In this document: positions 1-64,000 of the stretch, in pieces | Numbering within the stretch: the first letter of the stretch is position 1 | How the letters are laid out: the number at the start of each line of letters is the position of its first letter | Assembly: GCA_964407865.1 (NCBI GenBank) | Contig: CAYOXC010000002.1 | Span: 38,978 to 102,977, forward strand | Source of the DNA: an uncultured Gammaproteobacteria bacterium | GTDB taxonomy: Bacteria > Patescibacteriota > Patescibacteriia > Magasanikbacterales > GWA2-37-8 | Direction: 5' to 3' | Length of the DNA: 64,000 nt | Notes under the pieces: model-generated | The model's database searches: none | The model's input: only the letters and a program-made list of their open reading frames with translations | What the model was told of the DNA's origin: nothing | Position numbers and translations under genes: made by a program

Positions 1-8257: not shown

Positions 8258-9503
8258 AAGCAACTTGTTTTTGTTGGGATGATAGAACTACAATTGCGGC
8301 AATTATCCAAAAAAGCATTGATAAATCGTTTTTAAAATACGGAACATCAACTAGACCGTGGACAATAATCGCGACAAGACAGGCAAAAAGAGCCGCTCGA
8401 ATAAACTTATTTTCAATAAATTTTTTTCGCAATTTTGAAAACAGCGCGGCGAGGATAAAAACAAACGACATCATACCAGCTAAGCCTGTTTCAAGCCAAA
8501 AGTTTAGAAATATATTATGCGGATAAATTAGGCGTTCAAGCGTTTCTTTGTCATAGTTTGGTTTTTGGACTTCTGTAAAAAATCGGCGCAGTCCAGAACC
8601 AAGAATAAAATTACGCGGTGAGTCGGTAAGATATTCTATTGAATATCGCCAAATAGTTAATCGATTTTGTCCTGCTTGATCTTGAAACAATATCGCTGTT
8701 CTTAGTCCGGGCCAGGTAACAGCAAGTACGATTCCCGTAATTATGAGACCAACGGCAATTTTCTTATAATCCAATAAAAAAAGCAGAACGATAATGCCGG
8801 CTGCGAGTGCTACCCAAGATCCTTGAGAAAAAGAAAGCATGACTGCAATAAAACCAATCAGGATGGTTATATAATAGAAAAAGCGATTAATTTTAAATTT
8901 AGACAAGAAGACGGACAAAACCAGAAGCATTGGGACGAGATAAAGACCAATGGCATTCGGTGATGTAAAAAACGAAGTTGGCCGGCCGAACAATTCGTCA
9001 TTCCAGAGCGAAGGGGGGAAAAAAGTGCCAAACAATTTTTGCCAAATAGTGAGAAGAGCAACGCTTAAAGATGAAATGGCCAGAGATGTAATTAAAAATT
9101 TTACCGACAATCTTTTAATGCTTGCTGAGATAACTAAAAAAAACAGAATCGGTTCTAAAAAATAAGCGCGCCATATTCCAAGTGCCTTTAATAAATACGG
9201 ATTGGTCAGCGCAGCGATCAGTGAGGTTGCCAAAAGTAGAGTAGCACCAATAAAAATAATGCGCTGCTTTTTTATTGTTTCTTTTAATTGCGGTAAATCT
9301 GTTGGAAAATAGCGGATAAGCCAAATTATAAAAACAGCCCCAAAAGATATCTCTAGGAGCGTTGTTGGTAGAAAACCAAAATTGGTTCTAATTAAATAAG
9401 TCGGCAAAAAAATTATTAGAAGTGCTATTGCTAGACGAAAATTTATCCAGGTTAAAACGGCAAAGACAAGAAAGAATAGGACAAATACTAATGGCATCAT
9501 CAT
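8256..9503 (-). CDS. O-antigen ligase-like (Wzy_C/WaaL family) polytopic membrane protein
   Basis: About 12 TM segments with a central periplasmic loop; SFSQGSWVALAAG region. Confidence 0.55.
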   Translation of the reverse strand: MMMPLVFVLFFLVFAVLTWINFRLAIALLIIFLPTYLIRTNFGFLPTTLLEISFGAVFIIWLIRYFPTDLPQLKETIKKQRIIFIGATLLLATSLIAALTNPYLLKALGIWRAYFLEPILFFLVISASIKRLSVKFLITSLAISSLSVALLTIWQKLFGTFFPPSLWNDELFGRPTSFFTSPNAIGLYLVPMLLVLSVFLSKFKINRFFYYITILIGFIAVMLSFSQGSWVALAAGIIVLLFLLDYKKIAVGLIITGIVLAVTWPGLRTAILFQDQAGQNRLTIWRYSIEYLTDSPRNFILGSGLRRFFTEVQKPNYDKETLERLIYPHNIFLNFWLETGLAGMMSFVFILAALFSKLRKKFIENKFIRAALFACLVAIIVHGLVDVPYFKNDLSMLFWIIAAIVVLSSQQKQVA

Positions 9504-9507
9504 AATA

Positions 9508-10101
9508 TTATTTTACGTCGATTTTGTTTTTGCGTGTAAATTCACTTTTAAATATGTAGAACAAAAAAGCAGTTCCAATAATTGAAAATATACCTACTAT
9601 ATAAAATAAAAGCTTAAATGAATAGAAGTCAGCCAAGTAAGCGCCTATGGCGGCAGTGGCAGCTGAGGCAAAACTGATTATTGTGTCATATATGCTCCAT
9701 TCATATCCAGATTTTTCTTTTCTTTCGTAGCGGGTATAGATGACCATCCAACCTGGATAGGAAATAGCCGCCCCCAAACCATAGGTAAATTGTAGAATGT
9801 AAACATGAGACAATAGGCTTGAATAGGCCAAACAAAAAGGGACAATACTCATAATAACAGAACCGATAACCAGAGTAATTAACTCTCTTTTGTTGCCTGC
9901 TTCTGCATCCGTCCATTTACTAACAAATATTTGCATGAAGCCTTTTGTTACTAGCTGGATAGCAGCGGCAATGCCAATAGCTGTCAGGCTGGCGCCAGCA
10001 ATGCCTTCTATCATAAAAACGGCAAAAACCGGTTGTACCAAACCAAAACCGCCGATTAAAAAAAGATCTGATATAATTAAAGCCTTTAATACTTTATGCA
10101 T
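9508..10101 (-). CDS. MFS-like 6-TM membrane protein (half-size)
   Basis: Six hydrophobic helices in an MFS-like pattern; only 197 aa. Confidence 0.4.
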   Translation of the reverse strand: MHKVLKALIISDLFLIGGFGLVQPVFAVFMIEGIAGASLTAIGIAAAIQLVTKGFMQIFVSKWTDAEAGNKRELITLVIGSVIMSIVPFCLAYSSLLSHVYILQFTYGLGAAISYPGWMVIYTRYERKEKSGYEWSIYDTIISFASAATAAIGAYLADFYSFKLLFYIVGIFSIIGTAFLFYIFKSEFTRKNKIDVK

Positions 10102-10102
10102 A

Positions 10103-11056
10103 TTATCCGCGGTAGAATAAATAAGTTATATAAGCAATGAACAAAGCAATAAAGGTTGCCCCTTGCCATCGATCAAGTTTGTGTCTTTTTCCGACAAACA
10201 TAAAAATAAAGAGTAGAATCGTAGCACCTATAGCGCACAAAACATCAGTATTTGTATTAACATTAAAAGGCATTTGTATGATTGTGCCCGTTAAGCCAAG
10301 TACCCAGAAAATGTTAAAAATATTTGAACCAACGATATTGCCAATAGCTATGTCGTCTTTATTGTGAAGTGCCGCCACAACAGAAGTAACTAATTCTGGC
10401 AATGAGGTGCCGATAGCTACGATGGTTAAACCAATCAGCGCCTCAGATAATCCGGCTAGTGTAGCTAGTTTGATTGCGTTATCTACCAATAGCTTACCGC
10501 CAAAGAAAAGACAGATAATACCAGCCAAAGTGAGAATTGAGGACATTAGCCATGAATATGAGGCAACCTCTTCAGGTTTGCCTTCTGATTTTGACAAGGC
10601 AAAAACATAATACATAAAAATTATAAAAAGTGCGATCAGCGATATTCCATCTGTTCGGGTTATGGCGTTAAAGCCGACTTTGTCAAAAAGAGCGTCATTA
10701 CCCATGGTAAAAACCAGAAGTACGGCAAGTAGGGCAAAAGGTATTTCTTTCCAGACAGTATTTCCTTTTATAGTCAGAGGATAAATAAGAGAAGCTACTC
10801 CGAGAATGAGAAGGATATTGGATATATTTGAACCGATAACATTGCCTATGGCCATGTCGGTTGATCCATTTATGGCGGCGAAGATGTTAACGATCAACTC
10901 AGGAGCAGAAGTGCCGAAAGCGACGATGGTTAGGCCAATTACTATTTCAGAGATTCCTAAACGCTTCGCTAAAGAAGAAGCGCCGCGAACCAGCGACTCA
11001 GCGCCGACAATAAGAATTGCTAAACCGATGATAACTAAAAATATTGCTAATGCCAT
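10103..11056 (-). CDS. Ca2+/Na+ antiporter (CaCA family, YrbG-like)
   Basis: Duplicated alpha-repeat motifs GTSAPELIV and GTSLPELVTS. Confidence 0.8.
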   Translation of the reverse strand: MALAIFLVIIGLAILIVGAESLVRGASSLAKRLGISEIVIGLTIVAFGTSAPELIVNIFAAINGSTDMAIGNVIGSNISNILLILGVASLIYPLTIKGNTVWKEIPFALLAVLLVFTMGNDALFDKVGFNAITRTDGISLIALFIIFMYYVFALSKSEGKPEEVASYSWLMSSILTLAGIICLFFGGKLLVDNAIKLATLAGLSEALIGLTIVAIGTSLPELVTSVVAALHNKDDIAIGNIVGSNIFNIFWVLGLTGTIIQMPFNVNTNTDVLCAIGATILLFIFMFVGKRHKLDRWQGATFIALFIAYITYLFYRG

Positions 11057-11104
11057 AATATATAAAAATTATATTTTGTGCTATAATATCAAAAAAATGA
11101 CACG

Positions 11105-11896
11105 GTGTCTATGAGTAGAAAAAGAAAAAAAGTTGGATTAGCGCTGGGCAGCGGAGGAGCAAGAGGGTTGGCTCATCTTGGTGTTCTGAAGGTTTTGGAG
11201 CGCAATAATATACCGATAGATTATGTCTCCGGTTCCTCGATCGGTGCGGTGGTTGGGGCGCTTTATTGTGCCACAAAAAATATTTCCCAGATTGAGAATA
11301 TTGTGACTAGCGCTGACTGGCGACTATATTTATCATTGATAGATCCGGCAGTATTTAATAGCTTGATAAAAGGAAAAAAAATACGAAAATTTCTTGAAAG
11401 ATATTTAGGCGATGCAAATTTTCAAGATTTGCATATCCCTTTAGTTATTGCGGCTACCGATTTTCAAACTGGAGAAATTGTTTTAATCAATAAAGGGAAT
11501 TTAATCGATGCTATAATGGCATCGAGTGCTTTTCCACTAGTGTTTCAACCGACTCGAATTAACGGACGATTACTCGCTGACGGTTGTTTATCACTGCCTA
11601 TGCCTATTTTATCTTTGCGCAACAAAGGAGCAGATAAGGTAATTGCAGTTAATTTAGATGGAGATTTTTTTTCACAAAAAAAGGAACATTTTTCGGCGGG
11701 TGGTACGGCCTTGCAAGCAATAAGTCTTTTGCGCTATCATTTAGCAGAGCGCAATGCGGCCGAGGCAGATATTGTTGTTGTGCCTAAGGTAGGCAAGGTA
11801 ATGGAATACAGTTTTCTTTCCGGCAATAAGATTGTTGATGCAGGGGAGAAAGCAGCACAAAAAGTATTACCGCAAATCAAGAAGATTATCAAATAA
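11105..11896 (+). CDS. Patatin-like phospholipase
   Basis: GSGGARG oxyanion motif, GSSIG nucleophile elbow (GxSxG), catalytic DG(C). Confidence 0.8.
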   Translation: MSMSRKRKKVGLALGSGGARGLAHLGVLKVLERNNIPIDYVSGSSIGAVVGALYCATKNISQIENIVTSADWRLYLSLIDPAVFNSLIKGKKIRKFLERYLGDANFQDLHIPLVIAATDFQTGEIVLINKGNLIDAIMASSAFPLVFQPTRINGRLLADGCLSLPMPILSLRNKGADKVIAVNLDGDFFSQKKEHFSAGGTALQAISLLRYHLAERNAAEADIVVVPKVGKVMEYSFLSGNKIVDAGEKAAQKVLPQIKKIIK

Positions 11897-11903
11897 TATA
11901 AAT

Positions 11904-12653
11904 ATGACTATTTTGTTGTGGATTATCGCTACAAATTTAATAATAAGCTTAATCTCATTAGTTGGTGTGTTCACTTTAAGTTTAAAAGAGGCGCTTTTGG
12001 GCAAAATTCTTATGCGGCTAGTCGCTCTTTCTTCGGGGGCCCTTTTAGGTGGAGCTTTTTTACATTTAATACCTGAAGGCATTGAAAAACTTGAGATAAA
12101 GACTTTTTTTATATTTGTACTTATTACAATTTTACTTTTTTTATTAATAGAAAAAGTACTTCATTGGCGTCATTGTCATAAAGGCGCAACTTGCGATGTC
12201 CACAAATCGATGGGGTATGTAAATTTAATCGGTGATGCGGTACATAATTTTATCGACGGGCTTGTTATTGCTGCTGCTTTTGTAGTCGATTTACGACTTG
12301 GCCTGATAACCGCCGTGGCTATTTGTCTGCATGAAATTCCGCAGGAAATAGGTGATTTTGGCGTTCTTGTTTATTCCGGTTTTTCCAAAAAAAAAGCTTT
12401 ATTGTTTAATTTATTGTCTGCGTTAATGGCAGTAGTTGGAGGAATTGTGGGATGGATTGCCGCACAATATTCAAGCGGCATAGAATCTTATTTGTTGCCA
12501 GTGGCGGCTGGCGGATTTATTTATATAGCTACATGTGATTTATTGCCTGAATTGAGAAAAAATATTAGCATAAAGAGTTTCTTTTATGATTATATAATAT
12601 TACTTGTGGGTATTTCTTTGATATTCTTTATAAGTTTATTGGAATTACATTAA
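11904..12653 (+). CDS. ZIP family metal (zinc) transporter
   Basis: HNFIDGLVIAAAF and HEIPQEIGDF signature helices. Start set at the internal ATG after the patatin stop. Confidence 0.75.
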   Translation: MTILLWIIATNLIISLISLVGVFTLSLKEALLGKILMRLVALSSGALLGGAFLHLIPEGIEKLEIKTFFIFVLITILLFLLIEKVLHWRHCHKGATCDVHKSMGYVNLIGDAVHNFIDGLVIAAAFVVDLRLGLITAVAICLHEIPQEIGDFGVLVYSGFSKKKALLFNLLSALMAVVGGIVGWIAAQYSSGIESYLLPVAAGGFIYIATCDLLPELRKNISIKSFFYDYIILLVGISLIFFISLLELH

Positions 12654-12741
12654 GAAAATAATTTTTTATTTTTTCAATTATTTTAGCCGCTTTAACAGGC
12701 GGCTTTTTAACTTGATTTCTTTGAGAAAATATGCTAAAATA

Positions 12742-12828
12742 GCGAAAAATTGGAAGGGTGGCTGAGTGGTCTAAAGCGACAGTCTTGAAAACTGTTGTGT
12801 CAGAAATGGCACCGTGGGTTCGAATCCC
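12742..12828 (+). tRNA. tRNA-Ser (UGA), long variable arm
   Basis: Acceptor GGAAGGG/CCCTTCC, anticodon loop CUUGAAA, T-arm GTGGG-TTCGAAT-CCCAC. Confidence 0.85.
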
Positions 12829-13158
12829 ACCCCTTCCGCATAAAAATCGTGTCCCATTTATGGGGTTAGATTTTTACGGAATGCGTGGTGATGAAGAACC
12901 CTGATGGTTCGTTCGGCGCAGTGAGTGAGAAAAGAATAAATTTATTTATTCTTTCGAGCGAGCAAGCCGACTCTGCGCGAAGCGCAGTATCCCACCCCTT
13001 CCGCATAAAAATCGTGTCCCATTTATGGGGTTAGATTTTTACGGAATGCGTGGTGATGAAGAACCCTGATGGTTCGTTCGGCGCAGTGAGTGAGAAAAGA
13101 ATAAATTTATTTATTCTTTCGAGCGAGCAAGCCGACTCTGCGCGAAGCGCAGTATCCC
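12829..13158. repeat. Two tandem 165-bp direct repeats, each ending in a 15-nt copy of the tRNA-Ser(UGA) 3' end
   Basis: ATCCCACCCCTTCCG recurs at 12814-12828 (tRNA), 12979-12993 and 13144-13158. The units are identical. Confidence 0.9.
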
Positions 13159-13255
13159 ACCCCTTCCGCCAATTTTTAGAATTCGGATTTTGGGCTATTG
13201 TTGCCTTGCCTCGTCAGAGGTAAGTAAGGGTTAGCGGCATGGCTATCGACCCCGG

Positions 13256-13343
13256 TAGTTAGAGCGGAGGGGTGGCTCGAGCGGTTGAAGGCGTCGCTCT
13301 CGAAAAGCGATAGATCAGCAATGGTCTCGCGAGTTCGAATCTC
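13256..13343 (+). tRNA. tRNA-Ser (CGA), long variable arm
   Basis: Acceptor GGAGGGG/CCCCTCC, anticodon loop CUCGAAA, T-loop TTCGAAT. Confidence 0.8.
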
Positions 13344-13502
13344 GCCCCCTCCGCCCTACTACAGGGAAAGTAAGCTTTAAGAATTGTTGCCAATATAGGT
13401 AACTAGACTTTGTGAGGGAAAATTGTCTCCAATAGTTACGCTTTGCCCTGTTCAACAGGGTGATTTTATTATATGATAAAAATATATATTTAATTTAAAT
13501 TT

Positions 13503-13808
13503 ATGATAAATCTAAAATTTACCGCTTTGATTAATGCACTGTTAACTGCTGTTTATGTGGCGATTGTCGCTTTAGTAATGCAAAATGGAGAGCGGATATT
13601 TGGGAAGATGGATAATATATTGGGGCCAGTCGCTTTTTTATTGCTTTTTGTTTTGTCCGCGGCAATCACTGGTTCACTAGTTTTAGGCAAGCCAATATTA
13701 ATGCATCTTGAAAATCGCAAGGCCGAGGCAGTAAAGTTGTTTTTTTATACGATTGTTTGGCTTTTTGTTATTATCATAGCTATTTTGTGTTTGTCGATGT
13801 TTCTTTAG
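13503..13808 (+). CDS. Small membrane protein (3 TM)
   Basis: Hydrophobic 101-aa ORF followed by a terminator. Confidence 0.45.
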   Translation: MINLKFTALINALLTAVYVAIVALVMQNGERIFGKMDNILGPVAFLLLFVLSAAITGSLVLGKPILMHLENRKAEAVKLFFYTIVWLFVIIIAILCLSMFL

Positions 13809-13830
13809 ATAAAATATTCTTAAAAAAAAT

Positions 13831-13858
13831 AAAAGCCTCGAAATTGAGGCTTTTTATT
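13831..13858 (+). terminator. Rho-independent terminator
   Basis: GCCTC-GAAATT-GAGGC stem plus a T-run. Confidence 0.6.
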
Positions 13859-13902
13859 ATTGTTTGATTTTGTTATAATTAAACAAAGAAGTAATAAATT
13901 TA

Positions 13903-14934
13903 ATGTTTTTTAGCGCGGTATTTATGAGAAATATAATTTATACTGGTCCTGAACGTTTGAGGCTGGTTGACGCACCGGTGCCTAAAATTAAACCAAATGA
14001 AATATTATTGAAAATAAAGAGTGTTGGAATTTGCGGAACAGATTTGCATATTTATAGCGGGGGTATGAATTTGCCTACCCCACTAACTATGGGTCATGAG
14101 TTTTCCGGGATTGTTTACGAAGTGGGTGATGAAGTTAAAAATTTTAAAGTCGGAGACAGGGCGGTGGCTGAGCATGTTGTTAGTTGCGGAGAGTGCTATG
14201 ACTGTTTGTCTGGTAAGCCGAATTTATGCGCTAACGCTAAAGTAATCGGTCTGCATTTACCCGGGGCATTGGCTGAATACATCGCCATCCCAGCTGATTT
14301 AGTATATGAAATTCCAAAGAGCATCAGTTTTGAAGAAGCAGCTTTAATAGAACCACTATCAATTGCCTATTATGCGGTAAGAAAAGCTGGTTTTGTATTG
14401 GGTAAAACTGTGGCTGTTATTGGACAGGGGCCGATCGGGCTATTGGTTGATCAGGTACTAAAACAAAGTGGCGCCAAGGTTATTGGTGTAGATATCGCTG
14501 ATTGGCGTCTGCAGTTTGCAAAGAACAAGAAGTGGGTTGATAAAACAATAAATAGCAAAGAAACTTCTCTCCTAAAAGAGATTAAAAAAATTGCTCCTGA
14601 GGGGGTAGACATTGTTTTTGAGGCTGTAGGCCAGGAAATTACCGCCGAAATGTCTTTGGAAATTGCACGTCGCGATGGTGAAGTGTTTATTTTAGGGGTG
14701 TTTGAGTCGCCTTCAAAAATTAATTTAATGCATTTGGTAAAGAAAGAGCTTAATGTCCACGGTTCTTGGACATGTGCTTTTTCATTTTTACCATCAATTG
14801 AATTGGTGGCTAAAAAACAAGTTGATCTAAAAAGTTTAATCACACATCGCTATACGGCTCTTAAAGTTTCACAGGCTTTTAAAGATGCTTCAAGTTATAG
14901 TGATAAGCGGATTAAGTCAGTTATAAATTTTTAA
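13903..14934 (+). CDS. Zinc-dependent alcohol/threonine dehydrogenase (MDR family)
   Basis: GICGTDLH and GHEFSG zinc-ADH motifs and a GxGxxG Rossmann fold. The start could be the ATG at 13924. Confidence 0.8.
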   Translation: MFFSAVFMRNIIYTGPERLRLVDAPVPKIKPNEILLKIKSVGICGTDLHIYSGGMNLPTPLTMGHEFSGIVYEVGDEVKNFKVGDRAVAEHVVSCGECYDCLSGKPNLCANAKVIGLHLPGALAEYIAIPADLVYEIPKSISFEEAALIEPLSIAYYAVRKAGFVLGKTVAVIGQGPIGLLVDQVLKQSGAKVIGVDIADWRLQFAKNKKWVDKTINSKETSLLKEIKKIAPEGVDIVFEAVGQEITAEMSLEIARRDGEVFILGVFESPSKINLMHLVKKELNVHGSWTCAFSFLPSIELVAKKQVDLKSLITHRYTALKVSQAFKDASSYSDKRIKSVINF

Positions 14935-14939
14935 TCTGT

Positions 14940-16103
14940 ATGCGGATTGCCATGATCGGACAAAAGACAGTGCCCTTTATCGGTGGAAAGGGTGGTGGAG
15001 TAGAAAGACATGTTGAAGAACTTGCTCATCGTTTAGTAAAAAAGGGCCACGAGGTGACTGCTTATTCTCGTTCATATTTAATTGATAAAAAAATTACTGA
15101 TTATAAGGGAGTAAAATTATTATATACACCTTCTGTCCCAACAAAGAATCTGGATACCATTACACATGTTTTGACTTCAACCATTCACGCCTTATTCCAA
15201 AAATATGACATCATTCACTATCACGGCGTTGGGCCATCAACACTTTCTTGGCTTCCGCGGATTTTTAATCCCAGGGTTAAAGTAATAGTAACATTTCATA
15301 GTATAGATCGTTTTCATAAAAAATGGGGAGCCTTTGCCCGCTGGTATTTAGGTTTTGGTGAGTGGACTGCTGTTAAGTTTCCGCATAAGACTATTGCTGT
15401 TTCGCGCTCTATCCAACAGTATTGTGAACAGAGATTTAAAAAAACACCTGTTTATATACCAAACGGCACAAATTTAAACAAAACCATTGAGGCCCATGAT
15501 AATCTTATTCGGCGTTGGGGCATTCAAAAAGACAGCTACATTCTAGCTGTGGCCCGGCTTATAAGACACAAAGGCGTCCATTATTTGATTGAGGCATATC
15601 GCGAACTTGAAAAAAGACACGGCACCAATCCTGATAATTGGCCTGGCGGCAAGGTGCGTAAATTGGTTATTGCTGGCGCGCCTAGTTATACTGATGATTA
15701 TTTGGATTATTTAAAAATTTTAGCAGCTGCCTCGCCCAATATTGAATTTGTCGGCTTCCAACAGGGTGAGACATTGGCACAGCTTTTTGCTAATGCTTAT
15801 TTATATGTTCATCCTTCAGAAGCGGAGGGCTTAGCAATCACCATTCTTGAAGCGATGAGTTATGGCACTTGTGTCTTAGTTAGTAATATTCCGGAAAATT
15901 TAGAAAGCGTTGATCATGCTGGTTTTACTTTTAAATCAAAGAATGTTCATGATTTGTATGAAATGCTGGTTTACCTTTTGGATTATCCAGAATCAGTTAA
16001 AAAACACGGTGACGAGGGATTTGATTTTATCAAACAGAATTTTAACTGGGATGACATTGTTGATGATATTGAAAAAATTTATAAAGGCCAGTTAATTAAA
16101 TAA
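14940..16103 (+). CDS. Glycosyltransferase family 4 (GT-B)
   Basis: C-terminal EGLAITILEAMSYGTCV E-x7-E-like GT4 motif. Confidence 0.75.
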   Translation: MRIAMIGQKTVPFIGGKGGGVERHVEELAHRLVKKGHEVTAYSRSYLIDKKITDYKGVKLLYTPSVPTKNLDTITHVLTSTIHALFQKYDIIHYHGVGPSTLSWLPRIFNPRVKVIVTFHSIDRFHKKWGAFARWYLGFGEWTAVKFPHKTIAVSRSIQQYCEQRFKKTPVYIPNGTNLNKTIEAHDNLIRRWGIQKDSYILAVARLIRHKGVHYLIEAYRELEKRHGTNPDNWPGGKVRKLVIAGAPSYTDDYLDYLKILAAASPNIEFVGFQQGETLAQLFANAYLYVHPSEAEGLAITILEAMSYGTCVLVSNIPENLESVDHAGFTFKSKNVHDLYEMLVYLLDYPESVKKHGDEGFDFIKQNFNWDDIVDDIEKIYKGQLIK

Positions 16104-16106
16104 AGT

Positions 16107-16751
16107 ATGAAAATACGCAAATTGGAGATAACATCATTTATTATAGTTGTCTTGTCATTTATTGCCGGGTTGTTTGTTTATCCATATTTGCCTGAAACTA
16201 TTGCCAGTCATTGGAGTGCGACTGGCGAGGTGAATGGATATATGTCAAAATTTTGGGGTGTTTTTCTTATGCCGATTATTTCAGCTGCCATGCTTTTGCT
16301 TCTTGTAGTGGTGCCGAGAATTGATCCTAAAAAAGAAAATATTGAAAAATTCAGAAAATATTTCGATCGTTTCATTTTATTGATTTTTCTTTTTTTGTTG
16401 TATATTTACGGTCTGACTTTATGGTGGAATCTAGGCGGTCGTTTTAATATGAGCGTATTTCTTATTCCGGCCTTCGCCATATTATTGTATTTTATTGGAT
16501 CGCTAGTTAGTAACGCAAAAATGAATTATTCAATTGGCATAAGAACTCCGTGGACATTAGCCAATGAACGAGTTTGGCAAAAGACGCATGCAATTGGAGG
16601 AAAACTTTTTAAAGGGGCCGCTTTTTTGTCTTTGCTAGGCATATTTTTTCCTAATTTTTCTATTTGGTTTGTTTTAATTCCAGTTTTATTTGTTACAATA
16701 GTGACCGTGGTCTATTCTTATTTAGAATATAGAAGACAAGAGAAATCGTAA
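16107..16751 (+). CDS. Polytopic membrane protein (unknown)
   Basis: Translationally adjacent to the GT4 gene; 6 TM helices. Confidence 0.45.
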   Translation: MKIRKLEITSFIIVVLSFIAGLFVYPYLPETIASHWSATGEVNGYMSKFWGVFLMPIISAAMLLLLVVVPRIDPKKENIEKFRKYFDRFILLIFLFLLYIYGLTLWWNLGGRFNMSVFLIPAFAILLYFIGSLVSNAKMNYSIGIRTPWTLANERVWQKTHAIGGKLFKGAAFLSLLGIFFPNFSIWFVLIPVLFVTIVTVVYSYLEYRRQEKS

Positions 16752-16800
16752 AATTATTCCGATGTAAATTGAGAAACAGATTAAAGTACTTGGCTAAACA

Positions 16801-16846
16801 AAAATCCCGACCAGCTTTTCAGCAGAAAGGTCGGGATTTTTTATTT
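16801..16846. terminator. Bidirectional terminator
   Basis: ATCCCGACC ... GGTCGGGAT stem with flanking A-run and T-run. Confidence 0.65.
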
Positions 16847-16853
16847 TTACTAT

Positions 16854-17249
16854 TTAGAACTTAAAATAATCTCCGAATTGTCCAATAAGCGGCAATTTTT
16901 CCTGTTTACCATTGGCGGCGTTGACTATACCGATGATGGCAAAAACAAGAATAGCTAAACCAACCAGATTAAACAACCAATAAAGCTTCCAGAGCCAAAA
17001 CCAAGGAATAAACATTCTTACTATCCAGAGAATAACGGCTAACGAAAAAATGACAGCGCCTTGTTTAACATGAAATTTAACAAAGGGGTCTTTTTTTGCA
17101 TCAGTTAAAAGCGGGATAAAAAATAAAATATAAGCAACGATAGCCATACCCGTATTTGGCTGATTGCTTGCCGGTGGTTGCGCCTGTGGCGGTTGTTGCG
17201 GTTGCGCCTGTGGCGGTTGTTGCGGTTGTTGCTCGTTGTCCATAAGCAA
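16854..17249 (-). CDS. Small membrane protein with an N-terminal Gln/Pro-rich tandem repeat
   Basis: QPQQPPQAQP occurs twice, encoded by a 27-bp DNA tandem repeat; 3 TM helices. Confidence 0.45.
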   Translation of the reverse strand: MLMDNEQQPQQPPQAQPQQPPQAQPPASNQPNTGMAIVAYILFFIPLLTDAKKDPFVKFHVKQGAVIFSLAVILWIVRMFIPWFWLWKLYWLFNLVGLAILVFAIIGIVNAANGKQEKLPLIGQFGDYFKF

Positions 17250-17277
17250 AATTATTTAATTAATAAAAAAAAATTAT

Positions 17278-17919
17278 TTATTTGATGTTTTCTATTATTA
17301 CAGTAATTTCTTGGTCGCCTTGATTGAATAAAAGGCGATATTTATAATCATTTTTTTTAGCCTGTAGATTAACACTTTCTGTTTGTTTGTCTAGTGTGAT
17401 ATCAGTAAATCCGTCGTCTTCCATTTTTTGTTTTAGCATATCTGCATTTTCTATGGAAAGAGTTTTTGTCAATGTATATTGCACGATACCTGAGCCGCTG
17501 TTCATGCCCATATATCCTTGGGTATAGCCGGTAATTTTATATTCGCCAAAAACATTTTTGATTATCGCGCCGAGATCATCGATGGTAGAATCGTGATTTC
17601 CGTTTTGTATATTGATAGTTTCTGCGGCAGCAAATTTTTCCTCGGGTGTCATTTGTTTGACAATGTTTTCCATGTTGTTATCTACAATCAGTTCGTTATC
17701 GGCGCTTTCAAGTATTTGGGCCACTTGTTTGGTTTCACTTAATTCATTGACTACTTTGTTAGAGTTTTTATTATTTTGCCAACGCAAAAAAAGCCATAAA
17801 ATAACAATTGCAGCTATAATTATTATAATTGCTATAATAATAACTTTGGATGTATTTTTCGGTGCAGGTATGGGTGCTGATGCTTGTTTAGAGGCCTGAC
17901 CAGGAGGAGTTAAAGCCAT
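17278..17919 (-). CDS. N-terminally anchored extracytoplasmic protein (unknown)
   Basis: A single TM helix near the N-terminus followed by a hydrophilic domain. Confidence 0.4.
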   Translation of the reverse strand: MALTPPGQASKQASAPIPAPKNTSKVIIIAIIIIIAAIVILWLFLRWQNNKNSNKVVNELSETKQVAQILESADNELIVDNNMENIVKQMTPEEKFAAAETINIQNGNHDSTIDDLGAIIKNVFGEYKITGYTQGYMGMNSGSGIVQYTLTKTLSIENADMLKQKMEDDGFTDITLDKQTESVNLQAKKNDYKYRLLFNQGDQEITVIIENIK

Positions 17920-18068
17920 ATTTTAAGGCATTTTCATATATTAAACTCAAGGATAGTTTACTAAATTTGTCCAAAGTCCGCAAGTTTGGTGGAATCTTGA
18001 CAAAACACAATATTTATGCTATATTTTTTTGGCTCTTTTATAACCATAACCTCAAGAAGGGGGAAACC

Positions 18069-18443
18069 ATGGAAACGAAAAAGGTGCTTGTCGTGGACGA
18101 TGTTGTCCACATATTATCACTTATGAAAAGGATAGTGAAAAGGCTTGATTGCGACGTGGATGTCGCGACTTCAGGCGAGGAAGCTGTTATTGTTTTCTGT
18201 CTGGCATTGAAAAACGGCGTCCCGTACGATCTCATCATCATGGACCGTGACATGCCTGGAAAGTCGGGAGAAGTTGCTCTTATGGAGATCAGAGAGTACT
18301 ACCCCCAAGTTCAAGCCATCCTTCATTCCGGGGACACCTTGTCGGAGGTGTACAACAATTATGAAAAATTCGGATTTGTTGGAGTGCTAGATAAGCCCTC
18401 GGATCCCGATGTTATCCGGGCTATTGTGAGCAGTCATCTGTGA
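18069..18443 (+). CDS. Stand-alone response-regulator receiver domain (CheY-like)
   Basis: DD pair, phospho-acceptor Asp in IIMDRDMPG, conserved S/T and K positions. GGGGGA RBS. GC is higher than in the neighbours. Confidence 0.7.
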   Translation: METKKVLVVDDVVHILSLMKRIVKRLDCDVDVATSGEEAVIVFCLALKNGVPYDLIIMDRDMPGKSGEVALMEIREYYPQVQAILHSGDTLSEVYNNYEKFGFVGVLDKPSDPDVIRAIVSSHL

Positions 18444-18574
18444 TTGCTATCCAGTAGCACAGAGAGGGGCGTGTGGTTCACGGTGGCGTCGCCTAATGCG
18501 GCGCCATTTTTTATTATAATGAAAATTTATAATTTGTTATTAGACGATATATTTGGTACGATAGGAGTTATCTT

Positions 18575-19603
18575 ATGCATGAAGCAGTATTATACAAAAA
18601 AATTCCAAATGGAGTGGAGTGTACAGCTTGTCAGTGGCGATGCAATATAGCCCTGAACAAAAGCGGTGTTTGTGGTATGCGCGAGAATCTTAGTAACAAA
18701 TTATATTTGTTAGTTTATGGCCAAGCTTCTGCTCTAAATATTGACCCGATGGAAAAAAAACCACTATATCATTTTTTGCCTGGTAAAAATATTTTATCCA
18801 TCGGCACGGTTGGTTGTAATTTTAGATGTAAATTTTGTCAGAATTTTGATATTTCTCAAACCGGCCAAGGAGAGGAAGAAAATTCAAATATTGAAATAAA
18901 ATTAAAAAGCGACGAACTAGCACCTGAGTCAGCGGCAAAGTATTGTCTTAACCATCGTTTGCCGGCAGTAGCTTTTACTTATAATGAACCGGCAATTTGG
19001 GCGGAATATGCTCACGATATTATGAAAATATTAAAGCCAAAAGATGTACGCGGTGTTTTTGTTAGCAATGGTTATGAAACCAAAGAGACTTTAGATTATC
19101 TTAATCCTTATATTGATGCTTTTAATATTGATTTAAAAAGTTTTTCTGAAAAATATTACAGAGATGTTTGTGGTGCCAGGTTGGAACCGGTACTCAATAC
19201 AATCAGAGAAATTTGGCGTCGTGGTAAATGGTTGGAAATTACCACCTTGCTTGTGCCGGGTGAAAATGATGATGAAAGAGAAATACGAGAAGCAGCAAAA
19301 TTTATTGCCAGTATTTCAGTTGATATTCCTTGGCATCTATCCGCTTTTTATCCAAACTATTTAATGGCTGATCGTGCGCCAACGCCAACCAAAACTTTAC
19401 TCAAAGCATACAATATCGGACGGGAAGCTGGTTTAAACTATGTATATCTTGGTAACACAAATGACCTTGAGCATAGTGCCACGCATTGTCCTTCATGCAA
19501 TAAAATTCTTATTGGGCGCGACGGTTATGAGTTGACACAATTTGAACTTCAAGATGGAAAGTGTCCTAAGTGTAAAAAGTTAATTGCTGGCACTTGGAAA
19601 TAA
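18575..19603 (+). CDS. Radical SAM enzyme (PflA-like activase / AmmeMemoRadiSam-type)
   Basis: CNFRCKFCQN CxxxCxxC cluster plus N- and C-terminal Cys pairs. Confidence 0.6.
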   Translation: MHEAVLYKKIPNGVECTACQWRCNIALNKSGVCGMRENLSNKLYLLVYGQASALNIDPMEKKPLYHFLPGKNILSIGTVGCNFRCKFCQNFDISQTGQGEEENSNIEIKLKSDELAPESAAKYCLNHRLPAVAFTYNEPAIWAEYAHDIMKILKPKDVRGVFVSNGYETKETLDYLNPYIDAFNIDLKSFSEKYYRDVCGARLEPVLNTIREIWRRGKWLEITTLLVPGENDDEREIREAAKFIASISVDIPWHLSAFYPNYLMADRAPTPTKTLLKAYNIGREAGLNYVYLGNTNDLEHSATHCPSCNKILIGRDGYELTQFELQDGKCPKCKKLIAGTWK

Positions 19604-19632
19604 AAAAACCCGACATAAAGTCGGGTTTTTTA
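19602..19632. terminator. Bidirectional terminator between the radical SAM gene and recA
   Basis: CCCGAC-ATAAA-GTCGGG stem with flanking A-run and T-run. Confidence 0.7.
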
Positions 19633-19640
19633 TTACTATT

Positions 19641-20717
19641 TTATTTTTCTTCTGGCGGTGGGGGTATCTCTTCATCTGGAGTAGTAACATCAAGACCTTC
19701 TATTGGTTTGCCTTCATCCGCTGCTTTAAATACTAGTTTTTTTATTTTTTCAATTAATTTTGGATTTGCCCTAAGATATGTTTTTGCATTTTCTCTGCCT
19801 ACACCCAGTTTTTCCTCGCCAAAAAGATAACTATTTCCTTTTTTATCAATTATATTGAAGGCAACGCCGGTATCAAGCGTGTCTCCCGAAATAGAAATAC
19901 CCTCGTTGTACATGATGTCAAATTCACAGGTGGTAAACGGCGGAGCAACTTTGTTTTTTACCACTTTTACCTTTACGCGGTTGCCAATTATTTTATCACC
20001 TTGCTTAATTTGAGCGGAGCGTCTTACTTCAATTCTTACAGAAGAATAAAATTTCAAAGCCATTCCTCCAGTGGTGGTTTCTGGATTGCCAAACATAATT
20101 CCAATTTTCATCCTAGTTTGATTGATGAATACAACCACGGTTTTGGATTTAGAGACAATGCCGGCAAGTTTGCGTAAAGCCTGGCTCATTAGTCTGGCCT
20201 GCAAGCCGACATGGCGATCTCCCATCTCTCCTTCGATTTCTGCTTTTGGTACCAGGGCGGCGACTGAATCCACTACAATTACATCAACTGCATTGGAGCG
20301 AACAAGGGTATCAACGATTTCAAGAGCCTGTTCTCCTGTGTCTGGCTGTGAAATAAGAAGTTCATCCACTTTGACTCCAATTGTTCTGGCATAGTCTGGA
20401 TCTAGAGCGTGTTCGGCGTCAACAAAAGCGGCAATACCTCCTAATTTTTGTACTTCTGAAACAATATGCTGTGCTAGAGTAGTTTTACCTGAAGCCTCAG
20501 GTCCGTAGATCTCAATAATTCTGCCGCGCGGTACGCCACCGACACCAAGTGCAACATCAAGTGATAAGCAGCCGGTGGGCACTGTTTCTACTTGCATTTT
20601 TTTGGCTTCGCCGAATTTCATGATTGCCCCTTCTCCAAATCTGCTTTTGATTTGTTCAATCGCGCTTTCGGCCGCTTTAAGTTTTTGTTGTACCTCCTCG
20701 CTTGTCTGCTTGGCCAT
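19641..20717 (-). CDS. recA: Recombinase RecA
   Basis: Walker [13 protein letters not shown]1/L2 regions, Pro-rich C-terminal tail. Confidence 0.95.
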
Positions 20718-20762
20718 ACGATGATTAGTAATTAGTATTTAGCAATTTGTAAGTTTATTTTA

Positions 20763-21479
20763 TTAATTCTTGATGTTATTAATACTGATTATTTTTTGGG
20801 TATTTTGACTAATGCTTTTTACTACAATATGGCGAGTTACGGTTGATATTTTTCCGTGTTTTTTTGTCGCCGTAATAATAATAGTATTCAGTCCGTCTGA
20901 CAAATTTACCATCAAGTTAAAACGTCCTTTTTCATCAGGCATTATTTCCTGTCCATTAATTGCCAGGCGGCACTCTTTTTCTGTTTCTCCTTGCACGGCG
21001 ATATTGTGTTCCATGACAGTAATTCCTTCGGCAGGATTGTAGACAATTAATTGGGGTGGTTCCAATACTCGTTTTACCTGCCAACCGAGATAGCCGACTA
21101 AAAGCAAAACAAACGAAGCAATTAAAAGGTTGCGAGCAAAGATTGAGATTGAAAAAAGAGGAGCATTCTTGAGTGATTGTTTGGGGTGGATTTGTTCAAC
21201 ACCTTTTAAGCCGTTTTCTCTGTTGAACTGTTCAATGGTTTTTGTTTCATCAAGATGTAGAAAGTTAGCGTATTCTTTAAGATAGTTTAATCGGTAAACT
21301 TTTGCTTTGGGTAGATCGTTAAAACGATTTTTTTCTAGTGCGTTTAGGTATTTTGCTGGTATGCGTATTGCTTTTGAGACCGTGTTTAAGTCAACACCAA
21401 AAACCTCACGCGCTTCTTTAAGTTTTGCGCCAAGACGTTGCTCGGGAGTGGTTAATTTTTTTGCACAAAAAATTGTCAC
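20763..21479 (-). CDS. RodZ-like cytoskeleton-associated protein (N-terminal HTH, TM helix, C-terminal domain)
   Basis: XRE-type HTH at the N-terminus, a single TM helix, a DUF4115-like C-terminus. Confidence 0.5.
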   Translation of the reverse strand: MTIFCAKKLTTPEQRLGAKLKEAREVFGVDLNTVSKAIRIPAKYLNALEKNRFNDLPKAKVYRLNYLKEYANFLHLDETKTIEQFNRENGLKGVEQIHPKQSLKNAPLFSISIFARNLLIASFVLLLVGYLGWQVKRVLEPPQLIVYNPAEGITVMEHNIAVQGETEKECRLAINGQEIMPDEKGRFNLMVNLSDGLNTIIITATKKHGKISTVTRHIVVKSISQNTQKIISINNIKN

Positions 21480-21488
21480 ACTGAATGA

Positions 21489-23903
21489 TTATTTAATCTC
21501 TTCTTCATCCTCCTCCGCTTCTTCTTCTGATATATTTTCTGTTTCAATGTCTTTTTCGTCGGTTTCTTCTAATATTTCTTCACTTTCGTCGGTTGTATCG
21601 GCCTCTTCTTCAGGAGTATCGTTAAGTACAATCCCCCCAGCATCCATCGTTTGTTCTTCTAGTGGCAATTCTTCCTCTTCTTCTAAGTGTTCAGTAAATA
21701 CTTCGCGTGGTTTTGCGCCATCTGGCGGTCCTACTATACCAGCTTCTTCAAGCTCGTCAAGCAGCCGAGCGGCTCTTGCATAACCAACTTTAATTCTTCT
21801 TTGCAGAAGAGAAGCCGATGCTTTACCTGATTCAATCACCACTCTTTTAGCTTCTTCAAACAGTTGGTCTCGGTCATCAGGTCCACCAAAAATACTCATT
21901 GTTCCTCCTGATGCCGAAATCTTTGCTGTGATGCTTTCATCATAAGTCGGCGGTTCATCGCCTTTGACATAATCAACCACCCGCTTCATTTCTTCTTCAG
22001 AGACAAAAGCGTCTTGAATGCGTTTAGGCTTGGATAGTTCAGCGGTTAAGAAAAGCATGTCGCCGCGACCAAGAAGTTTTTCTGCTCCAGGGCAGTCAAG
22101 TATGGTTCTAGAGTCAATAATTGAAGCAACGGAAAAAGCAATGCGCGCAGGAATGTTGGCTTTCATTAAACCTGTAATCACTTCAACGCTAGGACGTTGG
22201 GTAGCGACAATAAGATGAATTCCAACAGCTCGAGCCATTTGAGCAATACGAATAATTCCCGCTTCAACTTCGGAAGCAGCCATCGCCATAAGATCAGCCA
22301 GCTCGTCAATTACGAATACGATATTAGGCATTTTTTCTTTCATTTTTTTGTTGTATGAGGTGATGTCGCGACAGCCAACTCCTGCTAAAGCGTCAAAGCG
22401 ACGTTCCATTTCCTGAATACACCATTTTAGTGCTGCTACGGTTTTTGCCGGATCAGTAATAACCGGCGTTAAAAGATGCGGAATGCCGTTGTAAAGTGTT
22501 AGCTCAACACGCTTTGGATCAACCATGATAAAGCGTAATGTTTCTGGTGAATTTTGGTAAAGCAAACTCAGGATAATTGTATTGATACAAACTGTTTTTC
22601 CTGAACCAGTGGTACCAGCAATCAAAAGATGAGGCATTTTGGGTAAATCAGCAAACCAAACTTTGCCAGCAACATCTTTACCCAAAGCAAGCGAAAGGCT
22701 GTTGTTGCGTTTTTTGTATTCTTCGCTTTCTAAAAGCTCTCTTAAAGTAACTAAGGCAACTTTTTGATTAGGCACTTCAATACCAACAAGTGATTTTCCT
22801 GGTATTGGCGCCTCAATACGGATGGGGTGGGCAGCTAAAGCAAGCGCCAAGTCATTGGATAAGCCGGTAATTCTTGTAAGCTTGATGCCCTTTGCTGGTT
22901 TTAACGAATATTGCGTTACCGTAGGACCAACTCTAATTTCGCCCATTTCAACTTCAATTCCAAAATTAAACAACGTATCTTTGATTATTGCGGCATTACT
23001 GGCAATATCTCCCGATGTTGGTTTAGTTTTTGATGTAAAAAGCAATTCTATCGGCGGCCATTTATAATTGAAATCAAGAGTTGATGGTTGCGACATGGCT
23101 GTATCTTCTTCATCTTCCTTTTCTTTTGACTGCTGAATTATTTTTTTTGCAAAGATAGGTTTAACTTCAATTTCTTGATCTTCACTATCTTCAATTTCTT
23201 CCTCGGTTGTTTCATCCTCATCAGCTTTATTTTTTTTCATTGGCTCATAAGAGCCTTCAATGCGCATTTGAATTTGATCATCTTTTTTAAACGAGCCAAA
23301 AAAGTCAATAATTTTTGTTCCAAACCAACCCAGAGTAAGAAACATTTTTTTATGCAGTTCAACCAGCTCAGCCAACGAAGTATTAAAAAGAAAAATTATT
23401 GAGATAAGCAATAGACCAATTAGAATTATGGCACCACCCCAAAAACCAACATAATTGCCTAGCGGCCAGCTTAAGATCAAGCCAACTAACCCGCCATTAA
23501 ACCCTTGCATTGCCTGGCTGATCATTTCTTCGGGCTGGTTAAATATGTGGACCAGACCGTTAAAGCTTAAAAAGAATAGTATCGCGCCAAAAATATGAGT
23601 AGAACGATAGTGGTATTGCAGATCTTTGATAAGAAGTATGGCGCTTATGATTAAAATAACTGGAAAGACGTAGCGAACTTGGCCAAAAGTTATTGCCAAA
23701 AGTGAATCAATAAATTTTCCAGCTACGCCCGCCATATCAAAAAAACTTAAAGTAGATATGCCGGCAACAACGAAAAGTAAAATAGAAAGCAGACCATGGC
23801 TTAGCTGAGGGCCAAGGCTGGAATCATCTTTTCTGTGTGTTCGTGATTTTGTTATCCGCGCCATATTTTTATCTATTTTAACACTAAACAGACTAATAAA
23901 CAA
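21489..23903 (-). CDS. ftsK: DNA translocase FtsK/SpoIIIE
   Basis: N-terminal TM domain, Walker A GTTGSGKT, a gamma winged-helix domain, an acidic C-terminal tail. Confidence 0.9.
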   Translation of the reverse strand: MFISLFSVKIDKNMARITKSRTHRKDDSSLGPQLSHGLLSILLFVVAGISTLSFFDMAGVAGKFIDSLLAITFGQVRYVFPVILIISAILLIKDLQYHYRSTHIFGAILFFLSFNGLVHIFNQPEEMISQAMQGFNGGLVGLILSWPLGNYVGFWGGAIILIGLLLISIIFLFNTSLAELVELHKKMFLTLGWFGTKIIDFFGSFKKDDQIQMRIEGSYEPMKKNKADEDETTEEEIEDSEDQEIEVKPIFAKKIIQQSKEKEDEEDTAMSQPSTLDFNYKWPPIELLFTSKTKPTSGDIASNAAIIKDTLFNFGIEVEMGEIRVGPTVTQYSLKPAKGIKLTRITGLSNDLALALAAHPIRIEAPIPGKSLVGIEVPNQKVALVTLRELLESEEYKKRNNSLSLALGKDVAGKVWFADLPKMPHLLIAGTTGSGKTVCINTIILSLLYQNSPETLRFIMVDPKRVELTLYNGIPHLLTPVITDPAKTVAALKWCIQEMERRFDALAGVGCRDITSYNKKMKEKMPNIVFVIDELADLMAMAASEVEAGIIRIAQMARAVGIHLIVATQRPSVEVITGLMKANIPARIAFSVASIIDSRTILDCPGAEKLLGRGDMLFLTAELSKPKRIQDAFVSEEEMKRVVDYVKGDEPPTYDESITAKISASGGTMSIFGGPDDRDQLFEEAKRVVIESGKASASLLQRRIKVGYARAARLLDELEEAGIVGPPDGAKPREVFTEHLEEEEELPLEEQTMDAGGIVLNDTPEEEADTTDESEEILEETDEKDIETENISEEEAEEDEEEIK

Positions 23904-23927
23904 ATATATATTTTGTGTATAAAAATA

Positions 23928-24153
23928 TTAAAAAACCGCCGAAGCGGTTTGCTTTTTCTGCACTAAGCTGCGAAAAGAGCTGCATGTGTTAAGGAGCGAA
24001 TCAGTTTGAAAACCACACCCCAAAACAACTAATAAGCTGTTGAGGGGAGGAGAGAGATGTTTTCAAAGATTGATTCATTTAATACATCAGCTCTACCGCA
24101 GCTTGGTATAGAAAAAACAGTAATATTTTAGAAGTGATATACATAAATGTCAA
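23928..24153 (-). promoter_or_regulatory. Minus-strand near-consensus sigma70 promoter (-35 TTGACA, 17 bp, -10 TAAAAT), then about 190 nt ending in an intrinsic terminator just upstream of the ftsK start. Either an attenuated leader or a small RNA.
   Basis: RC of 24148-24153 is TTGACA; RC of 24125-24130 is TAAAAT; hairpin CCGCTTCGGCGG plus a T-run at 23934-23950 on the minus strand. Confidence 0.4.
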
Positions 24154-24479
24154 CCTGTGGACAAGTTTTAGTAAAAAAATAAAATTTTAGAATATTTTTG
24201 GACAATAAACAAACAATTACAGAAGGCCCAAGTTAAAGATTGGGATAAGATTAAGCTGTGAATTTGGGCAGATAAATACAGATAAATGTTGTCGCCTCAG
24301 GCAAAGACGCCGTTCACTGCTTTGATTATGAGATATAAATTGTATTTTTTCGCTAAAAAAAGCCAAAATGTGCATTAGTTGTGGATAACTAAAGCCAAAT
24401 ATTTTTAAAATACAAGTTTTTTGTTTATTTTTAGCGAAAAATACAGATACTTGACAAACCTTAAAAATTCTATCACCTG

Positions 24480-24508
24480 TTGACAATTTTTTATATATAA
24501 GGTAATAT
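24480..24508 (+). promoter_or_regulatory. Sigma70-like promoter (TTGACA-17-TAATAT) heading the roughly 280-nt rpoB leader
   Basis: TTGACA at 24480-24485 and TAATAT at 24503-24508. Confidence 0.5.
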
Positions 24509-24786
24509 CAAACCACTTAAAAACTTCTGACCGCATAACAGCAGTCAAAAAATGCCTATTTTGGCTTAGCGCGGCCTTATGCCAAGCGGTAAAATGAGCT
24601 GCGCGCAAGGTCAAACAAAACACATGTCAACCTTGCTGAAAAATTAATGAAGCTTTTTGTTCTAACAACGCCTGACCCCAGGGGGATTTTTTGTTAACGC
24701 ATCATGTTGTCGGTCTTTGATAGAAATGTTTTTCAGTAAAATATAAAAAAATAAAATTTTTATAAATTATTTTTCAAAATATTTTT

Positions 24787-27700
24787 ATGCCATCATATAA
24801 ATACCGTGGCGTATCCAGCGATCCTCGCCGTTTCTTTACCTCAGTCACCGATGCCGCTCCGTTTCCTGACATGATTGAGCTGCAAAAGAACTCTTACGAT
24901 CATTTTTTGAAATTTAGCATCAAGGAGCTTTTTGAAGAGGTATCGCCGGTTACTGATTTTTCTGAACGTGGCTTAGAATTATATTTGGAAGAATATTATC
25001 TTGATGAGCCGAAATTTGATGAAATGGTTTGTCGTGATCGCAACATGACTTTTGAGGCCCCTCTTCGCGTTAATGCCAGATTAACGAATAAAAAAACCGG
25101 CCAAACGAAAACGCAGGAAATTTATTTGGGCGATATGCCGGTGATGACTTCACGAGGGACTTTTATTGTAAATGGTATTGAACGTGTAGTCGTTTCTCAA
25201 CTTATCCGTTCAGCTGGAGTATTTTTTACTGCTGATGTTGTGCGCGGCCGCCGATATTATGGAGCTAAAATTATTCCTAATCGTGGCGCTTGGCTGGAAA
25301 TTGAAACAGATCAAAATAATGTTCTCTGGGTAAAAATAGACCGCAAGCGCAAAGTTGCTGTTACTTCTCTTTTGCGTTCCTTTGGTTATAATTCTGATGA
25401 TAAAATTCGCGAACTTTTAAAAGAAGTAAATATTCATCCGCATATTGATTATGTAGAATCAACATTGGCGAAAGATTTATCCAGCAGTATCGACGAAGGC
25501 CTGATTGAAGTTTATAAAAAAATAAGGCCTGGTGATTTAGCAACTGCAGACAATGCCAAGTCGTTAATTTACGCCATGTTTTTTAATTTTGATCGTTATG
25601 ATTTATCACCTGTTGGCGTATATAAATTTGATACAAAATTTGATCTCGGTTTAACACCCGAAGATTATCAAAACAAAGAGAGTCGTGTTTTTTCTCCGGA
25701 AAAACTTTTATTGGTTGTAAAGGAAGTAATAAGATTAAATTGTTCTCAAGAAGATCCTGATGATATTGACCACTTAGGCAATCGTCGCATTCGGGCGGTC
25801 GGTGAATTGGTGCAAAATCGTTTCCGTGTTGGCCTGGCCCGCATGGAGCGTGTCATCAAGGATAGAATGAGCACCTATGACATAGCTGAATTAACTCCAA
25901 ATAAACTAATAAATGCTCGGCCGGTTATTTCTGCTATAAAGGAATTTTTCATGAGCTCACAGCTGTCCCAGTTTATGGACCAAATCAATGTATTGTCAGA
26001 ACTTGAACATAAGCGTCGACTGTCTGCTCTTGGTCCGGGAGGCTTATCGCGAGATCGGGCTGGCTTCGAAGTCCGCGACGTACACAATACTCATTATGGC
26101 CGTATTTGTCCGATTGCGACACCAGAAGGTCCGAACATTGGCTTGGTTAATCATTTGGCCAGCTTTGCTAGAGTAAATGAGTTTGGTTTTATTGAAACAC
26201 CTTATCGCAAAGTGTTAAAGCAAGTGGCAAACGACGGTTCATTAAGCGAAGGTGAAATTTTAAGAGGCGATTTAGGTGGTTATAAAGATGGCACAGAAAT
26301 TACCAAAGAAATTGCTAAAAAATTATCAGGACTTAAAGACACTCCAAACATTCCAGTTAAACCGCGATTAACTGGTGAAGTTGTTTTTCTGAACTCTTTC
26401 CGTGAGGAAAAAATGGTCACCGCTCCGGCAACCACCAGAGTTGATGAAAAGGGTTATTTTATTGATGATATGATTTCCGCCAGAATCTATGGCAAACCAG
26501 GAACCGTAGAGTCTTCAGCTGTAGATTTTATTGATGTTTCATCCAATCAAATTATTTCCGTGGCAACTGCCTGTATTCCATTTTTAGAACATGATGATGC
26601 TACTCGAGCGCTCATGGGTACGAACATGCAGAGGCAAGCCGTTCCTTGTATTAAGCCAGAACCGCCGCTTGTTGGCACGGGCGTAGAGAAAGCCGCAGCA
26701 GAGAATTCTGGATATATTATCAAAGCTGATACAGACGGTGAGATAACAGAATTATCCGGAAGCAATATTACGCTGACTGATAAAAAGGGAGTAGAGCATA
26801 AATATCCAATTAAAAAGTTTTTGCGTTCCAATGCGGCCACTTGTGTTAATCAGCATCCGGTTATCAATATTGGCGATAAAGTCAAAAAAGGACAGGCCTT
26901 GTCTGACGGCCCTTGTATAAAGGATGGAGAATTGGCTTTAGGACAAAATATTTTGGTTGCTTATCTCATTTGGGATGGTTTTAATTATGAAGACGCCGTT
27001 ATTATTTCTGACAGAATCGTTAAGAAAGATAGGTACACATCAATCAATATTGAGGACTATGTGGTCAATGTTAGAGAGACAAAGCTTGGTCCCGAAGTGG
27101 TAACTTCTGATATACCAAATGTATCAGAAGAAAAATTAAAAAATCTTGATGCCGAGGGTATCGTTCGTATTGGTGCTGAAGTAAAATCAGGCGATATTCT
27201 TGTGGGTAAAATTACCCCGAAAGGCGAAACAGAACTTTCAGCTGAAGAAAAACTTTTGCGGGCAATTTTTGGTGAAAAAGCTCGAGATGTCCGCGACTCA
27301 TCGCTTTATCTCGAACATGGCGAACACGGCAAGGTAATAGATGTTCAAGTTTTTTCCACTGAAAATGGAGATAAACTTGAGCCGGGTGTTATTAAACAGG
27401 TTCGAGTTCGTGTGGCTGACATGCGAAAGATTCAGGTTGGTGATAAAATGTCCGGACGCCACGGCAATAAAGGTGTAATTTCTCGAGTAGTTCCAGTTGA
27501 GGATATGCCATTTTTAGAAGACGGCACTCCAGTAGATATTATACTTTCACCACTCGGTGTTATCTCTCGTATGAATTTAGGTCAGATTTTAGAAAATCAT
27601 CTTGGATTGGCCGCTAATGAGCTTAACTATAAAGTTGCCACTCCAGCTTACAATGGCTTGACTGAAGAAGAAATAAAGCAGGAATTAGAGAGAGCCGGTT

Positions 27701-28221
27701 TTTCCGTTGATGGCCAATCAAATCTTTTTGACGGCCGTACCGGTGATCCTTTTGATAATAAAGTAACAGTCGGTTATAGCTACATGCTTAAGCTTAACCA
27801 CATGGTAGAGGACAAAATACATCAGCGTTCAATTGGCCCGTATTCTTTAATAACCCAACAGCCTTTAGGTGGACGCGCCCAATCAGGCGGACAGAGGTTT
27901 GGAGAAATGGAAGTTTGGGCCCTTGAAGCCTATGGCGCTGCTCATGTTCTTCAGGAAGTATTGACCATCAAATCAGATGATGTGCCAGGTCGTTCCAAGG
28001 CCTATGAAGCAATCATTAAAGGTGAGGATATTAAAGTTGTAAATGTGCCAGAATCATTCAATGTTCTCGTACGAGAACTTAAAGGTCTAGCTCTTGATGT
28101 AGAGCTTTTGAAGCGTGATGATTCTGGAAATTATGCTCCAGTTAACAATATACCGGCAGAGGCGTCTAATACTCAGGTCGAGACGCCGGCGAAAGAGAAA
28201 AAGACAGAAGCTAGTGAATAA
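24787..28221 (+). CDS. rpoB: DNA-directed RNA polymerase beta subunit
   Basis: 1144 aa with all conserved RpoB blocks (e.g. GNRRIR, NMQRQAVP). Confidence 0.97.
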   Translation: MPSYKYRGVSSDPRRFFTSVTDAAPFPDMIELQKNSYDHFLKFSIKELFEEVSPVTDFSERGLELYLEEYYLDEPKFDEMVCRDRNMTFEAPLRVNARLTNKKTGQTKTQEIYLGDMPVMTSRGTFIVNGIERVVVSQLIRSAGVFFTADVVRGRRYYGAKIIPNRGAWLEIETDQNNVLWVKIDRKRKVAVTSLLRSFGYNSDDKIRELLKEVNIHPHIDYVESTLAKDLSSSIDEGLIEVYKKIRPGDLATADNAKSLIYAMFFNFDRYDLSPVGVYKFDTKFDLGLTPEDYQNKESRVFSPEKLLLVVKEVIRLNCSQEDPDDIDHLGNRRIRAVGELVQNRFRVGLARMERVIKDRMSTYDIAELTPNKLINARPVISAIKEFFMSSQLSQFMDQINVLSELEHKRRLSALGPGGLSRDRAGFEVRDVHNTHYGRICPIATPEGPNIGLVNHLASFARVNEFGFIETPYRKVLKQVANDGSLSEGEILRGDLGGYKDGTEITKEIAKKLSGLKDTPNIPVKPRLTGEVVFLNSFREEKMVTAPATTRVDEKGYFIDDMISARIYGKPGTVESSAVDFIDVSSNQIISVATACIPFLEHDDATRALMGTNMQRQAVPCIKPEPPLVGTGVEKAAAENSGYIIKADTDGEITELSGSNITLTDKKGVEHKYPIKKFLRSNAATCVNQHPVINIGDKVKKGQALSDGPCIKDGELALGQNILVAYLIWDGFNYEDAVIISDRIVKKDRYTSINIEDYVVNVRETKLGPEVVTSDIPNVSEEKLKNLDAEGIVRIGAEVKSGDILVGKITPKGETELSAEEKLLRAIFGEKARDVRDSSLYLEHGEHGKVIDVQVFSTENGDKLEPGVIKQVRVRVADMRKIQVGDKMSGRHGNKGVISRVVPVEDMPFLEDGTPVDIILSPLGVISRMNLGQILENHLGLAANELNYKVATPAYNGLTEEEIKQELERAGFSVDGQSNLFDGRTGDPFDNKVTVGYSYMLKLNHMVEDKIHQRSIGPYSLITQQPLGGRAQSGGQRFGEMEVWALEAYGAAHVLQEVLTIKSDDVPGRSKAYEAIIKGEDIKVVNVPESFNVLVRELKGLALDVELLKRDDSGNYAPVNNIPAEASNTQVETPAKEKKTEASE

Positions 28222-28248
28222 TATATTTGATCATAAATATTTAAATAT

Positions 28249-31200
28249 ATGTACCGAGAAATTCAAAACGTTTTGGACTTTGACGCGATTCGCTTAAAAA
28301 TTGCCTCGCCGGAAATCATTCGTTCCTGGTCTTATGGTGAAGTGAGAAAGCCAGAAACTATAAATTATCGTACGCAAAAACCTGAGAAGGGCGGCCTTTT
28401 TGCTGAAGAGATATTTGGACCAACAAAGGACTGGGAGTGTTATTGTGGAAAATATAAAAAAATTCGCTATAAAGGAATTGTCTGTGATAAATGCGGTGTC
28501 GAAGTAACAAGTTCGCTTGTCCGACGCGAGAGAATGGGTCACATTGAACTTTCTACACCCGTAGCGCATATTTGGTTTTTACGTTCAGTACCGAGTAAAA
28601 TCGGTTTAGTCTTAGACCTTTCAGCACAATCTTTAGAAAAGGTAATTTATTTTGCTTCTTTCATTATCACAAAAGTAGATGATGAGGGAAAGAAACAGAC
28701 TTATGATTTGTTGCGTCAGGAATTCAAGAGCAAAAAGAAGCAGATTGAAAATGAAATGAATCAAGCGGTAAAGCAGGTGACAGAAAAAAAACTTGGGAAA
28801 GAAGCGTTGGATCAGGCTCGTGAAGAAGCAGAGCGCAAAGTCAAAGCTTTGGAAGAAGATTTTCAAGCGGCTGATAAGGAACTCAAAGAGATTAGCTTGC
28901 TTCATATTATTTCTGAGAATAAATATCAGGAATTAGCTTTACGCTATGGCCATTTGTTTGAAGCTTCAATTGGAGCTGAAGCTGTTTTTGAATTGCTTTC
29001 CAGGGTTAATCTGGAAGAAACAATCAAACACTTAGTTGAAGAGCAACAGTCAGTTAAAGGGGCCAAGCTTGAGAGAATAATCCGACGTAAAAAGCTGTTA
29101 AAAAGTTTAAAAATGAACGATATCAAGCCTGAATGGATGATTTTGAAATGTATTCCAGTGATACCGCCCGACCTTCGTCCGATGGTAGCTCTTGATGGCG
29201 GTCGTTTTGCCACCTCCGATCTTAATGATTTATATCGCCGTGTAATCAATCGCAATAATCGATTGGAGAGACTGGTAGATTTAAATGCGCCAGAAGTTAT
29301 TTGTCGCAACGAGAAGCGTATGTTGCAGGAAGCAGTCGATGCCCTAATTGATAACAATGCCCGACACGCCAAAACTGTCACCGCTTCGACTGGACAAAAG
29401 CGACAACTCAGATCGTTGGCTGATATTCTGAAAGGCAAGCAGGGTCGTTTTCGTCAGAATTTGCTTGGCAAGCGCGTTGATTATTCCGGTCGTTCTGTTA
29501 TTGTGGTCGGTCCGAATTTAGCGATTGATGAGTGTGGTTTGCCGAAACGAATGGCTCTGGAGCTTTTTAAACCATTTATAATGGCGGAAATTATTAAGCG
29601 TGAATTAGCCCACAATGTCCGTTCCGCCGGACGATATATTGAATCTGAGCGCGATGAAGTTTGGGATATTTTAGAAGATTTAACTAAAACGACTCGAGTG
29701 CTTTTAAACCGTGCGCCAACTTTGCATCGTCTGGGTATTCAAGCATTTCATCCGCGTTTGATTGAGGGCAATGCTATACAGTTGCATCCATTGGTTTGTA
29801 CTGCTTTTAATGCTGACTTTGACGGAGATCAAATGGCAGTACATTTACCGCTTTCAAAAGAAGCTCGCTGGGAAGCGGATAATTTAATGGCAGCAGAGAA
29901 AAATATTCTAAAACCAGCGACTGGCTCTCCGGTTATTACCCCTAACCAAGACATTGTACTCGGTTGTTTTTACCTAACGCGCGATGAAGAGACAAAGAAG
30001 GAAACGGTAAAAGCATTTTCTGATGAAAAAGAGGCGATGTTTGCTTATAAAAATCGTAAAATTGAACTTCATGAAAGAATAAAAGTTCGATTTACTGATT
30101 TGTCTAAATTTAATGCAGATCAATCTAATATTGTTGAAACTTCTATCGGACGAATGACTTTTAACAGCGTCTTGCCGGAAAAACTTCCTTATTACAATGA
30201 AGTGGTAACAAAGAAAAAACTTGGAAAGATTATTTCACTTCATTTAGAATTTTATGGGCAGGAACAAACAGCCAAGTTTTTGGATGAATTAAAAAATCTT
30301 GGTTTTCGTTATGCCACCAAGTCCGGATATTCACTCGGCATGGATGCTTTTCCGAAAATTCATGAAAAAGATGCGCATATCAAAGAAGCGGAAAATACAG
30401 TTCGCCAAGTTGAGGAGCAATATCAGGAAGGTTTGCTTACTCAAGCAGAACGCCATGCTAAAATTATTGAAATTTGGACTGAGACAAAAGACAAGGTCGT
30501 AGCCGGCAACCAGCATTCGCTCGATAAAAATGGTCCGGTTTACGCCATGATTGAATCAGGCGCTCGTGGTTCTTGGGGGCAGCTCGGTCAGGTTATCGGC
30601 ATGAAAGGTTTGGTTGCTTCACCATCTGGCGATATTATGGAATTACCGGTTAAGGGCAACTTTAAAGAAGGGTTTAATTCTTTAGAATTTTTCATTTCAT
30701 CGCACGGCACCCGCAAGGGATTGTCTGACACAGCTCTTCGAACTTCTGGCGCAGGGTACTTAACTCGCCGTCTGGTCGATGTTTCACAGGATGTAGTTGT
30801 TTTGGAAGAAGATTGTGGAGATTCCATTGGTGAAATTTTTACCGCCAAGCAGTCGGCGGAAATGGGTGAAAAATTGGCTGATCGAGTTTGGGGGCGTTAT
30901 GCGTTAGAAAATATAAAAGTTGGCAACAAAATATTGGTCAAAGCTGGAGAAATTATTGATGATAAAGCGACTCGCGCCATTGAAGAAAGTAAGATTGAGT
31001 CAGTTCATGTTCGTTCAGTGCTTCAGTGCAAACTACCAAAAGGCGTTTGTCAAAAGTGCTATGGCTTTGATTTATCTTATAATCAGCCGGCTGAACTTGG
31101 CACGGCTGTCGGTATTATCGCTGCTCAGTCTATTGGTGAGCCAGGTACCCAGCTTACTCTTAGAACTTTCCATACTGGCGGTGTCGCTGGAACCGATATT

Positions 31201-32118
31201 ACACAAGGTTTGCCGCGAGTAGAAGAGTTATTTGAATGCCGCAACCCGAAACACCAAGCATTTTTAACAGATGTTGACGGTACAGTGGAGATTGAAGACG
31301 CCGACGGAAAAATCATCACTTCACCTTCGGGCAAAAAGATTTTCGAGGGACGTCGCGGCCAGAAAATAATCAAAGTTCACTTTGAAGGCATTGATGAAAC
31401 AAAGTTTAAATATACGGCTGAAGATGAAATAATGGTTAAAGATGGCGAGATGATTAATGCTGACTCTGTGGTTATAGTACGTGGTTCAACCGGCGATGAA
31501 GTCAAGGCAAAATATCAAAGCCAGGTTAAAGTAACAAAGACTACTTTAACCCTGACATATAATGGGCCGAAAATTCGTGAGTTTATTATTCCGCTTGGCT
31601 ATAAGCTGTATGTTAAAAATGGCGACAAGATTGAGAAAGGAACCCAGCTAACCGATGGTTCGATTAATTTGCATGAACTCCATGAATTAAAAGGCCGGGC
31701 ATCAGTACAACGCTATGTGTTAGAAGAAGTTCAAAATATTTACTCATCGCAAGGGCAGAAAGTGAACGATAAACACATGGAGCTTATCATCCGTCAGATG
31801 TTCAGCCGCGTCTATATAGAAGATGCCGGCGACACCGATCTTTTGGCTGGCGAGGTAGTGGAAAAAGCACAGCTTGACTTTTCAAACCGCGTCGCGCGCA
31901 AGGATGGTGGCAAAGAGGCGACAGTGAGCGAACTTCTTTTGGGTATATCTAGAGTTTCTCTCTCAACCCAGAGCTTCCTTTCAGCCGCTTCCTTCCAGGA
32001 AACCGCCAAGGTTCTTATCAATACGGCTATTACCGGCAAGATTGATTATCTTGAAGGGTTAAAGGAAAATGTTATTATCGGACGATTGATTCCGTCAGGT
32101 ACGGGTTTTAGACAGTAA
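28249..32118 (+). CDS. rpoC: DNA-directed RNA polymerase beta' subunit
   Basis: Zn-binding CxxC..CxxC and NADFDGD catalytic motif; 1289 aa. Confidence 0.97.
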   Translation: MYREIQNVLDFDAIRLKIASPEIIRSWSYGEVRKPETINYRTQKPEKGGLFAEEIFGPTKDWECYCGKYKKIRYKGIVCDKCGVEVTSSLVRRERMGHIELSTPVAHIWFLRSVPSKIGLVLDLSAQSLEKVIYFASFIITKVDDEGKKQTYDLLRQEFKSKKKQIENEMNQAVKQVTEKKLGKEALDQAREEAERKVKALEEDFQAADKELKEISLLHIISENKYQELALRYGHLFEASIGAEAVFELLSRVNLEETIKHLVEEQQSVKGAKLERIIRRKKLLKSLKMNDIKPEWMILKCIPVIPPDLRPMVALDGGRFATSDLNDLYRRVINRNNRLERLVDLNAPEVICRNEKRMLQEAVDALIDNNARHAKTVTASTGQKRQLRSLADILKGKQGRFRQNLLGKRVDYSGRSVIVVGPNLAIDECGLPKRMALELFKPFIMAEIIKRELAHNVRSAGRYIESERDEVWDILEDLTKTTRVLLNRAPTLHRLGIQAFHPRLIEGNAIQLHPLVCTAFNADFDGDQMAVHLPLSKEARWEADNLMAAEKNILKPATGSPVITPNQDIVLGCFYLTRDEETKKETVKAFSDEKEAMFAYKNRKIELHERIKVRFTDLSKFNADQSNIVETSIGRMTFNSVLPEKLPYYNEVVTKKKLGKIISLHLEFYGQEQTAKFLDELKNLGFRYATKSGYSLGMDAFPKIHEKDAHIKEAENTVRQVEEQYQEGLLTQAERHAKIIEIWTETKDKVVAGNQHSLDKNGPVYAMIESGARGSWGQLGQVIGMKGLVASPSGDIMELPVKGNFKEGFNSLEFFISSHGTRKGLSDTALRTSGAGYLTRRLVDVSQDVVVLEEDCGDSIGEIFTAKQSAEMGEKLADRVWGRYALENIKVGNKILVKAGEIIDDKATRAIEESKIESVHVRSVLQCKLPKGVCQKCYGFDLSYNQPAELGTAVGIIAAQSIGEPGTQLTLRTFHTGGVAGTDITQGLPRVEELFECRNPKHQAFLTDVDGTVEIEDADGKIITSPSGKKIFEGRRGQKIIKVHFEGIDETKFKYTAEDEIMVKDGEMINADSVVIVRGSTGDEVKAKYQSQVKVTKTTLTLTYNGPKIREFIIPLGYKLYVKNGDKIEKGTQLTDGSINLHELHELKGRASVQRYVLEEVQNIYSSQGQKVNDKHMELIIRQMFSRVYIEDAGDTDLLAGEVVEKAQLDFSNRVARKDGGKEATVSELLLGISRVSLSTQSFLSAASFQETAKVLINTAITGKIDYLEGLKENVIIGRLIPSGTGFRQ

Positions 32119-32218
32119 AAATTACAATGATATAAACAACCCTGCCAGGCGCGGGGTTGTTTTGTCTCCTGCCGCGTGTTAATCTAAAATAGCAATTACA
32201 AAATATATTTCAATAATT

Positions 32219-32950
32219 ATGTCTGGTCATAGCAAATGGCACAATATACAAGCGCGGAAAGGCAAACAGGATGCTATCCGAAGCAATATTTTTTCCAAGC
32301 TTTCCAAGGTGATAACCGTGGCTGCTCGTAACGGCGGTGATCCGGCAATGAATTTTTCTTTGCGTTTGGCTGTAGAAAAGGCAAAAGCGGCCGGCATGCC
32401 CAAGGATAATATTGAACGAGCCATAAAAAAGGGCTCTGGTGAATTGGGTGGTTCACAAATGGAAGAAGTTCTTTATGAGGCCTACGGACCGGGCGGGGTG
32501 GCTATTATCATAAAAGGCATTACTGATAATAAAAATCGATCTCTTCAGGAAGTGAAGCATGTTTTAAGTAAAAACGGCGGTTCACTTGGCACCTCAGGCA
32601 GCGTGCTTTGGATGTTTGAACAATTTGGCTATGTGGCAATAAAAAAAGAGCAATTGACGAAAATGAATATTGAGCGCGATAATTTTGAGCTGACTGTTAT
32701 TGATGCGGGGGCCGAAGATATGGAAGAGGCTGATGAAGGGGTGATAGAAATAAAATCTAAAGTAGAAAATTTTAAAAAAGTTTTAGACAAGCTAAGGGAG
32801 TATGATTTGGAGCCAAAAGAATCAGGATTGATATGGGCGGCAAAAGAAAAGGTTAAAGTACCGGATGATGTACGGAGTAAATTAGAAAATATATTTTCTG
32901 AATTTGAGGACAGTGATGATGTTGAAGATTTTTATACTAATGCTGAGTAA
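32219..32950 (+). CDS. yebC: YebC/PmpR family transcriptional regulator
   Basis: MSGHSKWHNIQ N-terminus is diagnostic. Confidence 0.85.
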   Translation: MSGHSKWHNIQARKGKQDAIRSNIFSKLSKVITVAARNGGDPAMNFSLRLAVEKAKAAGMPKDNIERAIKKGSGELGGSQMEEVLYEAYGPGGVAIIIKGITDNKNRSLQEVKHVLSKNGGSLGTSGSVLWMFEQFGYVAIKKEQLTKMNIERDNFELTVIDAGAEDMEEADEGVIEIKSKVENFKKVLDKLREYDLEPKESGLIWAAKEKVKVPDDVRSKLENIFSEFEDSDDVEDFYTNAE

Positions 32951-32965
32951 TCGCTAACATAAATT

Positions 32966-33466
32966 ATGAAAGATGAAATTATTTTGGGAATTGATCCGGG
33001 GTTTGGTCGTATTGGTTGGGGCGTTGTTGTCAAAGAGAAGGGAAAAGATTGGCGCGGCATTGCTTGTGGTTGTATTGAAACACCGATGAAAGATAAATTT
33101 GTTGATCGTCTGGCCTGGCTTAATAATGAAATTATTCGCATCATAAAAAAATACAAACCGACACGGATGGCGGTTGAAGATTTGTTTTTTTTCCGCAATA
33201 TCACGACAGCTATAAAAGTAGGGCAGGCAAGAGGAGTAATTCTTTTGGCAGCAGTTAATAATAATTTGCCGGTTGATGAGTATACCCCATTGCAGATTAA
33301 ACGAGCCATTACCGGATATGGTAAGGCAGAAAAAAATCAGATGCAGAAAATGGTGGCTGCAATTTTGGGTATCAAGGGCAAGATAAAGTCCGATGATGCA
33401 GCCGATGCCTTGGCAGTGGCTCTTTGTGCCGGTCAATCATTATGGAAAAAAAATATTGGCAAATAA
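32966..33466 (+). CDS. ruvC: Holliday junction resolvase RuvC
   Basis: ILGIDPG ... DAADALAVAL motifs. Confidence 0.85.
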   Translation: MKDEIILGIDPGFGRIGWGVVVKEKGKDWRGIACGCIETPMKDKFVDRLAWLNNEIIRIIKKYKPTRMAVEDLFFFRNITTAIKVGQARGVILLAAVNNNLPVDEYTPLQIKRAITGYGKAEKNQMQKMVAAILGIKGKIKSDDAADALAVALCAGQSLWKKNIGK

Positions 33467-33496
33467 AAAAACAGGAGCTACACTCCTGTTTTTTAG
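33465..33496. terminator. Bidirectional terminator
   Basis: ACAGGAG-CTACA-CTCCTGT stem with flanking A-run and T-run. Confidence 0.7.
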
Positions 33497-33500
33497 TTTA

Positions 33501-34076
33501 TTAATAATTTTCGCACCAGAGTTCAAAATGCGCTTGCGGATGATCGCATGAAGGGCATTTTTTCGGCGCCTGGTTGCTTTCATGCAAATAACCGCAGTTG
33601 CGGCATTTCCAGATAATTTTATCTCCGCGAACAAACACTTTACCGGACTCTAAATTATCATATAGTTTGCGGTAGCGGTTTTCGTGCGCGTTTTCAACTT
33701 TGGCGATTGAGCGAAAAACATCGGCTATTTCTGAAAACCCTTCTTCTTCAGCTACTTGGGCAAATTCCGGATAGAGCTTTGTCCACTCCAGATTCTCACC
33801 TTCGGCCGCTTCTTTTAAATTTTCTAGTGTAGTGCTAATTTTCCCAGCCGGATAGGTGGCTGTGATTTCAACCATTCTGCCTTCCAAAAATTTAAAGAAT
33901 CTTTTAGCATGCTCTTTTTCGTTAAGAGCAGTCTCTAAGAAGATACCGCTGATTTGTTCCAAGCCTTCTTTTTTAGCTACGCTGGCAAAGTAGTCATAGC
34001 GATTTCTTGCTTGGGATTCTCCAGCGAACGCTTTGAGCAAATTTTGCTCGGTTTTTGAACCATTTAATTCGGGCAT
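33501..34076 (-). CDS. Rubrerythrin
   Basis: Ferritin-like di-iron ExxH motifs plus a C-terminal rubredoxin CxxC..CxxC. Confidence 0.85.
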
Positions 34077-34106
34077 AAGATTTAATTTATTATAGATAAA
34101 TGCGGT

Positions 34107-35054
34107 TTATGCGTTAATTTTATTTTTTTCAAGATACATTTCATATTCTGAATATTTTTCTCCCAAGATATTGGCGACAATCTGGAGGCATAATCTGCCA
34201 GTCTGAAAATTTATGTCTTTGTCCGGCTCCCCTTCAACTAAATCCATGGATTTACTCACTTGATTTTGTCCAAGTTTGCGGGCGATAAAATTTATTTCTC
34301 TAAATGTTAATCCGCCTTGAGTTGGCTCAGTAGCGCCTGGGGCGAACAACTTGTCAATCACATCGATATCCAGGCTAATATGAAGATGGTCTGAATTTTT
34401 TGTCACAATATCCATTGCTTCATTGAAACATTTTACAATACCTTTCTCATCAATATCATCCATGGTGATTATGTTAACACCCCATTTTTTAATATTTTCC
34501 ATCTCGCCCTTTTCAATATACCTTGCGCCAAAGATGCAGATATTTTGCGGTTTGATAAAATTACCATCCATTACTTTGACCAAAGATTTGTCGCCATGAC
34601 CTAGAATGACAGCCACAGGCATTCCATATATCCATCCGGTTTCTGTTGTTTCGGGCGTATGAATATCTGAATGAGCGTCAATCCATAGCACACCGAGGTT
34701 CGGTCGTTTTTTTAAGATACCGGCAATACTACCGATGCTTGAGCTGTGGTCTCCGCCAATAATCAGTGGGAAGTCGTTGCTATCTTCAATTGAGTTGCTG
34801 ACAATATTTTTAAGCCGGATATTAAATTCGCTGACAATATCCGCATATTTTGTAATTTCATTTTTAGAGTTAGTTTTTTGTTGATCTTTTTCTCGCACTT
34901 CTGCTATTTCAGTCCATCCAATATTTAAATCATTTAGCATTTTTTTAATTCCGGGATGTGAAACTCCCGATTCAGTCAGGTAGTCAGGGAACAAGTTTGT
35001 TTTAGAGTGAATATAGCCGTGTTTGGACAAGGCTTTTATTATTTTTACATTCAT
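34107..35054 (-). CDS. Arginase/agmatinase/formiminoglutamase family hydrolase
   Basis: GGDHS, DAHSD and SLDIDVID Mn-binding motifs. Confidence 0.8.
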   Translation of the reverse strand: MNVKIIKALSKHGYIHSKTNLFPDYLTESGVSHPGIKKMLNDLNIGWTEIAEVREKDQQKTNSKNEITKYADIVSEFNIRLKNIVSNSIEDSNDFPLIIGGDHSSSIGSIAGILKKRPNLGVLWIDAHSDIHTPETTETGWIYGMPVAVILGHGDKSLVKVMDGNFIKPQNICIFGARYIEKGEMENIKKWGVNIITMDDIDEKGIVKCFNEAMDIVTKNSDHLHISLDIDVIDKLFAPGATEPTQGGLTFREINFIARKLGQNQVSKSMDLVEGEPDKDINFQTGRLCLQIVANILGEKYSEYEMYLEKNKINA

Positions 35055-35138
35055 ATTTAGTGCAATCTATCAAAAACAATTCAAACCGATAGCTATTGTA
35101 GCATAATTTTGTATTTTTACCAGTCTTGCATACCCTTG

Positions 35139-35172
35139 ACATTTTGGCTAAAATGTGCTATATTTTTATGTC
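35139..35172 (+). promoter_or_regulatory. Sigma70-like promoter (TTGACA-17-TATATT) for the GC-rich orphan
   Basis: CTTGACATTTTGGCTAAAATGTGCTATATTTTTA. Confidence 0.5.
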
Positions 35173-35195
35173 AGTTCTTTAAAAAAGGAGGAAAA

Positions 35196-35555
35196 ATGGC
35201 AGATGTGACGGGACCTGTGAGTACGTTGCCGGGTTCGAGTCGCGCCTTGCGCGAGGGCGCGCAGTGCGATGACTGTGGGAAGAAGCCCGCCACCCACCGC
35301 GTCCAGGGCGAGACCGATTCGTTCGGCGCTGAGTGGGCCGATCTGTGCGACGACTGCTACGTCGTCGAGCGCGAGCGCCGCCGCAAGGACTGCGCCGGCG
35401 AGTGCGACTGGTGCGGCAAGCACTCGGAGTCGCGCATCTGGACGCGTGACTACGACGAGGGTACGCACGGCCCGACCTACCGCGTCTGCAAGTCCTGCTA
35501 CGACAAGCAGCAGAAGGCGCTCGAGGCCGAGCTCCACTACTACTACCGCTACTAG
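35196..35555 (+). CDS. Cys-rich (4x CxxC) small protein, strongly GC-rich; putative zinc-ribbon orphan
   Basis: AGGAGG RBS. Codons dominated by GCC/CGC/GAC. CDDCG, CDDCY, CDWCG and CKSCY motifs. Confidence 0.6.
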   Translation: MADVTGPVSTLPGSSRALREGAQCDDCGKKPATHRVQGETDSFGAEWADLCDDCYVVERERRRKDCAGECDWCGKHSESRIWTRDYDEGTHGPTYRVCKSCYDKQQKALEAELHYYYRY

Positions 35556-35593
35556 CCTCGCAGTGTTGTCTCGCCGTTTTTTCTCACCACCTA

Positions 35594-35637
35594 CCGCACT
35601 AAACCATCGTTCGCGATGGAACCAGTGCGGTTTTTTT
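35594..35637 (+). terminator. Long hairpin terminator
   Basis: CCGCACT ... AGTGCGG stem with an inner CCATCG/CGATGG stem, then T7. Confidence 0.65.
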
Positions 35638-35734
35638 ATCGTTATTTAAATAAACTAACGACTATTTACATAATTACTAGAATGGTATATTCTATGCGGG
35701 CTCTTTAATTGCAACAAAAAACGAGGAGAAAAAA

Positions 35735-35977
35735 ATGAGCAAAAATTGCACCTTGGGAGATTATAGAAGATTTGTTGAAAAAAATCGGGATGCTGTTTTA
35801 AGCTGTGAGGCGGATTGCGTCATGCTTGCCTCTTTTTACAGTGCGCTGGTTGAGGAAAACAGCGCTAAGGATCCGGATGATTTGCCAGACGATCTGATAT
35901 TGGGAGAGAAAACTTCTTATATTTTCAACGCTATACAATCAGGCCATTCTTTTCTAGGTGCAGAGATAGCGCATTAG
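35735..35977 (+). CDS. Small hypothetical protein (80 aa)
   Basis: GAGGAG RBS. Bounded by terminators on both sides. Confidence 0.5.
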   Translation: MSKNCTLGDYRRFVEKNRDAVLSCEADCVMLASFYSALVEENSAKDPDDLPDDLILGEKTSYIFNAIQSGHSFLGAEIAH

Positions 35978-35998
35978 CACCTACGTTCTTTTTTCAGT

Positions 35999-36031
35999 CC
36001 GCACATCTTAATCGATGGTGCGGCTTTTTTA
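35999..36031 (+). terminator. Rho-independent terminator
   Basis: CCGCAC ... GTGCGG stem plus T6. Confidence 0.6.
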
Positions 36032-36128
36032 TTTTCACAGAACTTAATATCAATAGATTAAGTTGCTTGTATGATTACATTTTTGCTGGCCGCATGCGTA
36101 AAATCTTCAGGTTTAATATTTATAACGC

Positions 36129-36587
36129 CTAAATTATAGCAAACTTCGTTTTATTTAGGATGTTTTTTAATATTGCCAATTTATTCAATATATTCGGAAC
36201 TGTATCAATTTTTGGTTCAAAACTGTCTATTTCAGTTAACTTAACCCATTTATACTCAGAGTATTCCTCGTTTAGTACAATTTCACCTTCCATATGAATT
36301 GCGTAATAATGAGGCAAGATCATGGCGTTGCCATCCTTTTTTACGAAGGAAACATTAGTTGTAAAATAAGGAAATACTTTTATTTTGAAGTCACTGCCAA
36401 CTTCTTCGTTTTTTTCTCTTTGCAAACCATTAATTAAACTTTTATCAGTAGTTTCCATTTTTCCGCCGATAAAAGAAAAAGTTCCGTCAAAGTCAGCTTC
36501 GCCTTTTCGTTTACACAACAAGACACTGGATTCGTCTTTTGAATAAACAACAATTTTTTGGCAATATTGAAAATTGTATTTTTGCAT
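36129..36587 (-). CDS. Nudix hydrolase
   Basis: Nudix box GGKMETTDKSLINGLQREKNEEVG. Confidence 0.75.
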   Translation of the reverse strand: MQKYNFQYCQKIVVYSKDESSVLLCKRKGEADFDGTFSFIGGKMETTDKSLINGLQREKNEEVGSDFKIKVFPYFTTNVSFVKKDGNAMILPHYYAIHMEGEIVLNEEYSEYKWVKLTEIDSFEPKIDTVPNILNKLAILKNILNKTKFAII

Positions 36588-36592
36588 ATATT

Positions 36593-37258
36593 TTATTTAG
36601 TAGCTAGGACAACCCAGCGTCCAATTATATCTAATTCCAAATTTACATCCCTGAATTTTGAAAACAATTTTTGAGCCTCTTCTTTTGTAAAAAAACTATG
36701 AGGCAATCCCTTTTCTGGGCCTGATAATGGGGCAAAAGTACCTTCGGCAATTTCTTCATGATCTTTGAAGGTGTTCCATTTCTTACTACTTTTAAAATCA
36801 GGCACAGTAATAAAGATTTTTCCATTTTCACTGATTGCCTCGTAAATTCTATTGATCAAATTTTGAACTTGTTCTTTCGTCCCATGGTGGATTGTAGAAA
36901 TAGAAATGACCAAATCATATTTATTCTTTGGAATGTCAAACTCAAACATGTTTACACAAGTAATAATAGAATCATTACCTAATGTTTTTTTGGTCATTTC
37001 GACTGCGGTTTCGCTTGAATCAATACCGTCAGTTTTAAATCCACCAGCTTGTAGAATTTTCAAGTACTTACCAGTGCCACATCCAATATCTAAAACACGT
37101 TTAATTTCAAAATTTGATTGGCTCAAAAATTGTTTAAATAACGGATGAATTTCTTCCGAAAGGGTTGCCCAAGCGTCACCGCCCTTTTGATAATTTTTAT
37201 AAATATTGTCCCAGATTGTCATAACATTAATGTTTCTATTAGGGTAAAAAGTTTTCAT
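36593..37258 (-). CDS. Class I SAM-dependent methyltransferase
   Basis: VLDIGCGTGKY motif I. A 5-bp gap to the Nudix gene. Confidence 0.75.
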   Translation of the reverse strand: MKTFYPNRNINVMTIWDNIYKNYQKGGDAWATLSEEIHPLFKQFLSQSNFEIKRVLDIGCGTGKYLKILQAGGFKTDGIDSSETAVEMTKKTLGNDSIITCVNMFEFDIPKNKYDLVISISTIHHGTKEQVQNLINRIYEAISENGKIFITVPDFKSSKKWNTFKDHEEIAEGTFAPLSGPEKGLPHSFFTKEEAQKLFSKFRDVNLELDIIGRWVVLATK

Positions 37259-37259
37259 T

Positions 37260-37901
37260 TTACTTTCTTTGTTTCATCTGCCCATCTAATCCACCATAGC
37301 TTATTTCGGGTAATTGTAATTCGCTAAATTGAGGATCAGCTTGTTTTGGAATTGGTCCGGTCACATCTTTCATTTTGGGGCTTCCCGGTTTGACTGGTTC
37401 CTGTCTCAGTACTTGCATATGTATGTCCCCACCTTCAAAACCAAGCGTGACATGAAAATCTTTGGGTGGTAGTCCGGCTTTTTCTCGGAATGCTTGCAGT
37501 GCTGGAATATCGAGAGCGACGAAAGCTGTTTTTTTGACTTTATCAACTTCGCGCATTTGATATTGAGATGAGGTGCCGTCAATAAAACCTATTCCTTTTA
37601 CAACAATACCCTCACCACGCTGAATTTGTTCGTTAATTTGCTGAAGTTCGGCAAGTGTTGCATCATCAAGTGTGTCTAGAATTTTTCTTTCGGTCGGACC
37701 TATTATAGTGAGGTGAAATCCGTCTGGGCGAGGTTCGAGATTTGCGCCTGTAGATTCTCTCACTGATTGTAGTACCGAGTTAAAATCTCCAGTAATTTCC
37801 ACTTCGAGTGTTTGCATATCGGCAAGTCTCTCGTGTGTTAATTCAGGCGATCTTGGTTGTTCTACGGGTGGTTCGTAGCCACCCATTTCTGGATTACTCA
37901 T
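37260..37901 (-). CDS. 2H phosphoesterase superfamily protein (LigT / cyclic phosphodiesterase-like)
   Basis: Two H-x-T-x motifs (HLTI, HVTL) about 95 aa apart. A 1-bp gap to the MTase gene. Confidence 0.55.
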   Translation of the reverse strand: MSNPEMGGYEPPVEQPRSPELTHERLADMQTLEVEITGDFNSVLQSVRESTGANLEPRPDGFHLTIIGPTERKILDTLDDATLAELQQINEQIQRGEGIVVKGIGFIDGTSSQYQMREVDKVKKTAFVALDIPALQAFREKAGLPPKDFHVTLGFEGGDIHMQVLRQEPVKPGSPKMKDVTGPIPKQADPQFSELQLPEISYGGLDGQMKQRK

Positions 37902-38020
37902 AGAATTTTGTTAGTTAAATTTATAATAAATATCTTCCTTATTTTCCCCTATATAAAAGAGAAAATCAAATTATATTTATTTTAGTGAAGCGCGGGCGAT
38001 AGCCCGAAAAGAAAAAGCAT

Positions 38021-38057
38021 ATTTCATATAACGTTTCCTAGTATGCGAAGTTGCGCC
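38021..38057. repeat. Palindromic-element family member A (half-site ATTTCATATAACGTTTCCTAGTATGCGAAGTTGCGCC)
   Basis: Matches the consensus shared with sites B, C, D and F. Preceded by a GGGC-GATA-GCCC hairpin at 37992-38003. Confidence 0.7.
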
Positions 38058-38332
38058 ACTGTTTTCAGCACAATTTTTCGTCTTATTATAGGGTTATTTT
38101 AATACTTCAGACCTTCATTTTCAAGAAGCGCAATTTGGGTGGAGCAAACAACAATTTTCTTTTTGATTTCAATAATCAAGTCCTTTTCTGAAAGCCAATT
38201 GGGCCGTCGTTGGATTGAAAATAGCTTATTCTAGCAGGGATATACACATAACTCTTGACAGGGAGATATTTTTGTGTTATTATCCTGTGTTCGCAAGGAC
38301 TAACAACAAAGCCAAAAGAAAGGGAGGAGAAG

Positions 38333-38743
38333 ATGCAAGCTCACCTAGTGGACGATTTGCTGGTGAGGGCTTTTGGGCGCAACCGAGTGAGCCAGACGAG
38401 AGATGGGCGCTCCGAAGTCCCAAACTGTAACTACCCGCTCTTCTGTGCGAGGATCCAGTTGGAGGATGCTGCCAGCATGGAGGTCAGTTTCGGGTTCCAT
38501 CACCCGGCACTATCGCTGTATTCCGTCCCGTGCTGGAATGTAGGGTGCTACATCCCCGGTGGGAACGGCATCTCTATCGTGATGATGGAGGATGTGAAAG
38601 AGTGCGATGGTATGGACGCGTTACAACGATGGGTAGCCGTAGCTGCGACGTTGAAGACGAGACACATTCGGCAGCTGACAGAATTGTCGCCCTTCGTCGC
38701 GACGTTCGAGCAATTCGTGGGGGTTGTCGAGGGCGCCCACTGA
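38333..38743 (+). CDS. GC-rich hypothetical protein (136 aa)
   Basis: GGGAGGAG RBS. The start is taken at the internal ATG of ORF 38255-38743. GC is well above the genome background. Confidence 0.45.
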   Translation: MQAHLVDDLLVRAFGRNRVSQTRDGRSEVPNCNYPLFCARIQLEDAASMEVSFGFHHPALSLYSVPCWNVGCYIPGGNGISIVMMEDVKECDGMDALQRWVAVAATLKTRHIRQLTELSPFVATFEQFVGVVEGAH

Positions 38744-39011
38744 CCCCAGCTCCTTTACGTTGGAACCGCCGCAACTCATCACCGTCTGTGTGGAGAGAAG
38801 CGGCGGTTCCACACAGATACTTTGTAGAAATTGAGAGGCCCAATTGGCTTTCAGAAAAGGACAATTCAAAATCAAAAAGAAAATTGTTGTTTGCGTAACC
38901 GCACACTCGGTGTTGTACGACAGTTCCGACGGGTAAACAGTTAAAAGTTCGTTTCAAAGACGTGCTTTTTTGTTTGCAAAACCTTTCAATTCTCCTTAAA
39001 TACTAGTCGGA

Positions 39012-39118
39012 ATTTCATATAACGTTAGGGATATACGAAGTTTTTCTGGAATGACAGTGGAAGAAAAATTTGGGTGAGGGGCGAGCCGAGCCCCGAACCG
39101 TATATCCCTTGTTATACG
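39012..39118. repeat. Palindromic-element family member B (complete). M arm is ATTTCATATAACGTTAGGGATATACGAAGTT; M' arm is CGAACCGTATATCCCTTGTTATACG.
   Basis: TATAAC/GTTATA and GGGATATACG/CGTATATCCC inverted pairs with unequal spacers. Internal GGGGC-GAGCCGA-GCCCC hairpin. Confidence 0.8.
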
Positions 39119-39180
39119 CCCCGACGACTGAAAGGAGGAGAGCGCAGCGTGGTCGAGCGAAACTAAGTGGAGCGAAGAAG

Positions 39181-39194
39181 TTGCACCCTAGCCC
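39181..39194. repeat. Left 14-bp perfect inverted repeat (TTGCACCCTAGCCC) bracketing the membrane-protein gene
   Basis: Its reverse complement GGGCTAGGGTGCAA is at 39982-39995. Confidence 0.8.
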
Positions 39195-39937
39195 GAAACT
39201 TCACTTTTTTTTGTGCTATCAAAATTAATAAAAAATATTACTGATACAACTGTAAAGTATGCCAACAAGAAATCTGTAAAACTATCTAAAAGAATTTCAA
39301 AAATTGATATTACAAAATTTTCAGGAAGAAATCCTAGGATAATTCCTTCTACAAACCCAATGCTTAAAGAAGCTATGAGTGTTAAGATTCCAAAAATTAG
39401 AGAATATCCTAAGACTTTCCACCATCTACCCCTAACGATACTTTTAGAATAATCTAATGCATTCTTTCCAGATTTGTCATGGAGTATTACAACATATATC
39501 ACAAATATCCAATATACATAATATATCACTCCGGGAACGATTAGTAATAATGTTAGCCCTAACAAAAATATGCCTAATATTATATTGGTCCCTATTGCGG
39601 CAGGCCATCTGGATAATGATTTTTTAAGAGCTTCTTTAAAATTTATGGTTTTACCATCTATTTTCTGTTTCACTATGTAAGCAATTGCCATAGTTGCAAT
39701 TATTCCGATAAGCCCCTCTAAAATCTGGATTATTTTCATATAGATTCTAAATCCCTGTATTCCACCCATCTGTTCTAGTAATGCATCAAATGGCACAAAA
39801 AACAAAATAATATTAATAGGAATATAGATAGCCAAAGTTACAAGTAATATTAACTGAAACTTTTGTATAAATTTCTTCCACGATTCTGAAAGAATTTGTC
39901 CGATTGAGTATTCTTTTTTATAGATTTCTTGGTTCAT
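39188..39937 (-). CDS. Polytopic membrane protein (DUF975 / glycerophosphodiesterase-membrane-domain-like); paralog of 61360-62121
   Basis: Shares the SGRWWK(I/V)L motif and TM layout with the 61360 ORF. Confidence 0.55.
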   Translation of the reverse strand: MNQEIYKKEYSIGQILSESWKKFIQKFQLILLVTLAIYIPINIILFFVPFDALLEQMGGIQGFRIYMKIIQILEGLIGIIATMAIAYIVKQKIDGKTINFKEALKKSLSRWPAAIGTNIILGIFLLGLTLLLIVPGVIYYVYWIFVIYVVILHDKSGKNALDYSKSIVRGRWWKVLGYSLIFGILTLIASLSIGFVEGIILGFLPENFVISIFEILLDSFTDFLLAYFTVVSVIFFINFDSTKKSEVSG

Positions 39938-39981
39938 ATTTTTTATTAATGTTAATGGTTATATAAAGTTTATCTATTTAA

Positions 39982-39995
39982 GGGCTAGGGTGCAA
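39982..39995. repeat. Right 14-bp perfect inverted repeat (GGGCTAGGGTGCAA)
   Basis: Exact reverse complement of 39181-39194. Confidence 0.8.
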
Positions 39996-40000
39996 TTGCA

Positions 40001-40068
40001 CAACGTTTCGCGATATCCGACTTTTCGTAGAAATGTGGCTTTAGCCTTTAAGGATATCGCGTGTTAGG
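40001..40068. repeat. Palindromic-element family member F (AACGTTTCGCGATATCC ... GGATATCGCGTGTTAGG)
   Basis: AACGTT core and ATATCC/GGATAT inverted arms; flanked by two GGCTTTAGCC copies. Confidence 0.6.
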
Positions 40069-40197
40069 CAAGGCTTTAGCCCTTGAGTTTTCTTTTTAAA
40101 AATTATTTTGCGTCGTCGGATTGACACAAAACCTTTTATATGCTTATATTACAATACGTTCACGACCAAATCAATCATTCAATACAGGAGGTGTGAT

Positions 40198-40437
40198 ATG
40201 ACATTCAATCGTGCGGTACATATGTATGGTGATAAGTTGCAACCGTATGCCATATCAATGTGTGTTCTTTTATTTGGAACAGGCTGGATATGCGGGAAAT
40301 ATTGGGAAATGGGCTTTGGCAATATTTTCCCTCGCGTATTGGCTCTTTTCATCGTTGTTCATTTCATCGACGCAATCGTCAAAAGTGCAATCTTCGCCAA
40401 AGCCCATTTCAGGCTCACATTAACTTGTAAGGACTAG
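40198..40437 (+). CDS. Small membrane protein (80 aa)
   Basis: AGGAGG RBS before the internal ATG of ORF 40108-40437. Two TM helices. A terminator follows. Confidence 0.5.
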   Translation: MTFNRAVHMYGDKLQPYAISMCVLLFGTGWICGKYWEMGFGNIFPRVLALFIVVHFIDAIVKSAIFAKAHFRLTLTCKD

Positions 40438-40464
40438 GGGTTGAAGTTTGCCGGCATTCTCGTG

Positions 40465-40495
40465 GGTCACCGGAAGTATCGGTGACCTTTTTTAT
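40465..40495 (+). terminator. Rho-independent terminator
   Basis: GGTCACCG-GAAGTAT-CGGTGACC stem plus T6. Confidence 0.7.
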
Positions 40496-40528
40496 TTACT
40501 CAAGCAAAAAATAATTTTTTAAAAGAAA

Positions 40529-40601
40529 ATTTCGCCTAACGTTTAGGAATATCAGAAGTTGCGCCTGTGTTTATTGGCTAAAACTTCAAATATCCGCTAT
40601 C
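40529..40601. repeat. Palindromic-element family member C (ATTTCGCCTAACGTTTAGGAATATCAGAAGTTGCGCC ... AACTTCAAATATCCGCTATC)
   Basis: GGAATATCAGAAGTT / AACTTCAAATATCC inverted arms; CCTAACGTT core. Confidence 0.75.
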
Positions 40602-40740
40602 TAAATTATATCACTAAACAATGATTATCGTCAGCGCAATTTGGGAGAAAAAAATTTGCATACCTTGAATATAATTGAGCAAATTTTTTGAACCTGATAT
40701 TCTTTGTTATCTGATGTAAAAATTTTTTAATTCACTTTTA

Positions 40741-41547
40741 TCAAATAGTGTTAGATTTTATTATCTCCAATAACTTAGCATGTAGAGCCGGAGACGTTGC
40801 AAGAAAAGTAAAATTGTCTTGTGGTCGAGAAAGGGCATTTGAATAATCAATAGCATTTCCGAAAAAATCAGTGTAAATTCCACCTGCTTCCTCGATTATT
40901 ATTTGTTGGGCGACATTATCCCATATTTTGCTGGTGCGATTTAAAAAAGCGCCATAATTTCCTCGTGCTACCATCGCAATATCAAAGACGCTATTGCTCG
41001 TTCGCAGGTTTCTGATGTTTAAAACTATTTCGGCCAAAAGCGCGCACTCGTCTCGCGTAAATTTTGGATTTTCCTGGTGACCATCAATTCCGTAGGCTAC
41101 AAGCATTTTTTTCAAATCGCTTTCCTTGGCGACACTGATTTTTTCGGAATTACAATATGCACCTTGCCCTTTCTCGGCCACATAAATTTCGGAAAAGCTG
41201 GGCAAGGCTAGACCGCCCGCAATCGGAATGCCATCTTTTAATAATCCAAGCATCGTTCCATATAGCGGCGTTCCGTTGGCAAAGTTGCTGGTACCATCAA
41301 TCGGATCAATCACCCAAGTGAAATTGGAACCGTTATCAATAACGCCTGCCTCTTCATCGATGATATTATGCTCTGGAAAACTGCCCTTGATTTTCTTAAT
41401 CAACAAAGTTCCAATTTCAATGTCAGTTTCAGTGAGAACCTGATTGTTGTCATCTTCTTTGGTGGTGCCAGCAACTTTGCCAAAACTTTTTCTTGCAACG
41501 TCGGAGGCTTCTTTCAAAGATTGCGTTATAAAATTCTTATATTCCAT
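40741..41547 (-). CDS. Inositol monophosphatase / FBPase family protein
   Basis: WVIDPIDGTSNF signature and downstream metal-binding Asp residues. Confidence 0.8.
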   Translation of the reverse strand: MEYKNFITQSLKEASDVARKSFGKVAGTTKEDDNNQVLTETDIEIGTLLIKKIKGSFPEHNIIDEEAGVIDNGSNFTWVIDPIDGTSNFANGTPLYGTMLGLLKDGIPIAGGLALPSFSEIYVAEKGQGAYCNSEKISVAKESDLKKMLVAYGIDGHQENPKFTRDECALLAEIVLNIRNLRTSNSVFDIAMVARGNYGAFLNRTSKIWDNVAQQIIIEEAGGIYTDFFGNAIDYSNALSRPQDNFTFLATSPALHAKLLEIIKSNTI

Positions 41548-41573
41548 ATTAAAAAGTGAATTAAAAAATTTTT

Positions 41574-41727
41574 ATTTCAGCTAACGAATCCGAATATACG
41601 AAGTTCGGAATTTATTTTAGAGTATAATTTTGCGGAGCAATACTCTAATATAAATTTCGAATTTACGCGAGGTAGCGGAGCGAACGCGGAGCGTTAAGTC
41701 GAGCCGTATATTCGGTGTTATCGGATG
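41574..41727. repeat. Palindromic-element family member D (complete). M arm is ATTTCAGCTAACGAATCCGAATATACGAAGTTCGG; M' arm is CGAGCCGTATATTCGGTGTTATCGGATG.
   Basis: CCGAATATACG/CGTATATTCGG and TAACG.ATCCG/CGGAT.GTTAT inverted pairs; about 150 bp overall. Confidence 0.8.
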
Positions 41728-41731
41728 TAAA

Positions 41732-42106
41732 TTAAATTTTTATGCTTAAATGCTTCCGTATTTTATCATCAAGTGAGAAGTCTTTTATTTTTCCAGGCTT
41801 TTGCAATAGATTTTCAAAACCCATCTTATTATATCGCGGCACTAAATGCCAATGAACTTGTTTTGCTTCGTCCATGTATAACAGATAGACTTTTTTGACC
41901 CCCAACACTTCCAACATTGCATTCCTGATTTCATTCACTCTTTTCATTAAATACTCGTAGTTTTTTTTGGTAAGTAAATGTAAATCAGTTATTTTATCCT
42001 TCCAGACAACAACTGTATGTCCATCTACAATCGGTTCATTGGCTAAACAGGCATAAAGTTTTTCATCCTCATATATAATTGCATTTTTGTATGGCTTTGG
42101 AAGCAT
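41732..42106 (-). CDS. HIT family (histidine triad-like) hydrolase
   Basis: VHWHLVPR HIT-like motif near the C-terminus. Confidence 0.6.
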   Translation of the reverse strand: MLPKPYKNAIIYEDEKLYACLANEPIVDGHTVVVWKDKITDLHLLTKKNYEYLMKRVNEIRNAMLEVLGVKKVYLLYMDEAKQVHWHLVPRYNKMGFENLLQKPGKIKDFSLDDKIRKHLSIKI

Positions 42107-42209
42107 AAAAATTTAATTTATTCCCGATAACTACTGATAAACGAACTTGTTGTTTTTTTGGCTTAAAACCTCTAAAATATAGGGGTTAATTTTAATTCAT
42201 AGAGGGGGT

Positions 42210-43052
42210 ATGAATGAAAGTCATCGCTTTCCCAGCCAGGATCCGATGGTTAAATTGCGACAAGAGATGAAACTACGCAATTTTAGCCAAAAAACCATCA
42301 AGAGTTACCTGTATTATATTGGCGATTGCCTTAAAAAGTCAAATAAACAAGCGCGCATGATCAGCGGTAGCGATGTGCGCAACTATCTTGAGAGTTTGGC
42401 TGATTCCGGCATGTCTTCTTCGACATTAAATATCGCGCATAGCGCCCTTCGATTTTATTTTCAAATTATTTTGCGTCGGAAGTTTTTTTCTGATATTCCG
42501 CGGGCGTGCAAAGAAAAACATTTGCCTGCCGTATTATCCAAAGAAGAAGTGGTAAAAATGGTTTTGTCACTAAAAAATCCAAAGCATAACTGCATTTTAT
42601 CTTTATTGTATGGCACAGGGGTTAGGGTGAGCGAACTAACCCATATTAAAATGCGAGATATTGATTTTGATAGGAGTGTACTGCGCGTATTTCAGGGTAA
42701 GGGCAAGAAAGACCGGTTCACACTTTTGCCGAAATCGCTTAGAGAGGTTTTGTTAAAACAAAGAAATTTAAAAAAACCTGGTGATTATTTATTTACAAAT
42801 GGTCGTGGCGGGCGATTGACAGAGGCGACAATCCAGAAGATTGCGAGGTTAGCCGCAAAGCGAGCTGGTATTCAAAAAAATGTTACACCTCATACATTGC
42901 GGCACAGTTTTGCTACGCATTTGCTTGAAAATGGTACAGATATCAGGTATATTCAAGAATTATTAGGGCATGCCAAACTTCAAACCACGCAGATATATAC
43001 TCATGTGGCAAATAATGATTTAAAACATATTACCAGTCCGTTAGATTTATGA
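42210..43052 (+). CDS. Tyrosine site-specific recombinase (XerC/XerD/phage-integrase family), 280 aa
   Basis: N-terminal SAM-like core-binding domain. Catalytic R (GVRVSEL), K (GKGKKDR), HxxR (HTLRHSF), H (LLGH) and Y (IYTHV). Confidence 0.85.
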   Translation: MNESHRFPSQDPMVKLRQEMKLRNFSQKTIKSYLYYIGDCLKKSNKQARMISGSDVRNYLESLADSGMSSSTLNIAHSALRFYFQIILRRKFFSDIPRACKEKHLPAVLSKEEVVKMVLSLKNPKHNCILSLLYGTGVRVSELTHIKMRDIDFDRSVLRVFQGKGKKDRFTLLPKSLREVLLKQRNLKKPGDYLFTNGRGGRLTEATIQKIARLAAKRAGIQKNVTPHTLRHSFATHLLENGTDIRYIQELLGHAKLQTTQIYTHVANNDLKHITSPLDL

Positions 43053-43513
43053 AAGAAGAATTTGTTTTAGTTTTGCCGGATATAAGAAGCGCTCACAATG
43101 TTGGCGCTATGTTTAGAACTGCCGACGGCGCAGGGGTGGATAAGATATATTTGTGCGGATATACCGCCAGCCCACCTCACACTCAACTGGACAAGGTGTC
43201 TTTAGGAGCTGAAAAATGGCTGCCCTGGGAGTATTGTAAGCAAACTTGGCGGCTCCTCGCCGAACTTAAAGAAAAAGGGTATAATATAGTGGCGCTGGAG
43301 AAGACGGAAAAAAGCCGTGATTTATTCAGCTTTAAGCCAAAATTTCCCTTAGCCTTAGTGGTGGGAAATGAAAAAACCGGGGTGACAAAAAGTTTACTAA
43401 AATATTGCCAAAGCGCTGTTCATATACCGATGAAAGGAAAAAAGAGCAGTTTAAATGTCAGCGTGGCTGCAGGTGTTGCTTTATACCAATTGACGAAAAA
43501 ATCCAAAAAATAA
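43049..43513 (+). CDS. SpoU/TrmH-family RNA 2'-O-methyltransferase (TrmL-like)
   Basis: SPOUT knot motifs (VVGNEKTGV, SLNVSVAAGVALY). Overlaps the recombinase stop by 4 bp. Confidence 0.7.
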   Translation: MKEEFVLVLPDIRSAHNVGAMFRTADGAGVDKIYLCGYTASPPHTQLDKVSLGAEKWLPWEYCKQTWRLLAELKEKGYNIVALEKTEKSRDLFSFKPKFPLALVVGNEKTGVTKSLLKYCQSAVHIPMKGKKSSLNVSVAAGVALYQLTKKSKK

Positions 43514-43521
43514 ATTTACCT

Positions 43522-44247
43522 ATGCCTAAACACACCCTATCTATATTTCGCATTATTATGGCCAATTTACCGCCGCTTTTTCCGCGGGATATTAGCGATA
43601 AAATGAAAAATGCCTTGGAACAATTGGAAAATGATCCGCGAGCAACATTGAAAATGGCCGAAGACATGATGGTAAAATTTGGCTATGATCTCTGGCCATG
43701 GAATGAAGCGTATAAAGAATTTTTAGTTTCTGTTGAAGGGCGTTTGGGCGAACATTTTTTACTTTCACATTTATCTGCTGAACTCGGGGCTAATTATATT
43801 AAATATCAGAAATACGGATTAAGCTGGAAAGATTTATATAGTGGACGGGCGGCACAATATTTTACTCCTGAAGAAAGGCCGGAGTTAACCAAAGCGCTTT
43901 TTAAAACAAAAAATGATCTGCTTAGGTTTAATGACCAAGAAATATTAAGTTTGCATAAGGAGAAATACATCAAACGGGTTGAAGAGTTTAAGGTGATCTT
44001 AGAAAAAATAAAATCAATAATATTAAGTTTAAGGCAAATGGCTGACGAAGAAGAATATCATCCTGTGCTTGCTGATGAAATCAGGGAAAGAGCCAAGTTT
44101 TTTGAAATGGGCCTTTGCCTTTTGGCGCCAAGTTTTTCAGTTGACGAAGCGACGAGAGCTCTGGAATTTTTTGGTGAGCGAAAATACCATTTAAATATGA
44201 TGCGTGGCATTGAAAAGCCGGCTGAAATAGATATATACAACAGTTAA
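43522..44247 (+). CDS. Hypothetical protein (242 aa)
   Basis: Internal ATG of ORF 43405-44247, immediately after the TrmH stop. Confidence 0.45.
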   Translation: MPKHTLSIFRIIMANLPPLFPRDISDKMKNALEQLENDPRATLKMAEDMMVKFGYDLWPWNEAYKEFLVSVEGRLGEHFLLSHLSAELGANYIKYQKYGLSWKDLYSGRAAQYFTPEERPELTKALFKTKNDLLRFNDQEILSLHKEKYIKRVEEFKVILEKIKSIILSLRQMADEEEYHPVLADEIRERAKFFEMGLCLLAPSFSVDEATRALEFFGERKYHLNMMRGIEKPAEIDIYNS

Positions 44248-44253
44248 CTTCTT

Positions 44254-44775
44254 ATGCCAAAAAAGATTTTATTAATTATCGCACACGAAGATTTTCAACC
44301 GGTTGAATACTATTCTACCAAGGCTGTTTTGGAACAATCGGGGATGGAAGTGCTAACAGCGAGTGACGGAGCAGGCGAAGCTAAAGCGGCGCATAATGGA
44401 ATGCCAGCTAAAATTGATGTAAATTTATCCGAGGCAAAAGCCAGTGATTGCGATGGTTTGTTTATCGTCGGTGGTTCAGGGGCTTTGGAGCATTTGGACA
44501 ATGAAGTAGTTTATAATTTAATGCGACAGGCTGAGTCTGTCGGCAAGCTCTGGGGTGCGATTTGTATTGCTCCTAGAATTTTAGTTCAAGCCGGACTCTT
44601 AAAAGATAAAAAAGCGACCGGCTGGGACGGCGATGATGAGCTTGGTGGTATTTTAAAAAATGCCGGCGCTGAATATGTTAAAGAAGAAGTCGTGGTTGAT
44701 GGTAATTTAATTACCGCCACAGGCCCAAAAGCAGCGGAAGCTTGGGGTCAAGCGATAGCTAACTTGTCTAAATAA
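44254..44775 (+). CDS. DJ-1/PfpI family protein
   Basis: Nucleophile elbow GAICIAP with the conserved Cys. Confidence 0.75.
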   Translation: MPKKILLIIAHEDFQPVEYYSTKAVLEQSGMEVLTASDGAGEAKAAHNGMPAKIDVNLSEAKASDCDGLFIVGGSGALEHLDNEVVYNLMRQAESVGKLWGAICIAPRILVQAGLLKDKKATGWDGDDELGGILKNAGAEYVKEEVVVDGNLITATGPKAAEAWGQAIANLSK

Positions 44776-44776
44776 T

Positions 44777-45034
44777 ATGAATAAGGTATTCTGGGTACTG
44801 GCAGTAGGTTTTTTTCTTATCGGTGGTTATACGATTTTAACCGTATATTCAAAAATTGCCGGTACGCCCAAGGCGATAGTATTTAACTGCCCAGAACATT
44901 CGCTAGAAGATAAGTGTATTATTCAGGATTCATTCAATCGTTTTTTAGACAGAATATTGCCGGACAAAAACGTTCAATTAATCGAGAAGTTTTCGCCTAC
45001 ACCAATGACAGACGAAGACGATTTGTCTGGGTAA
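44777..45034 (+). CDS. Small membrane protein (85 aa)
   Basis: Single N-terminal TM helix. Confidence 0.4.
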   Translation: MNKVFWVLAVGFFLIGGYTILTVYSKIAGTPKAIVFNCPEHSLEDKCIIQDSFNRFLDRILPDKNVQLIEKFSPTPMTDEDDLSG

Positions 45035-45173
45035 CAGAGGTTTGGTTAAAGTTTTGTCCACAGCGTTGAAAATTGGCTAAAACAAGGGGGAAATAAGCCT
45101 TGTTTTTTGTTTGCTTAAAAGGATAAAAAATTGGTATAATGATTTTTCAAAATACTATATTTGCTATGAATTT

Positions 45174-48100
45174 ATGTTAACCACTGCCGCAACTCCAATT
45201 CACGAAACAAACAACGACTTTCGTTATAATTCTGAAAAAGGATTAAAATTTAGCCGCTTTTTTTCGCGTGACGATGTTTCTCCGTTTGATCAATTTGAAT
45301 ATGAATATCGCAGTTCAATCATACGCGAACCATCGGGAAAAATTATTTTTGAAATGAAAGAAGTTGAGGTGCCAAAGACTTGGTCTCAGGTAGCGACAGA
45401 TATTCTGGCTCAAAAATATTTTCGTAAAGCAGGTACGCCTCAATTTAATTCTGATGGAACGCCAAAAATTGGCGTTGATGGCAAGCAAATTACCGGTGCT
45501 GAATCCAGTATAAAGCAGGTAGCCCATCGCTTGGCTGGAACTTGGAGGTGGTGGGGTGAAAAATATGGTTATTTTGCATCAGCAGAAGATGCGCAGATAT
45601 TTTATGACGAATTGATTTACATGCTTATTGGCCAGGTTGTCGCTCCAAATTCTCCGCAGTGGTTTAATACTGGGTTATGGTGGGCCTACGGCATTAACGG
45701 TCCGGCGCAGGGTCATTATTATGTTGATCCTGACTCTGAAGAAATAAAAAGGTCTGAAGATGCTTATACCAGGCCTCAGCCTCACGCTTGTTTTATTCAA
45801 TCCATAAAAGACGACCTGGTAAATGAAGGCGGTATAATGGATTTATGGGTAAGAGAAGCGCGACTTTTTAAATATGGCAGCGGTACGGGAACAAATTTTT
45901 CTAATCTTAGAGGCAGGGGGGAGAAATTGGCTGGCGGAGGAACTTCGTCGGGACTGATGAGTTGGCTTAAAATAGGAGATAGATCAGCCGGGGCGATAAA
46001 ATCTGGAGGTACCACCAGACGAGCAGCTAAAATGGTAATTTTAAATGTTGATCACCCGGATGTTGAAGAGTTTATTGACTGGAAAGTGACAGAAGAAAAA
46101 AAGGTTGCGGCATTGGTTGCTGCTGGTTATGACACAGCCTACGAAGGCGAGGCTTACCAGACGGTTTCCGGGCAAAATTCAAATAATACAGTTAGAGTGA
46201 CACAGGATTTCATGAAGGCGATCGAAGATGATACTAACTGGAATCTTGTTGCCCGGACCAACCAAGAGACAATAAAGACTTTAAAAGCTAGAGAGCTTTG
46301 GGATAAGATCGTGAAGGCTGCCTGGAGTTGCGCTGACCCAGGATTGCAATTTGACACAACCATAAATGATTGGAACACATGCCCTAGGTCAGGGCGAATC
46401 AATGCTTCAAATCCGTGTAGCGAGTACATGTTTTTGGATGATACGGCATGCAATTTGGCTTCAATTAATTTAGGCCATTTTTATGATTTAGAAAATAGAA
46501 ATTTTGACATTAATGGCTTTAGGTACACGGCTAGAATTTGGACTGTGATATTGGAGCTTAGTGTACTGATGGCACAATTTCCAAGCAAGGAAATTGCTGA
46601 AAATAGTTATAAATTTCGTACTTTAGGTTTGGGTTATGCAAATATCGGATCTGTAATTATGACTGCTGGGATGGCTTATGATTCGGCTGAGGCGCGCGGT
46701 TTTGCAGCAACCATTACTTCTATCATGACAGCTGAGGCTTATGCCACGTCAGCAGAGATGTCGGCGCTTCTCGGGCCTTTTTCTGAATACCAGTTAAATA
46801 TTGAGGAGATGCTTCGCGTAATCAGAAATCATCGCCGGGCTGCTTATAACGCTAGCCCTGAGGAATATGAGCGCCTTTCAGTAGCACCAGAAGGAATAGA
46901 TCCTAAATATGCGCCAGATTACCTTGTGGCTGCGGCTCGGGAGTCTTGGGATAAAGCGCTTATTTGGGGTGAGAGGTTTGGCTATCACAACGCTCAGGTA
47001 ACTGTATTGGCACCAACCGGAACAATCGGACTTTTAATGGACTGCGCCACTACAGGCGTTGAGCCAGATTTTTCTTTAGTAAAATTTAAAAAATTGGCTG
47101 GCGGAGGATATTTTAAAATTGTAAACGAAGCCGTGCCTACTGCTTTGCGCGCTTTAGGTTATAACGATGAACAGATTACGGATATTGAAAATTATATGAC
47201 TGGTTACGGCACCCTTAAGGGCGCTCCAGGAATAAATCATGAATCATTAATGGAAAAAGGTTTTACTAGTGATGATTTGGTAAAAGTTGAACAGGCTTTG
47301 TCCGGCGCATTTGAAATTAGTTATGTCTTTAATGTTTATACGCTGGGCGAAGATTGTTTGAAGCGTCTCGGTTTTACTTTGGAACAAGTGAATGATTCGA
47401 GTTTTAATTTGTTGAAAGCCTTGGGTTTTACCAATGAGCAAATTGGAGCAGCCAATGATTTTGTTCTTGGTGCGATGACTATTGAAGGAGCGCCGCATTT
47501 GAAACAAAGTGATTATCCGGTTTTTGATACAGCCAACAGAAACGGAAAGAAAGGCCAAAGATATATTGAGTATCTTGGCCATATTCGCATGATGGCTGCG
47601 GTTCAGCCGTTTTTGTCTGGTGCAATTTCCAAAACGATAAACATGCCAAATGAATCTACCGAGGAGGATGTTAAGACTGCCTATCTCACATCTTGGAAGT
47701 TAGGGTTAAAAGCAAATGCTATATACAGGGACGGCTGTAAAATGTCTCAGCCGTTATCCAGTAAAACAAAAGAAGACAAAAAAGAAGAAGAGGCAGAAAC
47801 ACCGTCTTCCGAGAAAAAAACTGGACCAAGCGTTGCGTCTTCTTCGGGTGAACAAGGAGAGCTTATTCCAAATATATTTACGATTTCCAGCGAGAGTGAA
47901 TCTGTTTTAAATCAAATTGTTGATGAGGCCAGAGTTCAGATAAATTATGCGCACGACGGAACCGCGGCCGGCACGAGAATATACATTCACGGCGAGCAGC
48001 GCCAGCTTCCATATAAAAGAAGCGGCTTAACAGTCAAGGTTAAGGTAATGGGTCAGACAGTATTTCTGCGGACCGGCGAATATCCCGATGGGAAACTTGG

Positions 48101-48686
48101 CGAAATATTTATAGATATGTATAAAGAAGGCGCGGCTTTCCGAAGTTTATTAAATTTATTTGCCATATCAATTTCCATCGGTCTTCAGTATGGCGTACCT
48201 TTGGAGGATTATGTTAATAAGTTTACCTTTACCAGATTTGAACCAGCCGGCATGACCGATCACCCAAATATTAAATTTTGCACCTCTGTAATTGATTTGG
48301 TTTTTAGAATTTTGGGCATGGAGTATTTAGGTAGGATGGATTTTGTTCAAGTTAAACCGAAAGGCATTCAAAAAAACAGAGCGGAACAACTCTCGCGCGT
48401 TATTGCTGAAGCATCACACCAGCCGCTTTTGACGCTTCCTGCTAAAACAGACGATGATATTGAAAAGGAAAAATTAATGATAAAGGATAGGGAATTACGC
48501 AAGCAATACAACACAGAGAAGGAAAGTGTTGAAAAGCCGGCAGAACCCGCGATCTCTTCAGCTCAGGCACAGCTTACCGGTATGATGGGCGATGCGCCGC
48601 CTTGTCCGACTTGCGGGCATATTACCATTAGAAACGGCAGTTGTTATAAGTGCTTGAATTGTGGCTCAACGACTGGCTGTTCATAG
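45174..48686 (+). CDS. nrdJ: Class II (adenosylcobalamin-dependent) ribonucleotide reductase NrdJ, long form with C-terminal Zn ribbon
   Basis: NPCSEY active site, C-terminal CPTCG..CLNCG. Start moved downstream of a TATAAT at 45135-45140. Confidence 0.85.
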   Translation: MLTTAATPIHETNNDFRYNSEKGLKFSRFFSRDDVSPFDQFEYEYRSSIIREPSGKIIFEMKEVEVPKTWSQVATDILAQKYFRKAGTPQFNSDGTPKIGVDGKQITGAESSIKQVAHRLAGTWRWWGEKYGYFASAEDAQIFYDELIYMLIGQVVAPNSPQWFNTGLWWAYGINGPAQGHYYVDPDSEEIKRSEDAYTRPQPHACFIQSIKDDLVNEGGIMDLWVREARLFKYGSGTGTNFSNLRGRGEKLAGGGTSSGLMSWLKIGDRSAGAIKSGGTTRRAAKMVILNVDHPDVEEFIDWKVTEEKKVAALVAAGYDTAYEGEAYQTVSGQNSNNTVRVTQDFMKAIEDDTNWNLVARTNQETIKTLKARELWDKIVKAAWSCADPGLQFDTTINDWNTCPRSGRINASNPCSEYMFLDDTACNLASINLGHFYDLENRNFDINGFRYTARIWTVILELSVLMAQFPSKEIAENSYKFRTLGLGYANIGSVIMTAGMAYDSAEARGFAATITSIMTAEAYATSAEMSALLGPFSEYQLNIEEMLRVIRNHRRAAYNASPEEYERLSVAPEGIDPKYAPDYLVAAARESWDKALIWGERFGYHNAQVTVLAPTGTIGLLMDCATTGVEPDFSLVKFKKLAGGGYFKIVNEAVPTALRALGYNDEQITDIENYMTGYGTLKGAPGINHESLMEKGFTSDDLVKVEQALSGAFEISYVFNVYTLGEDCLKRLGFTLEQVNDSSFNLLKALGFTNEQIGAANDFVLGAMTIEGAPHLKQSDYPVFDTANRNGKKGQRYIEYLGHIRMMAAVQPFLSGAISKTINMPNESTEEDVKTAYLTSWKLGLKANAIYRDGCKMSQPLSSKTKEDKKEEEAETPSSEKKTGPSVASSSGEQGELIPNIFTISSESESVLNQIVDEARVQINYAHDGTAAGTRIYIHGEQRQLPYKRSGLTVKVKVMGQTVFLRTGEYPDGKLGEIFIDMYKEGAAFRSLLNLFAISISIGLQYGVPLEDYVNKFTFTRFEPAGMTDHPNIKFCTSVIDLVFRILGMEYLGRMDFVQVKPKGIQKNRAEQLSRVIAEASHQPLLTLPAKTDDDIEKEKLMIKDRELRKQYNTEKESVEKPAEPAISSAQAQLTGMMGDAPPCPTCGHITIRNGSCYKCLNCGSTTGCS

Positions 48687-48727
48687 AAAAAATATCAAAT
48701 TTATTTCTGAAAGTTGATATACTGGGT

Positions 48728-49285
48728 ATGGTAAAAATTTATACAAAAACTGGAGATGCTGGCGAGAGTGGGCTTGTTGGCGGTAAGAGAGCAAAAAAAG
48801 ACGACCAGATTTTTTGGGTAATAGGCACGCTCGATGAATTGAATGCCTTGCTCGGTGTTTCAGAAATCGAAATTAAAAATATCAATAATTCAGATTTTGA
48901 GGCACTTGTTAGTGCTATTAGAAAAGTTCAGCGTGATTTATTTCAAATTGGATCAGAGATTACTTCGCTTCATCAAAATAGTCAGTTGGAAAATATAATA
49001 AGCGCTGAGCACATCTCTGATTTTGAAAATCAAATAGACAATTGGTCAAATATTTTGCCCGAGCTTAATAGTTTTATTTTTCCAGGAGGCAGTAAAAGCA
49101 GTGCGATTTTACACCAGGCTCGTACAGTCTGTCGCCGTGCTGAAAGGGAATTGGTAGCTTTGGGCAAAGAAATGGAGCTTCGTGCGGAATTATATTCTTA
49201 TTTAAATCGTTTGAGTGATTGGCTGTTTACTGCTGCTCGGTATGTAAATGTGCTAGTAGATGAAGTAGAAAATAAAAAAGAATAA
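48728..49285 (+). CDS. PduO-type ATP:cob(I)alamin adenosyltransferase
   Basis: N-terminal (K)IYTKTGDAGESGL motif typical of the PduO/MMAB family. Confidence 0.75.
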   Translation: MVKIYTKTGDAGESGLVGGKRAKKDDQIFWVIGTLDELNALLGVSEIEIKNINNSDFEALVSAIRKVQRDLFQIGSEITSLHQNSQLENIISAEHISDFENQIDNWSNILPELNSFIFPGGSKSSAILHQARTVCRRAERELVALGKEMELRAELYSYLNRLSDWLFTAARYVNVLVDEVENKKE

Positions 49286-49295
49286 TATTATAATT

Positions 49296-49328
49296 AAAAA
49301 ACCCCGACCTTAAGTCGGGGTTTTTTTA
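49296..49328. terminator. Bidirectional terminator
   Basis: CCCCGAC-CTTAA-GTCGGGG stem with flanking A-run and T-run. Confidence 0.75.
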
Positions 49329-50312
49329 TAATAGTTTTCTTGGTTTAACTTTGGGGAATTTAGCGATAAGTTTTTCGATTTGTTTTTTGTTTAAGAGGCC
49401 ATTTTGCGGACCAAAGTTAGAGACAACCGATGTGCTGTTGGCGGTACCCCAAATAAGGGCATGGCGAATGTCGTGATCGAAAAAGCGCGCCGCTAGGTAA
49501 CCGGCAGAAAAAGAATCGCCAGCACCGGTTTTGGACACAACAGGTACCGGATATATACCGACATGCCATATTTCATCTTCATCGCCGGCATAAGCTCCGC
49601 GTTCGGCATCAGTGATAACCACTTCACGCACTCCCATGTTAAGTAGTTTATGAATCAATGCTTCTATGGTTTTTAATTTTTTCAAAGTCGCACCGGCAAT
49701 TTTTTCAGCTTCTTCTAGATTCACAAAAAGCAACTCTGCTTTAGGAATTATTTCTTTTATTCGATTCATGCCATTTTTTAGTTGAAATGAACCTGGATTA
49801 TAGGCAAGCTTGGCGCTTTTGAATTGTTCTAAATATTCAATAAGTTCATCTTGGAGCGGTTCAAAACCATCGCTTAAGCTGGTGAAGTATATCCAATCAG
49901 TCGGAGGAAATTTTTTTGGCCAGCGATATGAGCGTTTTTCATGAAATGATAGAATTGTTCTTTCGCCGCGAAAGTTTAAGACAATCGAATAGCGCGTTTT
50001 TGCTTTTGGATCGCGTTCAACAAGAGATGTGTCAACGTTATTTTTTTTCAATTCTTGAACCACCAGTCGTCCGTTGGAATCTTTACCGAGCGAAGTTAAA
50101 ATAGCGGTTTTTAAACCCAGGCGAGCGGTACCGCAAGCTAGATTTGCCGCGTTGCCTCCGAGGGACTGGAAACTGCCTGTAATAGGGATTTTACTGGCAT
50201 AATCCAAGCAAAGACGACATTTTTGCGTGTCCATATCGCACTCCATGCTGGCACTATTGATATTAACGTGAGTATCTATAACCGCATCGCCGATAGTGAT
50301 GATGTCGTACAT
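49326..50312 (-). CDS. PfkB-family carbohydrate/nucleoside kinase
   Basis: GG dipeptide near the N-terminus and the TGAGDSF anion-hole motif. Confidence 0.75.
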   Translation of the reverse strand: MYDIITIGDAVIDTHVNINSASMECDMDTQKCRLCLDYASKIPITGSFQSLGGNAANLACGTARLGLKTAILTSLGKDSNGRLVVQELKKNNVDTSLVERDPKAKTRYSIVLNFRGERTILSFHEKRSYRWPKKFPPTDWIYFTSLSDGFEPLQDELIEYLEQFKSAKLAYNPGSFQLKNGMNRIKEIIPKAELLFVNLEEAEKIAGATLKKLKTIEALIHKLLNMGVREVVITDAERGAYAGDEDEIWHVGIYPVPVVSKTGAGDSFSAGYLAARFFDHDIRHALIWGTANSTSVVSNFGPQNGLLNKKQIEKLIAKFPKVKPRKLL

Positions 50313-50321
50313 AAATATTAT

Positions 50322-50636
50322 TTATTTTGTTTCAGGATGGTTGTGTTTAGCTATCTGTCCGCTGACGGGGTGGCGACCAAGGATAATTTCGATAAGTTCA
50401 ACAAAGCTAGCGACAAAAAAGCCACCCATGGCAATGGCGAAAATCGCATTGCTTATCCAGAGGGCATAAACAAACAAACAAGCAGAGCCTATAACAAAAA
50501 CAGCGTCCTGTCGTCGTTCTGCTTCAAGAAAGATGCCGTAAATTAACATAATAATTCCGAGAATTGCCACAATATTAACTATTGTTTCTATCGGCGTCCA
50601 AGGCAGACCGGGAAATAGATTGGCTAATGGACCCAT
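50322..50636 (-). CDS. Small membrane protein (3 TM)
   Basis: Hydrophobic 104-aa ORF. Confidence 0.4.
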   Translation of the reverse strand: MGPLANLFPGLPWTPIETIVNIVAILGIIMLIYGIFLEAERRQDAVFVIGSACLFVYALWISNAIFAIAMGGFFVASFVELIEIILGRHPVSGQIAKHNHPETK

Positions 50637-50659
50637 AAAATTAAATATTTAAAAATTAA

Positions 50660-51601
50660 TTATTTCCATTTGTTTATATATTCAATAGCAGCTAAAGCGG
50701 CAGTAATGCCTTGTCCAGCGGCGATTCCAATTTGTTTGAAAGGTGTATTAGTAACATCGCCGGCAGCAAAAATACCCGGAATAGAAGTTTGGCATTTTTG
50801 GTCAACGATAATTTGGCCGAATTTATCTTTATCCACATTTGTCATAAATTGCGAATTAGGAATCATGCCAACATGTATCATAATTCCTTGTACATTGAGT
50901 TCATGTTCACCGGTTAAATCACGATATTTTAATCCTTTAACCGCTGTATCTCCGACAATCTCAAAAGTGTTCGCGTTGTATAAAATTTCAACATTAGGCA
51001 AAGATTTAACTTTTTCTATTAAGACATCTTCGCCTGTTGGAAATCCAAATTTTTTTTCTGGAGCGTTAGGTTCTATGGTGAGAAGGTAGACTTTAGTGGC
51101 GATATCACTCATCATAATAGCTGACTCTAAAGCTGAGTTTCCTCCGCCAATAGTTGCAGTAATTTTATTTTTAAAAAGCGGCCCGTCGCAAACGGTACAG
51201 TAAGTTACGCCTTTGCGTGAAAAATTTTCTTCGCCGGGGATTTTAAGATGTCTCGGATGTATACCCGTTGTTATTACCACCGCTTTAGCATCATAGGTTT
51301 TTTCTTCTCCAGTAGCATTTTTACAGATTACTTCAAAATAATTATCTTTTTTTCTAACATCATCAGCTTTGTAACCTTCGTCAATTTCAACCCCGTAAGA
51401 TTTTACATGTTCAGCAAATTGCTGGGCTAGTTCAAATCCTTGGATATTTTTTATCCCAGGCCAATTACCAACTTCTCCAGCCAAGGCCACCTCGCCGCCG
51501 ATATTGTCAGTAACTATTTTAAAATTAAGTTTGCGCCTAGCCGCGTATATGGCGGCGCTTGATCCAGCCGCAGAAGCACCGATAATAAGTAAGTCTAACA
51601 T
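50660..51601 (-). CDS. trxB: Thioredoxin-disulfide reductase-like flavoprotein
   Basis: FAD GxGxxG, redox CTVC dithiol, GGGNSALE NADPH site, C-terminal AAGDV. Confidence 0.75.
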   Translation of the reverse strand: MLDLLIIGASAAGSSAAIYAARRKLNFKIVTDNIGGEVALAGEVGNWPGIKNIQGFELAQQFAEHVKSYGVEIDEGYKADDVRKKDNYFEVICKNATGEEKTYDAKAVVITTGIHPRHLKIPGEENFSRKGVTYCTVCDGPLFKNKITATIGGGNSALESAIMMSDIATKVYLLTIEPNAPEKKFGFPTGEDVLIEKVKSLPNVEILYNANTFEIVGDTAVKGLKYRDLTGEHELNVQGIMIHVGMIPNSQFMTNVDKDKFGQIIVDQKCQTSIPGIFAAGDVTNTPFKQIGIAAGQGITAALAAIEYINKWK

Positions 51602-52236
51602 AGTTTAGAATTTAGTGATTTATATGCGCTTTCAACATCGTCAGCTTGTGTCAGAGCGCTTCCTATACAGAATATTTCTACTCCCCATGATTGAATTTCA
51701 GCAATATTATTTTCGTTTATACCGCCGTCAACCGCAATAATCGGTCGAACAGAACGCCTGGTGAGCTCTTTAACTTTTTCACCTACTTCTGGCTGAAAAG
51801 GGTTGCCTTGGTGTCCAGGGTTGACTGCCAAAAAAAGTACTTCATTAATACGCTCTAAATATGGTTCAATGGCAGACAGCGGTGTTTCAGGTTTTAAGGC
51901 GATTCCCGCTTTTGAGCAGATTCCTGTGATAGTACTAATTGTTTCATTGGGATTATCTTTTGATTCAATATGAAATATGATTTTTTTTATATTTTTTATA
52001 TCCCTCCATTTTTCTATTTCCGCAATAGGATTCTCAACCATCAAATGAAGTTCCAGCTCAGGAAGATTATCAATTTCGTTTATTTTTTCAATTTCATCAA
52101 ATGACTTATTGTCCACAAATATGCCATCCATTACGTCTATTTGAATCAGTTTAAAAACAGGCGATAATTTTTGAATTTGCATTTTAAATTCTTCAAAAGT
52201 CGGAACTAATATTGTTGGGACTATTATCGAGGTCAT
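51595..52236 (-). CDS. rpe: Ribulose-phosphate 3-epimerase
   Basis: IDVMDGIFV and HLMVENP motifs. Confidence 0.7.
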   Translation of the reverse strand: MTSIIVPTILVPTFEEFKMQIQKLSPVFKLIQIDVMDGIFVDNKSFDEIEKINEIDNLPELELHLMVENPIAEIEKWRDIKNIKKIIFHIESKDNPNETISTITGICSKAGIALKPETPLSAIEPYLERINEVLFLAVNPGHQGNPFQPEVGEKVKELTRRSVRPIIAVDGGINENNIAEIQSWGVEIFCIGSALTQADDVESAYKSLNSKLC

Positions 52237-52238
52237 AT

Positions 52239-52682
52239 TTATTTTTCCAATTCAGTAATTTTGTTATTGCGTCTGATGTATCGCTCTTCTTTTTTAAATT
52301 CGGTTTCTATAAATTTTTTTACGATCGCCTGTCCGTGGTCTTTTGAAATTATCCTGCCGGCTAAGCATAGAATATTGGCGTCATTATGCTGGCGTCCCAA
52401 TTCAGCGCCTTGTATGGAATAACCAACAATGGCCCGTATCCCATTCACTTTGTTGGCGGCCATGCACATGCCGTGACCGGTGCCGCAAATTAATATGCCA
52501 AGGTCATTTTTTTTGGTTGCAACTTTTTTGGCCGCCAAAGCCGCATAGTCAACAAAATCGTCCTTTTCATCATACTTTTCCGGGCCAAGATCGGCGACTT
52601 CTTTTTCCATCTTATTTTTTAGAAAATCAAAAAGCTCCTTTTTTAGCTGGTAGCCGGCATGGTCAGAAGCAATGTATATCAT
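52239..52682 (-). CDS. rpiB: Ribose-5-phosphate isomerase B
   Basis: IASDHAG and ICGTGHGM motifs. Confidence 0.8.
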   Translation of the reverse strand: MIYIASDHAGYQLKKELFDFLKNKMEKEVADLGPEKYDEKDDFVDYAALAAKKVATKKNDLGILICGTGHGMCMAANKVNGIRAIVGYSIQGAELGRQHNDANILCLAGRIISKDHGQAIVKKFIETEFKKEERYIRRNNKITELEK

Positions 52683-52857
52683 ATTAATTGGCTAATTAAT
52701 GCGTTTATTGTTTGGCTTATTATACCGCAAAATAATCCTAGCAGCAAATAAAAAATATTAATACCGCCTTGTGCATCTGGATTGACAAAGAGGGTAGAAA
52801 AATGTAGGGTACGATCAAAAGATAGGAGCATTGCTCTTTAACAAAGGAAGAAGACAA

Positions 52858-53412
52858 ATGACGAAAAAGGAGAAAAGCGCTAAGAATACAAAGCGAATTT
52901 TGGATATTCAGGAATTAGTCAGGAGCGCCGAAAAGCGCAAGAATGATGCCTCAATACAGATTGAAGCCAAAAATAATGAAGTCAAGGCGCTCTTTCAGCG
53001 CTTGAGAGAGATGCGGGCAAAACTTGCAGCGGCTCAAGCTGAGTACAAGAGCGCGAGAAAATTTTTGATGAATTTGGAAGGCGATACCGAAGAATATGTT
53101 TCTCATATTGCTTCTTTAATGGCAGAACTTGAAGAATTGCTTCAGCCATATGACCTAAACCTCGCTGAAATGAAAGCCAAGCTTGATGCAGAAGAAGCTA
53201 AACATATCGAACATCTGAAAGCGAATATGATGGAGCTCGGCTGGACCGAAGAGCAATGTCGAGATGCAGCCAGAAGTTACATTAGTTCGCTGCCGGATTG
53301 GACTTGGTTCGAGCAATGTAGGCTTCTAATCGAGCGCATTAGAAAATGTGAATACACGCAGCAAATGGAATTACGAACCAGCTTGCTGACAAGCGGCCTT
53401 ATCATGCCCTGA
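52858..53412 (+). CDS. Coiled-coil hypothetical protein with somewhat elevated GC
   Basis: AAGGAAGAAG RBS. Heptad-rich sequence. A terminator follows. Confidence 0.45.
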   Translation: MTKKEKSAKNTKRILDIQELVRSAEKRKNDASIQIEAKNNEVKALFQRLREMRAKLAAAQAEYKSARKFLMNLEGDTEEYVSHIASLMAELEELLQPYDLNLAEMKAKLDAEEAKHIEHLKANMMELGWTEEQCRDAARSYISSLPDWTWFEQCRLLIERIRKCEYTQQMELRTSLLTSGLIMP

Positions 53413-53443
53413 CGTGTATGCTGAAACTGTGTTCATTATCAAA

Positions 53444-53478
53444 AGAGAGCCTCCTTTAAGGAGGCTTTTTGTTTTTTT
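53444..53478 (+). terminator. Rho-independent terminator
   Basis: GCCTCC-TTTAA-GGAGGC stem plus T-run. Confidence 0.7.
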
Positions 53479-53486
53479 ACGCTATG

Positions 53487-53514
53487 TTGACAATATTGCT
53501 TGCCGTGATAGAAT
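53487..53514 (+). promoter_or_regulatory. Sigma70-like promoter (TTGACA-16-TAGAAT) for the ileS leader
   Basis: TTGACA at 53487-53492 and TAGAAT at 53509-53514. Confidence 0.5.
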
Positions 53515-53520
53515 AATAAA

Positions 53521-53735
53521 ACAATAAGAAAAGCGTTATTACTCGTTATATCAGCGGGGACCGTATGTGATTTAACATGCGACGCTAAGGGAAGAATCCA
53601 CTAGTCGGTGGATGTAGAACCCTTCGGTTCGGAGCCGTAATTTCCGGAAATTAAGGCCAGTTTGGCGAAGTCAGGATGGTACCACCTTGCGCAAAGGTTC
53701 CTGGCGTAGCGATGGCTTTTTTATTTTTTATAAAT
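53521..53735 (+). promoter_or_regulatory. Structured GC-rich leader of about 215 nt upstream of ileS; possible T-box-like riboswitch
   Basis: GGATGGTACCACC resembles the T-box GGGTGGTACCGCG. A hairpin plus T-run lies just before the ileS start. Not fully foldable by eye. Confidence 0.3.
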
Positions 53736-56657
53736 ATGTATAACTCCAAAAAAGAAGAACTTGAGATACTAAAATATTGGGAAGATCATAAATGTTTTGA
53801 AAAATCAGTGGAACATCGTCCGAAAGATAATCAGTACTCATTTTATGACGGCCCCCCTTTTGCCACTGGCTTGCCTCATTATGGTCATATCGTGGCTTCT
53901 TTAATGAAAGATATTGTACCGCGTTATTTTACCATGCGGGGATTTAGAGTTGAGCGTCGTTGGGGTTGGGATTGTCATGGGTTGCCGGTTGAAAATATTG
54001 TTGAGCAAGATCTGAATCTGAAAAGCAAAAAGGATATTGAAAATTATGGATTAGACAATTTTTGCACTGCCTGCCGTTCGTCAGTTTTAACTTATGTAAA
54101 TGAATGGAAGAAAACTGTGAAACGCATGGGGCGCTGGGTAGATATGGAAAGCGATTATAAAACCATGGACATGCCTTTTATGGAAAGTGTCTGGTGGGTA
54201 TTTGGCGAGCTTTGGAAGAGGAATCTAATATACAAAGGCTATAAGCCAATGCATATTTGTCCTCGTTGTGAGACGCCTTTGTCAAATTTTGAGGTTACTC
54301 AGGGCTACAAAGATGTTGAAGACATTTCTACAACAGCAAAATTTAAACTTATTAATCCTGAAAAAGCAGATTTGCCTAATAATACTTTTATTCTCGCTTG
54401 GACGACAACACCTTGGACTCTGCCCGGCAATGTGCTTTTAGCGGTTAATAAAGAAATTAAATATTTATTGGTTGAGGTGGAGGGCGAAGATGGAAATTAT
54501 ATTGTGGCTGAAGAACGGGCCGAAGATGTTTTGAAGGAACGAAATTATAAAAAGATAAAACAAATTAATGGGAAAAATTTAGTTGGATTAAAATACGAAC
54601 CGCTTTTTCCTTATTTTAAAGATACGCCTAATGCATTTCGTGTATTACACGGTGATTTTGTTTCTGTGGTAGATGGCACCGGAGTAGTCCACATTGCCCC
54701 TGCATTTGGAGAAGATGATTTTAATGTGGGTCAAATCGAAGGTTTGCCTTTGGTGCAGCATGTTAAAATGAACGGCCGTTTTGTTCCAGAAGTATCTGAT
54801 TTTGCTGATATTGAAGTTAAGTCAAAAGAAGATCCTTTGGCTGCTGATAAAAAAATAGTTGCTTGGCTAAAAGAAAATGGCAAATTGTTTAGCCAGGAAA
54901 TGTATAGGCATTCATATCCGCATTGCTGGCGCTGTGATACGCCACTGCTTAATTACGCCACAGCCAGTTGGTTTGTAAAAGTGACGGATTTAAAAAATAA
55001 ACTTTTAGAAAATAATAAACAGATTAATTGGGTTCCCGAACATATTAAAGAAGGCAGATTTGGTCTCTGGCTTGAAGGGGCGCGCGACTGGGCGATTTCC
55101 AGGAATCGTTTTTGGGGCACGCCACTGCCGGTTTGGGAAAATAAAGACGGTGAACCTCTCTGTATTGGTTCGGTTGAGGAATTAGAAAAGCTAACTGGAG
55201 AAAAAATTACTGATATTCATAAAAATATTCTTGATAAAATAGTTATTACTAAAGACGGTAAAGAGTATCATCGTATTCCCGAGGTGTTGGATTGCTGGTT
55301 TGAATCTGGTTCTATGCCTTATGCGCAAATGCACTATCCTTTTGAAAATAAAGAAAAATTTGAAGATAATTTTCCGGCTGAATTTATAGCTGAAGGCCAG
55401 GATCAAACACGCGGATGGTTTTATACTTTGCATGTATTAGCCACTGCGTTAACTAGTGGAAAAGACAAGGCGATTCCAACCAAGGAAAGCAAGCCGGCGT
55501 TTAAGAATTGCATTGTCAACGGTATTGTTTTGGCTGAGGATGGCAAAAAAATGGCTAAACGCCTTAAAAATTATCCTGAACCAGAAATAATATTGGATCA
55601 ATTTGGAGCTGATGCTTTGCGTTATTATTTGTGCTCTTCGCCGGTGATGGAAGCGGAGAATTTAAATTTTTCCGAAAGCGGAGTGAGAGAAGTATTTAAT
55701 AAATTAATAAATACTCTTTGGAATGTCTTTGAATTTTATCGGATGTATGAAACAAAAGATAAAATAGCCCAGATTAATAGTGATAATTTGTTGGATAAAT
55801 GGATTTTAGCTAAATTACAAATATTGATTAAGCAAATAACCAAAGGAATGGAAGAATACCGATTGGTTGGCGCCAGTCGTCCAATTATGGAATTTGTCAC
55901 TGAATTATCGCAGTGGTATGTTCGCCGATCAAGAGATCGGTTTAAATCCTCAGATATAAACGAGCGCATTGCCGCCGTCAATGTTTTGAGGGAAGTTTTA
56001 TTTACATTATCTAAATTAATCGCCCCCTTTACTCCGTTTATGGCAGAAAAAATTTACCTTGAACTTCAGGGTGAATTGGAATCAGTCCATCTTGAAAATT
56101 GGCCTGAGGTAAATGAAAGATATTTGGACGAGAATATTATTGCCGATATGTTAATAGTAAGAAAGATCGTTGAAAACGGTTTGGCACTCAGAGCTGAAAA
56201 AGCAATCCGGGTTAGACAGCCGCTTCGCGAGTTGGTAATTAACAATGACGAGCTAACGGATGAATTGAAAAATATTATTAAAGAAGAATTAAACATTAAG
56301 GAAGTTGTGATGGCAAAAAAGATGCCTGAGAGCGAAGAGTGGGCAATAAAAGAAGACGGCGAGCTAAAAGTGGCGCTAAATTTAACGATCAGTGAAGAGT
56401 TGAAAAAAGAAGGTTTGCTTCGCGAACTAATTCGCACCATCAATCAAATGCGCAAAGAGGCGAAATTATCCATGACTGATCAGGTAAAAATGATTTACAG
56501 TACCAATGACGCAGATTTAAAAGTTGTGTTTGATCAGTTTAGCGACAAGCTTAAGGAAAGCGTGGTAGCGAAAGAAATTGAAGAAGGCGAAACTGAAGGG
56601 TCAAAAGAGCAGTTAATTGACGGACGGACTATAACAATAAAATTGTTAGTTAAATAA
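53736..56657 (+). CDS. ileS: Isoleucyl-tRNA synthetase
   Basis: HIGH (HYGH) and KMSKS (KMAKR) class I motifs; CP1 editing domain. Start at the internal ATG after the leader. Confidence 0.95.
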   Translation: MYNSKKEELEILKYWEDHKCFEKSVEHRPKDNQYSFYDGPPFATGLPHYGHIVASLMKDIVPRYFTMRGFRVERRWGWDCHGLPVENIVEQDLNLKSKKDIENYGLDNFCTACRSSVLTYVNEWKKTVKRMGRWVDMESDYKTMDMPFMESVWWVFGELWKRNLIYKGYKPMHICPRCETPLSNFEVTQGYKDVEDISTTAKFKLINPEKADLPNNTFILAWTTTPWTLPGNVLLAVNKEIKYLLVEVEGEDGNYIVAEERAEDVLKERNYKKIKQINGKNLVGLKYEPLFPYFKDTPNAFRVLHGDFVSVVDGTGVVHIAPAFGEDDFNVGQIEGLPLVQHVKMNGRFVPEVSDFADIEVKSKEDPLAADKKIVAWLKENGKLFSQEMYRHSYPHCWRCDTPLLNYATASWFVKVTDLKNKLLENNKQINWVPEHIKEGRFGLWLEGARDWAISRNRFWGTPLPVWENKDGEPLCIGSVEELEKLTGEKITDIHKNILDKIVITKDGKEYHRIPEVLDCWFESGSMPYAQMHYPFENKEKFEDNFPAEFIAEGQDQTRGWFYTLHVLATALTSGKDKAIPTKESKPAFKNCIVNGIVLAEDGKKMAKRLKNYPEPEIILDQFGADALRYYLCSSPVMEAENLNFSESGVREVFNKLINTLWNVFEFYRMYETKDKIAQINSDNLLDKWILAKLQILIKQITKGMEEYRLVGASRPIMEFVTELSQWYVRRSRDRFKSSDINERIAAVNVLREVLFTLSKLIAPFTPFMAEKIYLELQGELESVHLENWPEVNERYLDENIIADMLIVRKIVENGLALRAEKAIRVRQPLRELVINNDELTDELKNIIKEELNIKEVVMAKKMPESEEWAIKEDGELKVALNLTISEELKKEGLLRELIRTINQMRKEAKLSMTDQVKMIYSTNDADLKVVFDQFSDKLKESVVAKEIEEGETEGSKEQLIDGRTITIKLLVK

Positions 56658-56700
56658 CCGCGTGTTATAATTTTTCTAGTTAGTAATAATAGTTAAATAT

Positions 56701-57342
56701 ATGTCATTAAAACTTCAGATTGTTATTTTTTTAGTAATAGTTGCTTTGGGTGTTGGCGGTTACTTTGGATGGAATGTGTATTCTGAACGTTATCAGGTGA
56801 AGGCTTTTTCCTTTGACCTTGATGATATAGTTGATAATGCGTTCTATGCTGCTTATAAGGCATATATGTCTTGGGTTGATAAAGGTGTAGTGGGAAGCAG
56901 TAATTATAAATTAAAAACTGCATTGAGAAATCAACTGCAGCCATATTATGAAAGTGATTTAAAGGATGTCAGGTTTGCTTATACTACAAGGTTTAATAAT
57001 TTGGGGATGACTGACTGCAACCGAATATATTTTGGCAACAAAGATATTGTTGATAAGTTAAGAAATAACAAAGAATTGTCCAAAAGCCAACTTTGGTGGC
57101 TGGCACATGAAATTGGACACACTGAACAGTGCGACAGAGTCGGAGGCAGAAAAAAATACGCTTTGCGCTGGTTTAAAGAAGTGCAGAGAACGGCTTTGAA
57201 CAGTATAAAAAAAGGCGAATTCAAAAATATTATAAGCGATATTTTCAACGCTCAGAAATTAGCCAAATATGACAATAATATGCCAATGGAAGAGGAGGCT
57301 GACGCAAAGGCAGAAATTATAGTGAAGGCGCTTAAGCCTTAA
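56701..57342 (+). CDS. Membrane-anchored putative zinc metallopeptidase (HExxH)
   Basis: N-terminal TM helix and an AHEIGHTEQ zincin motif. Confidence 0.5.
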   Translation: MSLKLQIVIFLVIVALGVGGYFGWNVYSERYQVKAFSFDLDDIVDNAFYAAYKAYMSWVDKGVVGSSNYKLKTALRNQLQPYYESDLKDVRFAYTTRFNNLGMTDCNRIYFGNKDIVDKLRNNKELSKSQLWWLAHEIGHTEQCDRVGGRKKYALRWFKEVQRTALNSIKKGEFKNIISDIFNAQKLAKYDNNMPMEEEADAKAEIIVKALKP

Positions 57343-57362
57343 ATTGATAATCAAAACTGGTT

Positions 57363-58361
57363 ATGACAATAGAACAAATCTATGAATTAGGTCTGAAAAT
57401 GGCCATTGCCGCTGACCCGCGCGGCGAAAACGGAGTAAAAAAATATCTTGCCAGAACAAAAAAAGAATTTGAGAAATCAGGCTCTGAAGACAAGAAATTT
57501 TTTGATCTGGAAATTTTAAAGAATCCTTATCCTGATAGTCGTTTGCATTTTGGCGAGGCAGATCAAAAAGTAAAAAGAGTATTAGCCGGCATAGATATTG
57601 GCTCGGCCGAAATTTTACTCGCTTCACAGCTCGGCGAGAGGGGGCGGCCGATTGATTTAATCATCGCTCATCATCCGGTAGGCAAGTCTTTGGCGGATTT
57701 GCACGGTGTTATGGATATGGCAGTTGAGGTTTACGAGCGATATGGCGTGCCGGTGCATGCGGCAGAAAAAATCATGGAAGACCGTATTAGGGAAGTTAGT
57801 CGAAGCGTACATCCGACCAATCATTATCAGATAGTTGATATTGCCCGACTGCTTAATATTGCCATTATGAACACACATACTTTTACTGATAATTTGGTGA
57901 GCAAGTTTGTTGGTAATTATATTTCTAAAAACAAGCCTGAAACCATCGGCGATCTTATCAGATTATTAACTGAAATTCCCGAATATGCCGAAGGCCGGCG
58001 CCGAGGAGCGGGACCGAAAGTGTTTGCCGGTTCAACAAAGCATAGAGTTGGTAAATTTATCATGGAAATGACTGGCGGAACCAATCCTTCCAATGAAGTC
58101 TATCAGGAATTATCGCGTGCCGGGATAAGTACAATTGTTGGCATGCATATGAAAGATGACGCGACCAAGAAAGCCAATGAGTTTCACATGAATGTGGTTG
58201 TTGCTGGACATATTTCTTCCGATTCTTTGGGAATGAATTTATTTTTAGATGAACTTGAAAAGCGCGGCGTGGAAGCGGTTACCTGTGGTGGTTTAATTCG
58301 CGTCAGCCGGAATAAAAAAATAAAAAATGTAGAATCTAGAAAAATAAAAAAACGCTCATAA
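57363..58361 (+). CDS. Nif3-family dinuclear metal-centre protein
   Basis: LIIAHHP and VVAGHISSD metal-binding motifs. Confidence 0.6.
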   Translation: MTIEQIYELGLKMAIAADPRGENGVKKYLARTKKEFEKSGSEDKKFFDLEILKNPYPDSRLHFGEADQKVKRVLAGIDIGSAEILLASQLGERGRPIDLIIAHHPVGKSLADLHGVMDMAVEVYERYGVPVHAAEKIMEDRIREVSRSVHPTNHYQIVDIARLLNIAIMNTHTFTDNLVSKFVGNYISKNKPETIGDLIRLLTEIPEYAEGRRRGAGPKVFAGSTKHRVGKFIMEMTGGTNPSNEVYQELSRAGISTIVGMHMKDDATKKANEFHMNVVVAGHISSDSLGMNLFLDELEKRGVEAVTCGGLIRVSRNKKIKNVESRKIKKRS

Positions 58362-58364
58362 TTT

Positions 58365-58934
58365 ATGATATCTCTTATTAGGGGAAAAGTTATATCAAAC
58401 AATGGGCCGGAAGTCGTCCTGATGACGGCAGGCGGTGTTGGTTATAAGATATTAGTCAATTCAACGAAAAGTGACGCTTGGGTTACCGGCACTGAGGTTG
58501 AAATTTTAACATATTTAGTTCAGCGAGAGGATTCAGTGGAATTATTTGGTTTTGGTACAGAGGCGGAACGCCAGTTGTTTTTGAAATTACTTTCTGTAAG
58601 CGGCATTGGTCCAAAAAGTGCTTTGCATATTTTATCATTGGGTGAGGTAAATGATATTAACGCGGCTATTAGCAGAGGTGATGTGGATTTTATGACAAAA
58701 GTAAGCGGGATTGGCAAAAAAACAGCCGAGCGTATTGTGGTGGAACTGAAATCCAAAATGGTTGATATAAATACAGTTCTCGGTGGAGAAAGGGGCAAGG
58801 CCACAGAAGTTATTGAAGGCCTAATTACTTTGGGTTATAGTGCGGCTGAAGCTCGTGAGGCAGTGAAAGATTTGTCGTCGGATTTACCGACCGAACAGCT
58901 AATGAGAGAAGCGTTGAAAAGATTTAAAAAATAG
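58365..58934 (+). CDS. ruvA: Holliday junction branch migration protein RuvA
   Basis: OB-fold N-terminus and two HhH motifs (SGIGPK, SGIGKKTAERI). Confidence 0.85.
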   Translation: MISLIRGKVISNNGPEVVLMTAGGVGYKILVNSTKSDAWVTGTEVEILTYLVQREDSVELFGFGTEAERQLFLKLLSVSGIGPKSALHILSLGEVNDINAAISRGDVDFMTKVSGIGKKTAERIVVELKSKMVDINTVLGGERGKATEVIEGLITLGYSAAEAREAVKDLSSDLPTEQLMREALKRFKK

Positions 58935-59019
58935 TTTTTTGCCGAGATTTTGAGTCAAAAAAGAACATCCAGATAATAGGATGTTTTTTTAACATTAATA
59001 ACCATTTTTTGGTGATCTC

Positions 59020-59048
59020 TTGACAAAAATCTTAAAATGCATTATGTT
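59020..59048 (+). promoter_or_regulatory. Near-consensus sigma70 promoter (TTGACA-17-TATGTT) driving the GC-rich RNA
   Basis: TTGACA at 59020-59025 and TATGTT at 59043-59048. Confidence 0.55.
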
Positions 59049-59054
59049 TATTTT

Positions 59055-59380
59055 TACAACCCAATGTCGCCTAGCGGGCAGTGGAAAAGGTGCGCGCCAC
59101 ATCGTGCCGGCGCCAACCACGCAACAAACAGCTAGGCCTTTGTCAGGCGGTTCCCGGCCTTTCGAAGGAAACATACAGGGATGCAGCCTTGGGAGATGGT
59201 CTCCTCTCACTATGGCCAAAGATTTTTTCGGAGGCCCGTGCGCTTGTTCTTTAGGGTGGCCCGCCCTATCAAAAAGCGCGCGAACCATCATGTTTCGGGG
59301 CACGGCCCCCTACGTCAAAACTGACGGAGGGGGCCATTTTAATTTTAAACGACCCAGATTTGGGTCGTTTGTTTATTTTG
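59055..59380 (+). ncRNA. GC-rich structured RNA of about 320 nt with its own promoter and terminator; possibly long-form SRP RNA
   Basis: Only spurious ORFs on both strands. GTCAGG..CCGG..GAAGGAAACA..CAG..AGCC resembles the SRP domain IV consensus. Terminator AAACGACCCA-GA-TTTGGGTCGTTT plus T-run at 59347-59380. Confidence 0.45.
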
Positions 59381-59657
59381 TTTCAGTTGTTTTTTTGCTG
59401 AAGATATTTTTCGTCATTGCCGTTACCCAGGGAATGTGAAGTATAAAATGCACCACTCCGATAATAATAAATCCTATGCCAAACCATTTATGCCAGTCAC
59501 CCCAGACGCGTTTAGTCACACCCCAGAATTCTTGGTAGCCGCTTTGTTTGATACCGCTTGGCAAAAAGAAAAAAATGACAAGCGCTGAAAAGGCAGTAAA
59601 TAAGAAACAAATTAAAAGCAGCCAATCAATAAAATAATTAGTTTTTGGTTTTACCAT
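59373..59657 (-). CDS. Small membrane protein (94 aa)
   Basis: Three hydrophobic helices. The stop abuts the ncRNA terminator. Confidence 0.45.
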   Translation of the reverse strand: MVKPKTNYFIDWLLLICFLFTAFSALVIFFFLPSGIKQSGYQEFWGVTKRVWGDWHKWFGIGFIIIGVVHFILHIPWVTAMTKNIFSKKTTETK

Positions 59658-59664
59658 AAGAATA

Positions 59665-61239
59665 TTAGTTAGATAATTTATTTCTCAGTAATTTTTCAAG
59701 CACTATTGGATCAGCTGAACCTTCCGAAGCTTTCATCGCCATACCAATTAAAAATTTAATTATTGGCTCCTTGCCGGCTTTAAATTGTGCCACCTGTTCA
59801 GGATAGCTTTTAATTACTTCGTCAATAATTTTACCTATTTTTCCCTCGTCGCTAACTTGGCCGTAACCCTTTTCTTCCATGATGTGCGTTGGGTCTTTGT
59901 CCGTGCCAGAATCAAGCATTTCATCAAGAATTTTTTGAGCGTTGGTGGAATTAACGCGGCTGGCATGTATTAAAGAAATCAGTTCTGCAAAATTTTCCGG
60001 TTTAATTTTTAATATACGAATATCAATTTTTCTTTCAGCCATAGCACCTGTCAGTTTGGTAGTAATCCAGCCACCGGCTAAATGCGCCAATTCTTTTTGT
60101 TTTTGCATGGTTATATCTTCCGCCATTTTTTTTGATTCAGGCAGGCTGGTCAGCCACTCCATAAGTTCGCTCATAACTTGTTCGGCAAAATCACTCCAGT
60201 TGGCATCGGAAGTGAGTAGTTGTGCGTCAGCAGAAGAAAAACCGTATTCGTCATGAAATCTAGACCTGCGAGCCGCTGGCAGTTCTGGCAATGTAATTTT
60301 TCCTGATATTTTTTCCGGTTCAAACGGCGGAATATCTGGTTCTGGAAAATAGCGGTAATCGGCTGAAGTTTCTTTTTCTCTTTGCAGATATGTTTCACCC
60401 TTATTATCATCCCAGCCGCGAGTTTGTTGAACCCAGACTTCTTTGTTTTCAATCATTTCTATTTGTCTTTTTATTTCGTAGGAAATTGCCTTTTCGATTG
60501 CACGAAAAGAATTGATATTTTTTAATTCAACTTTGGGATTTAGCTTGTAATCGCCTTTAGTTTTTATTTGGCCGTTTTTAATTTGAAATTTTCCTTCTTC
60601 CTGCATGGAAATATTTGCTTCACAGCGCATATGACCTTTTTCCATGTCAGCATCAGTAACACCGAGATAACGAAATATTGTCTGCAGTTCTTGGCAATAA
60701 GCCTTAGCTTCTTGGGCACTTTCAATATCTGGTTCAGATACTATTTCAACCAGTGGTACGCCGGCGCGGTTAAAATCCACCAAAGTATCACTTTTAGTAC
60801 TATGACGAAGTTTAGCCGTATCCTCTTCTAAATGAACTCGAGTGATGCCGATGGTAGGTGTTGCGCGTAAGTTGTCACTAGCGCGTAAATCTAGATCAAG
60901 AGAACCATGCTCTCCGATCGGCTCATCATATTGTGAAATTTGGTAGCCTTTAGGCAGGTCAGGATAAAAATAGTGTTTGCGATCAAATTTGCTCCATTTA
61001 TTAATTTTGCAGTTCAGAGCTTTAGCAATTTTTACCGTGTCAACGATTGCTTGTTTATTTGGCACAGGCAAAGTACCCGGGTGAGCCAGGCATATTTCGC
61101 AGATATTTGTGTTTGGCGCTTCGCGGTCAGGATTATTCGGGCAAGAGCAAAACATTTTGCTCTTTGTATTTAACTCAACATGAATCTCCATGCCAATAAT
61201 TGGTAGGTATTTGGGCATAAAATATGATATATTGTGCAA
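59665..61239 (-). CDS. gatB: Asp/Glu-tRNA amidotransferase subunit B
   Basis: IGMEIHVELNT N-terminus and a C-terminal YqeY-like domain. Confidence 0.9.
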   Translation of the reverse strand: MHNISYFMPKYLPIIGMEIHVELNTKSKMFCSCPNNPDREAPNTNICEICLAHPGTLPVPNKQAIVDTVKIAKALNCKINKWSKFDRKHYFYPDLPKGYQISQYDEPIGEHGSLDLDLRASDNLRATPTIGITRVHLEEDTAKLRHSTKSDTLVDFNRAGVPLVEIVSEPDIESAQEAKAYCQELQTIFRYLGVTDADMEKGHMRCEANISMQEEGKFQIKNGQIKTKGDYKLNPKVELKNINSFRAIEKAISYEIKRQIEMIENKEVWVQQTRGWDDNKGETYLQREKETSADYRYFPEPDIPPFEPEKISGKITLPELPAARRSRFHDEYGFSSADAQLLTSDANWSDFAEQVMSELMEWLTSLPESKKMAEDITMQKQKELAHLAGGWITTKLTGAMAERKIDIRILKIKPENFAELISLIHASRVNSTNAQKILDEMLDSGTDKDPTHIMEEKGYGQVSDEGKIGKIIDEVIKSYPEQVAQFKAGKEPIIKFLIGMAMKASEGSADPIVLEKLLRNKLSN

Positions 61240-61359
61240 CTATTTTAGCAATTTCAGCTTGATTAGGCAAATAGGCAGTAAATTAATAATGCTTAAATTT
61301 TTAAATAAATAAAAACGCCTCGAGTTAACCCCGCGGCGTTTAGATTTCTTCTATCTTAA

Positions 61360-62121
61360 TTATTTTTTTACTTCTGTTAGAGATTTTAGCACTGGGTTAT
61401 CCTTGGCGCTGAAGTACAAGAGTACTGTGGTAAGAGCAGTTAGAGGTGATACCAGAGAGCTTAATATGCTGTTAAGCACGCCATTAACAACTAAGAAAGC
61501 AAAGCTAGGCGGCATTATCATTTTTAGTATTGAGGTGACGGCGCTTATAAGAATAAAAAATATTACAGCGTAAAATAAACCGGGAGCCAAAAGACGCCAA
61601 AGTATTTTCCACCAGCGTCCGCTGACCAGAGATTTACTGGCTGAGAGAGCGGCGACACCGCGTTTTTCTTCAAATAATATGGTGTAATAGGTGAAGCCAT
61701 ACCAGATGCTAAAAATTATTCCTGGAATGACAAAAAGAATAGTTCCACCCATAACAATCAAAACCACAAGTAGTGAAGTATAAATAACCGGCCAAATTAA
61801 ATGCGAAGTAATGGAAAAAGATTCTTTATATCCAATGAATGATTTTTTAGTAACAAGCAAACCAAGATTTTTTGCCAAAGCCATAGTCACCCAGAGAGTA
61901 AAAATAATACAGGCGACAAAAACTGCCAGTGCAATGATATTGTTAGTTAAAACAAAGGCGCCAGTGGTGGCGTATTGGCCAATATACAATGATGCAATAC
62001 CGGCTAAACCAAGAACAAAATTCGGGACAAACAGAAAAACCATGTAGGGAATTAATTTTTTAAAATTTTCAGCGTAATACTGCCAGCTGTTGCCGATTAT
62101 CTCACCTGCTTTTATAAGCAT
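61360..62121 (-). CDS. Polytopic membrane protein (DUF975-like); paralog of 39188-39937
   Basis: Shared SGRWWKIL motif and topology. Confidence 0.55.
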   Translation of the reverse strand: MLIKAGEIIGNSWQYYAENFKKLIPYMVFLFVPNFVLGLAGIASLYIGQYATTGAFVLTNNIIALAVFVACIIFTLWVTMALAKNLGLLVTKKSFIGYKESFSITSHLIWPVIYTSLLVVLIVMGGTILFVIPGIIFSIWYGFTYYTILFEEKRGVAALSASKSLVSGRWWKILWRLLAPGLFYAVIFFILISAVTSILKMIMPPSFAFLVVNGVLNSILSSLVSPLTALTTVLLYFSAKDNPVLKSLTEVKK

Positions 62122-62131
62122 AAAAAGTAAT

Positions 62132-62836
62132 TTATTTAATTAATATTCGCCGCAAGAGAATTACGGCTTGTTCTTTCATTATATCAATTTCTACATTTGT
62201 CGGCAACTCTTTAATTTTGGCATCGCGGCCGAGAAAAGCATCGCGGAATTCTTCTGATTTATATTTTGCATCAAGCTCTTTTAAAAATTCCAGGCGTTCA
62301 AAAATAGCATCATCTTTTTTGTCCGATCTTTTGCCTAGTCGTTCAATCGCTTCTTCAGGAGTTAGGTTTAAAAGCACCAGATAGTCTGGACGATATTCAA
62401 GAGCCAGTTTATTTCCGGGCAGCTGGGAAAGAAAAGATATGTTCAATTCGTCTGACTGAAGAGATTGATAAGCGAGCGAAGATGAAACACCTCGGTCCTG
62501 AATAACGCATTTGCCTTCTTTGAGAAGAGGAATAATTAATTTAGTGTAAAGAATAAGACGGTCTAAAGAAAAAGCTTCAGCCACCGCTCTGGGCGGATAA
62601 TCTTCGCGCCTGACTAATTCATCACGAATTACCTGACCAACTCCGGTATAGCTGGGCTCACAGGAAAATATAAAATCATAAGATTTTAGCTCAGAGAGGT
62701 TTGGATAGCAACCATTCGTTTGCCAATATTTTTTTAAATCAAAAATAGCATTGCCAGATGCGGCAATATCTTCTTTCCAGGCATTGAGAATGGTGCTTTT
62801 ACCAGAACCATCAATGCCGTCAAGCATGATGAACAT
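62132..62836 (-). CDS. tmk: Thymidylate (dTMP) kinase-like P-loop kinase
   Basis: LDGIDGSGKST P-loop at the N-terminus and a DR(G) lid region. Confidence 0.6.
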   Translation of the reverse strand: MFIMLDGIDGSGKSTILNAWKEDIAASGNAIFDLKKYWQTNGCYPNLSELKSYDFIFSCEPSYTGVGQVIRDELVRREDYPPRAVAEAFSLDRLILYTKLIIPLLKEGKCVIQDRGVSSSLAYQSLQSDELNISFLSQLPGNKLALEYRPDYLVLLNLTPEEAIERLGKRSDKKDDAIFERLEFLKELDAKYKSEEFRDAFLGRDAKIKELPTNVEIDIMKEQAVILLRRILIK

Positions 62837-62853
62837 ATTAAGGGCAGATTTAA

Positions 62854-63966
62854 TTATTTATCTTTTGGCTTGAAATTGTATTCCGGATTGTACATTGTAG
62901 AGGCCCAGGAGGAAGATCCTTCTTCCATATTTACCCGAATATATTTAGCCAGTAGAGGCTGAATTTCATTTAGCTTTTGCCAGCAAGCTTGAGCAATGCG
63001 CCGGTAAGAGATGTGGCCTTTAAGCCCACTCCTGAGCGGGATAAAATGATGTAGTTCACGAAGGTTCCAAGTGAAAAGAGTGCGCTTTCGAAAAGCCAGA
63101 GGAACTACATATTGCGCTTCTTCTGGAAATTTAGAATGAATTTTTTCATACAACTCAACTGCTTTTTGTATGGTTTCATCATACTGTTTTTGAAATCCAG
63201 CCTCAATGATTTCTGTCGGAGTTTCATAGCCGTGCTCGATTGTAACGTCTTGATTGGTTTGGGTACAGATGCGGTGACGCTGGACATCGCGGAAAGCGCC
63301 GTAATCCATAAGGATATCAAAGGTATAATAAGAGTGTTCCAATTCACGAAGCGGCTGATCGAAAGATTCGCGGCGCGCCAGAGCCTCGTCAATCACTTTT
63401 TCTTTCATTTCATTAGACATTGAATCAACTTTATTTTTTATCTGTTTATAAGATTGAGTTGAGTGTTTATATAAAAGAGCAGTTACTAATTTATTTTCCG
63501 CGTCTTTATCATAATCTACTATTTCAACCGGCAGATTTGGTTCTGGTTTGTCAGTTAAAATTTCATCAGCTAATTTTTTTAAAGCGATATCAGTTTCTTT
63601 GATATACGCATTGGCATCGGCGAATTTTACCAAAGTAGGAGTAATTTTCATCGTTTCCGTTTTGAGCGCCTCGCCGATTTCATTCATTTCTTTGAGAGGA
63701 TGGGAGAGTAGTTTAACGATGGCTCGTTCTAGGTTTCTGGCGTTCATGGTAATACCAAGATTGGTCAAAGTAGCTGTCGGTAGCATGTAACGAATATTAT
63801 CGCAGGTACGCGCCTTCAGTGTGGCGGCATAGGCTTTGTCTGATTCTTTTTCTTTTTTCGGATATTTACTGCGGATAAATTCTTTCATTGGCTCTGAGAG
63901 TGCGGTATAAGAATCAAAGATTTCGTTCATTATATTCTCATACTCTTGCCCTAGCGGCGAAGTCAT
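62854..63966 (-). CDS. ThyX-like (FAD-dependent thymidylate synthase family) protein, long variant
   Basis: AFRDVQRHR contains the RHR signature. Adjacency to tmk supports a dTMP-pathway role. 370 aa is longer than canonical ThyX. Confidence 0.45.
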   Translation of the reverse strand: MTSPLGQEYENIMNEIFDSYTALSEPMKEFIRSKYPKKEKESDKAYAATLKARTCDNIRYMLPTATLTNLGITMNARNLERAIVKLLSHPLKEMNEIGEALKTETMKITPTLVKFADANAYIKETDIALKKLADEILTDKPEPNLPVEIVDYDKDAENKLVTALLYKHSTQSYKQIKNKVDSMSNEMKEKVIDEALARRESFDQPLRELEHSYYTFDILMDYGAFRDVQRHRICTQTNQDVTIEHGYETPTEIIEAGFQKQYDETIQKAVELYEKIHSKFPEEAQYVVPLAFRKRTLFTWNLRELHHFIPLRSGLKGHISYRRIAQACWQKLNEIQPLLAKYIRVNMEEGSSSWASTMYNPEYNFKPKDK

Positions 63967-64000
63967 GATGTTTTCCGGTTTATAATATTTACTGCGGTCA

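Follow-up and report, generated by a model that had tools for sequence, protein, structure and literature searches.

Tandem units downstream of tRNA genes in a Patescibacteria genome are very probably divergent RtT-type tRNA-linked repeats

The two 165-bp units that follow tRNA-Ser(UGA) in the window, the 64-kb stretch of DNA from a Patescibacteria (CPR) genome analysed here, are very probably divergent RtT-type tRNA-linked repeats (TLRs), that is, trailer and spacer modules of a tRNA operon. Together with the units downstream of tRNA-Pro and tRNA-Ala, they are previously unannotated members of the known TLR/RtT family. Repeats of this kind were already described in 1978, in the tyrT operon of E. 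coli (Egan & Landy 1978; Rudd 1999). K-12 contains 22 of them, spread over ten loci that have one to five each, and their hallmark is that the last 18-19 bp match exactly the 3′ end of the preceding tRNA or 5S gene (PMC8144298). In the literature searched, the term tRNA-linked repeats was used only for E. coli and its relatives. In position, 3′ end and number the window units agree with the definition of TLRs. They lie in tRNA operons, directly downstream of the tRNA gene and on the same strand; their identity to the upstream tRNA 3′ end extends over 16 nt (Ser), 19 nt (Pro) or 21-41 nt (Ala); and the Ser, Pro and Ala loci have two, two and one of them, respectively, within the range of one to five.

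Five tRNA genes were identified in the window by ARAGORN, including tRNA-Ser(UGA), which scored 64.7 bits with the Rfam tRNA model. Tandem Repeats Finder delimited the array at 12824-13169 with a period of 165, 2.1 copies, 100% matches and no indels, and the two units are identical to each other, as the original prediction had stated. The block common to the tRNA and the units is ATCCCACCCCTTCCGC, which occurs at 12824, 12989 and 13154 and spans A59 to G73 plus a C. Identity begins right after TTCGA, inside the T-loop. The break in the T-loop had therefore been placed correctly in the original prediction, but the block is 16 nt and not 15 nt long. The predicted G+C-rich hairpin (CTGCGC-GAA-GCGCAG) was found in both units, and hairpins of the same type hold its position in related metagenome units. 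Such structures accompany three of the five tRNA genes, namely Ser(UGA), Pro and Ala, in agreement with the earlier count. The coordinates of all features are listed in Table 1.

Table 1. Positions of tRNA genes, repeat units, predicted RNA elements and candidate transcription signals in the window.
Feature	Position	Strand	Remarks
Intact tRNA-Ser(UGA)	12752-12839	+	Last 16 nt (12824-12839) are the first block copy
Ser repeat unit 1	12824-12988	+	16-nt tRNA 3′ end, then 149-nt core (Tandem Repeats Finder register)
Ser repeat unit 2	12989-13153	+	Identical to Ser unit 1
Third tRNA-Ser 3′-end copy	13154-13169	+	Followed by CCA and native downstream DNA
Terminator-like hairpin, unit 1	12843-12875	+	Directly 3′ of tRNA end; stem 12851-12866, T-rich tail; predicted fold
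Terminator-like hairpin, unit 2	13008-13040	+	Stem 13016-13031, T-rich tail
RtT-like RNA module, Ser unit 1	12874-13003	+	Predicted: long-range helix P1 closing three hairpins
RtT-like RNA module, Ser unit 2	13039-13168	+	Model R1, 24.3 bits
P1 5′ strand GGAAUGCGUGGUGAU	12878-12892; 13043-13057	+	Complement of AUCCCACCCCUUCC
GAUGAAGAAC motif and P2 hairpin (GAACC-CUGAU-GGUUC)	12890-12910; 13055-13075	+	Candidate counterpart of RtT GAUGAGAAC...GGUUCGA
Long A+T-rich variable hairpin (CGGC...GCCG)	12914-12969; 13079-13134	+	Predicted fold
Terminal G+C hairpin, GAA triloop (CTGCGC-GAA-GCGCAG)	12973-12987; 13138-13152	+	1 nt 5′ of the 3′-end copy
Promoter-like site	12712-12740	+	TTGATT-17-TAAAAT with upstream TG, 9/12; consensus match only
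Pro array	5892-6242	-	Downstream of tRNA-Pro (6224-6298); two 166-bp units; 19-nt block CAAGTCCTGTCGCCCCGAC
Ala unit	6424-6612	-	Single 148-bp unit downstream of tRNA-Ala (6590-6665)
Promoter-like site	6730-6703	-	11/12 matches, upstream of tRNA-Ala
Strong intrinsic terminator	5858-5885	-	Directly after the last Pro unit

The Ser insertion is real, with a copy number of probably two. The flanking genes are present in independent Logan assemblies of three runs (SRR14492171, SRR14492172 and SRR14492173), and contigs from two of the three reach the Ser repeat. One such contig stops 14 nt into the element, just past tRNA-Ser, and another (L001) contains the last 14 nt of the core, the third 16-nt copy and the native downstream DNA. 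An assembly artefact, in which a repeat was expanded or misjoined, would be in keeping with the perfect identity of the Ser copies and with the breaking of short-read contigs inside the repeat; the Logan contigs break there because a de Bruijn assembler does so at repeats. Both outer junctions, however, recur in independent assemblies, and therefore the insertion is real. The same architecture is also found in 59 unrelated contigs and in finished E. coli genomes, so that an artefact could affect the exact copy number only. We give this explanation practically no weight.

Minimum-free-energy folding suggested an organised RNA structure for the units. Ser unit 1 folds at -48.9 kcal/mol with a z-score of -4.47; the corresponding z-scores are -3.68 for Pro and -2.34 for Ala. 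At minimum free energy the three kinds of window unit adopt one topology, which recurs in E. coli RtT and in a unit from the metagenome contig L055: the 5′ segment and the 3′-end copy are predicted to pair over a long range and to close two or three hairpins. In the Ser unit the long-range helix of RtT is likewise predicted: the 5′ segment GGAAUGC-GUGGUGAU would pair with the 3′-end copy to form helix P1, with GUGG(U)GAU opposite AUCCCAC and with GGAAUGC pairing at 5/7 positions to CCCUUCC. The junction closed by P1 contains a short GAAC/GUUC hairpin directly after the GAUGA(A)GAAC motif, a variable hairpin and a G+C hairpin with a GAA loop. The Ser 5′ strand, GGAAUGC-GUGGUG, resembles the 5′ acceptor strand (GGAAGGG) plus the T-stem 5′ strand (GUGGG) of the tRNA. 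Modelled in this way, P1 looks like an acceptor/T-arm minihelix in which the T-loop has been replaced by three hairpins, and we infer that P1 with its free discriminator end imitates the minihelix of the tRNA.

The candidate P1 5′ segment varies with the host tRNA in units behind five different tRNAs. It reads GGGGAAGGAU with AUCCUUCCCC for Tyr, GUGGGAU with AUCCCAC for Ser and CGGGAU with AUCCCG for Glu(CUC); the window units add GCGUCAGGAUUU with AAGUCCUGUCGC for Pro, where 11/12 positions pair, and GGGGAU with AUCCCC for Ala. At one P1 pair the alignment holds UA in 41 rows, AU in four and CG in four, and at the neighbouring pair GC in 45 and AU in four, in a model-fitted alignment that is biased towards the structure and in which almost all rows share the Ser end by design. 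The G-U pairs in P1 are on the tRNA-sense strand. GATGARRAAC-type motifs were matched four times in the 128 kb searched, and three of the matches sit exactly after the P1 strand, in the Ser and Ala units. In the Ser unit GAUGAAGAAC is followed by the GAACC/GGUUC hairpin and then by GU where RtT expects GA. The motifs GAUUUGAAC and GAUGAGAAC occur in the Pro and Ala units, but the hairpin that follows there is a different one.

The likeness between the P1 5′ strand and the acceptor plus T-stem of the tRNA, which also appears in the metagenome locus L009 (GGGAAGGAGGGGUGGGGUUCGAAC), could alternatively be the trace of plain duplications, in which a tRNA and its spacer were duplicated and the 5′ parts decayed to functionless pseudo-tRNA remnants; a disabling G-to-A change in the distal Ala copy would agree with such a history. 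Against decay stands the recurrence of GAUGAGAAC, of the GAAC/GUUC-closed hairpin and of the GNA-loop hairpins across phyla and tRNAs, as do folding z-scores down to -4.5 and the published covariation of Rfam RtT, which includes a helix framing a tandem GA (Rivas, PMC8250186). We regard decayed duplication as unlikely for the window units; it may describe how the TLR family originated, not why it persists.

Covariance models were then compared with the window. The Rfam model RF00391 gave no RtT row at E <= 10 for 12600-13500 or 5750-6750, and the window units miss its gathering score of 45 bits because their primary sequence is unrelated to that of E. coli RtT. No Rfam family matches the cores of the Ser or the Pro/Ala locus. 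A second model, R1, drew on 22 metagenome units and four E. coli units, with no window sequence; it represented helix P1 by 10 pairs and helix P2 by four, and was run with filters off. Its top two matches in the 64-kb window are the Ser units, aligned over their full length at 24.3 bits (E ~3e-4); the T-arm alone scored 18.5, which leaves the Ser units a margin of ~6 bits, and the training units share the same 15-nt end. Taken alone, this ranking is a weak test; the count of GATGARRAAC-type motifs and the common predicted fold lend it independent support. In fourth place stood the Ala unit (15.6 bits, E 0.036), and places six and seven went to the Pro units at 9.3 bits, which is not significant (E ~1.1). 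In the R1 alignment of the Ser unit, GCGUGGuGAU stands opposite AUCCCACCCC and GAUGaAGAAC-hairpin-GGUUCG is matched. Motifs (GAUGA, GA/GA and GTTC targets) had also suggested hammerhead, box C/D, K-turn, integron attC and IS200/IS605 or IS91 readings; these were rejected for misfit to the core consensus or absence of a target duplication, and none of the Rfam ribozyme families gave a match.

The Pro and Ala units are close relatives of each other. Tandem Repeats Finder gave a period of 166 and 2.1 copies for the Pro array, and the duplicated block of the Ala unit is 41 nt long with one mismatch, a G-to-A at tRNA position 68 in the distal copy, and reaches past CCA to include a downstream hairpin. 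Between the Pro and Ala cores 94 nt are common, with one mismatch, and the flanks on both sides are tRNA-specific. The Ser core stands apart from them: its local alignment to the Pro/Ala core scores 18, compared with 15.8 +/- 2.3 for shuffles. This is chance level, and the AGTGAGA-type motifs that had been taken to relate the two cores cannot be upheld.

Relatives of the units were found in other sequence by a gapped scan of metagenome contigs, which returned 59 loci with the Ser 15-mer repeated after 125-155 nt. Nearly all of these loci contain only one intact tRNA-Ser (CGA, UGA, GGA or GCU), with the second 15-mer as a displaced 3′ end, and several hold arrays of three to five units, including short ones of ~80 nt. 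The Rfam RtT model recognised some of them, with 66.1 bits in L028 and L020 (gathering score 45), 39.5 in L063 and 33.2 in L055. Related units span ~74 to 181 nt, a range in which the near-equal periods of the Ser and Pro arrays (165 and 166), once read as a sign of kinship, look coincidental. In their cores a hairpin often comes after CCA, and next stands a stretch that is the complement of the tRNA 3′ end. The middle part consists of (A/U)UGAGAAC or AUUCGAAC, a GAAC/GUUC-closed hairpin and GA, and the end of several G+C hairpins with GAA, GCA or GGA loops before the 3′-end copy. The G+C content of the loci ranges from 34% to 65%. One ORF of L008 exactly matches a protein that is named from Elusimicrobiales; an ORF of L043 falls in a cluster with members named from Terrimicrobiaceae.

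The expectation of further copies elsewhere was thus borne out by the gapped scan, but not by exact searches for the cores. A Ser 26-mer and a Pro/Ala 22-mer had no exact match in genome or viral contig collections, and protein searches with spurious ORFs crossing the units revealed no other copies. Comparison of the window cores with the fetched loci by blastn and nhmmer detected only a 22-nt motif in L029, L052 and L058 (E 0.44); the window cores have no primary-sequence similarity to other units beyond short motifs. A motif search of viral contigs with GGATGAGAACN{3,20}GTTCGA was set aside: it gave at least 120 matches, and the 80 that were fetched were all chance occurrences, none passing R1.

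The classic counterpart is the tyrT operon of E. coli K-12, where a 178-bp unit occurs 3.1 times (3.14) after tyrV and another unit lies between tyrT and tyrV. These units end in AATCCTTCCCCCACCACCA at the junction TTCGA/ATCC, give four RF00391 matches of 133-137 bits and are annotated as rttR and tpr. Among the matches listed out of 5,426 E. coli genomes, the tyrT locus has 0-4 annotated RtT copies, a spread that unequal recombination explains equally well as integration and excision.

The order of tRNAs and units in the window mirrors the E. coli sequence of tyrT, unit, tyrV and three units. On the plus strand a promoter-like site is followed by tRNA-Ser(UGA), the two units and tRNA-Ser(CGA), which lies 95 nt past the Ser array; no promoter-like site was found between the array and tRNA-Ser(CGA). 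On the minus strand the order is promoter-like site, tRNA-Ala, unit, tRNA-Phe, tRNA-Pro, two units and terminator. Judged from these consensus matches, the operon layout fits a co-transcription of tRNAs and units. Transcription from the tRNA promoter would then continue through the units, and tRNA end-processing enzymes would cut them out by recognising the minihelix-like P1; the weak terminator-like hairpin predicted at the start of each Ser unit could limit read-through. Read-through and excision have been reported for E. coli rtT RNA and for the 5S-linked RrB. Unit number would shift by unequal recombination or slippage between the 3′-end blocks, and near-identity among units, as well as of the Pro core to the Ala core, would reflect recent duplication or gene conversion.

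As to function, tRNA-linked TLRs have no known one; for 5S-linked TLRs, read-through and processing have been described, as has binding to Hfq and CsrA (PMC8144298, Stenum et al. 2021). A stringent-response function described for rtT RNA (Bösl & Kersten 1991) was set aside here because it was retracted in 1994 (PMC8144298).

The original prediction had viewed the Ser, Pro and Ala structures as a family of miniature mobile elements, possibly mobilised in trans by the tyrosine recombinase encoded at 42210. They do form one family linked to tRNA 3′ ends, but this family is already known as TLR/RtT, and nothing found here points to a new mobile element driven by a recombinase. The protein encoded at 42210-43052 has Phage_integrase and SAM-like domains and matches the XerA-type equivalog NF040815 of NCBIfam at 250.8 bits (cutoff 220). 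It has thousands of homologues; the best 120 listed are 61-77% identical, and the named ones among these 120 come from Candidatus Magasanikbacteria, Uhrbacteria and other Patescibacteria. Its gene has HIT, SpoU methylase and DJ-1 genes as neighbours. By these sequence attributes, the gene is the lineage's housekeeping Xer and not the integrase of an element. Mobilisation in trans by this conserved XerA-type gene, which is 29 kb away from the Ser array, is not sustained, and no dedicated integrase was found in the 64-kb window.

Several features would nevertheless suit CIME-like miniature elements, which use tRNA 3′ ends as att sites and are inserted, excised and stacked by a tyrosine integrase acting in trans. 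CIMEs are cis-mobilisable, att-bounded elements moved by the integrase of a related ICE. The identity block spans the T-loop to the 3′ end, reportedly the classic position of att sites in tRNA genes, and perfect tandem doublets are present at two window loci. In L043, which has a TrbI/VirB10 gene, and in L011 the first block adjoins unrelated DNA and not a tRNA. The same tRNA-Ser segment is thus used by real integrated elements in these two related contigs; an element may sit there between tRNA-Ser and the TLR array, the fetched stretch being without the tRNA. A phage-type integrase lies by the tRNA-Ser of L055 and a broken one by the L021 array. However, these are the only two of the 59 loci with a tyrosine recombinase (intact in L055, broken in L021), as judged by an HMM that was built from 120 Xer homologues and has limited sensitivity to distant integrases, and the sole recombinase in the window is the distant XerA-type housekeeping gene. 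The search for full att sites at both ends was negative: the internal copies in the window are preceded by GCGCAGT, not by GTGGGTTCGA, and represent the right-hand arm only. More generally, internal blocks are preceded by ...GCGCAGU or ...GGAUA without the left half of the T-arm, which makes them half sites at best. TLRs also occur behind 5S rRNA genes (PMC8144298). Furthermore, the predicted fold is kept from E. coli to the CPR with a tRNA-matched 5′ strand, and remnants of att sites need neither. Since the internal sites are half sites, no dedicated integrase was found in the window and the predicted fold tracks the host tRNA, the mobile-element reading is unsupported, and we consider a CIME-like nature of the units decidedly improbable.

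The distribution of the units over different tRNAs still calls for comment, as it may involve some form of copying. In L055 the Ser array is accompanied by a second, four-unit array at tRNA-Glu(CUC), and the Ser and Glu cores are nearly identical with flanks matched to each tRNA. One conceivable agent is an undescribed self-copying element that would settle behind stable-RNA genes with the last ~18 nt of the host RNA as primer or guide, or by way of a folded single-stranded DNA hairpin that mimics its target. The Pro/Ala pattern of a near-identical core between tRNA-specific flanks would be accounted for in this way, and the block, of 16-21 nt here and 18-19 bp in E. coli and found with 5S as well, has its length counted from the end of the mature RNA. 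With few exceptions the hairpin loops are GNA triloops with a closing C-G pair, a motif of extra stability in DNA. The tyrT-rttR region was moreover enriched in exonuclease-resistant DNA under stress in a mobilome preprint, but its authors claim no circles for this region. These pointers are all indirect; no candidate enzyme is encoded nearby, and gene conversion confined to the homologous core would explain the Pro/Ala pattern more simply. A self-copying element is therefore, in our estimate, very improbable.

A broader and speculative view, to which we assign a low though not trivial likelihood, is that TLR/RtT units are tRNA-minihelix mimics in distant bacterial groups, installed behind different stable-RNA genes by templated copying that uses the last 16-21 nt of the host RNA. 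The groups concerned would be Patescibacteria, E. coli and the contigs with Elusimicrobiales-like and Terrimicrobiaceae-like proteins. Templated copying, if true, would explain why near-identical cores have tRNA-matched flanks, both for Pro and Ala in the window and for Ser and Glu in L055.

For the window alone, the divergent-TLR assignment provides mainly a correct annotation, and its interest lies in the breadth of the TLR family and in its spread between tRNAs. Five units occur in 64 kb of a small CPR genome, along with dozens of related arrays in contigs. The TLR architecture is far wider than the Rfam RtT model detects, and its putative 5′ strand changes in step with the host tRNA. It is ~45 years since TLRs became known, and the window and the related arrays are material for comparative analysis. 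They also advise caution: tRNA 3′-end duplications of the TLR kind should not be read as scars of integrative elements.

Comparison with known systems places the window units closest to the TLRs. They share with CIMEs the direct repeats of a tRNA 3′ end that flank a cargo-less segment, the tandem accretion and the lack of a recombinase of their own. CIMEs, in contrast, are kilobases long, with full att sites on both sides and a known partner integrase, whereas the window units have internal half sites, no partner that could be found and a conserved predicted fold inside. A likeness also exists to the tRNA minihelix and to the tRNA-like domain of tmRNA: the ends are predicted to pair in an acceptor-plus-T-stem-like manner, the discriminator end is free and an insertion replaces the T-loop. 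This likeness comes from the predicted fold alone, and unlike a tRNA minihelix the window helix is mismatched, its acceptor-like part in Ser pairing at 5/7 positions.

RrA, RrB and RrF resemble the window units in being trailers of stable-RNA operons, and their last 18 bp copy the 3′ end of the gene upstream (PMC8144298). Located between terminators or behind them, these RNAs undergo read-through and processing, and their repeat has been proposed as a processing signal (PMC8144298); they differ from the window units in being 5S-linked, in having GGA motifs and in binding Hfq and CsrA. Compared with E. coli RtT, the window units have different hosts, namely Ser, Pro and Ala tRNAs in a Patescibacteria genome. 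At 16 nt the Ser block falls short of the 18-19 bp of E. coli, since its repeated copies do not include CCA; each Ser unit opens with a terminator-like hairpin, and its middle is an A+T-rich hairpin without the CCC-GNA-GGG hairpin. In common with E. coli RtT, the units stand in tandem (165 bp 2.1 times here, 178 bp 3.14 times in E. coli) with the same T-loop junction and with a 5′ segment complementary to the 3′ end, and are predicted to fold into the same topology; G+C hairpins with GNA loops stand before the 3′ end, and the Ser units have a similar GAUGAGAAC-type motif with a GAAC/GUUC-closed hairpin after it.

On a single metagenome contig (L055), four-unit arrays lie behind two different tRNA genes, and a phage-type integrase ORF is located immediately 5' of the one for tRNA-Ser. 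The Ser and Glu arrays have related cores, and in each the 5' strand, the segment complementary to the tRNA 3' end, is fitted to its own tRNA (GUGGGAU versus CGGGAU). On five other metagenome contigs, L043 (7037-7286), L011, L034, L053 and L062, the first tRNA-Ser 3'-end copy is adjoined not by a tRNA or a unit but by unrelated DNA (...CACCGA|ATCCC), and the retrieved stretches contained no tRNA. In L043, a gene for TrbI/VirB10 is located some 3.6 kb upstream. This layout looks like that of a large integrated element lying between a tRNA and the array that belongs to it, in which case integrative elements and repeat arrays have the same tRNA segment in common.

Features of the tRNA-linked repeats in the window and on metagenome contig L055
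Feature	Sequence	Position	Strand	Remark
Four-unit array behind tRNA-Ser(CGA)	L055	2859-3505	+	
Four-unit array behind tRNA-Glu(CUC)	L055	5103-5669	-	
Phage-type integrase ORF	L055	1547-2764	-	405 aa
tRNA-Ala duplicated block	Window	6424-6464 and 6572-6612	-	41 nt
Pro/Ala core start, Pro units	Window	6000-6021 and 6166-6187	-	
Pro/Ala core start, Ala unit	Window	6541-6562	-	
ORFs crossing units	Window	12885-13034, 13050-13223, 5856-6216, 6398-6571		49-82 aa

In the window, two copies of the tRNA-Ser 3' end differ in what comes after them: CCA at the distal one (CCGCCAATTT; 13154-13172), CAT at the one completing the functional gene (12824-12842). The present-day gene therefore has no encoded CCA. 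For tRNA-Ala, the duplicated block takes in the CCA as well as the greater part of a 9-bp hairpin that follows the tRNA, and its distal copy bears a G-to-A change predicted to disrupt the C5-G68 pair. Directly 5' of tRNA-Ala, the minus strand reads GATTTGAAC (GTTCAAATC on the plus strand, 6677-6685), a T-loop-like fragment that may be left over from a further unit or may match only by chance.

Unit length varies among the metagenome arrays. Short units of about 75-85 nt are present in L017, L021, L015, L024 and L009/L048/L063; these are without the GAUGAGAAC motif and hairpin but retain the acceptor-strand complement GAGGAGGGG and a terminal hairpin with a GCA or GAA loop. Long and short units alternate in L009 and L048, with spacings of 84, 145, 74, 139 and 80 nt. 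The Pro/Ala core starts with GGATTTGAACGTCGGAGCGATG in the Pro units and with GGATGAGAACGTCGGAGCGATG in the Ala unit, and this stretch is similar to GGATTTGAAAGCCGGAGCGCTG in units linked to tRNA-Ser(GGA) on contigs L029, L052 and L058 (Pro form: 22 nt, 86% match, E 0.44). Those contigs have 39% G+C, and the T-loop of their tRNA-Ser(GGA) is TTCAAAT. A separate short tandem repeat in the window (17172-17232; periods 9 and 24), within a minus-strand ORF (16854-17249), has no connection to the tRNA-linked units.

Rfam sX4 (RF02223), the family of a proteobacterial sRNA, matched the window at 12738-12893 with 30.5 bits, below its gathering score of 70. Sub-threshold matches, 43.1 bits at most, were also obtained in several metagenome loci (L045, L064, L028). 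Here and in the window they span tRNA-Ser together with some 55 nt of trailer sequence, and the sX4 model may include a tRNA-Ser gene.

Several ORFs run through the window units. In translation, for example, MVMKNPDGSFGAV... is encoded in each Ser unit and ...NVGAMFGELTGEPNRETVARPNERKRV... is common to the Pro and Ala cores. A search of the protein collection for homologues of these ORFs found none, and they are therefore probably spurious; the E. coli unit, the 178-bp RtT repeat of the tyrT operon, has an annotated ORF of 29 aa, tpr.

Follow-up and report, generated by a model that had tools for sequence, protein, structure and literature searches.

The window analysed here, a 64-kb stretch of DNA, belongs to a member of the Patescibacteria, a small candidate-phylum bacterium, and three relatives of its strain are identical to it. 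It holds a single tyrosine recombinase gene (42210-43052, + strand, 280 aa), which sits in a core-gene setting and overlaps a SpoU/TrmH-like gene by 4 nt. The gene is separated by 103 nt from the start of a divergently transcribed HIT gene, so that the earlier note was right to describe the recombinase as divergent from an array of gene units and coupled to a trmH-like gene. Counted from the recombinase, the first cassette (41585-42130) encodes a HIT-family protein (Pfam HIT; 41732-42106, - strand), the second (40540-41584) a protein of the inositol monophosphatase (IMPase) family (Pfam Inositol_P; 40741-41547, - strand), the third (40004-40539) a 79-aa membrane protein in reverse orientation (40198-40437, + strand) with a consensus promoter of its own (40121-40150), and the fourth (39023-40003) a 249-aa membrane protein (DUF7847; 39188-39937, - strand). 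These four had been listed as separate units before and fall into the proposed cassettes; the GC-rich orphan ORF named with them lies inside the loop of a hairpin element instead. To the left of element A follows a Nudix/methyltransferase/2H-phosphoesterase operon (Pfam; 36129-37901, - strand), which belongs either to the flanking chromosome or, as a last cassette in decay, to the array; its membership is uncertain, and its far side carries no supported element. Replication, transfer or phage functions were absent from the Pfam assignments of the window's units.

The gene units are bounded by five hairpin elements (A, B, F, C and D, at 38021-41729), all of them co-oriented. Consensus searches of the window returned three left-arm matches (0.04 expected by chance) and three right-arm matches (0.02 expected), all within 38.0-41.7 kb, and arm profile searches recovered 10 arms, all on the + strand and all at 38020-41730, with none in the remaining 60 kb. 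Thus, a family of palindromes at gene-unit boundaries, in one orientation and without copies elsewhere in the 64 kb, was borne out for this interval. A further site, E (36111-36147), is unsupported, since it lacks a right arm and profile searches for the arms did not recover it with a threshold as loose as E<=10. Element D (41574-41729, + strand; left arm 41574-41605, right arm 41701-41729) is the attC-like site of cassette 1 and has a DNA fold z-score of -4.3, its + strand folding 3.8 kcal/mol better. Element C (40529-40718, + strand) has its left arm at 40529-40560 and its right arm at 40690-40718, not at 40580-40601 as previously placed. Element F (39997-40075, + strand) belongs to a divergent subtype with the inner stem CGCGATATCC/GGATATCGCG and arms just 21 nt apart, which is also found, with compensatory changes, in two relatives (L090 and L099). 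Element B (39012-39118, + strand; left arm 39012-39042, right arm 39095-39118) shares 85% identity across 67 nt with an element of the relative L093. Element A (38021-38920, + strand) had been taken for a lone left arm (38021-38052); its right arm lies 843 nt away at 38896-38920. The terminal hairpin of A is expanded to 751 nt and encloses the orphan GC-rich ORF (38333-38743), which has its own promoter and is flanked on each side by two perfect 26-nt inverted-repeat blocks (38144-38205 / 38837-38894).

A hairpin-less member of the family, overlooked by the earlier note, adjoins the recombinase gene at 42120-42148 (+ strand). This attI-like site reads ATTCCCGATAA|C-TACTGATAAACGAACTT, with a putative crossover between 42130 and 42131, 23 nt from the start codon of the HIT gene. 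It is the one exact pattern match in the window and lies 81 nt before the recombinase start; in 13 distinct relatives it precedes the recombinase match by 80-96 nt, mostly 81, and the recombinases of relatives keeping this spacing are 63-77% identical. The recombinase-proximal half of the site is conserved and the distal half derives from the adjacent cassette. Homology between genomes begins at the site and extends into the recombinase, and upstream of it the genes differ from genome to genome, with elements of the same family between them. Neither an invariant synteny of the units nor an even spread of the motif was therefore observed: 41 arm matches fell, on one strand, in 99 kb upstream of the site and one in 140 kb downstream. 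Recombinase loci from other phyla (1.08 Mb) gave one marginal arm match, and profile searches of the relatives and these phyla found no dispersal in both orientations of the kind expected for REP/MITE repeats.

The junctions locate the exchange point. A 150-nt cassette end (...GGAATATTTCAGCTAA) continues into the attI-like CTAC... in L094, L098 and L108, and into TGTATCGGTATATGCG... of an internal element 3.5 kb inside the array of L092; L087 holds the same cassette end twice. The breakpoint falls within TAA|C, the position equivalent to the integron G|TT. Spacing, homology boundaries and shared-flank junctions together place an attI-like site next to the recombinase with insertion at G|TT, as in integrons. 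The IMPase gene is found in L112 in a cassette with different neighbours and a different neighbouring element, in L111 in a degenerate array-like setting and in L110 in a context without elements; its homologues are 84-96% identical, compared with 77% for the best non-self match of the recombinase. Arrays that differ, and the same cassette in different contexts, point in these genome comparisons to cassette mobility. Some units between detected elements contain 3-4 genes. In relatives, contigs frequently break off 80-630 nt upstream of the recombinase. L092, L096, L098, L099 and L102 have an attI-like site without the recombinase gene behind it, and in L097 the site is located inside an array.

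Each element pairs in two stems, an outer one of AAC/GTT and an inner one of 11 bp. The proposed attC-like architecture, with its AAC/GTT boxes, is present and accompanied by covariation; the foreseen extrahelical bases turn out to be an asymmetric internal loop between the two stems, of 3-5 nt on the 5' side and 1 nt on the 3' side, and the inner stem is free of bulges. In the inner stem 92.2% of the cells are paired (74.9+-1.7% in shuffles; 24-50% in slid controls), and double-sided, compensatory changes number 48 where 17.9+-3.4 were expected, a value reached by 0/500 shuffles. The + strand, which is the recombinase-sense strand, folds better in 14/14 elements, by 0.5-3.9 kcal/mol. G:T exceed A:C mismatches by 13 to 7, counts that alone leave the folding strand undecided. 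Homology between the left arm and the attI-like site extends over ~30 nt. The loops contain a conserved motif, AWTTGGGYGRAG, together with extra hairpins, features absent from canonical attC sites.

The resemblance of every left arm to a full core site, together with inverted arms that flank genes, could also be read in terms of duplex sites, each arm being one such site and the units moving or inverting by duplex-duplex Xer recombination without folding. A precedent exists in the Acinetobacter pdif modules, in which genes are likewise bounded by inverted Xer-type sites and a Xer-family enzyme is implied; these plasmid-borne duplex sites are conserved and 28 bp long, and duplex-duplex Xer recombination has been proposed for them. 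Here, however, the array is chromosomal, co-oriented and anchored at one site, and the inner boxes vary between elements yet remain complementary within each, which argues against duplex recognition because a duplex site read by its sequence should be conserved. Moreover, the right arm has 1 nt between its boxes and the left arm 3-5, the + strand is consistently the better folder, and in seven elements (F, L090F, L099, L107a, B, L093b and L092a) the arms pair across only 21-55 nt, too short for synapsis of two duplex sites. We therefore regard duplex recombination as very unlikely. Covariation, G:T pairs (G:U in RNA), the conserved loop motif with its extra hairpins and the intergenic position of the elements would fit a structured RNA or terminator equally well, and repeats of the REP/MITE type or invertible promoter switches could lie near a recombinase by chance. 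However, no Rfam family was matched, the elements are undispersed and all point the same way with respect to a single conserved site, most cassette genes run antisense to the strand that folds better, and the exchange of flanks at TAA|C between genomes is a signature of DNA recombination; inversion would require a segment of hundreds of bp, for which loops of 21-55 nt are too short. Readings of this kind are extremely improbable.

The recombinase itself is XerA/IntI-like and a relative of the 'Cand'-type Xer proteins. It has the Pfam Phage_integrase domain and a SAM-like N-terminal domain, its catalytic residues are invariant, and it is closest to VchIntIA and XerA: the best solved-structure match is VchIntIA (2a3v), and PDB XerA is matched at E 7e-46. 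It scores 250.8 bits against NCBIfam XerA_Arch (cutoff 220), which places it in the Xer family, and 237 bits against the IntI model TIGR02249, under the cutoff of 265 and in two pieces. In the alignment with VchIntIA (IntI4), residues 188-202 (14 aa) stand opposite residues 184-241 (57 aa), and the IntI-specific domain (the I2 helix near patch III) is absent. The suspicion that this is not a canonical IntI was thus correct. Within the recombinase gene lies a Pc-like antisense promoter candidate (42313-42342, - strand; TTGACT-18-TATAAT) that points into the array; recognised by its match to 11/12 consensus positions, it has hexamers that are kept at the DNA level in 9/12 relatives despite amino-acid changes.

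Such an enzyme might simply be a housekeeping dimer resolvase, the adjoining site being the chromosomal dif and the units a by-product pile-up of the IMEX type, with no system dedicated to capture. The difSL site adjoins xerS in the same manner. The clade is widespread and conserved in these phyla, with thousands of homologues at >60% identity, its gene is coupled to the SpoU methylase in a core-gene setting, and the attI-like site occurs in some genomes without an adjoining recombinase gene. The 'Cand' simple tyrosine recombinases of candidate phyla are Xer-related and were classed as a presumed Xer substitute with a housekeeping role (Smyshlyaev et al. 2021, PMC8138268); therefore, chromosome dimer resolution may be the main job of the present enzyme, which fits this subgroup by taxon and domain make-up. 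No cassette array or site was described there for the 'Cand' group. In addition, CTX phage is a demonstrated case of folded hairpin sites being used by Xer enzymes that lack the IntI domain (PMC7790495). Several observations oppose this reading. The conserved site beside the recombinase is the very point at which the cassettes are joined; to the left and to the right of 42.1 kb the cumulative GC skew keeps rising, without a polarity switch in the 64 kb, which places the single exact attI-like site, beside the window's single recombinase, away from the replication terminus; the units lack replication, transfer or phage functions, and the arrays are ordered and co-oriented in an integron geometry. 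We consider pure Xer/dif function with hitch-hikers unlikely, although it partly overlaps with a cassette platform rather than excluding it.

The explanation we favour, with a probability of roughly two in three, is a platform for gene cassettes that resembles an integron and relies on a Xer-type (XerA/'Cand'-type) recombinase without the IntI-specific domain. The earlier note had proposed, from the sequence, either integron geometry or some other cassette system serviced by a recombinase, with an enzyme that is not a canonical IntI; the site, the arrays and the junctions support this. In this platform, the conserved double-stranded attI-like site at 42120-42148, fixed 81 nt ahead of the recombinase start, would be the insertion point that cassettes enter successively by site-specific recombination, with strand exchange at the TAA of ATTTCnnnnAA|C, i.e., G|TT on the opposite strand. 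A cassette would comprise one to a few genes, most of them pointing away from the recombinase, and one attC-like element. The recombinase-sense strand would fold, and the AAC/GTT outer stem and covarying 11-bp inner stem would rebuild a duplex that mimics the attI-like site, much as integron attC bottom strands and the folded attP of CTX phage do. The neighbouring recombinase is the probable catalyst, folded single-stranded DNA the likely substrate, excision as circles is to be expected, and the recombinase-internal promoter may drive the array. Several points speak against such a platform, namely the missing IntI-specific domain, considered necessary for the recombination of single-stranded attC sites (PMC7790495, PMC9668308), the near-universal clade, the occasional separation of attI-like site and gene, the multi-gene units, the three relatives identical to the window strain, and the loop motif and extra hairpins.

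The likeness to integrons covers several features. In both, the recombinase is divergent from the array and adjoins a fixed site with a conserved proximal and a cassette-derived distal half, crossover takes place at AA|C (equivalent to G|TT), and each cassette carries a single imperfect palindrome, in which outer AAC...GTT boxes enclose an inner stem that covaries and a centre that varies; several elements read GTTAGGC / ACTTAAC, in agreement with GTTRRRY / RYYYAAC. The better-folding strand is also the recombinase-sense strand, most genes point away from the recombinase, reverse-oriented cassettes have their own promoters, a promoter-like site lies inside the recombinase gene and arrays differ among genomes. 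Unlike in integrons, the enzyme lacks the I2 helix domain and is scored as a XerA, the 11 bp of the inner stem are clean, with no extrahelical bases and the asymmetry in the spacer, the left arm matches the attI-like site over ~30 nt and not over just 7, a conserved motif and two sub-hairpins occur in the loops (one loop contains a whole ORF), some units are multi-gene and the site is sometimes apart from the recombinase gene. The system also shares features with IMEX of the CTX-phage type: a Xer-family enzyme without the IntI domain, tandem accumulation at one chromosomal site, and two inverted site copies tens of nt apart whose single-stranded fold mimics the duplex target (folded attP). However, the units here are no phages but small non-autonomous gene cassettes, no skew switch coincides with the target within the 64-kb window, and the stems covary freely, which suggests that a structure is recognised and not a close copy of a dif sequence.

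Integron theory traces single-strand cassette recombination to the acquisition of the I2 helix by a Xer-like ancestor, and intermediates are not known (PMC7790495). A more far-reaching reading, which we hold to be somewhat less likely than not, is that these Patescibacteria possess a working integron that never acquired I2, in which a Xer-type recombinase captures and shuffles hairpin-ended cassettes at a site beside its own gene. This would be either a surviving relative of the long-sought intermediate between Xer/IMEX recombination and integrons or an independent invention, and it may be widespread in candidate phyla under the annotation XerC/XerD. In the searched literature, no cassette platform of this kind was found described. 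Integron surveys require the IntI-specific domain (PMC9668308, PMC9024848) and would therefore miss the present system. If true, it would provide a natural test of the need for I2 in hairpin-site recombination, and thousands of 'XerC/D' genes in candidate-phyla genomes would have to be reread. It would explain why metagenome bins recurrently show breaks in assembly next to these genes, and the system might offer a compact, structure-specific recombination tool. For the organisms themselves, it would identify a route of gene gain in ultra-small, reduced genomes.

Repeat finding and consensus searches confirmed one family of paired arms in the window, which has a GC content of about 39% and comes from a genome of the Patescibacteria, Candidatus Magasanikbacteria-like, this being the label on the nearest named homologues of its recombinase. 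Left arms read ATTTCnnnnAAC, 3-5 nt, an 11-nt box and A(A/T)GTT, and start on the + strand at 38021 (element A), 39012 (B), 39997 (F), 40529 (C) and 41574 (D). Right arms consist of an 11-nt box' overlapped by GAACC, then T and GTTAnnTGATGTA, and start at 38896 (A), 39095 (B), 40045 (F), 40690 (C) and 41701 (D), also on the + strand. The consensus patterns gave three left-arm and three right-arm matches (0.04 and 0.02 expected), and arm profiles gave ten matches in the window, all on the + strand within 38020-41730. A generic scan for AAC...stem...GTT palindromes (61 matches vs 24-53 in shuffles) was too noisy, and arm profiles were used instead. The earlier note's observation of a single, co-oriented and clustered palindrome family holds with corrected coordinates. 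The right arm of C had been misplaced and lies at 40690-40718, and A, given in the note as 38021-38057, has its right arm 843 nt from the left one. A weak sixth site, E, was dropped: the profiles did not recover it even at E<=10, no right arm goes with it, and it runs over the stop codon of the Nudix gene. Rfam searches of the window at gathering and permissive thresholds returned just tRNAs and a chance mir-83 hairpin, and no element family. The region 35956-46414 is 100% identical in three independent Logan contigs (runs SRR14492171-3), so the arrangement is no assembly artefact of a single record. Logan contig ends lie close to elements, yet not precisely at TAA|C; together with the identity of the contigs, this gives no evidence for within-sample polymorphism.

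Pairing between the arms was examined in 17 arm pairs from ten genomes, in an alignment anchored by sequence motifs and not by pairing. Overall, 92.2% of cells were paired, compared with 74.9+-1.7% in shuffles, and 48 cells carried double-sided changes (17.9+-3.4 in shuffles; none of 500 shuffles as high). Pairing fell to 24-50% when the partner was slid by 1-3 columns. Compensatory changes, involving as many as five pair types, occur at seven of the 11 paired positions in the inner stem, as in the box/box' combinations GGGATATACG/CGTATATCCC, GGCATATCCG/CGGATATGCC, GCGTGTATGCG/CGCATACACGC and CGCGATATCC/GGATATCGCG. Such covariation is not expected of a protein that reads duplex sequence, for which the box would stay conserved. 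In seven elements the arms are just 21-55 nt apart, which excludes synapsis of two duplex sites as well as inversion. The elements fold well as DNA (z-scores -2.9 to -4.5). With DNA parameters, the recombinase-sense + strand (5'-AA|C) is the more stable of the two strands in 14 of 14 elements, the margin being 0.5-3.9 kcal/mol. This asymmetry is clearer than the mismatch counts (13 G:T vs 7 A:C), which are indecisive on the folding strand. In integrons, the recombined bottom strand is the intI-sense strand and carries 5'-AAC; the favoured strand of the present elements, being recombinase-sense with 5'-AAC, resembles this attC bottom strand. The internal loop between the outer AAC/GTT stem and the inner stem is asymmetric (3-5 nt vs 1 nt) and constant across the family.

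The loops of the elements are themselves structured. In elements A, B and C (e.g. 39073-39084, 38133-38145, 40639-40650) and at loci L087, L103, L097 and L107 of other genomes or metagenomes, A(A/T)GTT past the left box pairs with the conserved AWTTT of a loop motif, AWTTGGGYGRAG, with a G:T pair on the + strand every time. A second GC-rich hairpin and then GAACC follow, giving a three-way junction, unlike canonical attC sites. The loop of element A encloses a GC-rich ORF (38333-38743, 136 aa, in a unit spanning 38144-38894, with its own promoter at 38255-38283) and two perfect 26-nt inverted-repeat blocks per side. The whole unit makes up the terminal hairpin of the element, so element loops are able to hold cargo. 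Among 5.8 billion proteins, this ORF matched only itself. Directly left of the array, with no flanking elements, lies a Cys-rich 119-aa ORF (35196-35555, + strand) whose GC content is very high for a genome of 39% GC. A consensus promoter (35136-35164), a ribosome-binding site and terminator hairpins of its own accompany it. Its product matches phrog_15864 (E 3e-29) and shows 46-50% identity to hypothetical proteins from jumbo phages of Klebsiella, Serratia and Ralstonia.

At 42120-42148, ahead of the recombinase gene (42210-43052, + strand), lies an attI-like site, ATTCCCGATAA|C-TACTGATAAACGAACTT, with full-length homology to the left arm and no right arm. Comparison loci comprised those with recombinases 63-77% identical and those from a metagenome scan for the site, whose search pattern demanded TTGGCT 11 nt past it, so that the recovered set of sites is biased. 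The site lies 80-96 nt, mostly 81, ahead of the recombinase match in 13 distinct genomes. Its recombinase-side half, TACYKATAWRCVAAC, is conserved across relatives; in the distal half the frame ATTTCnnnnAA is kept, and nnnn and the sequence beyond vary. In all-against-all BLAST, homology between genomes starts at -16 to 0 of this site and runs through the recombinase, with only short element-element matches upstream. Wherever a genome's upstream sequence is long enough, the gene set there is particular to that genome, mostly on the strand leading away from the recombinase, with same-family elements between the genes; the units are thus not invariant in relatives. The array of L090 combines five elements with ORFs of 97, 150 and 160 aa, and other arrays of the family were found in L092, L093, L099, L107, L108 and L109. 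Nor is the family evenly spread: with duplicates counted, 41 arm matches, on one strand, fell in 99 kb upstream of the site, vs one in 140 kb downstream. Among the Xer/IntI loci listed for other phyla (1.08 Mb in all, recombinases 33-48% identical), which served as a negative control, the arm profiles gave a single marginal match.

Several relatives' contigs stop 80-630 nt upstream of the recombinase, one begins exactly at AAC and two begin within right arms, breaks attributed to a repeated or variable array disrupting short-read assembly. Among the listed loci L007-L086, a contig end likewise falls no more than about 250 nt from many Xer/IntI-like genes (44-48% identical) of DPANN archaea, Saccharibacteria and other Patescibacteria, which hints at comparable variable regions there; the present element family is absent from those loci. 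On an 812-kb contig (L108, 2433-9772), array-side genes encode, among others, a caspase-helicase fusion, Fic and HD proteins and hydrolases, a defence- or toxin-like content that recalls large chromosomal integrons. In L087 (3716-8308), downstream of the recombinase, a ribonucleotide reductase gene is split by an intein with a LAGLIDADG endonuclease.

The crossover point can be read from shared cassette ends. One non-coding cassette end of 150 nt, ...GGGCGATAGCCCAAAAAAGAAAAGGAATATTTCAGCTAA, adjoins the attI-like half CTACTTATATACC on its recombinase side in L094, L098 and L108. In L092 the sequence next to it, 3.5 kb into the array, is TGTATCGGTATATGCGATGTT, which belongs to an ordinary element and forms its inner half. 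One cassette end with two partners is the product expected if new cassettes enter at the attI-like site and displace the old first cassette inward. In L087, a 55-nt cassette end is present twice, ahead of an element and ahead of the attI-like half. The variable nnnn moves with the distal side and the base past AA (C or T) with the proximal side, which places the exchange within TAA|C. On the opposite strand this reads G|TT, the integron crossover. Exchange at this point defines cassette 1 (41585-42130, HIT-family protein), cassette 2 (40540-41584, inositol monophosphatase, IMPase), cassette 3 (40004-40539, a reversed 79-aa membrane protein gene with its own promoter), cassette 4 (39023-40003, 249-aa membrane protein) and cassette 5 (38032-39022, the ORF within the element A loop). 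MITE or REP, inverton and RNA readings of the elements were rejected on the undispersed co-oriented arms, the short arm gaps, the lack of an Rfam family, the flank exchange at TAA|C and the sense of the favoured strand, opposite to that of the majority of cassette genes.

IMPase homologues are 84-96% identical, vs 77% for the best non-self match of the recombinase. In L112, from a different metagenome, the IMPase region shows 91% DNA identity over 971 nt and has the right arm and outer left-arm frame of the window; the element on the recombinase side differs (box CAGTATATCTG vs CCGAATATACG), and four of 11 positions differ in the gene's own right-arm box. In L110 the IMPase lies amid other genes, with no arm match at E<0.5.

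Not all loci fit this simple picture. In L092, L096, L098, L099 and L102, what comes after the attI-like site and TTGGCT is not the recombinase gene but unrelated ones (dus-like, ClpB and others), so arrays are separable from the recombinase gene. TTGGCT is thus conserved also where no recombinase gene comes next, although the search pattern itself required it. As a -35 box of the recombinase it was rejected, its gap to TAAAAT being just ~9-10 nt; the repeated GGCTAAAA...GCTAAAAT past the site might be accessory binding sites and not a promoter. In a 3523-nt metagenome contig (L097), an attI-like site at 526-560, nearly identical to that of the window, lies inside an array; elements flank it left and right, and no recombinase gene comes after it. 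The cause could be a deletion, a second site or chimerism of the contig.

In class 1 integrons, Pc is situated inside the integrase gene. At the same place here, the antisense strand of the recombinase gene carries a match to TTGACT-18-TATAAT (42342-42313) directed into the array, a candidate promoter by consensus match only. The hexamers are kept in nine of 12 relatives, even with differing encoded residues; the three others include L094 and L108, both with a shared 150-nt leader at the site. This non-coding leader (start AAATCGTTTTCGnAGCGnAGCGnAGAAAACACC) is 93-95% identical across L094 (-150..0 of the attI-like site), L098 (-126..0), L092 (-3656..-3505) and L108 (9790-9925), precedes unrelated first-cassette genes (caspase-helicase, 222-aa protein, HisI-like), and may act as a promoter or 5' leader that is portable.

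The recombinase has Phage_integrase and SAM-like domains, and is the sole tyrosine recombinase within the 64 kb. Its catalytic residues (R, K, H-x-x-R, H and Y) show no variation in a set of 33 homologues. As the earlier note had supposed, it is no canonical IntI: it passed the NCBIfam XerA model (250.8 bits, cutoff 220) and reached 237 bits, in two pieces, with the integron-integrase model (cutoff 265). Among solved structures its best relatives are VchIntIA (E 2e-49) and XerA (7e-46), with XerD far behind (3e-30). Only 14 of its residues align opposite 57 of IntI4, indicating that the IntI-specific domain is missing. A classical dif role of the attI-like site is argued against by cumulative GC skew, which climbs on both sides of the locus, with a local dip only over the reversed array genes, so that the locus is not at a terminus within the window; a dual role including dif is possible. 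Candidate-phyla Xer-related enzymes were placed in a 'Cand' subgroup with an assumed Xer role (Smyshlyaev et al., PMC8138268). Integron definitions and finders demand the IntI-specific domain (PMC9668308, PMC9024848), and on this defining protein feature, judged from the alignment, integron family membership fails. Non-exhaustive full-text literature searches turned up no account of integrons, cassette arrays or other cassette systems from Patescibacteria/CPR.

In summary, the integron-like reading proposed earlier is supported by independent comparative evidence, and since the defining IntI feature is missing, the system is best filed as a cassette platform of integron-like kind that a Xer-type recombinase serves. 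We infer a folded single-strand mechanism with the recombinase as catalyst, in which new cassettes would enter at the attI-like site and the earlier first cassette would be pushed inward.

Follow-up and report, generated by a model that had tools for sequence, protein, structure and literature searches.

A short Xer-like recombinase gene heads an integron-like array of hairpin-bearing cassettes in a CPR bacterium

We describe a locus in which an Xer-like gene heads a strain-variable cassette array with hairpin sites, so that the locus looks like an integron. The window, which is the whole 64-kb stretch of DNA analysed, encodes a 280-aa tyrosine recombinase, which probably acts as site-specific recombinase for an integron-like platform of gene capture. 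The initial annotation had named this protein the prime candidate recombinase for an array of palindromic elements. The array is real, with five hairpin elements (38021-41728) and an attI-like site (Table 1), and the candidacy is strengthened by motifs specific to the upstream side of the recombinase, by complementary cassette ends and by homology breakpoints at AAC|. We observed the architecture itself, the restriction of the motifs to the upstream side of one clade of recombinase genes, units bounded inside TAAC, cassette replacement at the strain level and stem covariation.

Table 1 Features of the recombinase locus and its cassette array (window positions).
Feature	Position	Strand	Basis
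Distal array boundary, GGGCGATAGCCC-GAAAAGAAAAAG-CATATTTCATATAAC	37990-38032		sequence comparison
attC-like element e5, arms 38021-38056 and 38885-38923	38021-38923		arms
attC-like element e4	39012-39122		folding, arm HMMs
Cassette 4: 249-aa membrane protein (CDS 39188-39937; listed as DUF7847)	39024-40004	-	ORF, Pfam
attC-like element e3 (GCACAAC-GTTT-CGCGATATCC ... GGATATCGCG-T-GTTAGGC)	39993-40074		folding, arms
Cassette 3: 79-aa membrane-like ORF 40198-40437 (+)	40005-40540		own promoter-like site 40121-40150, terminator-like hairpin 40464-40488
attC-like element e2	40529-40717		arm HMMs
Cassette 2: inositol monophosphatase-family gene (CDS 40741-41547) and own hairpin site	40541-41585	-	own-end match 23/26
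attC-like hairpin e1 (ATTTCAGCTAAC-GAAT-CCGAATATACG ... CGTATATTCGG-T-GTTATCGGATGT)	41574-41728		folding z -6.4/-8.9, arm HMMs, covariation
Cassette 1: HIT gene (CDS 41732-42106) and own hairpin site	41586-42131	-	ends inverse-complementary at 23/26 scored positions
attI-like site ATTCCCGATAAC|TACTGATAAACGAACTTGTTG	42120-42152		putative crossover inside TAAC; cassette side ends 42131; recombinase-side half kept in relatives
Tyrosine recombinase, 280 aa, XerA/IntI-like, without IntI extra domain	42210-43052	+	ORF, Pfam, NCBIfam, alignment, AlphaFold model, fold match
Pc-like promoter TTGACT-18-TATAAT (11/12), inside the recombinase ORF, towards the cassettes	42313-42342	-	consensus match only
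SpoU/TrmH-family methyltransferase, 154 aa	43049-43513	+	SpoU_methylase 2.4e-38; conserved core flank, outside the cassette system

The recombinase and its neighbours

The recombinase carries the full R-K-HxxR-H-Y set that had been read from its open reading frame (R139, K164/K167 in GKGKKDR, H228-x-x-R231, H254 and Y263), and these residues are invariant in a 13-sequence alignment. Pfam matches to Phage_integrase (1.4e-42) and Phage_int_SAM_4 (1.1e-13) were found, the latter confirming the N-terminal SAM-like domain that had been proposed. The protein passes the NCBIfam XerA equivalog NF040815 (recomb_XerA_Arch; 250.8 bits, cut-off 220) and scores 210 and 205 with the XerD and XerC models, far under their cut-offs. 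It fails the integron integrase model TIGR02249 (237.3 against a cut-off of 265, with the match split in two stretches) because the IntI insert is missing, and its PRK15417 score is 149 against a cut-off of 435. In a pairwise alignment, VchIntIA residues 185-240 have no counterpart because recombinase residues 189-201 span the gap, and residues 188-204 form only a short turn in the AlphaFold model. The additional domain around patch III, which marks membership among IntI proteins, is absent, as the initial annotation had also concluded. Integron integrases are reported to need the extra domain for their activity (Messier and Roy 2001, cited in PMC9668308), and its absence here counts against the integron reading. 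Among solved structures, VchIntIA and XerA tie as nearest relatives: they score 171 and 160 bits in the sequence comparison, and their fold matches have E of about 3e-16.

The recombinase gene diverges from the HIT gene as first described; the gap between them (42107-42209) measures 103 bp and not the 104 bp given originally. No sigma-70 promoter for the recombinase itself was listed by the promoter scan. An extended -10 motif (TGn-TAAAAT/TATAAT) lies upstream of the gene in most relatives, and the window copy does not have it. Downstream, the recombinase stop shares four bases (ATGA) with the SpoU gene, and the same overlap is present in one syntenic relative (L091), so this part of the proposed coupling to a SpoU/TrmH methyltransferase stands. 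Functional coupling is not supported, as the gene following the recombinase in other relatives is AMMECR1, UvrC, MJ0043_C-domain, GatB, UvrB, Fic, an AAA ATPase or a convergent YchF. By this comparison the coupling is not conserved, and SpoU is a mere neighbour. Rubrerythrin on one side and recombinase-SpoU-p241-DJ1-RNR on the other are syntenic with L091, and all sequence in between is non-homologous. The array is an island with conserved sequence on both sides.

Hairpin sites, cassette boundaries and strain-level breakpoints

In the whole window, the word TAAACGAACTTG is found exactly once (42138-42149). With as many as two mismatches allowed, it has 16 matches against 8.5 expected, and therefore as a word alone it carries little weight; its weight comes from being kept at the same position in relatives. 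The degenerate half-site that had been noticed in the gap accordingly holds as part of the recombinase site but is weak as a word. The half-site AAC|TMCYKWTAWMCNAAC abutting the recombinase is kept in 13 loci and homology ends exactly at AAC|, as would be the case for an integron primary site adjoining its integrase gene. A search of metagenomes with the attI DNA pattern gave only four matches, of which one duplicates L002, two are copies of attI and promoter that lack a recombinase gene, and the last is due to chance.

The hairpin elements share an outer box (ATTTCnnnTAAC / GTTAnnnGATGT), an internal loop of 4x1 nt and, around GTAT, a covarying stem of 11 bp; the hairpin loop varies. The right end of e3 is the canonical integron core GTTAGGC, and the neighbouring e2 has GCCTAAC. 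HMMs for the left and right arms were searched against 1.29 Mb, comprising the window and 92 loci. Within the window they match only 38019-41731, and significant matches elsewhere occur only at loci of close recombinase homologues (64-100% identical). Every match lies upstream of the recombinase, on the recombinase strand and in a single orientation. None was found in 80 control loci of 33-48%-identical homologues, which were the output of a protein-alignment scan of genome contigs saturated by motifs common to all Xer/IntI proteins. A crude scan for AAC-stem-GTT hairpins upstream of distant homologues, including sampled DPANN, gave no arrays. The initial annotation had also made this recombinase the prime candidate for the tRNA-end mini-elements (tandem units of 165/166 bp), and this extension is not supported: the units contain neither arm motif and have no similarity to any array.

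The stems are conserved in structure. Ten of the 11 pairs are changed on both sides with 91% of cells paired, the structure beats 500/500 shuffles on three measures out of five (the paired cells, the cells changed on both sides and the covariation score), and slid stem versions pair 30-48% of cells against 80%, all read with the caveat that partner arms were picked partly by complementarity. Folding z-scores are -3.6 to -8.9 for e1, e3 and e4. Cassette-borne, attC-like palindromes with AAC/GTT boxes and conserved structure are thus present, as in integrons. In 17 of 19 hairpins the better fold is that of the bottom strand, as defined by the cassette ORFs (p = 0.0025), a bias to which GC skew could contribute. 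By analogy, the hairpin sites may act as folded single strands, as attC does.

Past each GTTA, a stretch of 26 nt complements the left flank of whichever site comes next in the direction of the recombinase (on average at 16.9/26 positions), compared with 10.7 for the in-situ partner and 10.2 (sd 2.8) for the background (Mann-Whitney p = 1.5e-6), and this complementarity extends over 25-30 nt. The cassette ends are inverse complements, which places the unit boundaries inside TAAC (G|TT when read on the cassette strand). The boundary at G|TT, as in integrons, is also seen in an indel running from AAC| to AAC| and in three different neighbours at one internal site, both of which come from comparisons between strains. 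In three contig groups with identical recombinase proteins, homology stops exactly at AAC| of attI. In the first group (P0069) the first cassette takes three different forms: the DNA is 100% identical as far as AAC|TCCTG and becomes unrelated past it. One contig of this group (L102) equals another (L103) plus two units inserted AAC|-to-AAC|, a difference that could also be explained by homologous recombination between two mini-cassette copies. The second group (P0067) has two variants that break at AAC|TACTG. In the third (P0053), two variants break at attI, and three contigs with different neighbours also part at an internal hairpin site, ...AAC|/AAT|GTTCTCCC. The breakpoints fall on the identical nucleotide in four independent comparisons. 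Of 36 contigs, 15 stop 81-253 nt upstream of the recombinase ATG, including contigs of 25-81 kb, and none ends within 300 nt after the recombinase stop.

Cassette cargo is of accessory type, including Fic, HicAB, restriction-modification, acetyltransferase, glyoxalase/Ble and an Apyc1-like lactamase-fold protein. Some cargo lies in hairpin loops of 500-900 nt, namely in e5 of the window and with hicAB in L089, and loops of this size would be awkward as a folded single-strand substrate. The e5 loop holds a GC-rich (53%) insert (38205-38839) with inverted repeats of ~60 bp at its flanks and a TTGACA-17-TATTAT promoter-like site. This insert gave no match, Rfam on 37950-39150 found nothing beyond tRNAs, and Rfam on the whole window found tRNAs only, with no match in the array. 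Two GC-rich loop inserts compared with each other have no similarity. One element contains a terminator-like hairpin (41589-41609). In L003, the same kind of sequence as the distal boundary of the window lies directly left of attI.

Proposed mechanism and alternative explanations

In the mechanism we propose, the recombinase gene abuts a double-stranded primary site (...TAAC|TACTGATAAACGAAC...), with five cassettes divergent from the gene. The recombinase would cut within TAAC, at a point predicted between A and C (G|TT on the coding strand of the cassette), insert circular cassettes at attI, and excise or reshuffle cassettes at the hairpin sites. The model predicts circular-cassette junctions such as ...CCCGATAAC|GAATCCGAATATACG... 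and ...TTATTCCCGATAAC|GAATCCGAATATACGAAG..., a deletion junction ...TTTCAGCTAAC|TACTGATAAACG..., and an empty-site junction ...ATTTCAGCTAAC|TACTGATAAACGAAC...; no circular junction was observed, which counts against the model. We infer from the arrangement of gene and sites that the recombinase itself catalyses the cassette events. The cassette genes would be transcribed from a promoter within the recombinase gene, with a predicted start near 42306 on the minus strand. The Pc-like position scores 11/12 in five of ten lineages (the window, L001, L002, L088 and L107), as a consensus match only with hexamers overlapping conserved codons, and the hexamers are absent in the other five lineages examined. 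This promoter may be active.

The recombinase could instead be the housekeeping Xer of the lineage, a chromosome dimer resolvase, as the initial annotation had suggested as its alternative, and the adjoining site its dif, as for xerS/difSL, with the cassettes as IMEX-like exploiters. The array would then be a by-product of Xer without a dedicated platform, which could also hold alongside an integron-like one. We regard this explanation as unlikely, but several observations speak for it. Besides passing the XerA equivalog, the protein keeps 60-77% identity between Magasanikbacteria, Uhrbacteria and Parcubacteria (several candidate phyla). Such conservation across phyla is easier to reconcile with a housekeeping enzyme passed on vertically than with the usual integrase of a mobile element. 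The gene sits at the head of core operons, and proteins like it have been placed in an Xer-related 'Cand' subgroup assumed to replace Xer (PMC8138268). There is no second tyrosine recombinase within the 64-kb window, and the attI arms, read directly off the sequence, are roughly dyad-symmetric (ATTTCATATA / AGTTCGTTTA). Against it, GC skew keeps its sign across the site in the window (+0.096 for 1-33.5 kb, +0.115 for 42.1-64 kb), in L107 (+0.155/+0.134) and in L088 (-0.05/-0.075), with 20-64 kb visible per genome; therefore the site is not at a skew switch, by which a terminus position would be recognised. Genes diverge from the site and do not converge on it, and the Pc-like consensus match points into the array. 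Breaks occur at internal hairpin sites too, and a dedicated family of structured sites is integron behaviour rather than simple IMEX stacking. We also considered an assignment of the sites themselves to dif and rejected it: their left arm is similar to the XerD arm of Escherichia coli dif, but neither the second arm nor the spacing fits, the palindromes are paired and there is no skew switch.

The elements might also be inverted pairs of double-stranded core sites, like Acinetobacter pdif modules or invertible switches, which would recombine only as duplexes, by cointegrate module exchange or loop inversion, without a folded single strand. A half-element does resemble a duplex core site, with arms ATTTCnnnTAA and (reverse complement) ACWTCnnYATA flanking a central region, site orientation alternates along the array, and some loops hold a promoter or the hicAB module, as invertible segments do. 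However, the arm spacing of left and right halves differs consistently by 3 nt (4 versus 1 nt), and therefore the halves are non-equivalent as duplex sites. At 20-100 nt, most of the loops are too short for duplex inversion, and neither the strong stem covariation nor the strand preference in folding favours duplex sites. The single orientation relative to the recombinase is not required by a symmetric duplex scheme. We consider this second explanation very improbable.

It is hardly credible that the palindromes are terminators or REP-like repeats in an island formed by ordinary homologous or illegitimate recombination, with the recombinase uninvolved: hairpins are common between convergent or serially transcribed genes and one element has its terminator-like hairpin, but the arm motifs are absent from the rest of the window and the control loci, the breakpoints agree to the nucleotide, the cassette ends are complementary over tens of nucleotides and the conserved half-site abuts the recombinase across loci.

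Implications and comparison with known systems

In the literature searched, we found no description of integron-like arrays in CPR bacteria. We tentatively suggest, at a little under even confidence, that CPR bacteria harbour a widespread, so far undescribed class of integrons run by a conserved 'Cand' Xer-type recombinase without the IntI extra domain. This class could represent an ancestral integron state, in which an Xer enzyme and a gene-adjacent site were colonised by hairpin-bearing cassettes, and its recombinase may still double as chromosome dimer resolvase. The integrase-less attC clusters of archaea could likewise be served by short XerA-like enzymes. Integron integrases are defined and searched for via the extra domain held necessary for attC recombination. 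If our reading is true, current integron finders miss a whole class of arrays, at best calling integrase-less clusters; a concrete intermediate between Xer/dif and integrons would make the origin of integrons testable; and a small, simple pair of enzyme and site would be available for biochemical comparison with IntI. For CPR biology, the locus would be a defined hotspot for the exchange of accessory and defence-type genes in reduced genomes, and such cassette exchange would be the cause of the recurrent assembly breaks.

Acinetobacter pdif modules resemble this array in that Xer-type sites of alternating orientation delimit their genes and the modules occur in differing contexts. They depend on both XerC and XerD, have sites of 28 bp that lack covarying hairpin stems, and are plasmid-borne; they are not known to have a dedicated primary site beside a recombinase gene. 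The array described here has one recombinase gene, a different site consensus and covarying hairpin stems. In xerS/difSL, the site lies immediately beside the recombinase gene, as it does here. Archaeal XerA/dif, XerS/difSL and XerH/difH share with our locus a short, single tyrosine recombinase, and XerA is both the best curated HMM and, in a tie, the best fold match. Unlike in these systems, the site here heads a cassette array, lies at no GC-skew switch and does not have the 28-bp dif consensus. The account of xerS/difSL in PMC1914069 presents it as a single-recombinase bacterial system. The CTX phage, an IMEX, is described in PMC3442271 as integrating at dif1 via a folded single-stranded hairpin. 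Here too a hairpin site arriving with the incoming element would be paired by an Xer-type enzyme with a duplex site on the chromosome, and insertions would stack beside the latter, but the units are single-gene or gene-less, lack replication or phage functions, share one site family and recombine at internal sites as well.

Cassette arrays have also been reported from small-genome, uncultivated lineages of archaea, with 539 attC sites and six IntI in 75 genomes, most arrays having no detectable IntI (Ghaly et al. 2022, PMC9668308). The archaeal IntIs are reported to have the additional domain, unlike the recombinase here. DPANN archaea encode homologues of this recombinase that are 41-48% identical to it. 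Compared with integrons in general, our locus differs in its 280-aa integrase without the IntI-specific domain, its 12-nt outer boxes with their own consensus, a 4x1 internal loop in place of the described extrahelical bases, the 25-30-nt complementarity of cassette ends, cargo that in part lies within hairpin loops, and a CPR host in which the recombinase is conserved like a core gene. The likeness, above all to sedentary chromosomal integrons, is in an integrase gene that diverges from an array whose cassettes are co-oriented and mostly promoterless, and in a primary site adjoining that gene; the promoter facing the cassettes from inside it would be a further likeness, with a putative counterpart here that is a consensus match only. 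The likeness extends to one imperfect palindrome per cassette with ...YAAC / GTTR... outer boxes, kept more in structure than in sequence, to G|TT cassette boundaries, and to content that is hypervariable among strains and includes toxin-antitoxin, acetyltransferase and Fic genes.

Recombinase gene and classification

The recombinase contains a Pfam Phage_integrase domain (1.4e-42) and an N-terminal SAM-like domain (PF13495, 1.1e-13), and its catalytic residues (R139, K164/K167, H228, R231, H254, and Y263) are invariant in an alignment with 12 homologues, which confirms the initial annotation of a 280-aa enzyme with the full catalytic set. The lack of the extra integron-integrase segment, also proposed there, is borne out. 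The only curated model the protein passes is the NCBIfam XerA equivalog (250.8 bits, cut-off 220). It scores 237.3 against the integron-integrase subfamily model, under the cut-off of 265, and the alignment falls into two parts because nothing in the recombinase corresponds to the model's central portion; its XerD and XerC scores (210 and 205) are far under those models' cut-offs. By sequence, the closest solved structure is that of the Vibrio integron integrase (2a3v; 171 bits, aligned in two parts that leave out residues 185-240), ahead of archaeal XerA (160 and 151 bits) and XerD (109 bits). In the AlphaFold model (pLDDT 82), residues 188-204 form no more than a short turn, and 2a3v and XerA tie in fold comparison (E about 3e-16). 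Together, the curated-model scores, structure matches, and short turn place the recombinase between XerA and IntI, without the IntI-specific domain. Thousands of homologues exist; the top 120, at 61-77% identity, belong to Magasanikbacteria, Uhrbacteria, and other Patescibacteria.

We fetched 36 contigs encoding 11 close homologues from the 61-77% identical set. The annotated overlap with a downstream SpoU/TrmH-type gene is present; in relatives' contigs the downstream gene differs by lineage (SpoU, AMMECR1, UvrC, GatB, UvrB, Fic, and others), so the overlap is incidental rather than a meaningful coupling. It is seen again only in locus L091, whose downstream side shares synteny with that of the window (SpoU, a 218/241-aa protein, DJ-1, and ribonucleotide reductase; 64-81% identity). 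Divergence from the HIT gene also holds, with a gap of 103 bp rather than 104 bp.

Positions of features in the window and, where a locus is named, in relatives' contigs
Feature	Position	Strand	Description
Recombinase ORF	42210-43052	+	280 aa
SpoU-family methyltransferase	43049-43513		154 aa; start overlaps recombinase stop in ATGA
HIT gene (cassette 1)	41732-42106		divergent from recombinase
HIT gene, L088	16820-17188		outside array
attI-like site	42120-42152
Half-site TAAACGAACTTG	42138-42149		one occurrence in whole window
Promoter-like match	42342-42313	-	TTGACT-18-TATAAT (11/12), inside recombinase ORF, facing cassettes
Five array elements	between 38021 and 41728	+
Loop motif AATTTGGGYGRR	38128-38142, 39066-39080, 40640-40652
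e5 loop insert	38205-38839 (within 38120-38900)		635 nt
ORF in e5 insert	38333-38743		136 aa
GC-rich loop insert, L089	7365-7887
hicA/hicB pair, L089	3002-3556
Mini-cassettes, L102	814-994, 1597-1777
Mini-cassettes, L089	about 4040, 4840, 8255, 8968, 9749
ATTTCTGGTAATTTRTTATTGC pair, L002	7214/7799		160-aa gene
ATTTCTGGTAATTTRTTATTGC pair, L089	4339/4794		114-aa gene
Differing island	33501-42131; L091 1-9894
attI-like copy, L094	about 6531-6556	reverse
attI-like copy, L096	787-812
tRNA-end unit	5892-6223		166 bp, beside tRNA-Pro (-)
tRNA-end unit	12824-13153		165 bp, at tRNA-Ser-TGA (+)
Third unit copy	6446-6611		72% identical, near tRNA-Ala
TTTTTTGTATACACTTGTGTATACAAACAG copies	614-643, 715-744		identical, 30 nt, 101 nt apart

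Hairpin sites and array contents

The five elements (e1 nearest the recombinase, e5 distal) share one plan: ATTTCnnnTAAC, about 4 nt, an 11-nt stem arm around GTAT, and GAWGTT, then a variable loop, GAACC, the complementary stem arm, 1 nt (T), and GTTAnnnGATGT. Elements e1, e3, and e4 fold much more stably than shuffled sequence (z -3.6 to -8.9). The attI-like site beside the recombinase gene, ATTCCCGATAAC|TACTGATAAACGAACTTG (the bar marks the inferred boundary inside TAAC), carries the elements' left box, followed by a shorter spacer and a GATAAACGAAC arm like their inner arm (GTATGCGAAG/GTATACGAAG); the half-site reported earlier in the gap is present and is this arm region. The cassettes face away from the recombinase and comprise HIT, an inositol-monophosphatase-family gene, a 79-aa ORF (oppositely oriented and equipped with promoter-like and terminator-like signals of its own), a 249-aa membrane protein, and one unit that holds no gene.

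Across 22 elements from six genomes, 10 of 11 stem pairs vary in both arms and pairing holds in 91% of cells, in a set where some partner arms were chosen by complementarity. None of 500 shuffles equals the structure in three of the five measures (paired cells, cells changed on both sides, and covariation score), and the two pair-count measures are reached by 8/500 and 1/500 shuffles; slid alignments pair 30-48% of cells versus 80%. The spacing asymmetry is nearly constant (4 nt left, 1 nt right), and 17 of 19 hairpins fold better as the bottom strand relative to cassette ORFs (mean -2.3 kcal/mol, p = 0.0025), a difference to which GC skew may contribute. The asymmetry and folding bias favour, but do not prove, a folded single strand of fixed polarity as the substrate, as for attC.

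Left-arm and right-arm HMMs were run against 1.29 Mb of sequence, comprising the window, the loci of close homologues, and 80 loci from other phyla whose homologues are 33-48% identical. Matches with E < 0.01 are confined to the arrays of the window and close relatives, where all share the strand of the recombinase and lie upstream of its gene; further loci searched beyond this set gave more matches. Wherever relatives' contigs extend that far, a run of divergent accessory-type genes lies upstream, including Fic, HicAB, a methyltransferase with MutH-like nuclease, acetyltransferases, glyoxalase/Ble, a helicase-caspase fusion, and small hypotheticals. The tandem units at tRNA ends are real, and their proposed link to the recombinase is not upheld: arm motifs are absent from them by the HMMs, and they have no sequence similarity to any array. 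They are perfect tandem duplications, each opening with a tRNA 3' end, and look like tiny gene-less att-bounded insertions; no integrase lies nearby in the window. Each TTTTTTGTATACACTTGTGTATACAAACAG copy elsewhere in the window contains the palindrome GTATACACTTGTGTATAC.

Several loops hold further sequence. The e5 insert (53% GC versus 39.5% for the window) is flanked by about 60-bp inverted repeats and contains a TTGACA-17-TATTAT promoter-like site and an ORF that matches nothing in Pfam or Rfam. A comparable GC-rich, promoter-bearing loop insert in L089 has no sequence similarity to it, and a hicA/hicB toxin-antitoxin pair in L089 lies between stem arms inside a loop, not at the usual cassette position. 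The AATTTGGGYGRR motif, conserved shortly before the right arm (GAACC...), also occurs in most elements of L002, L088, L089, and L091, and might bind an accessory protein or contribute to the folded structure. In one array, a mini-cassette of about 181 nt that holds no gene (GGGGCCGCGTGTATCC...GATGTTGCCGAAC) is present in at least five copies interspersed among gene cassettes, and L002 and L088 have similar units. The inverted-repeat pair ATTTCTGGTAATTTRTTATTGC brackets a small gene within arrays and may mark a second kind of small mobile unit.

Cassette boundaries and exchange

For 18 elements, the 26 nt beyond GTTA were scored for complementarity against three left-flank sets. Matches number 16.9/26 for the left flank of the neighbouring site on the recombinase side, versus 10.7 for the element's own in-situ flank and 10.2 (sd 2.8) for all others, and only the next-site comparison departs from background (p = 1.5e-6); the HIT and phosphatase cassettes match at 23 of 26 positions. 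This pattern is the hallmark of units that can circularise and are cut within TAAC, which reads G|TT on the coding strand of the cassette, the same boundary as in integron cassettes.

Three contig sets have identical recombinase proteins and differ upstream. In P0069, the DNA is 100% identical leftwards from the gene to ...AAC|TCCTGTTATACC and unrelated past that point, with three different first cassettes. One P0069 contig equals another plus two units inserted AAC| to AAC|, which homologous recombination between two mini-cassette copies could also produce. P0067 and P0053 each have two variants, with breakpoints AAC|TACTGATAACC and AAC|TACCTATAAGCG, respectively. Three P0053 contigs have the two cassettes nearest the recombinase in common; beyond these they part at a single nucleotide within an internal hairpin site (...TTTAAC|, ...CATAAC| or ...TATAAT|, then GTTCTCCCTATATGAGAAGT). 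Homologous recombination cannot account for this internal breakpoint, which shows exchange at the cassette sites themselves. In addition, 15 of 36 contigs, including some of 25-81 kb, stop 81-253 nt short of the start codon on its upstream side, one of them (L108) exactly at AAC|, and none of the 36 ends within 300 nt after the recombinase stop, consistent with a branching assembly graph.

The 8-10 kb that separate the recombinase from a conserved rubrerythrin gene are wholly unrelated in the window and L091. Recognisable hairpin sites occupy only the 4 kb of the window island nearest the recombinase, and the distal genes (arginase-family, NUDIX, methyltransferase, and 2H phosphoesterase) may be old cassettes whose sites were lost. 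The window HIT protein is 75% identical to that of L088, whose gene lies 6 kb downstream of the L088 recombinase; thus a housekeeping-type gene appears as a cassette in the window. L094 and L096 carry the attI-like half-site and A/T-rich leader with no recombinase gene after it, and may be decayed or rearranged platforms.

Role of the recombinase and comparison with integrons

Site specificity, cassette ends, and breakpoints support the earlier nomination of this enzyme for the palindromic-element array, and we consider it likely that the recombinase runs the array. It is improbable, though worth weighing, that the protein acts mainly as a Xer, with its site exploited by the cassettes. The family shows the conservation of a core gene, such proteins have been grouped as a 'Cand' Xer-related subgroup presumed to replace Xer (PMC8138268), and the site adjoining the gene recalls xerS/difSL; no second Xer was found within the 64-kb window. 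Against a dif role, the sign of GC skew does not change across the attI-like site (+0.096 and +0.115 in the window; likewise in L107 and L088), and genes diverge from it. A dual role, in the array and as a Xer, is possible. Duplex-only and coincidental readings jointly take up the little probability that is left.

The promoter-like match resembles an integron Pc at the level of consensus only, over conserved codons; an 11/12 match lies at the same position in L001, L002, L088, and L107 with a different spacer, and is weaker or absent in five other lineages. Cassette arrays in CPR bacteria are not described in the literature that we searched. Judged by five sequence criteria, the array appears to work like an integron, but its recombinase lacks the additional domain of IntI, the feature by which integrons are defined. 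We therefore set the array beside integrons rather than within them. In archaeal integrons, 539 attC sites but six IntIs have been reported (PMC9668308).
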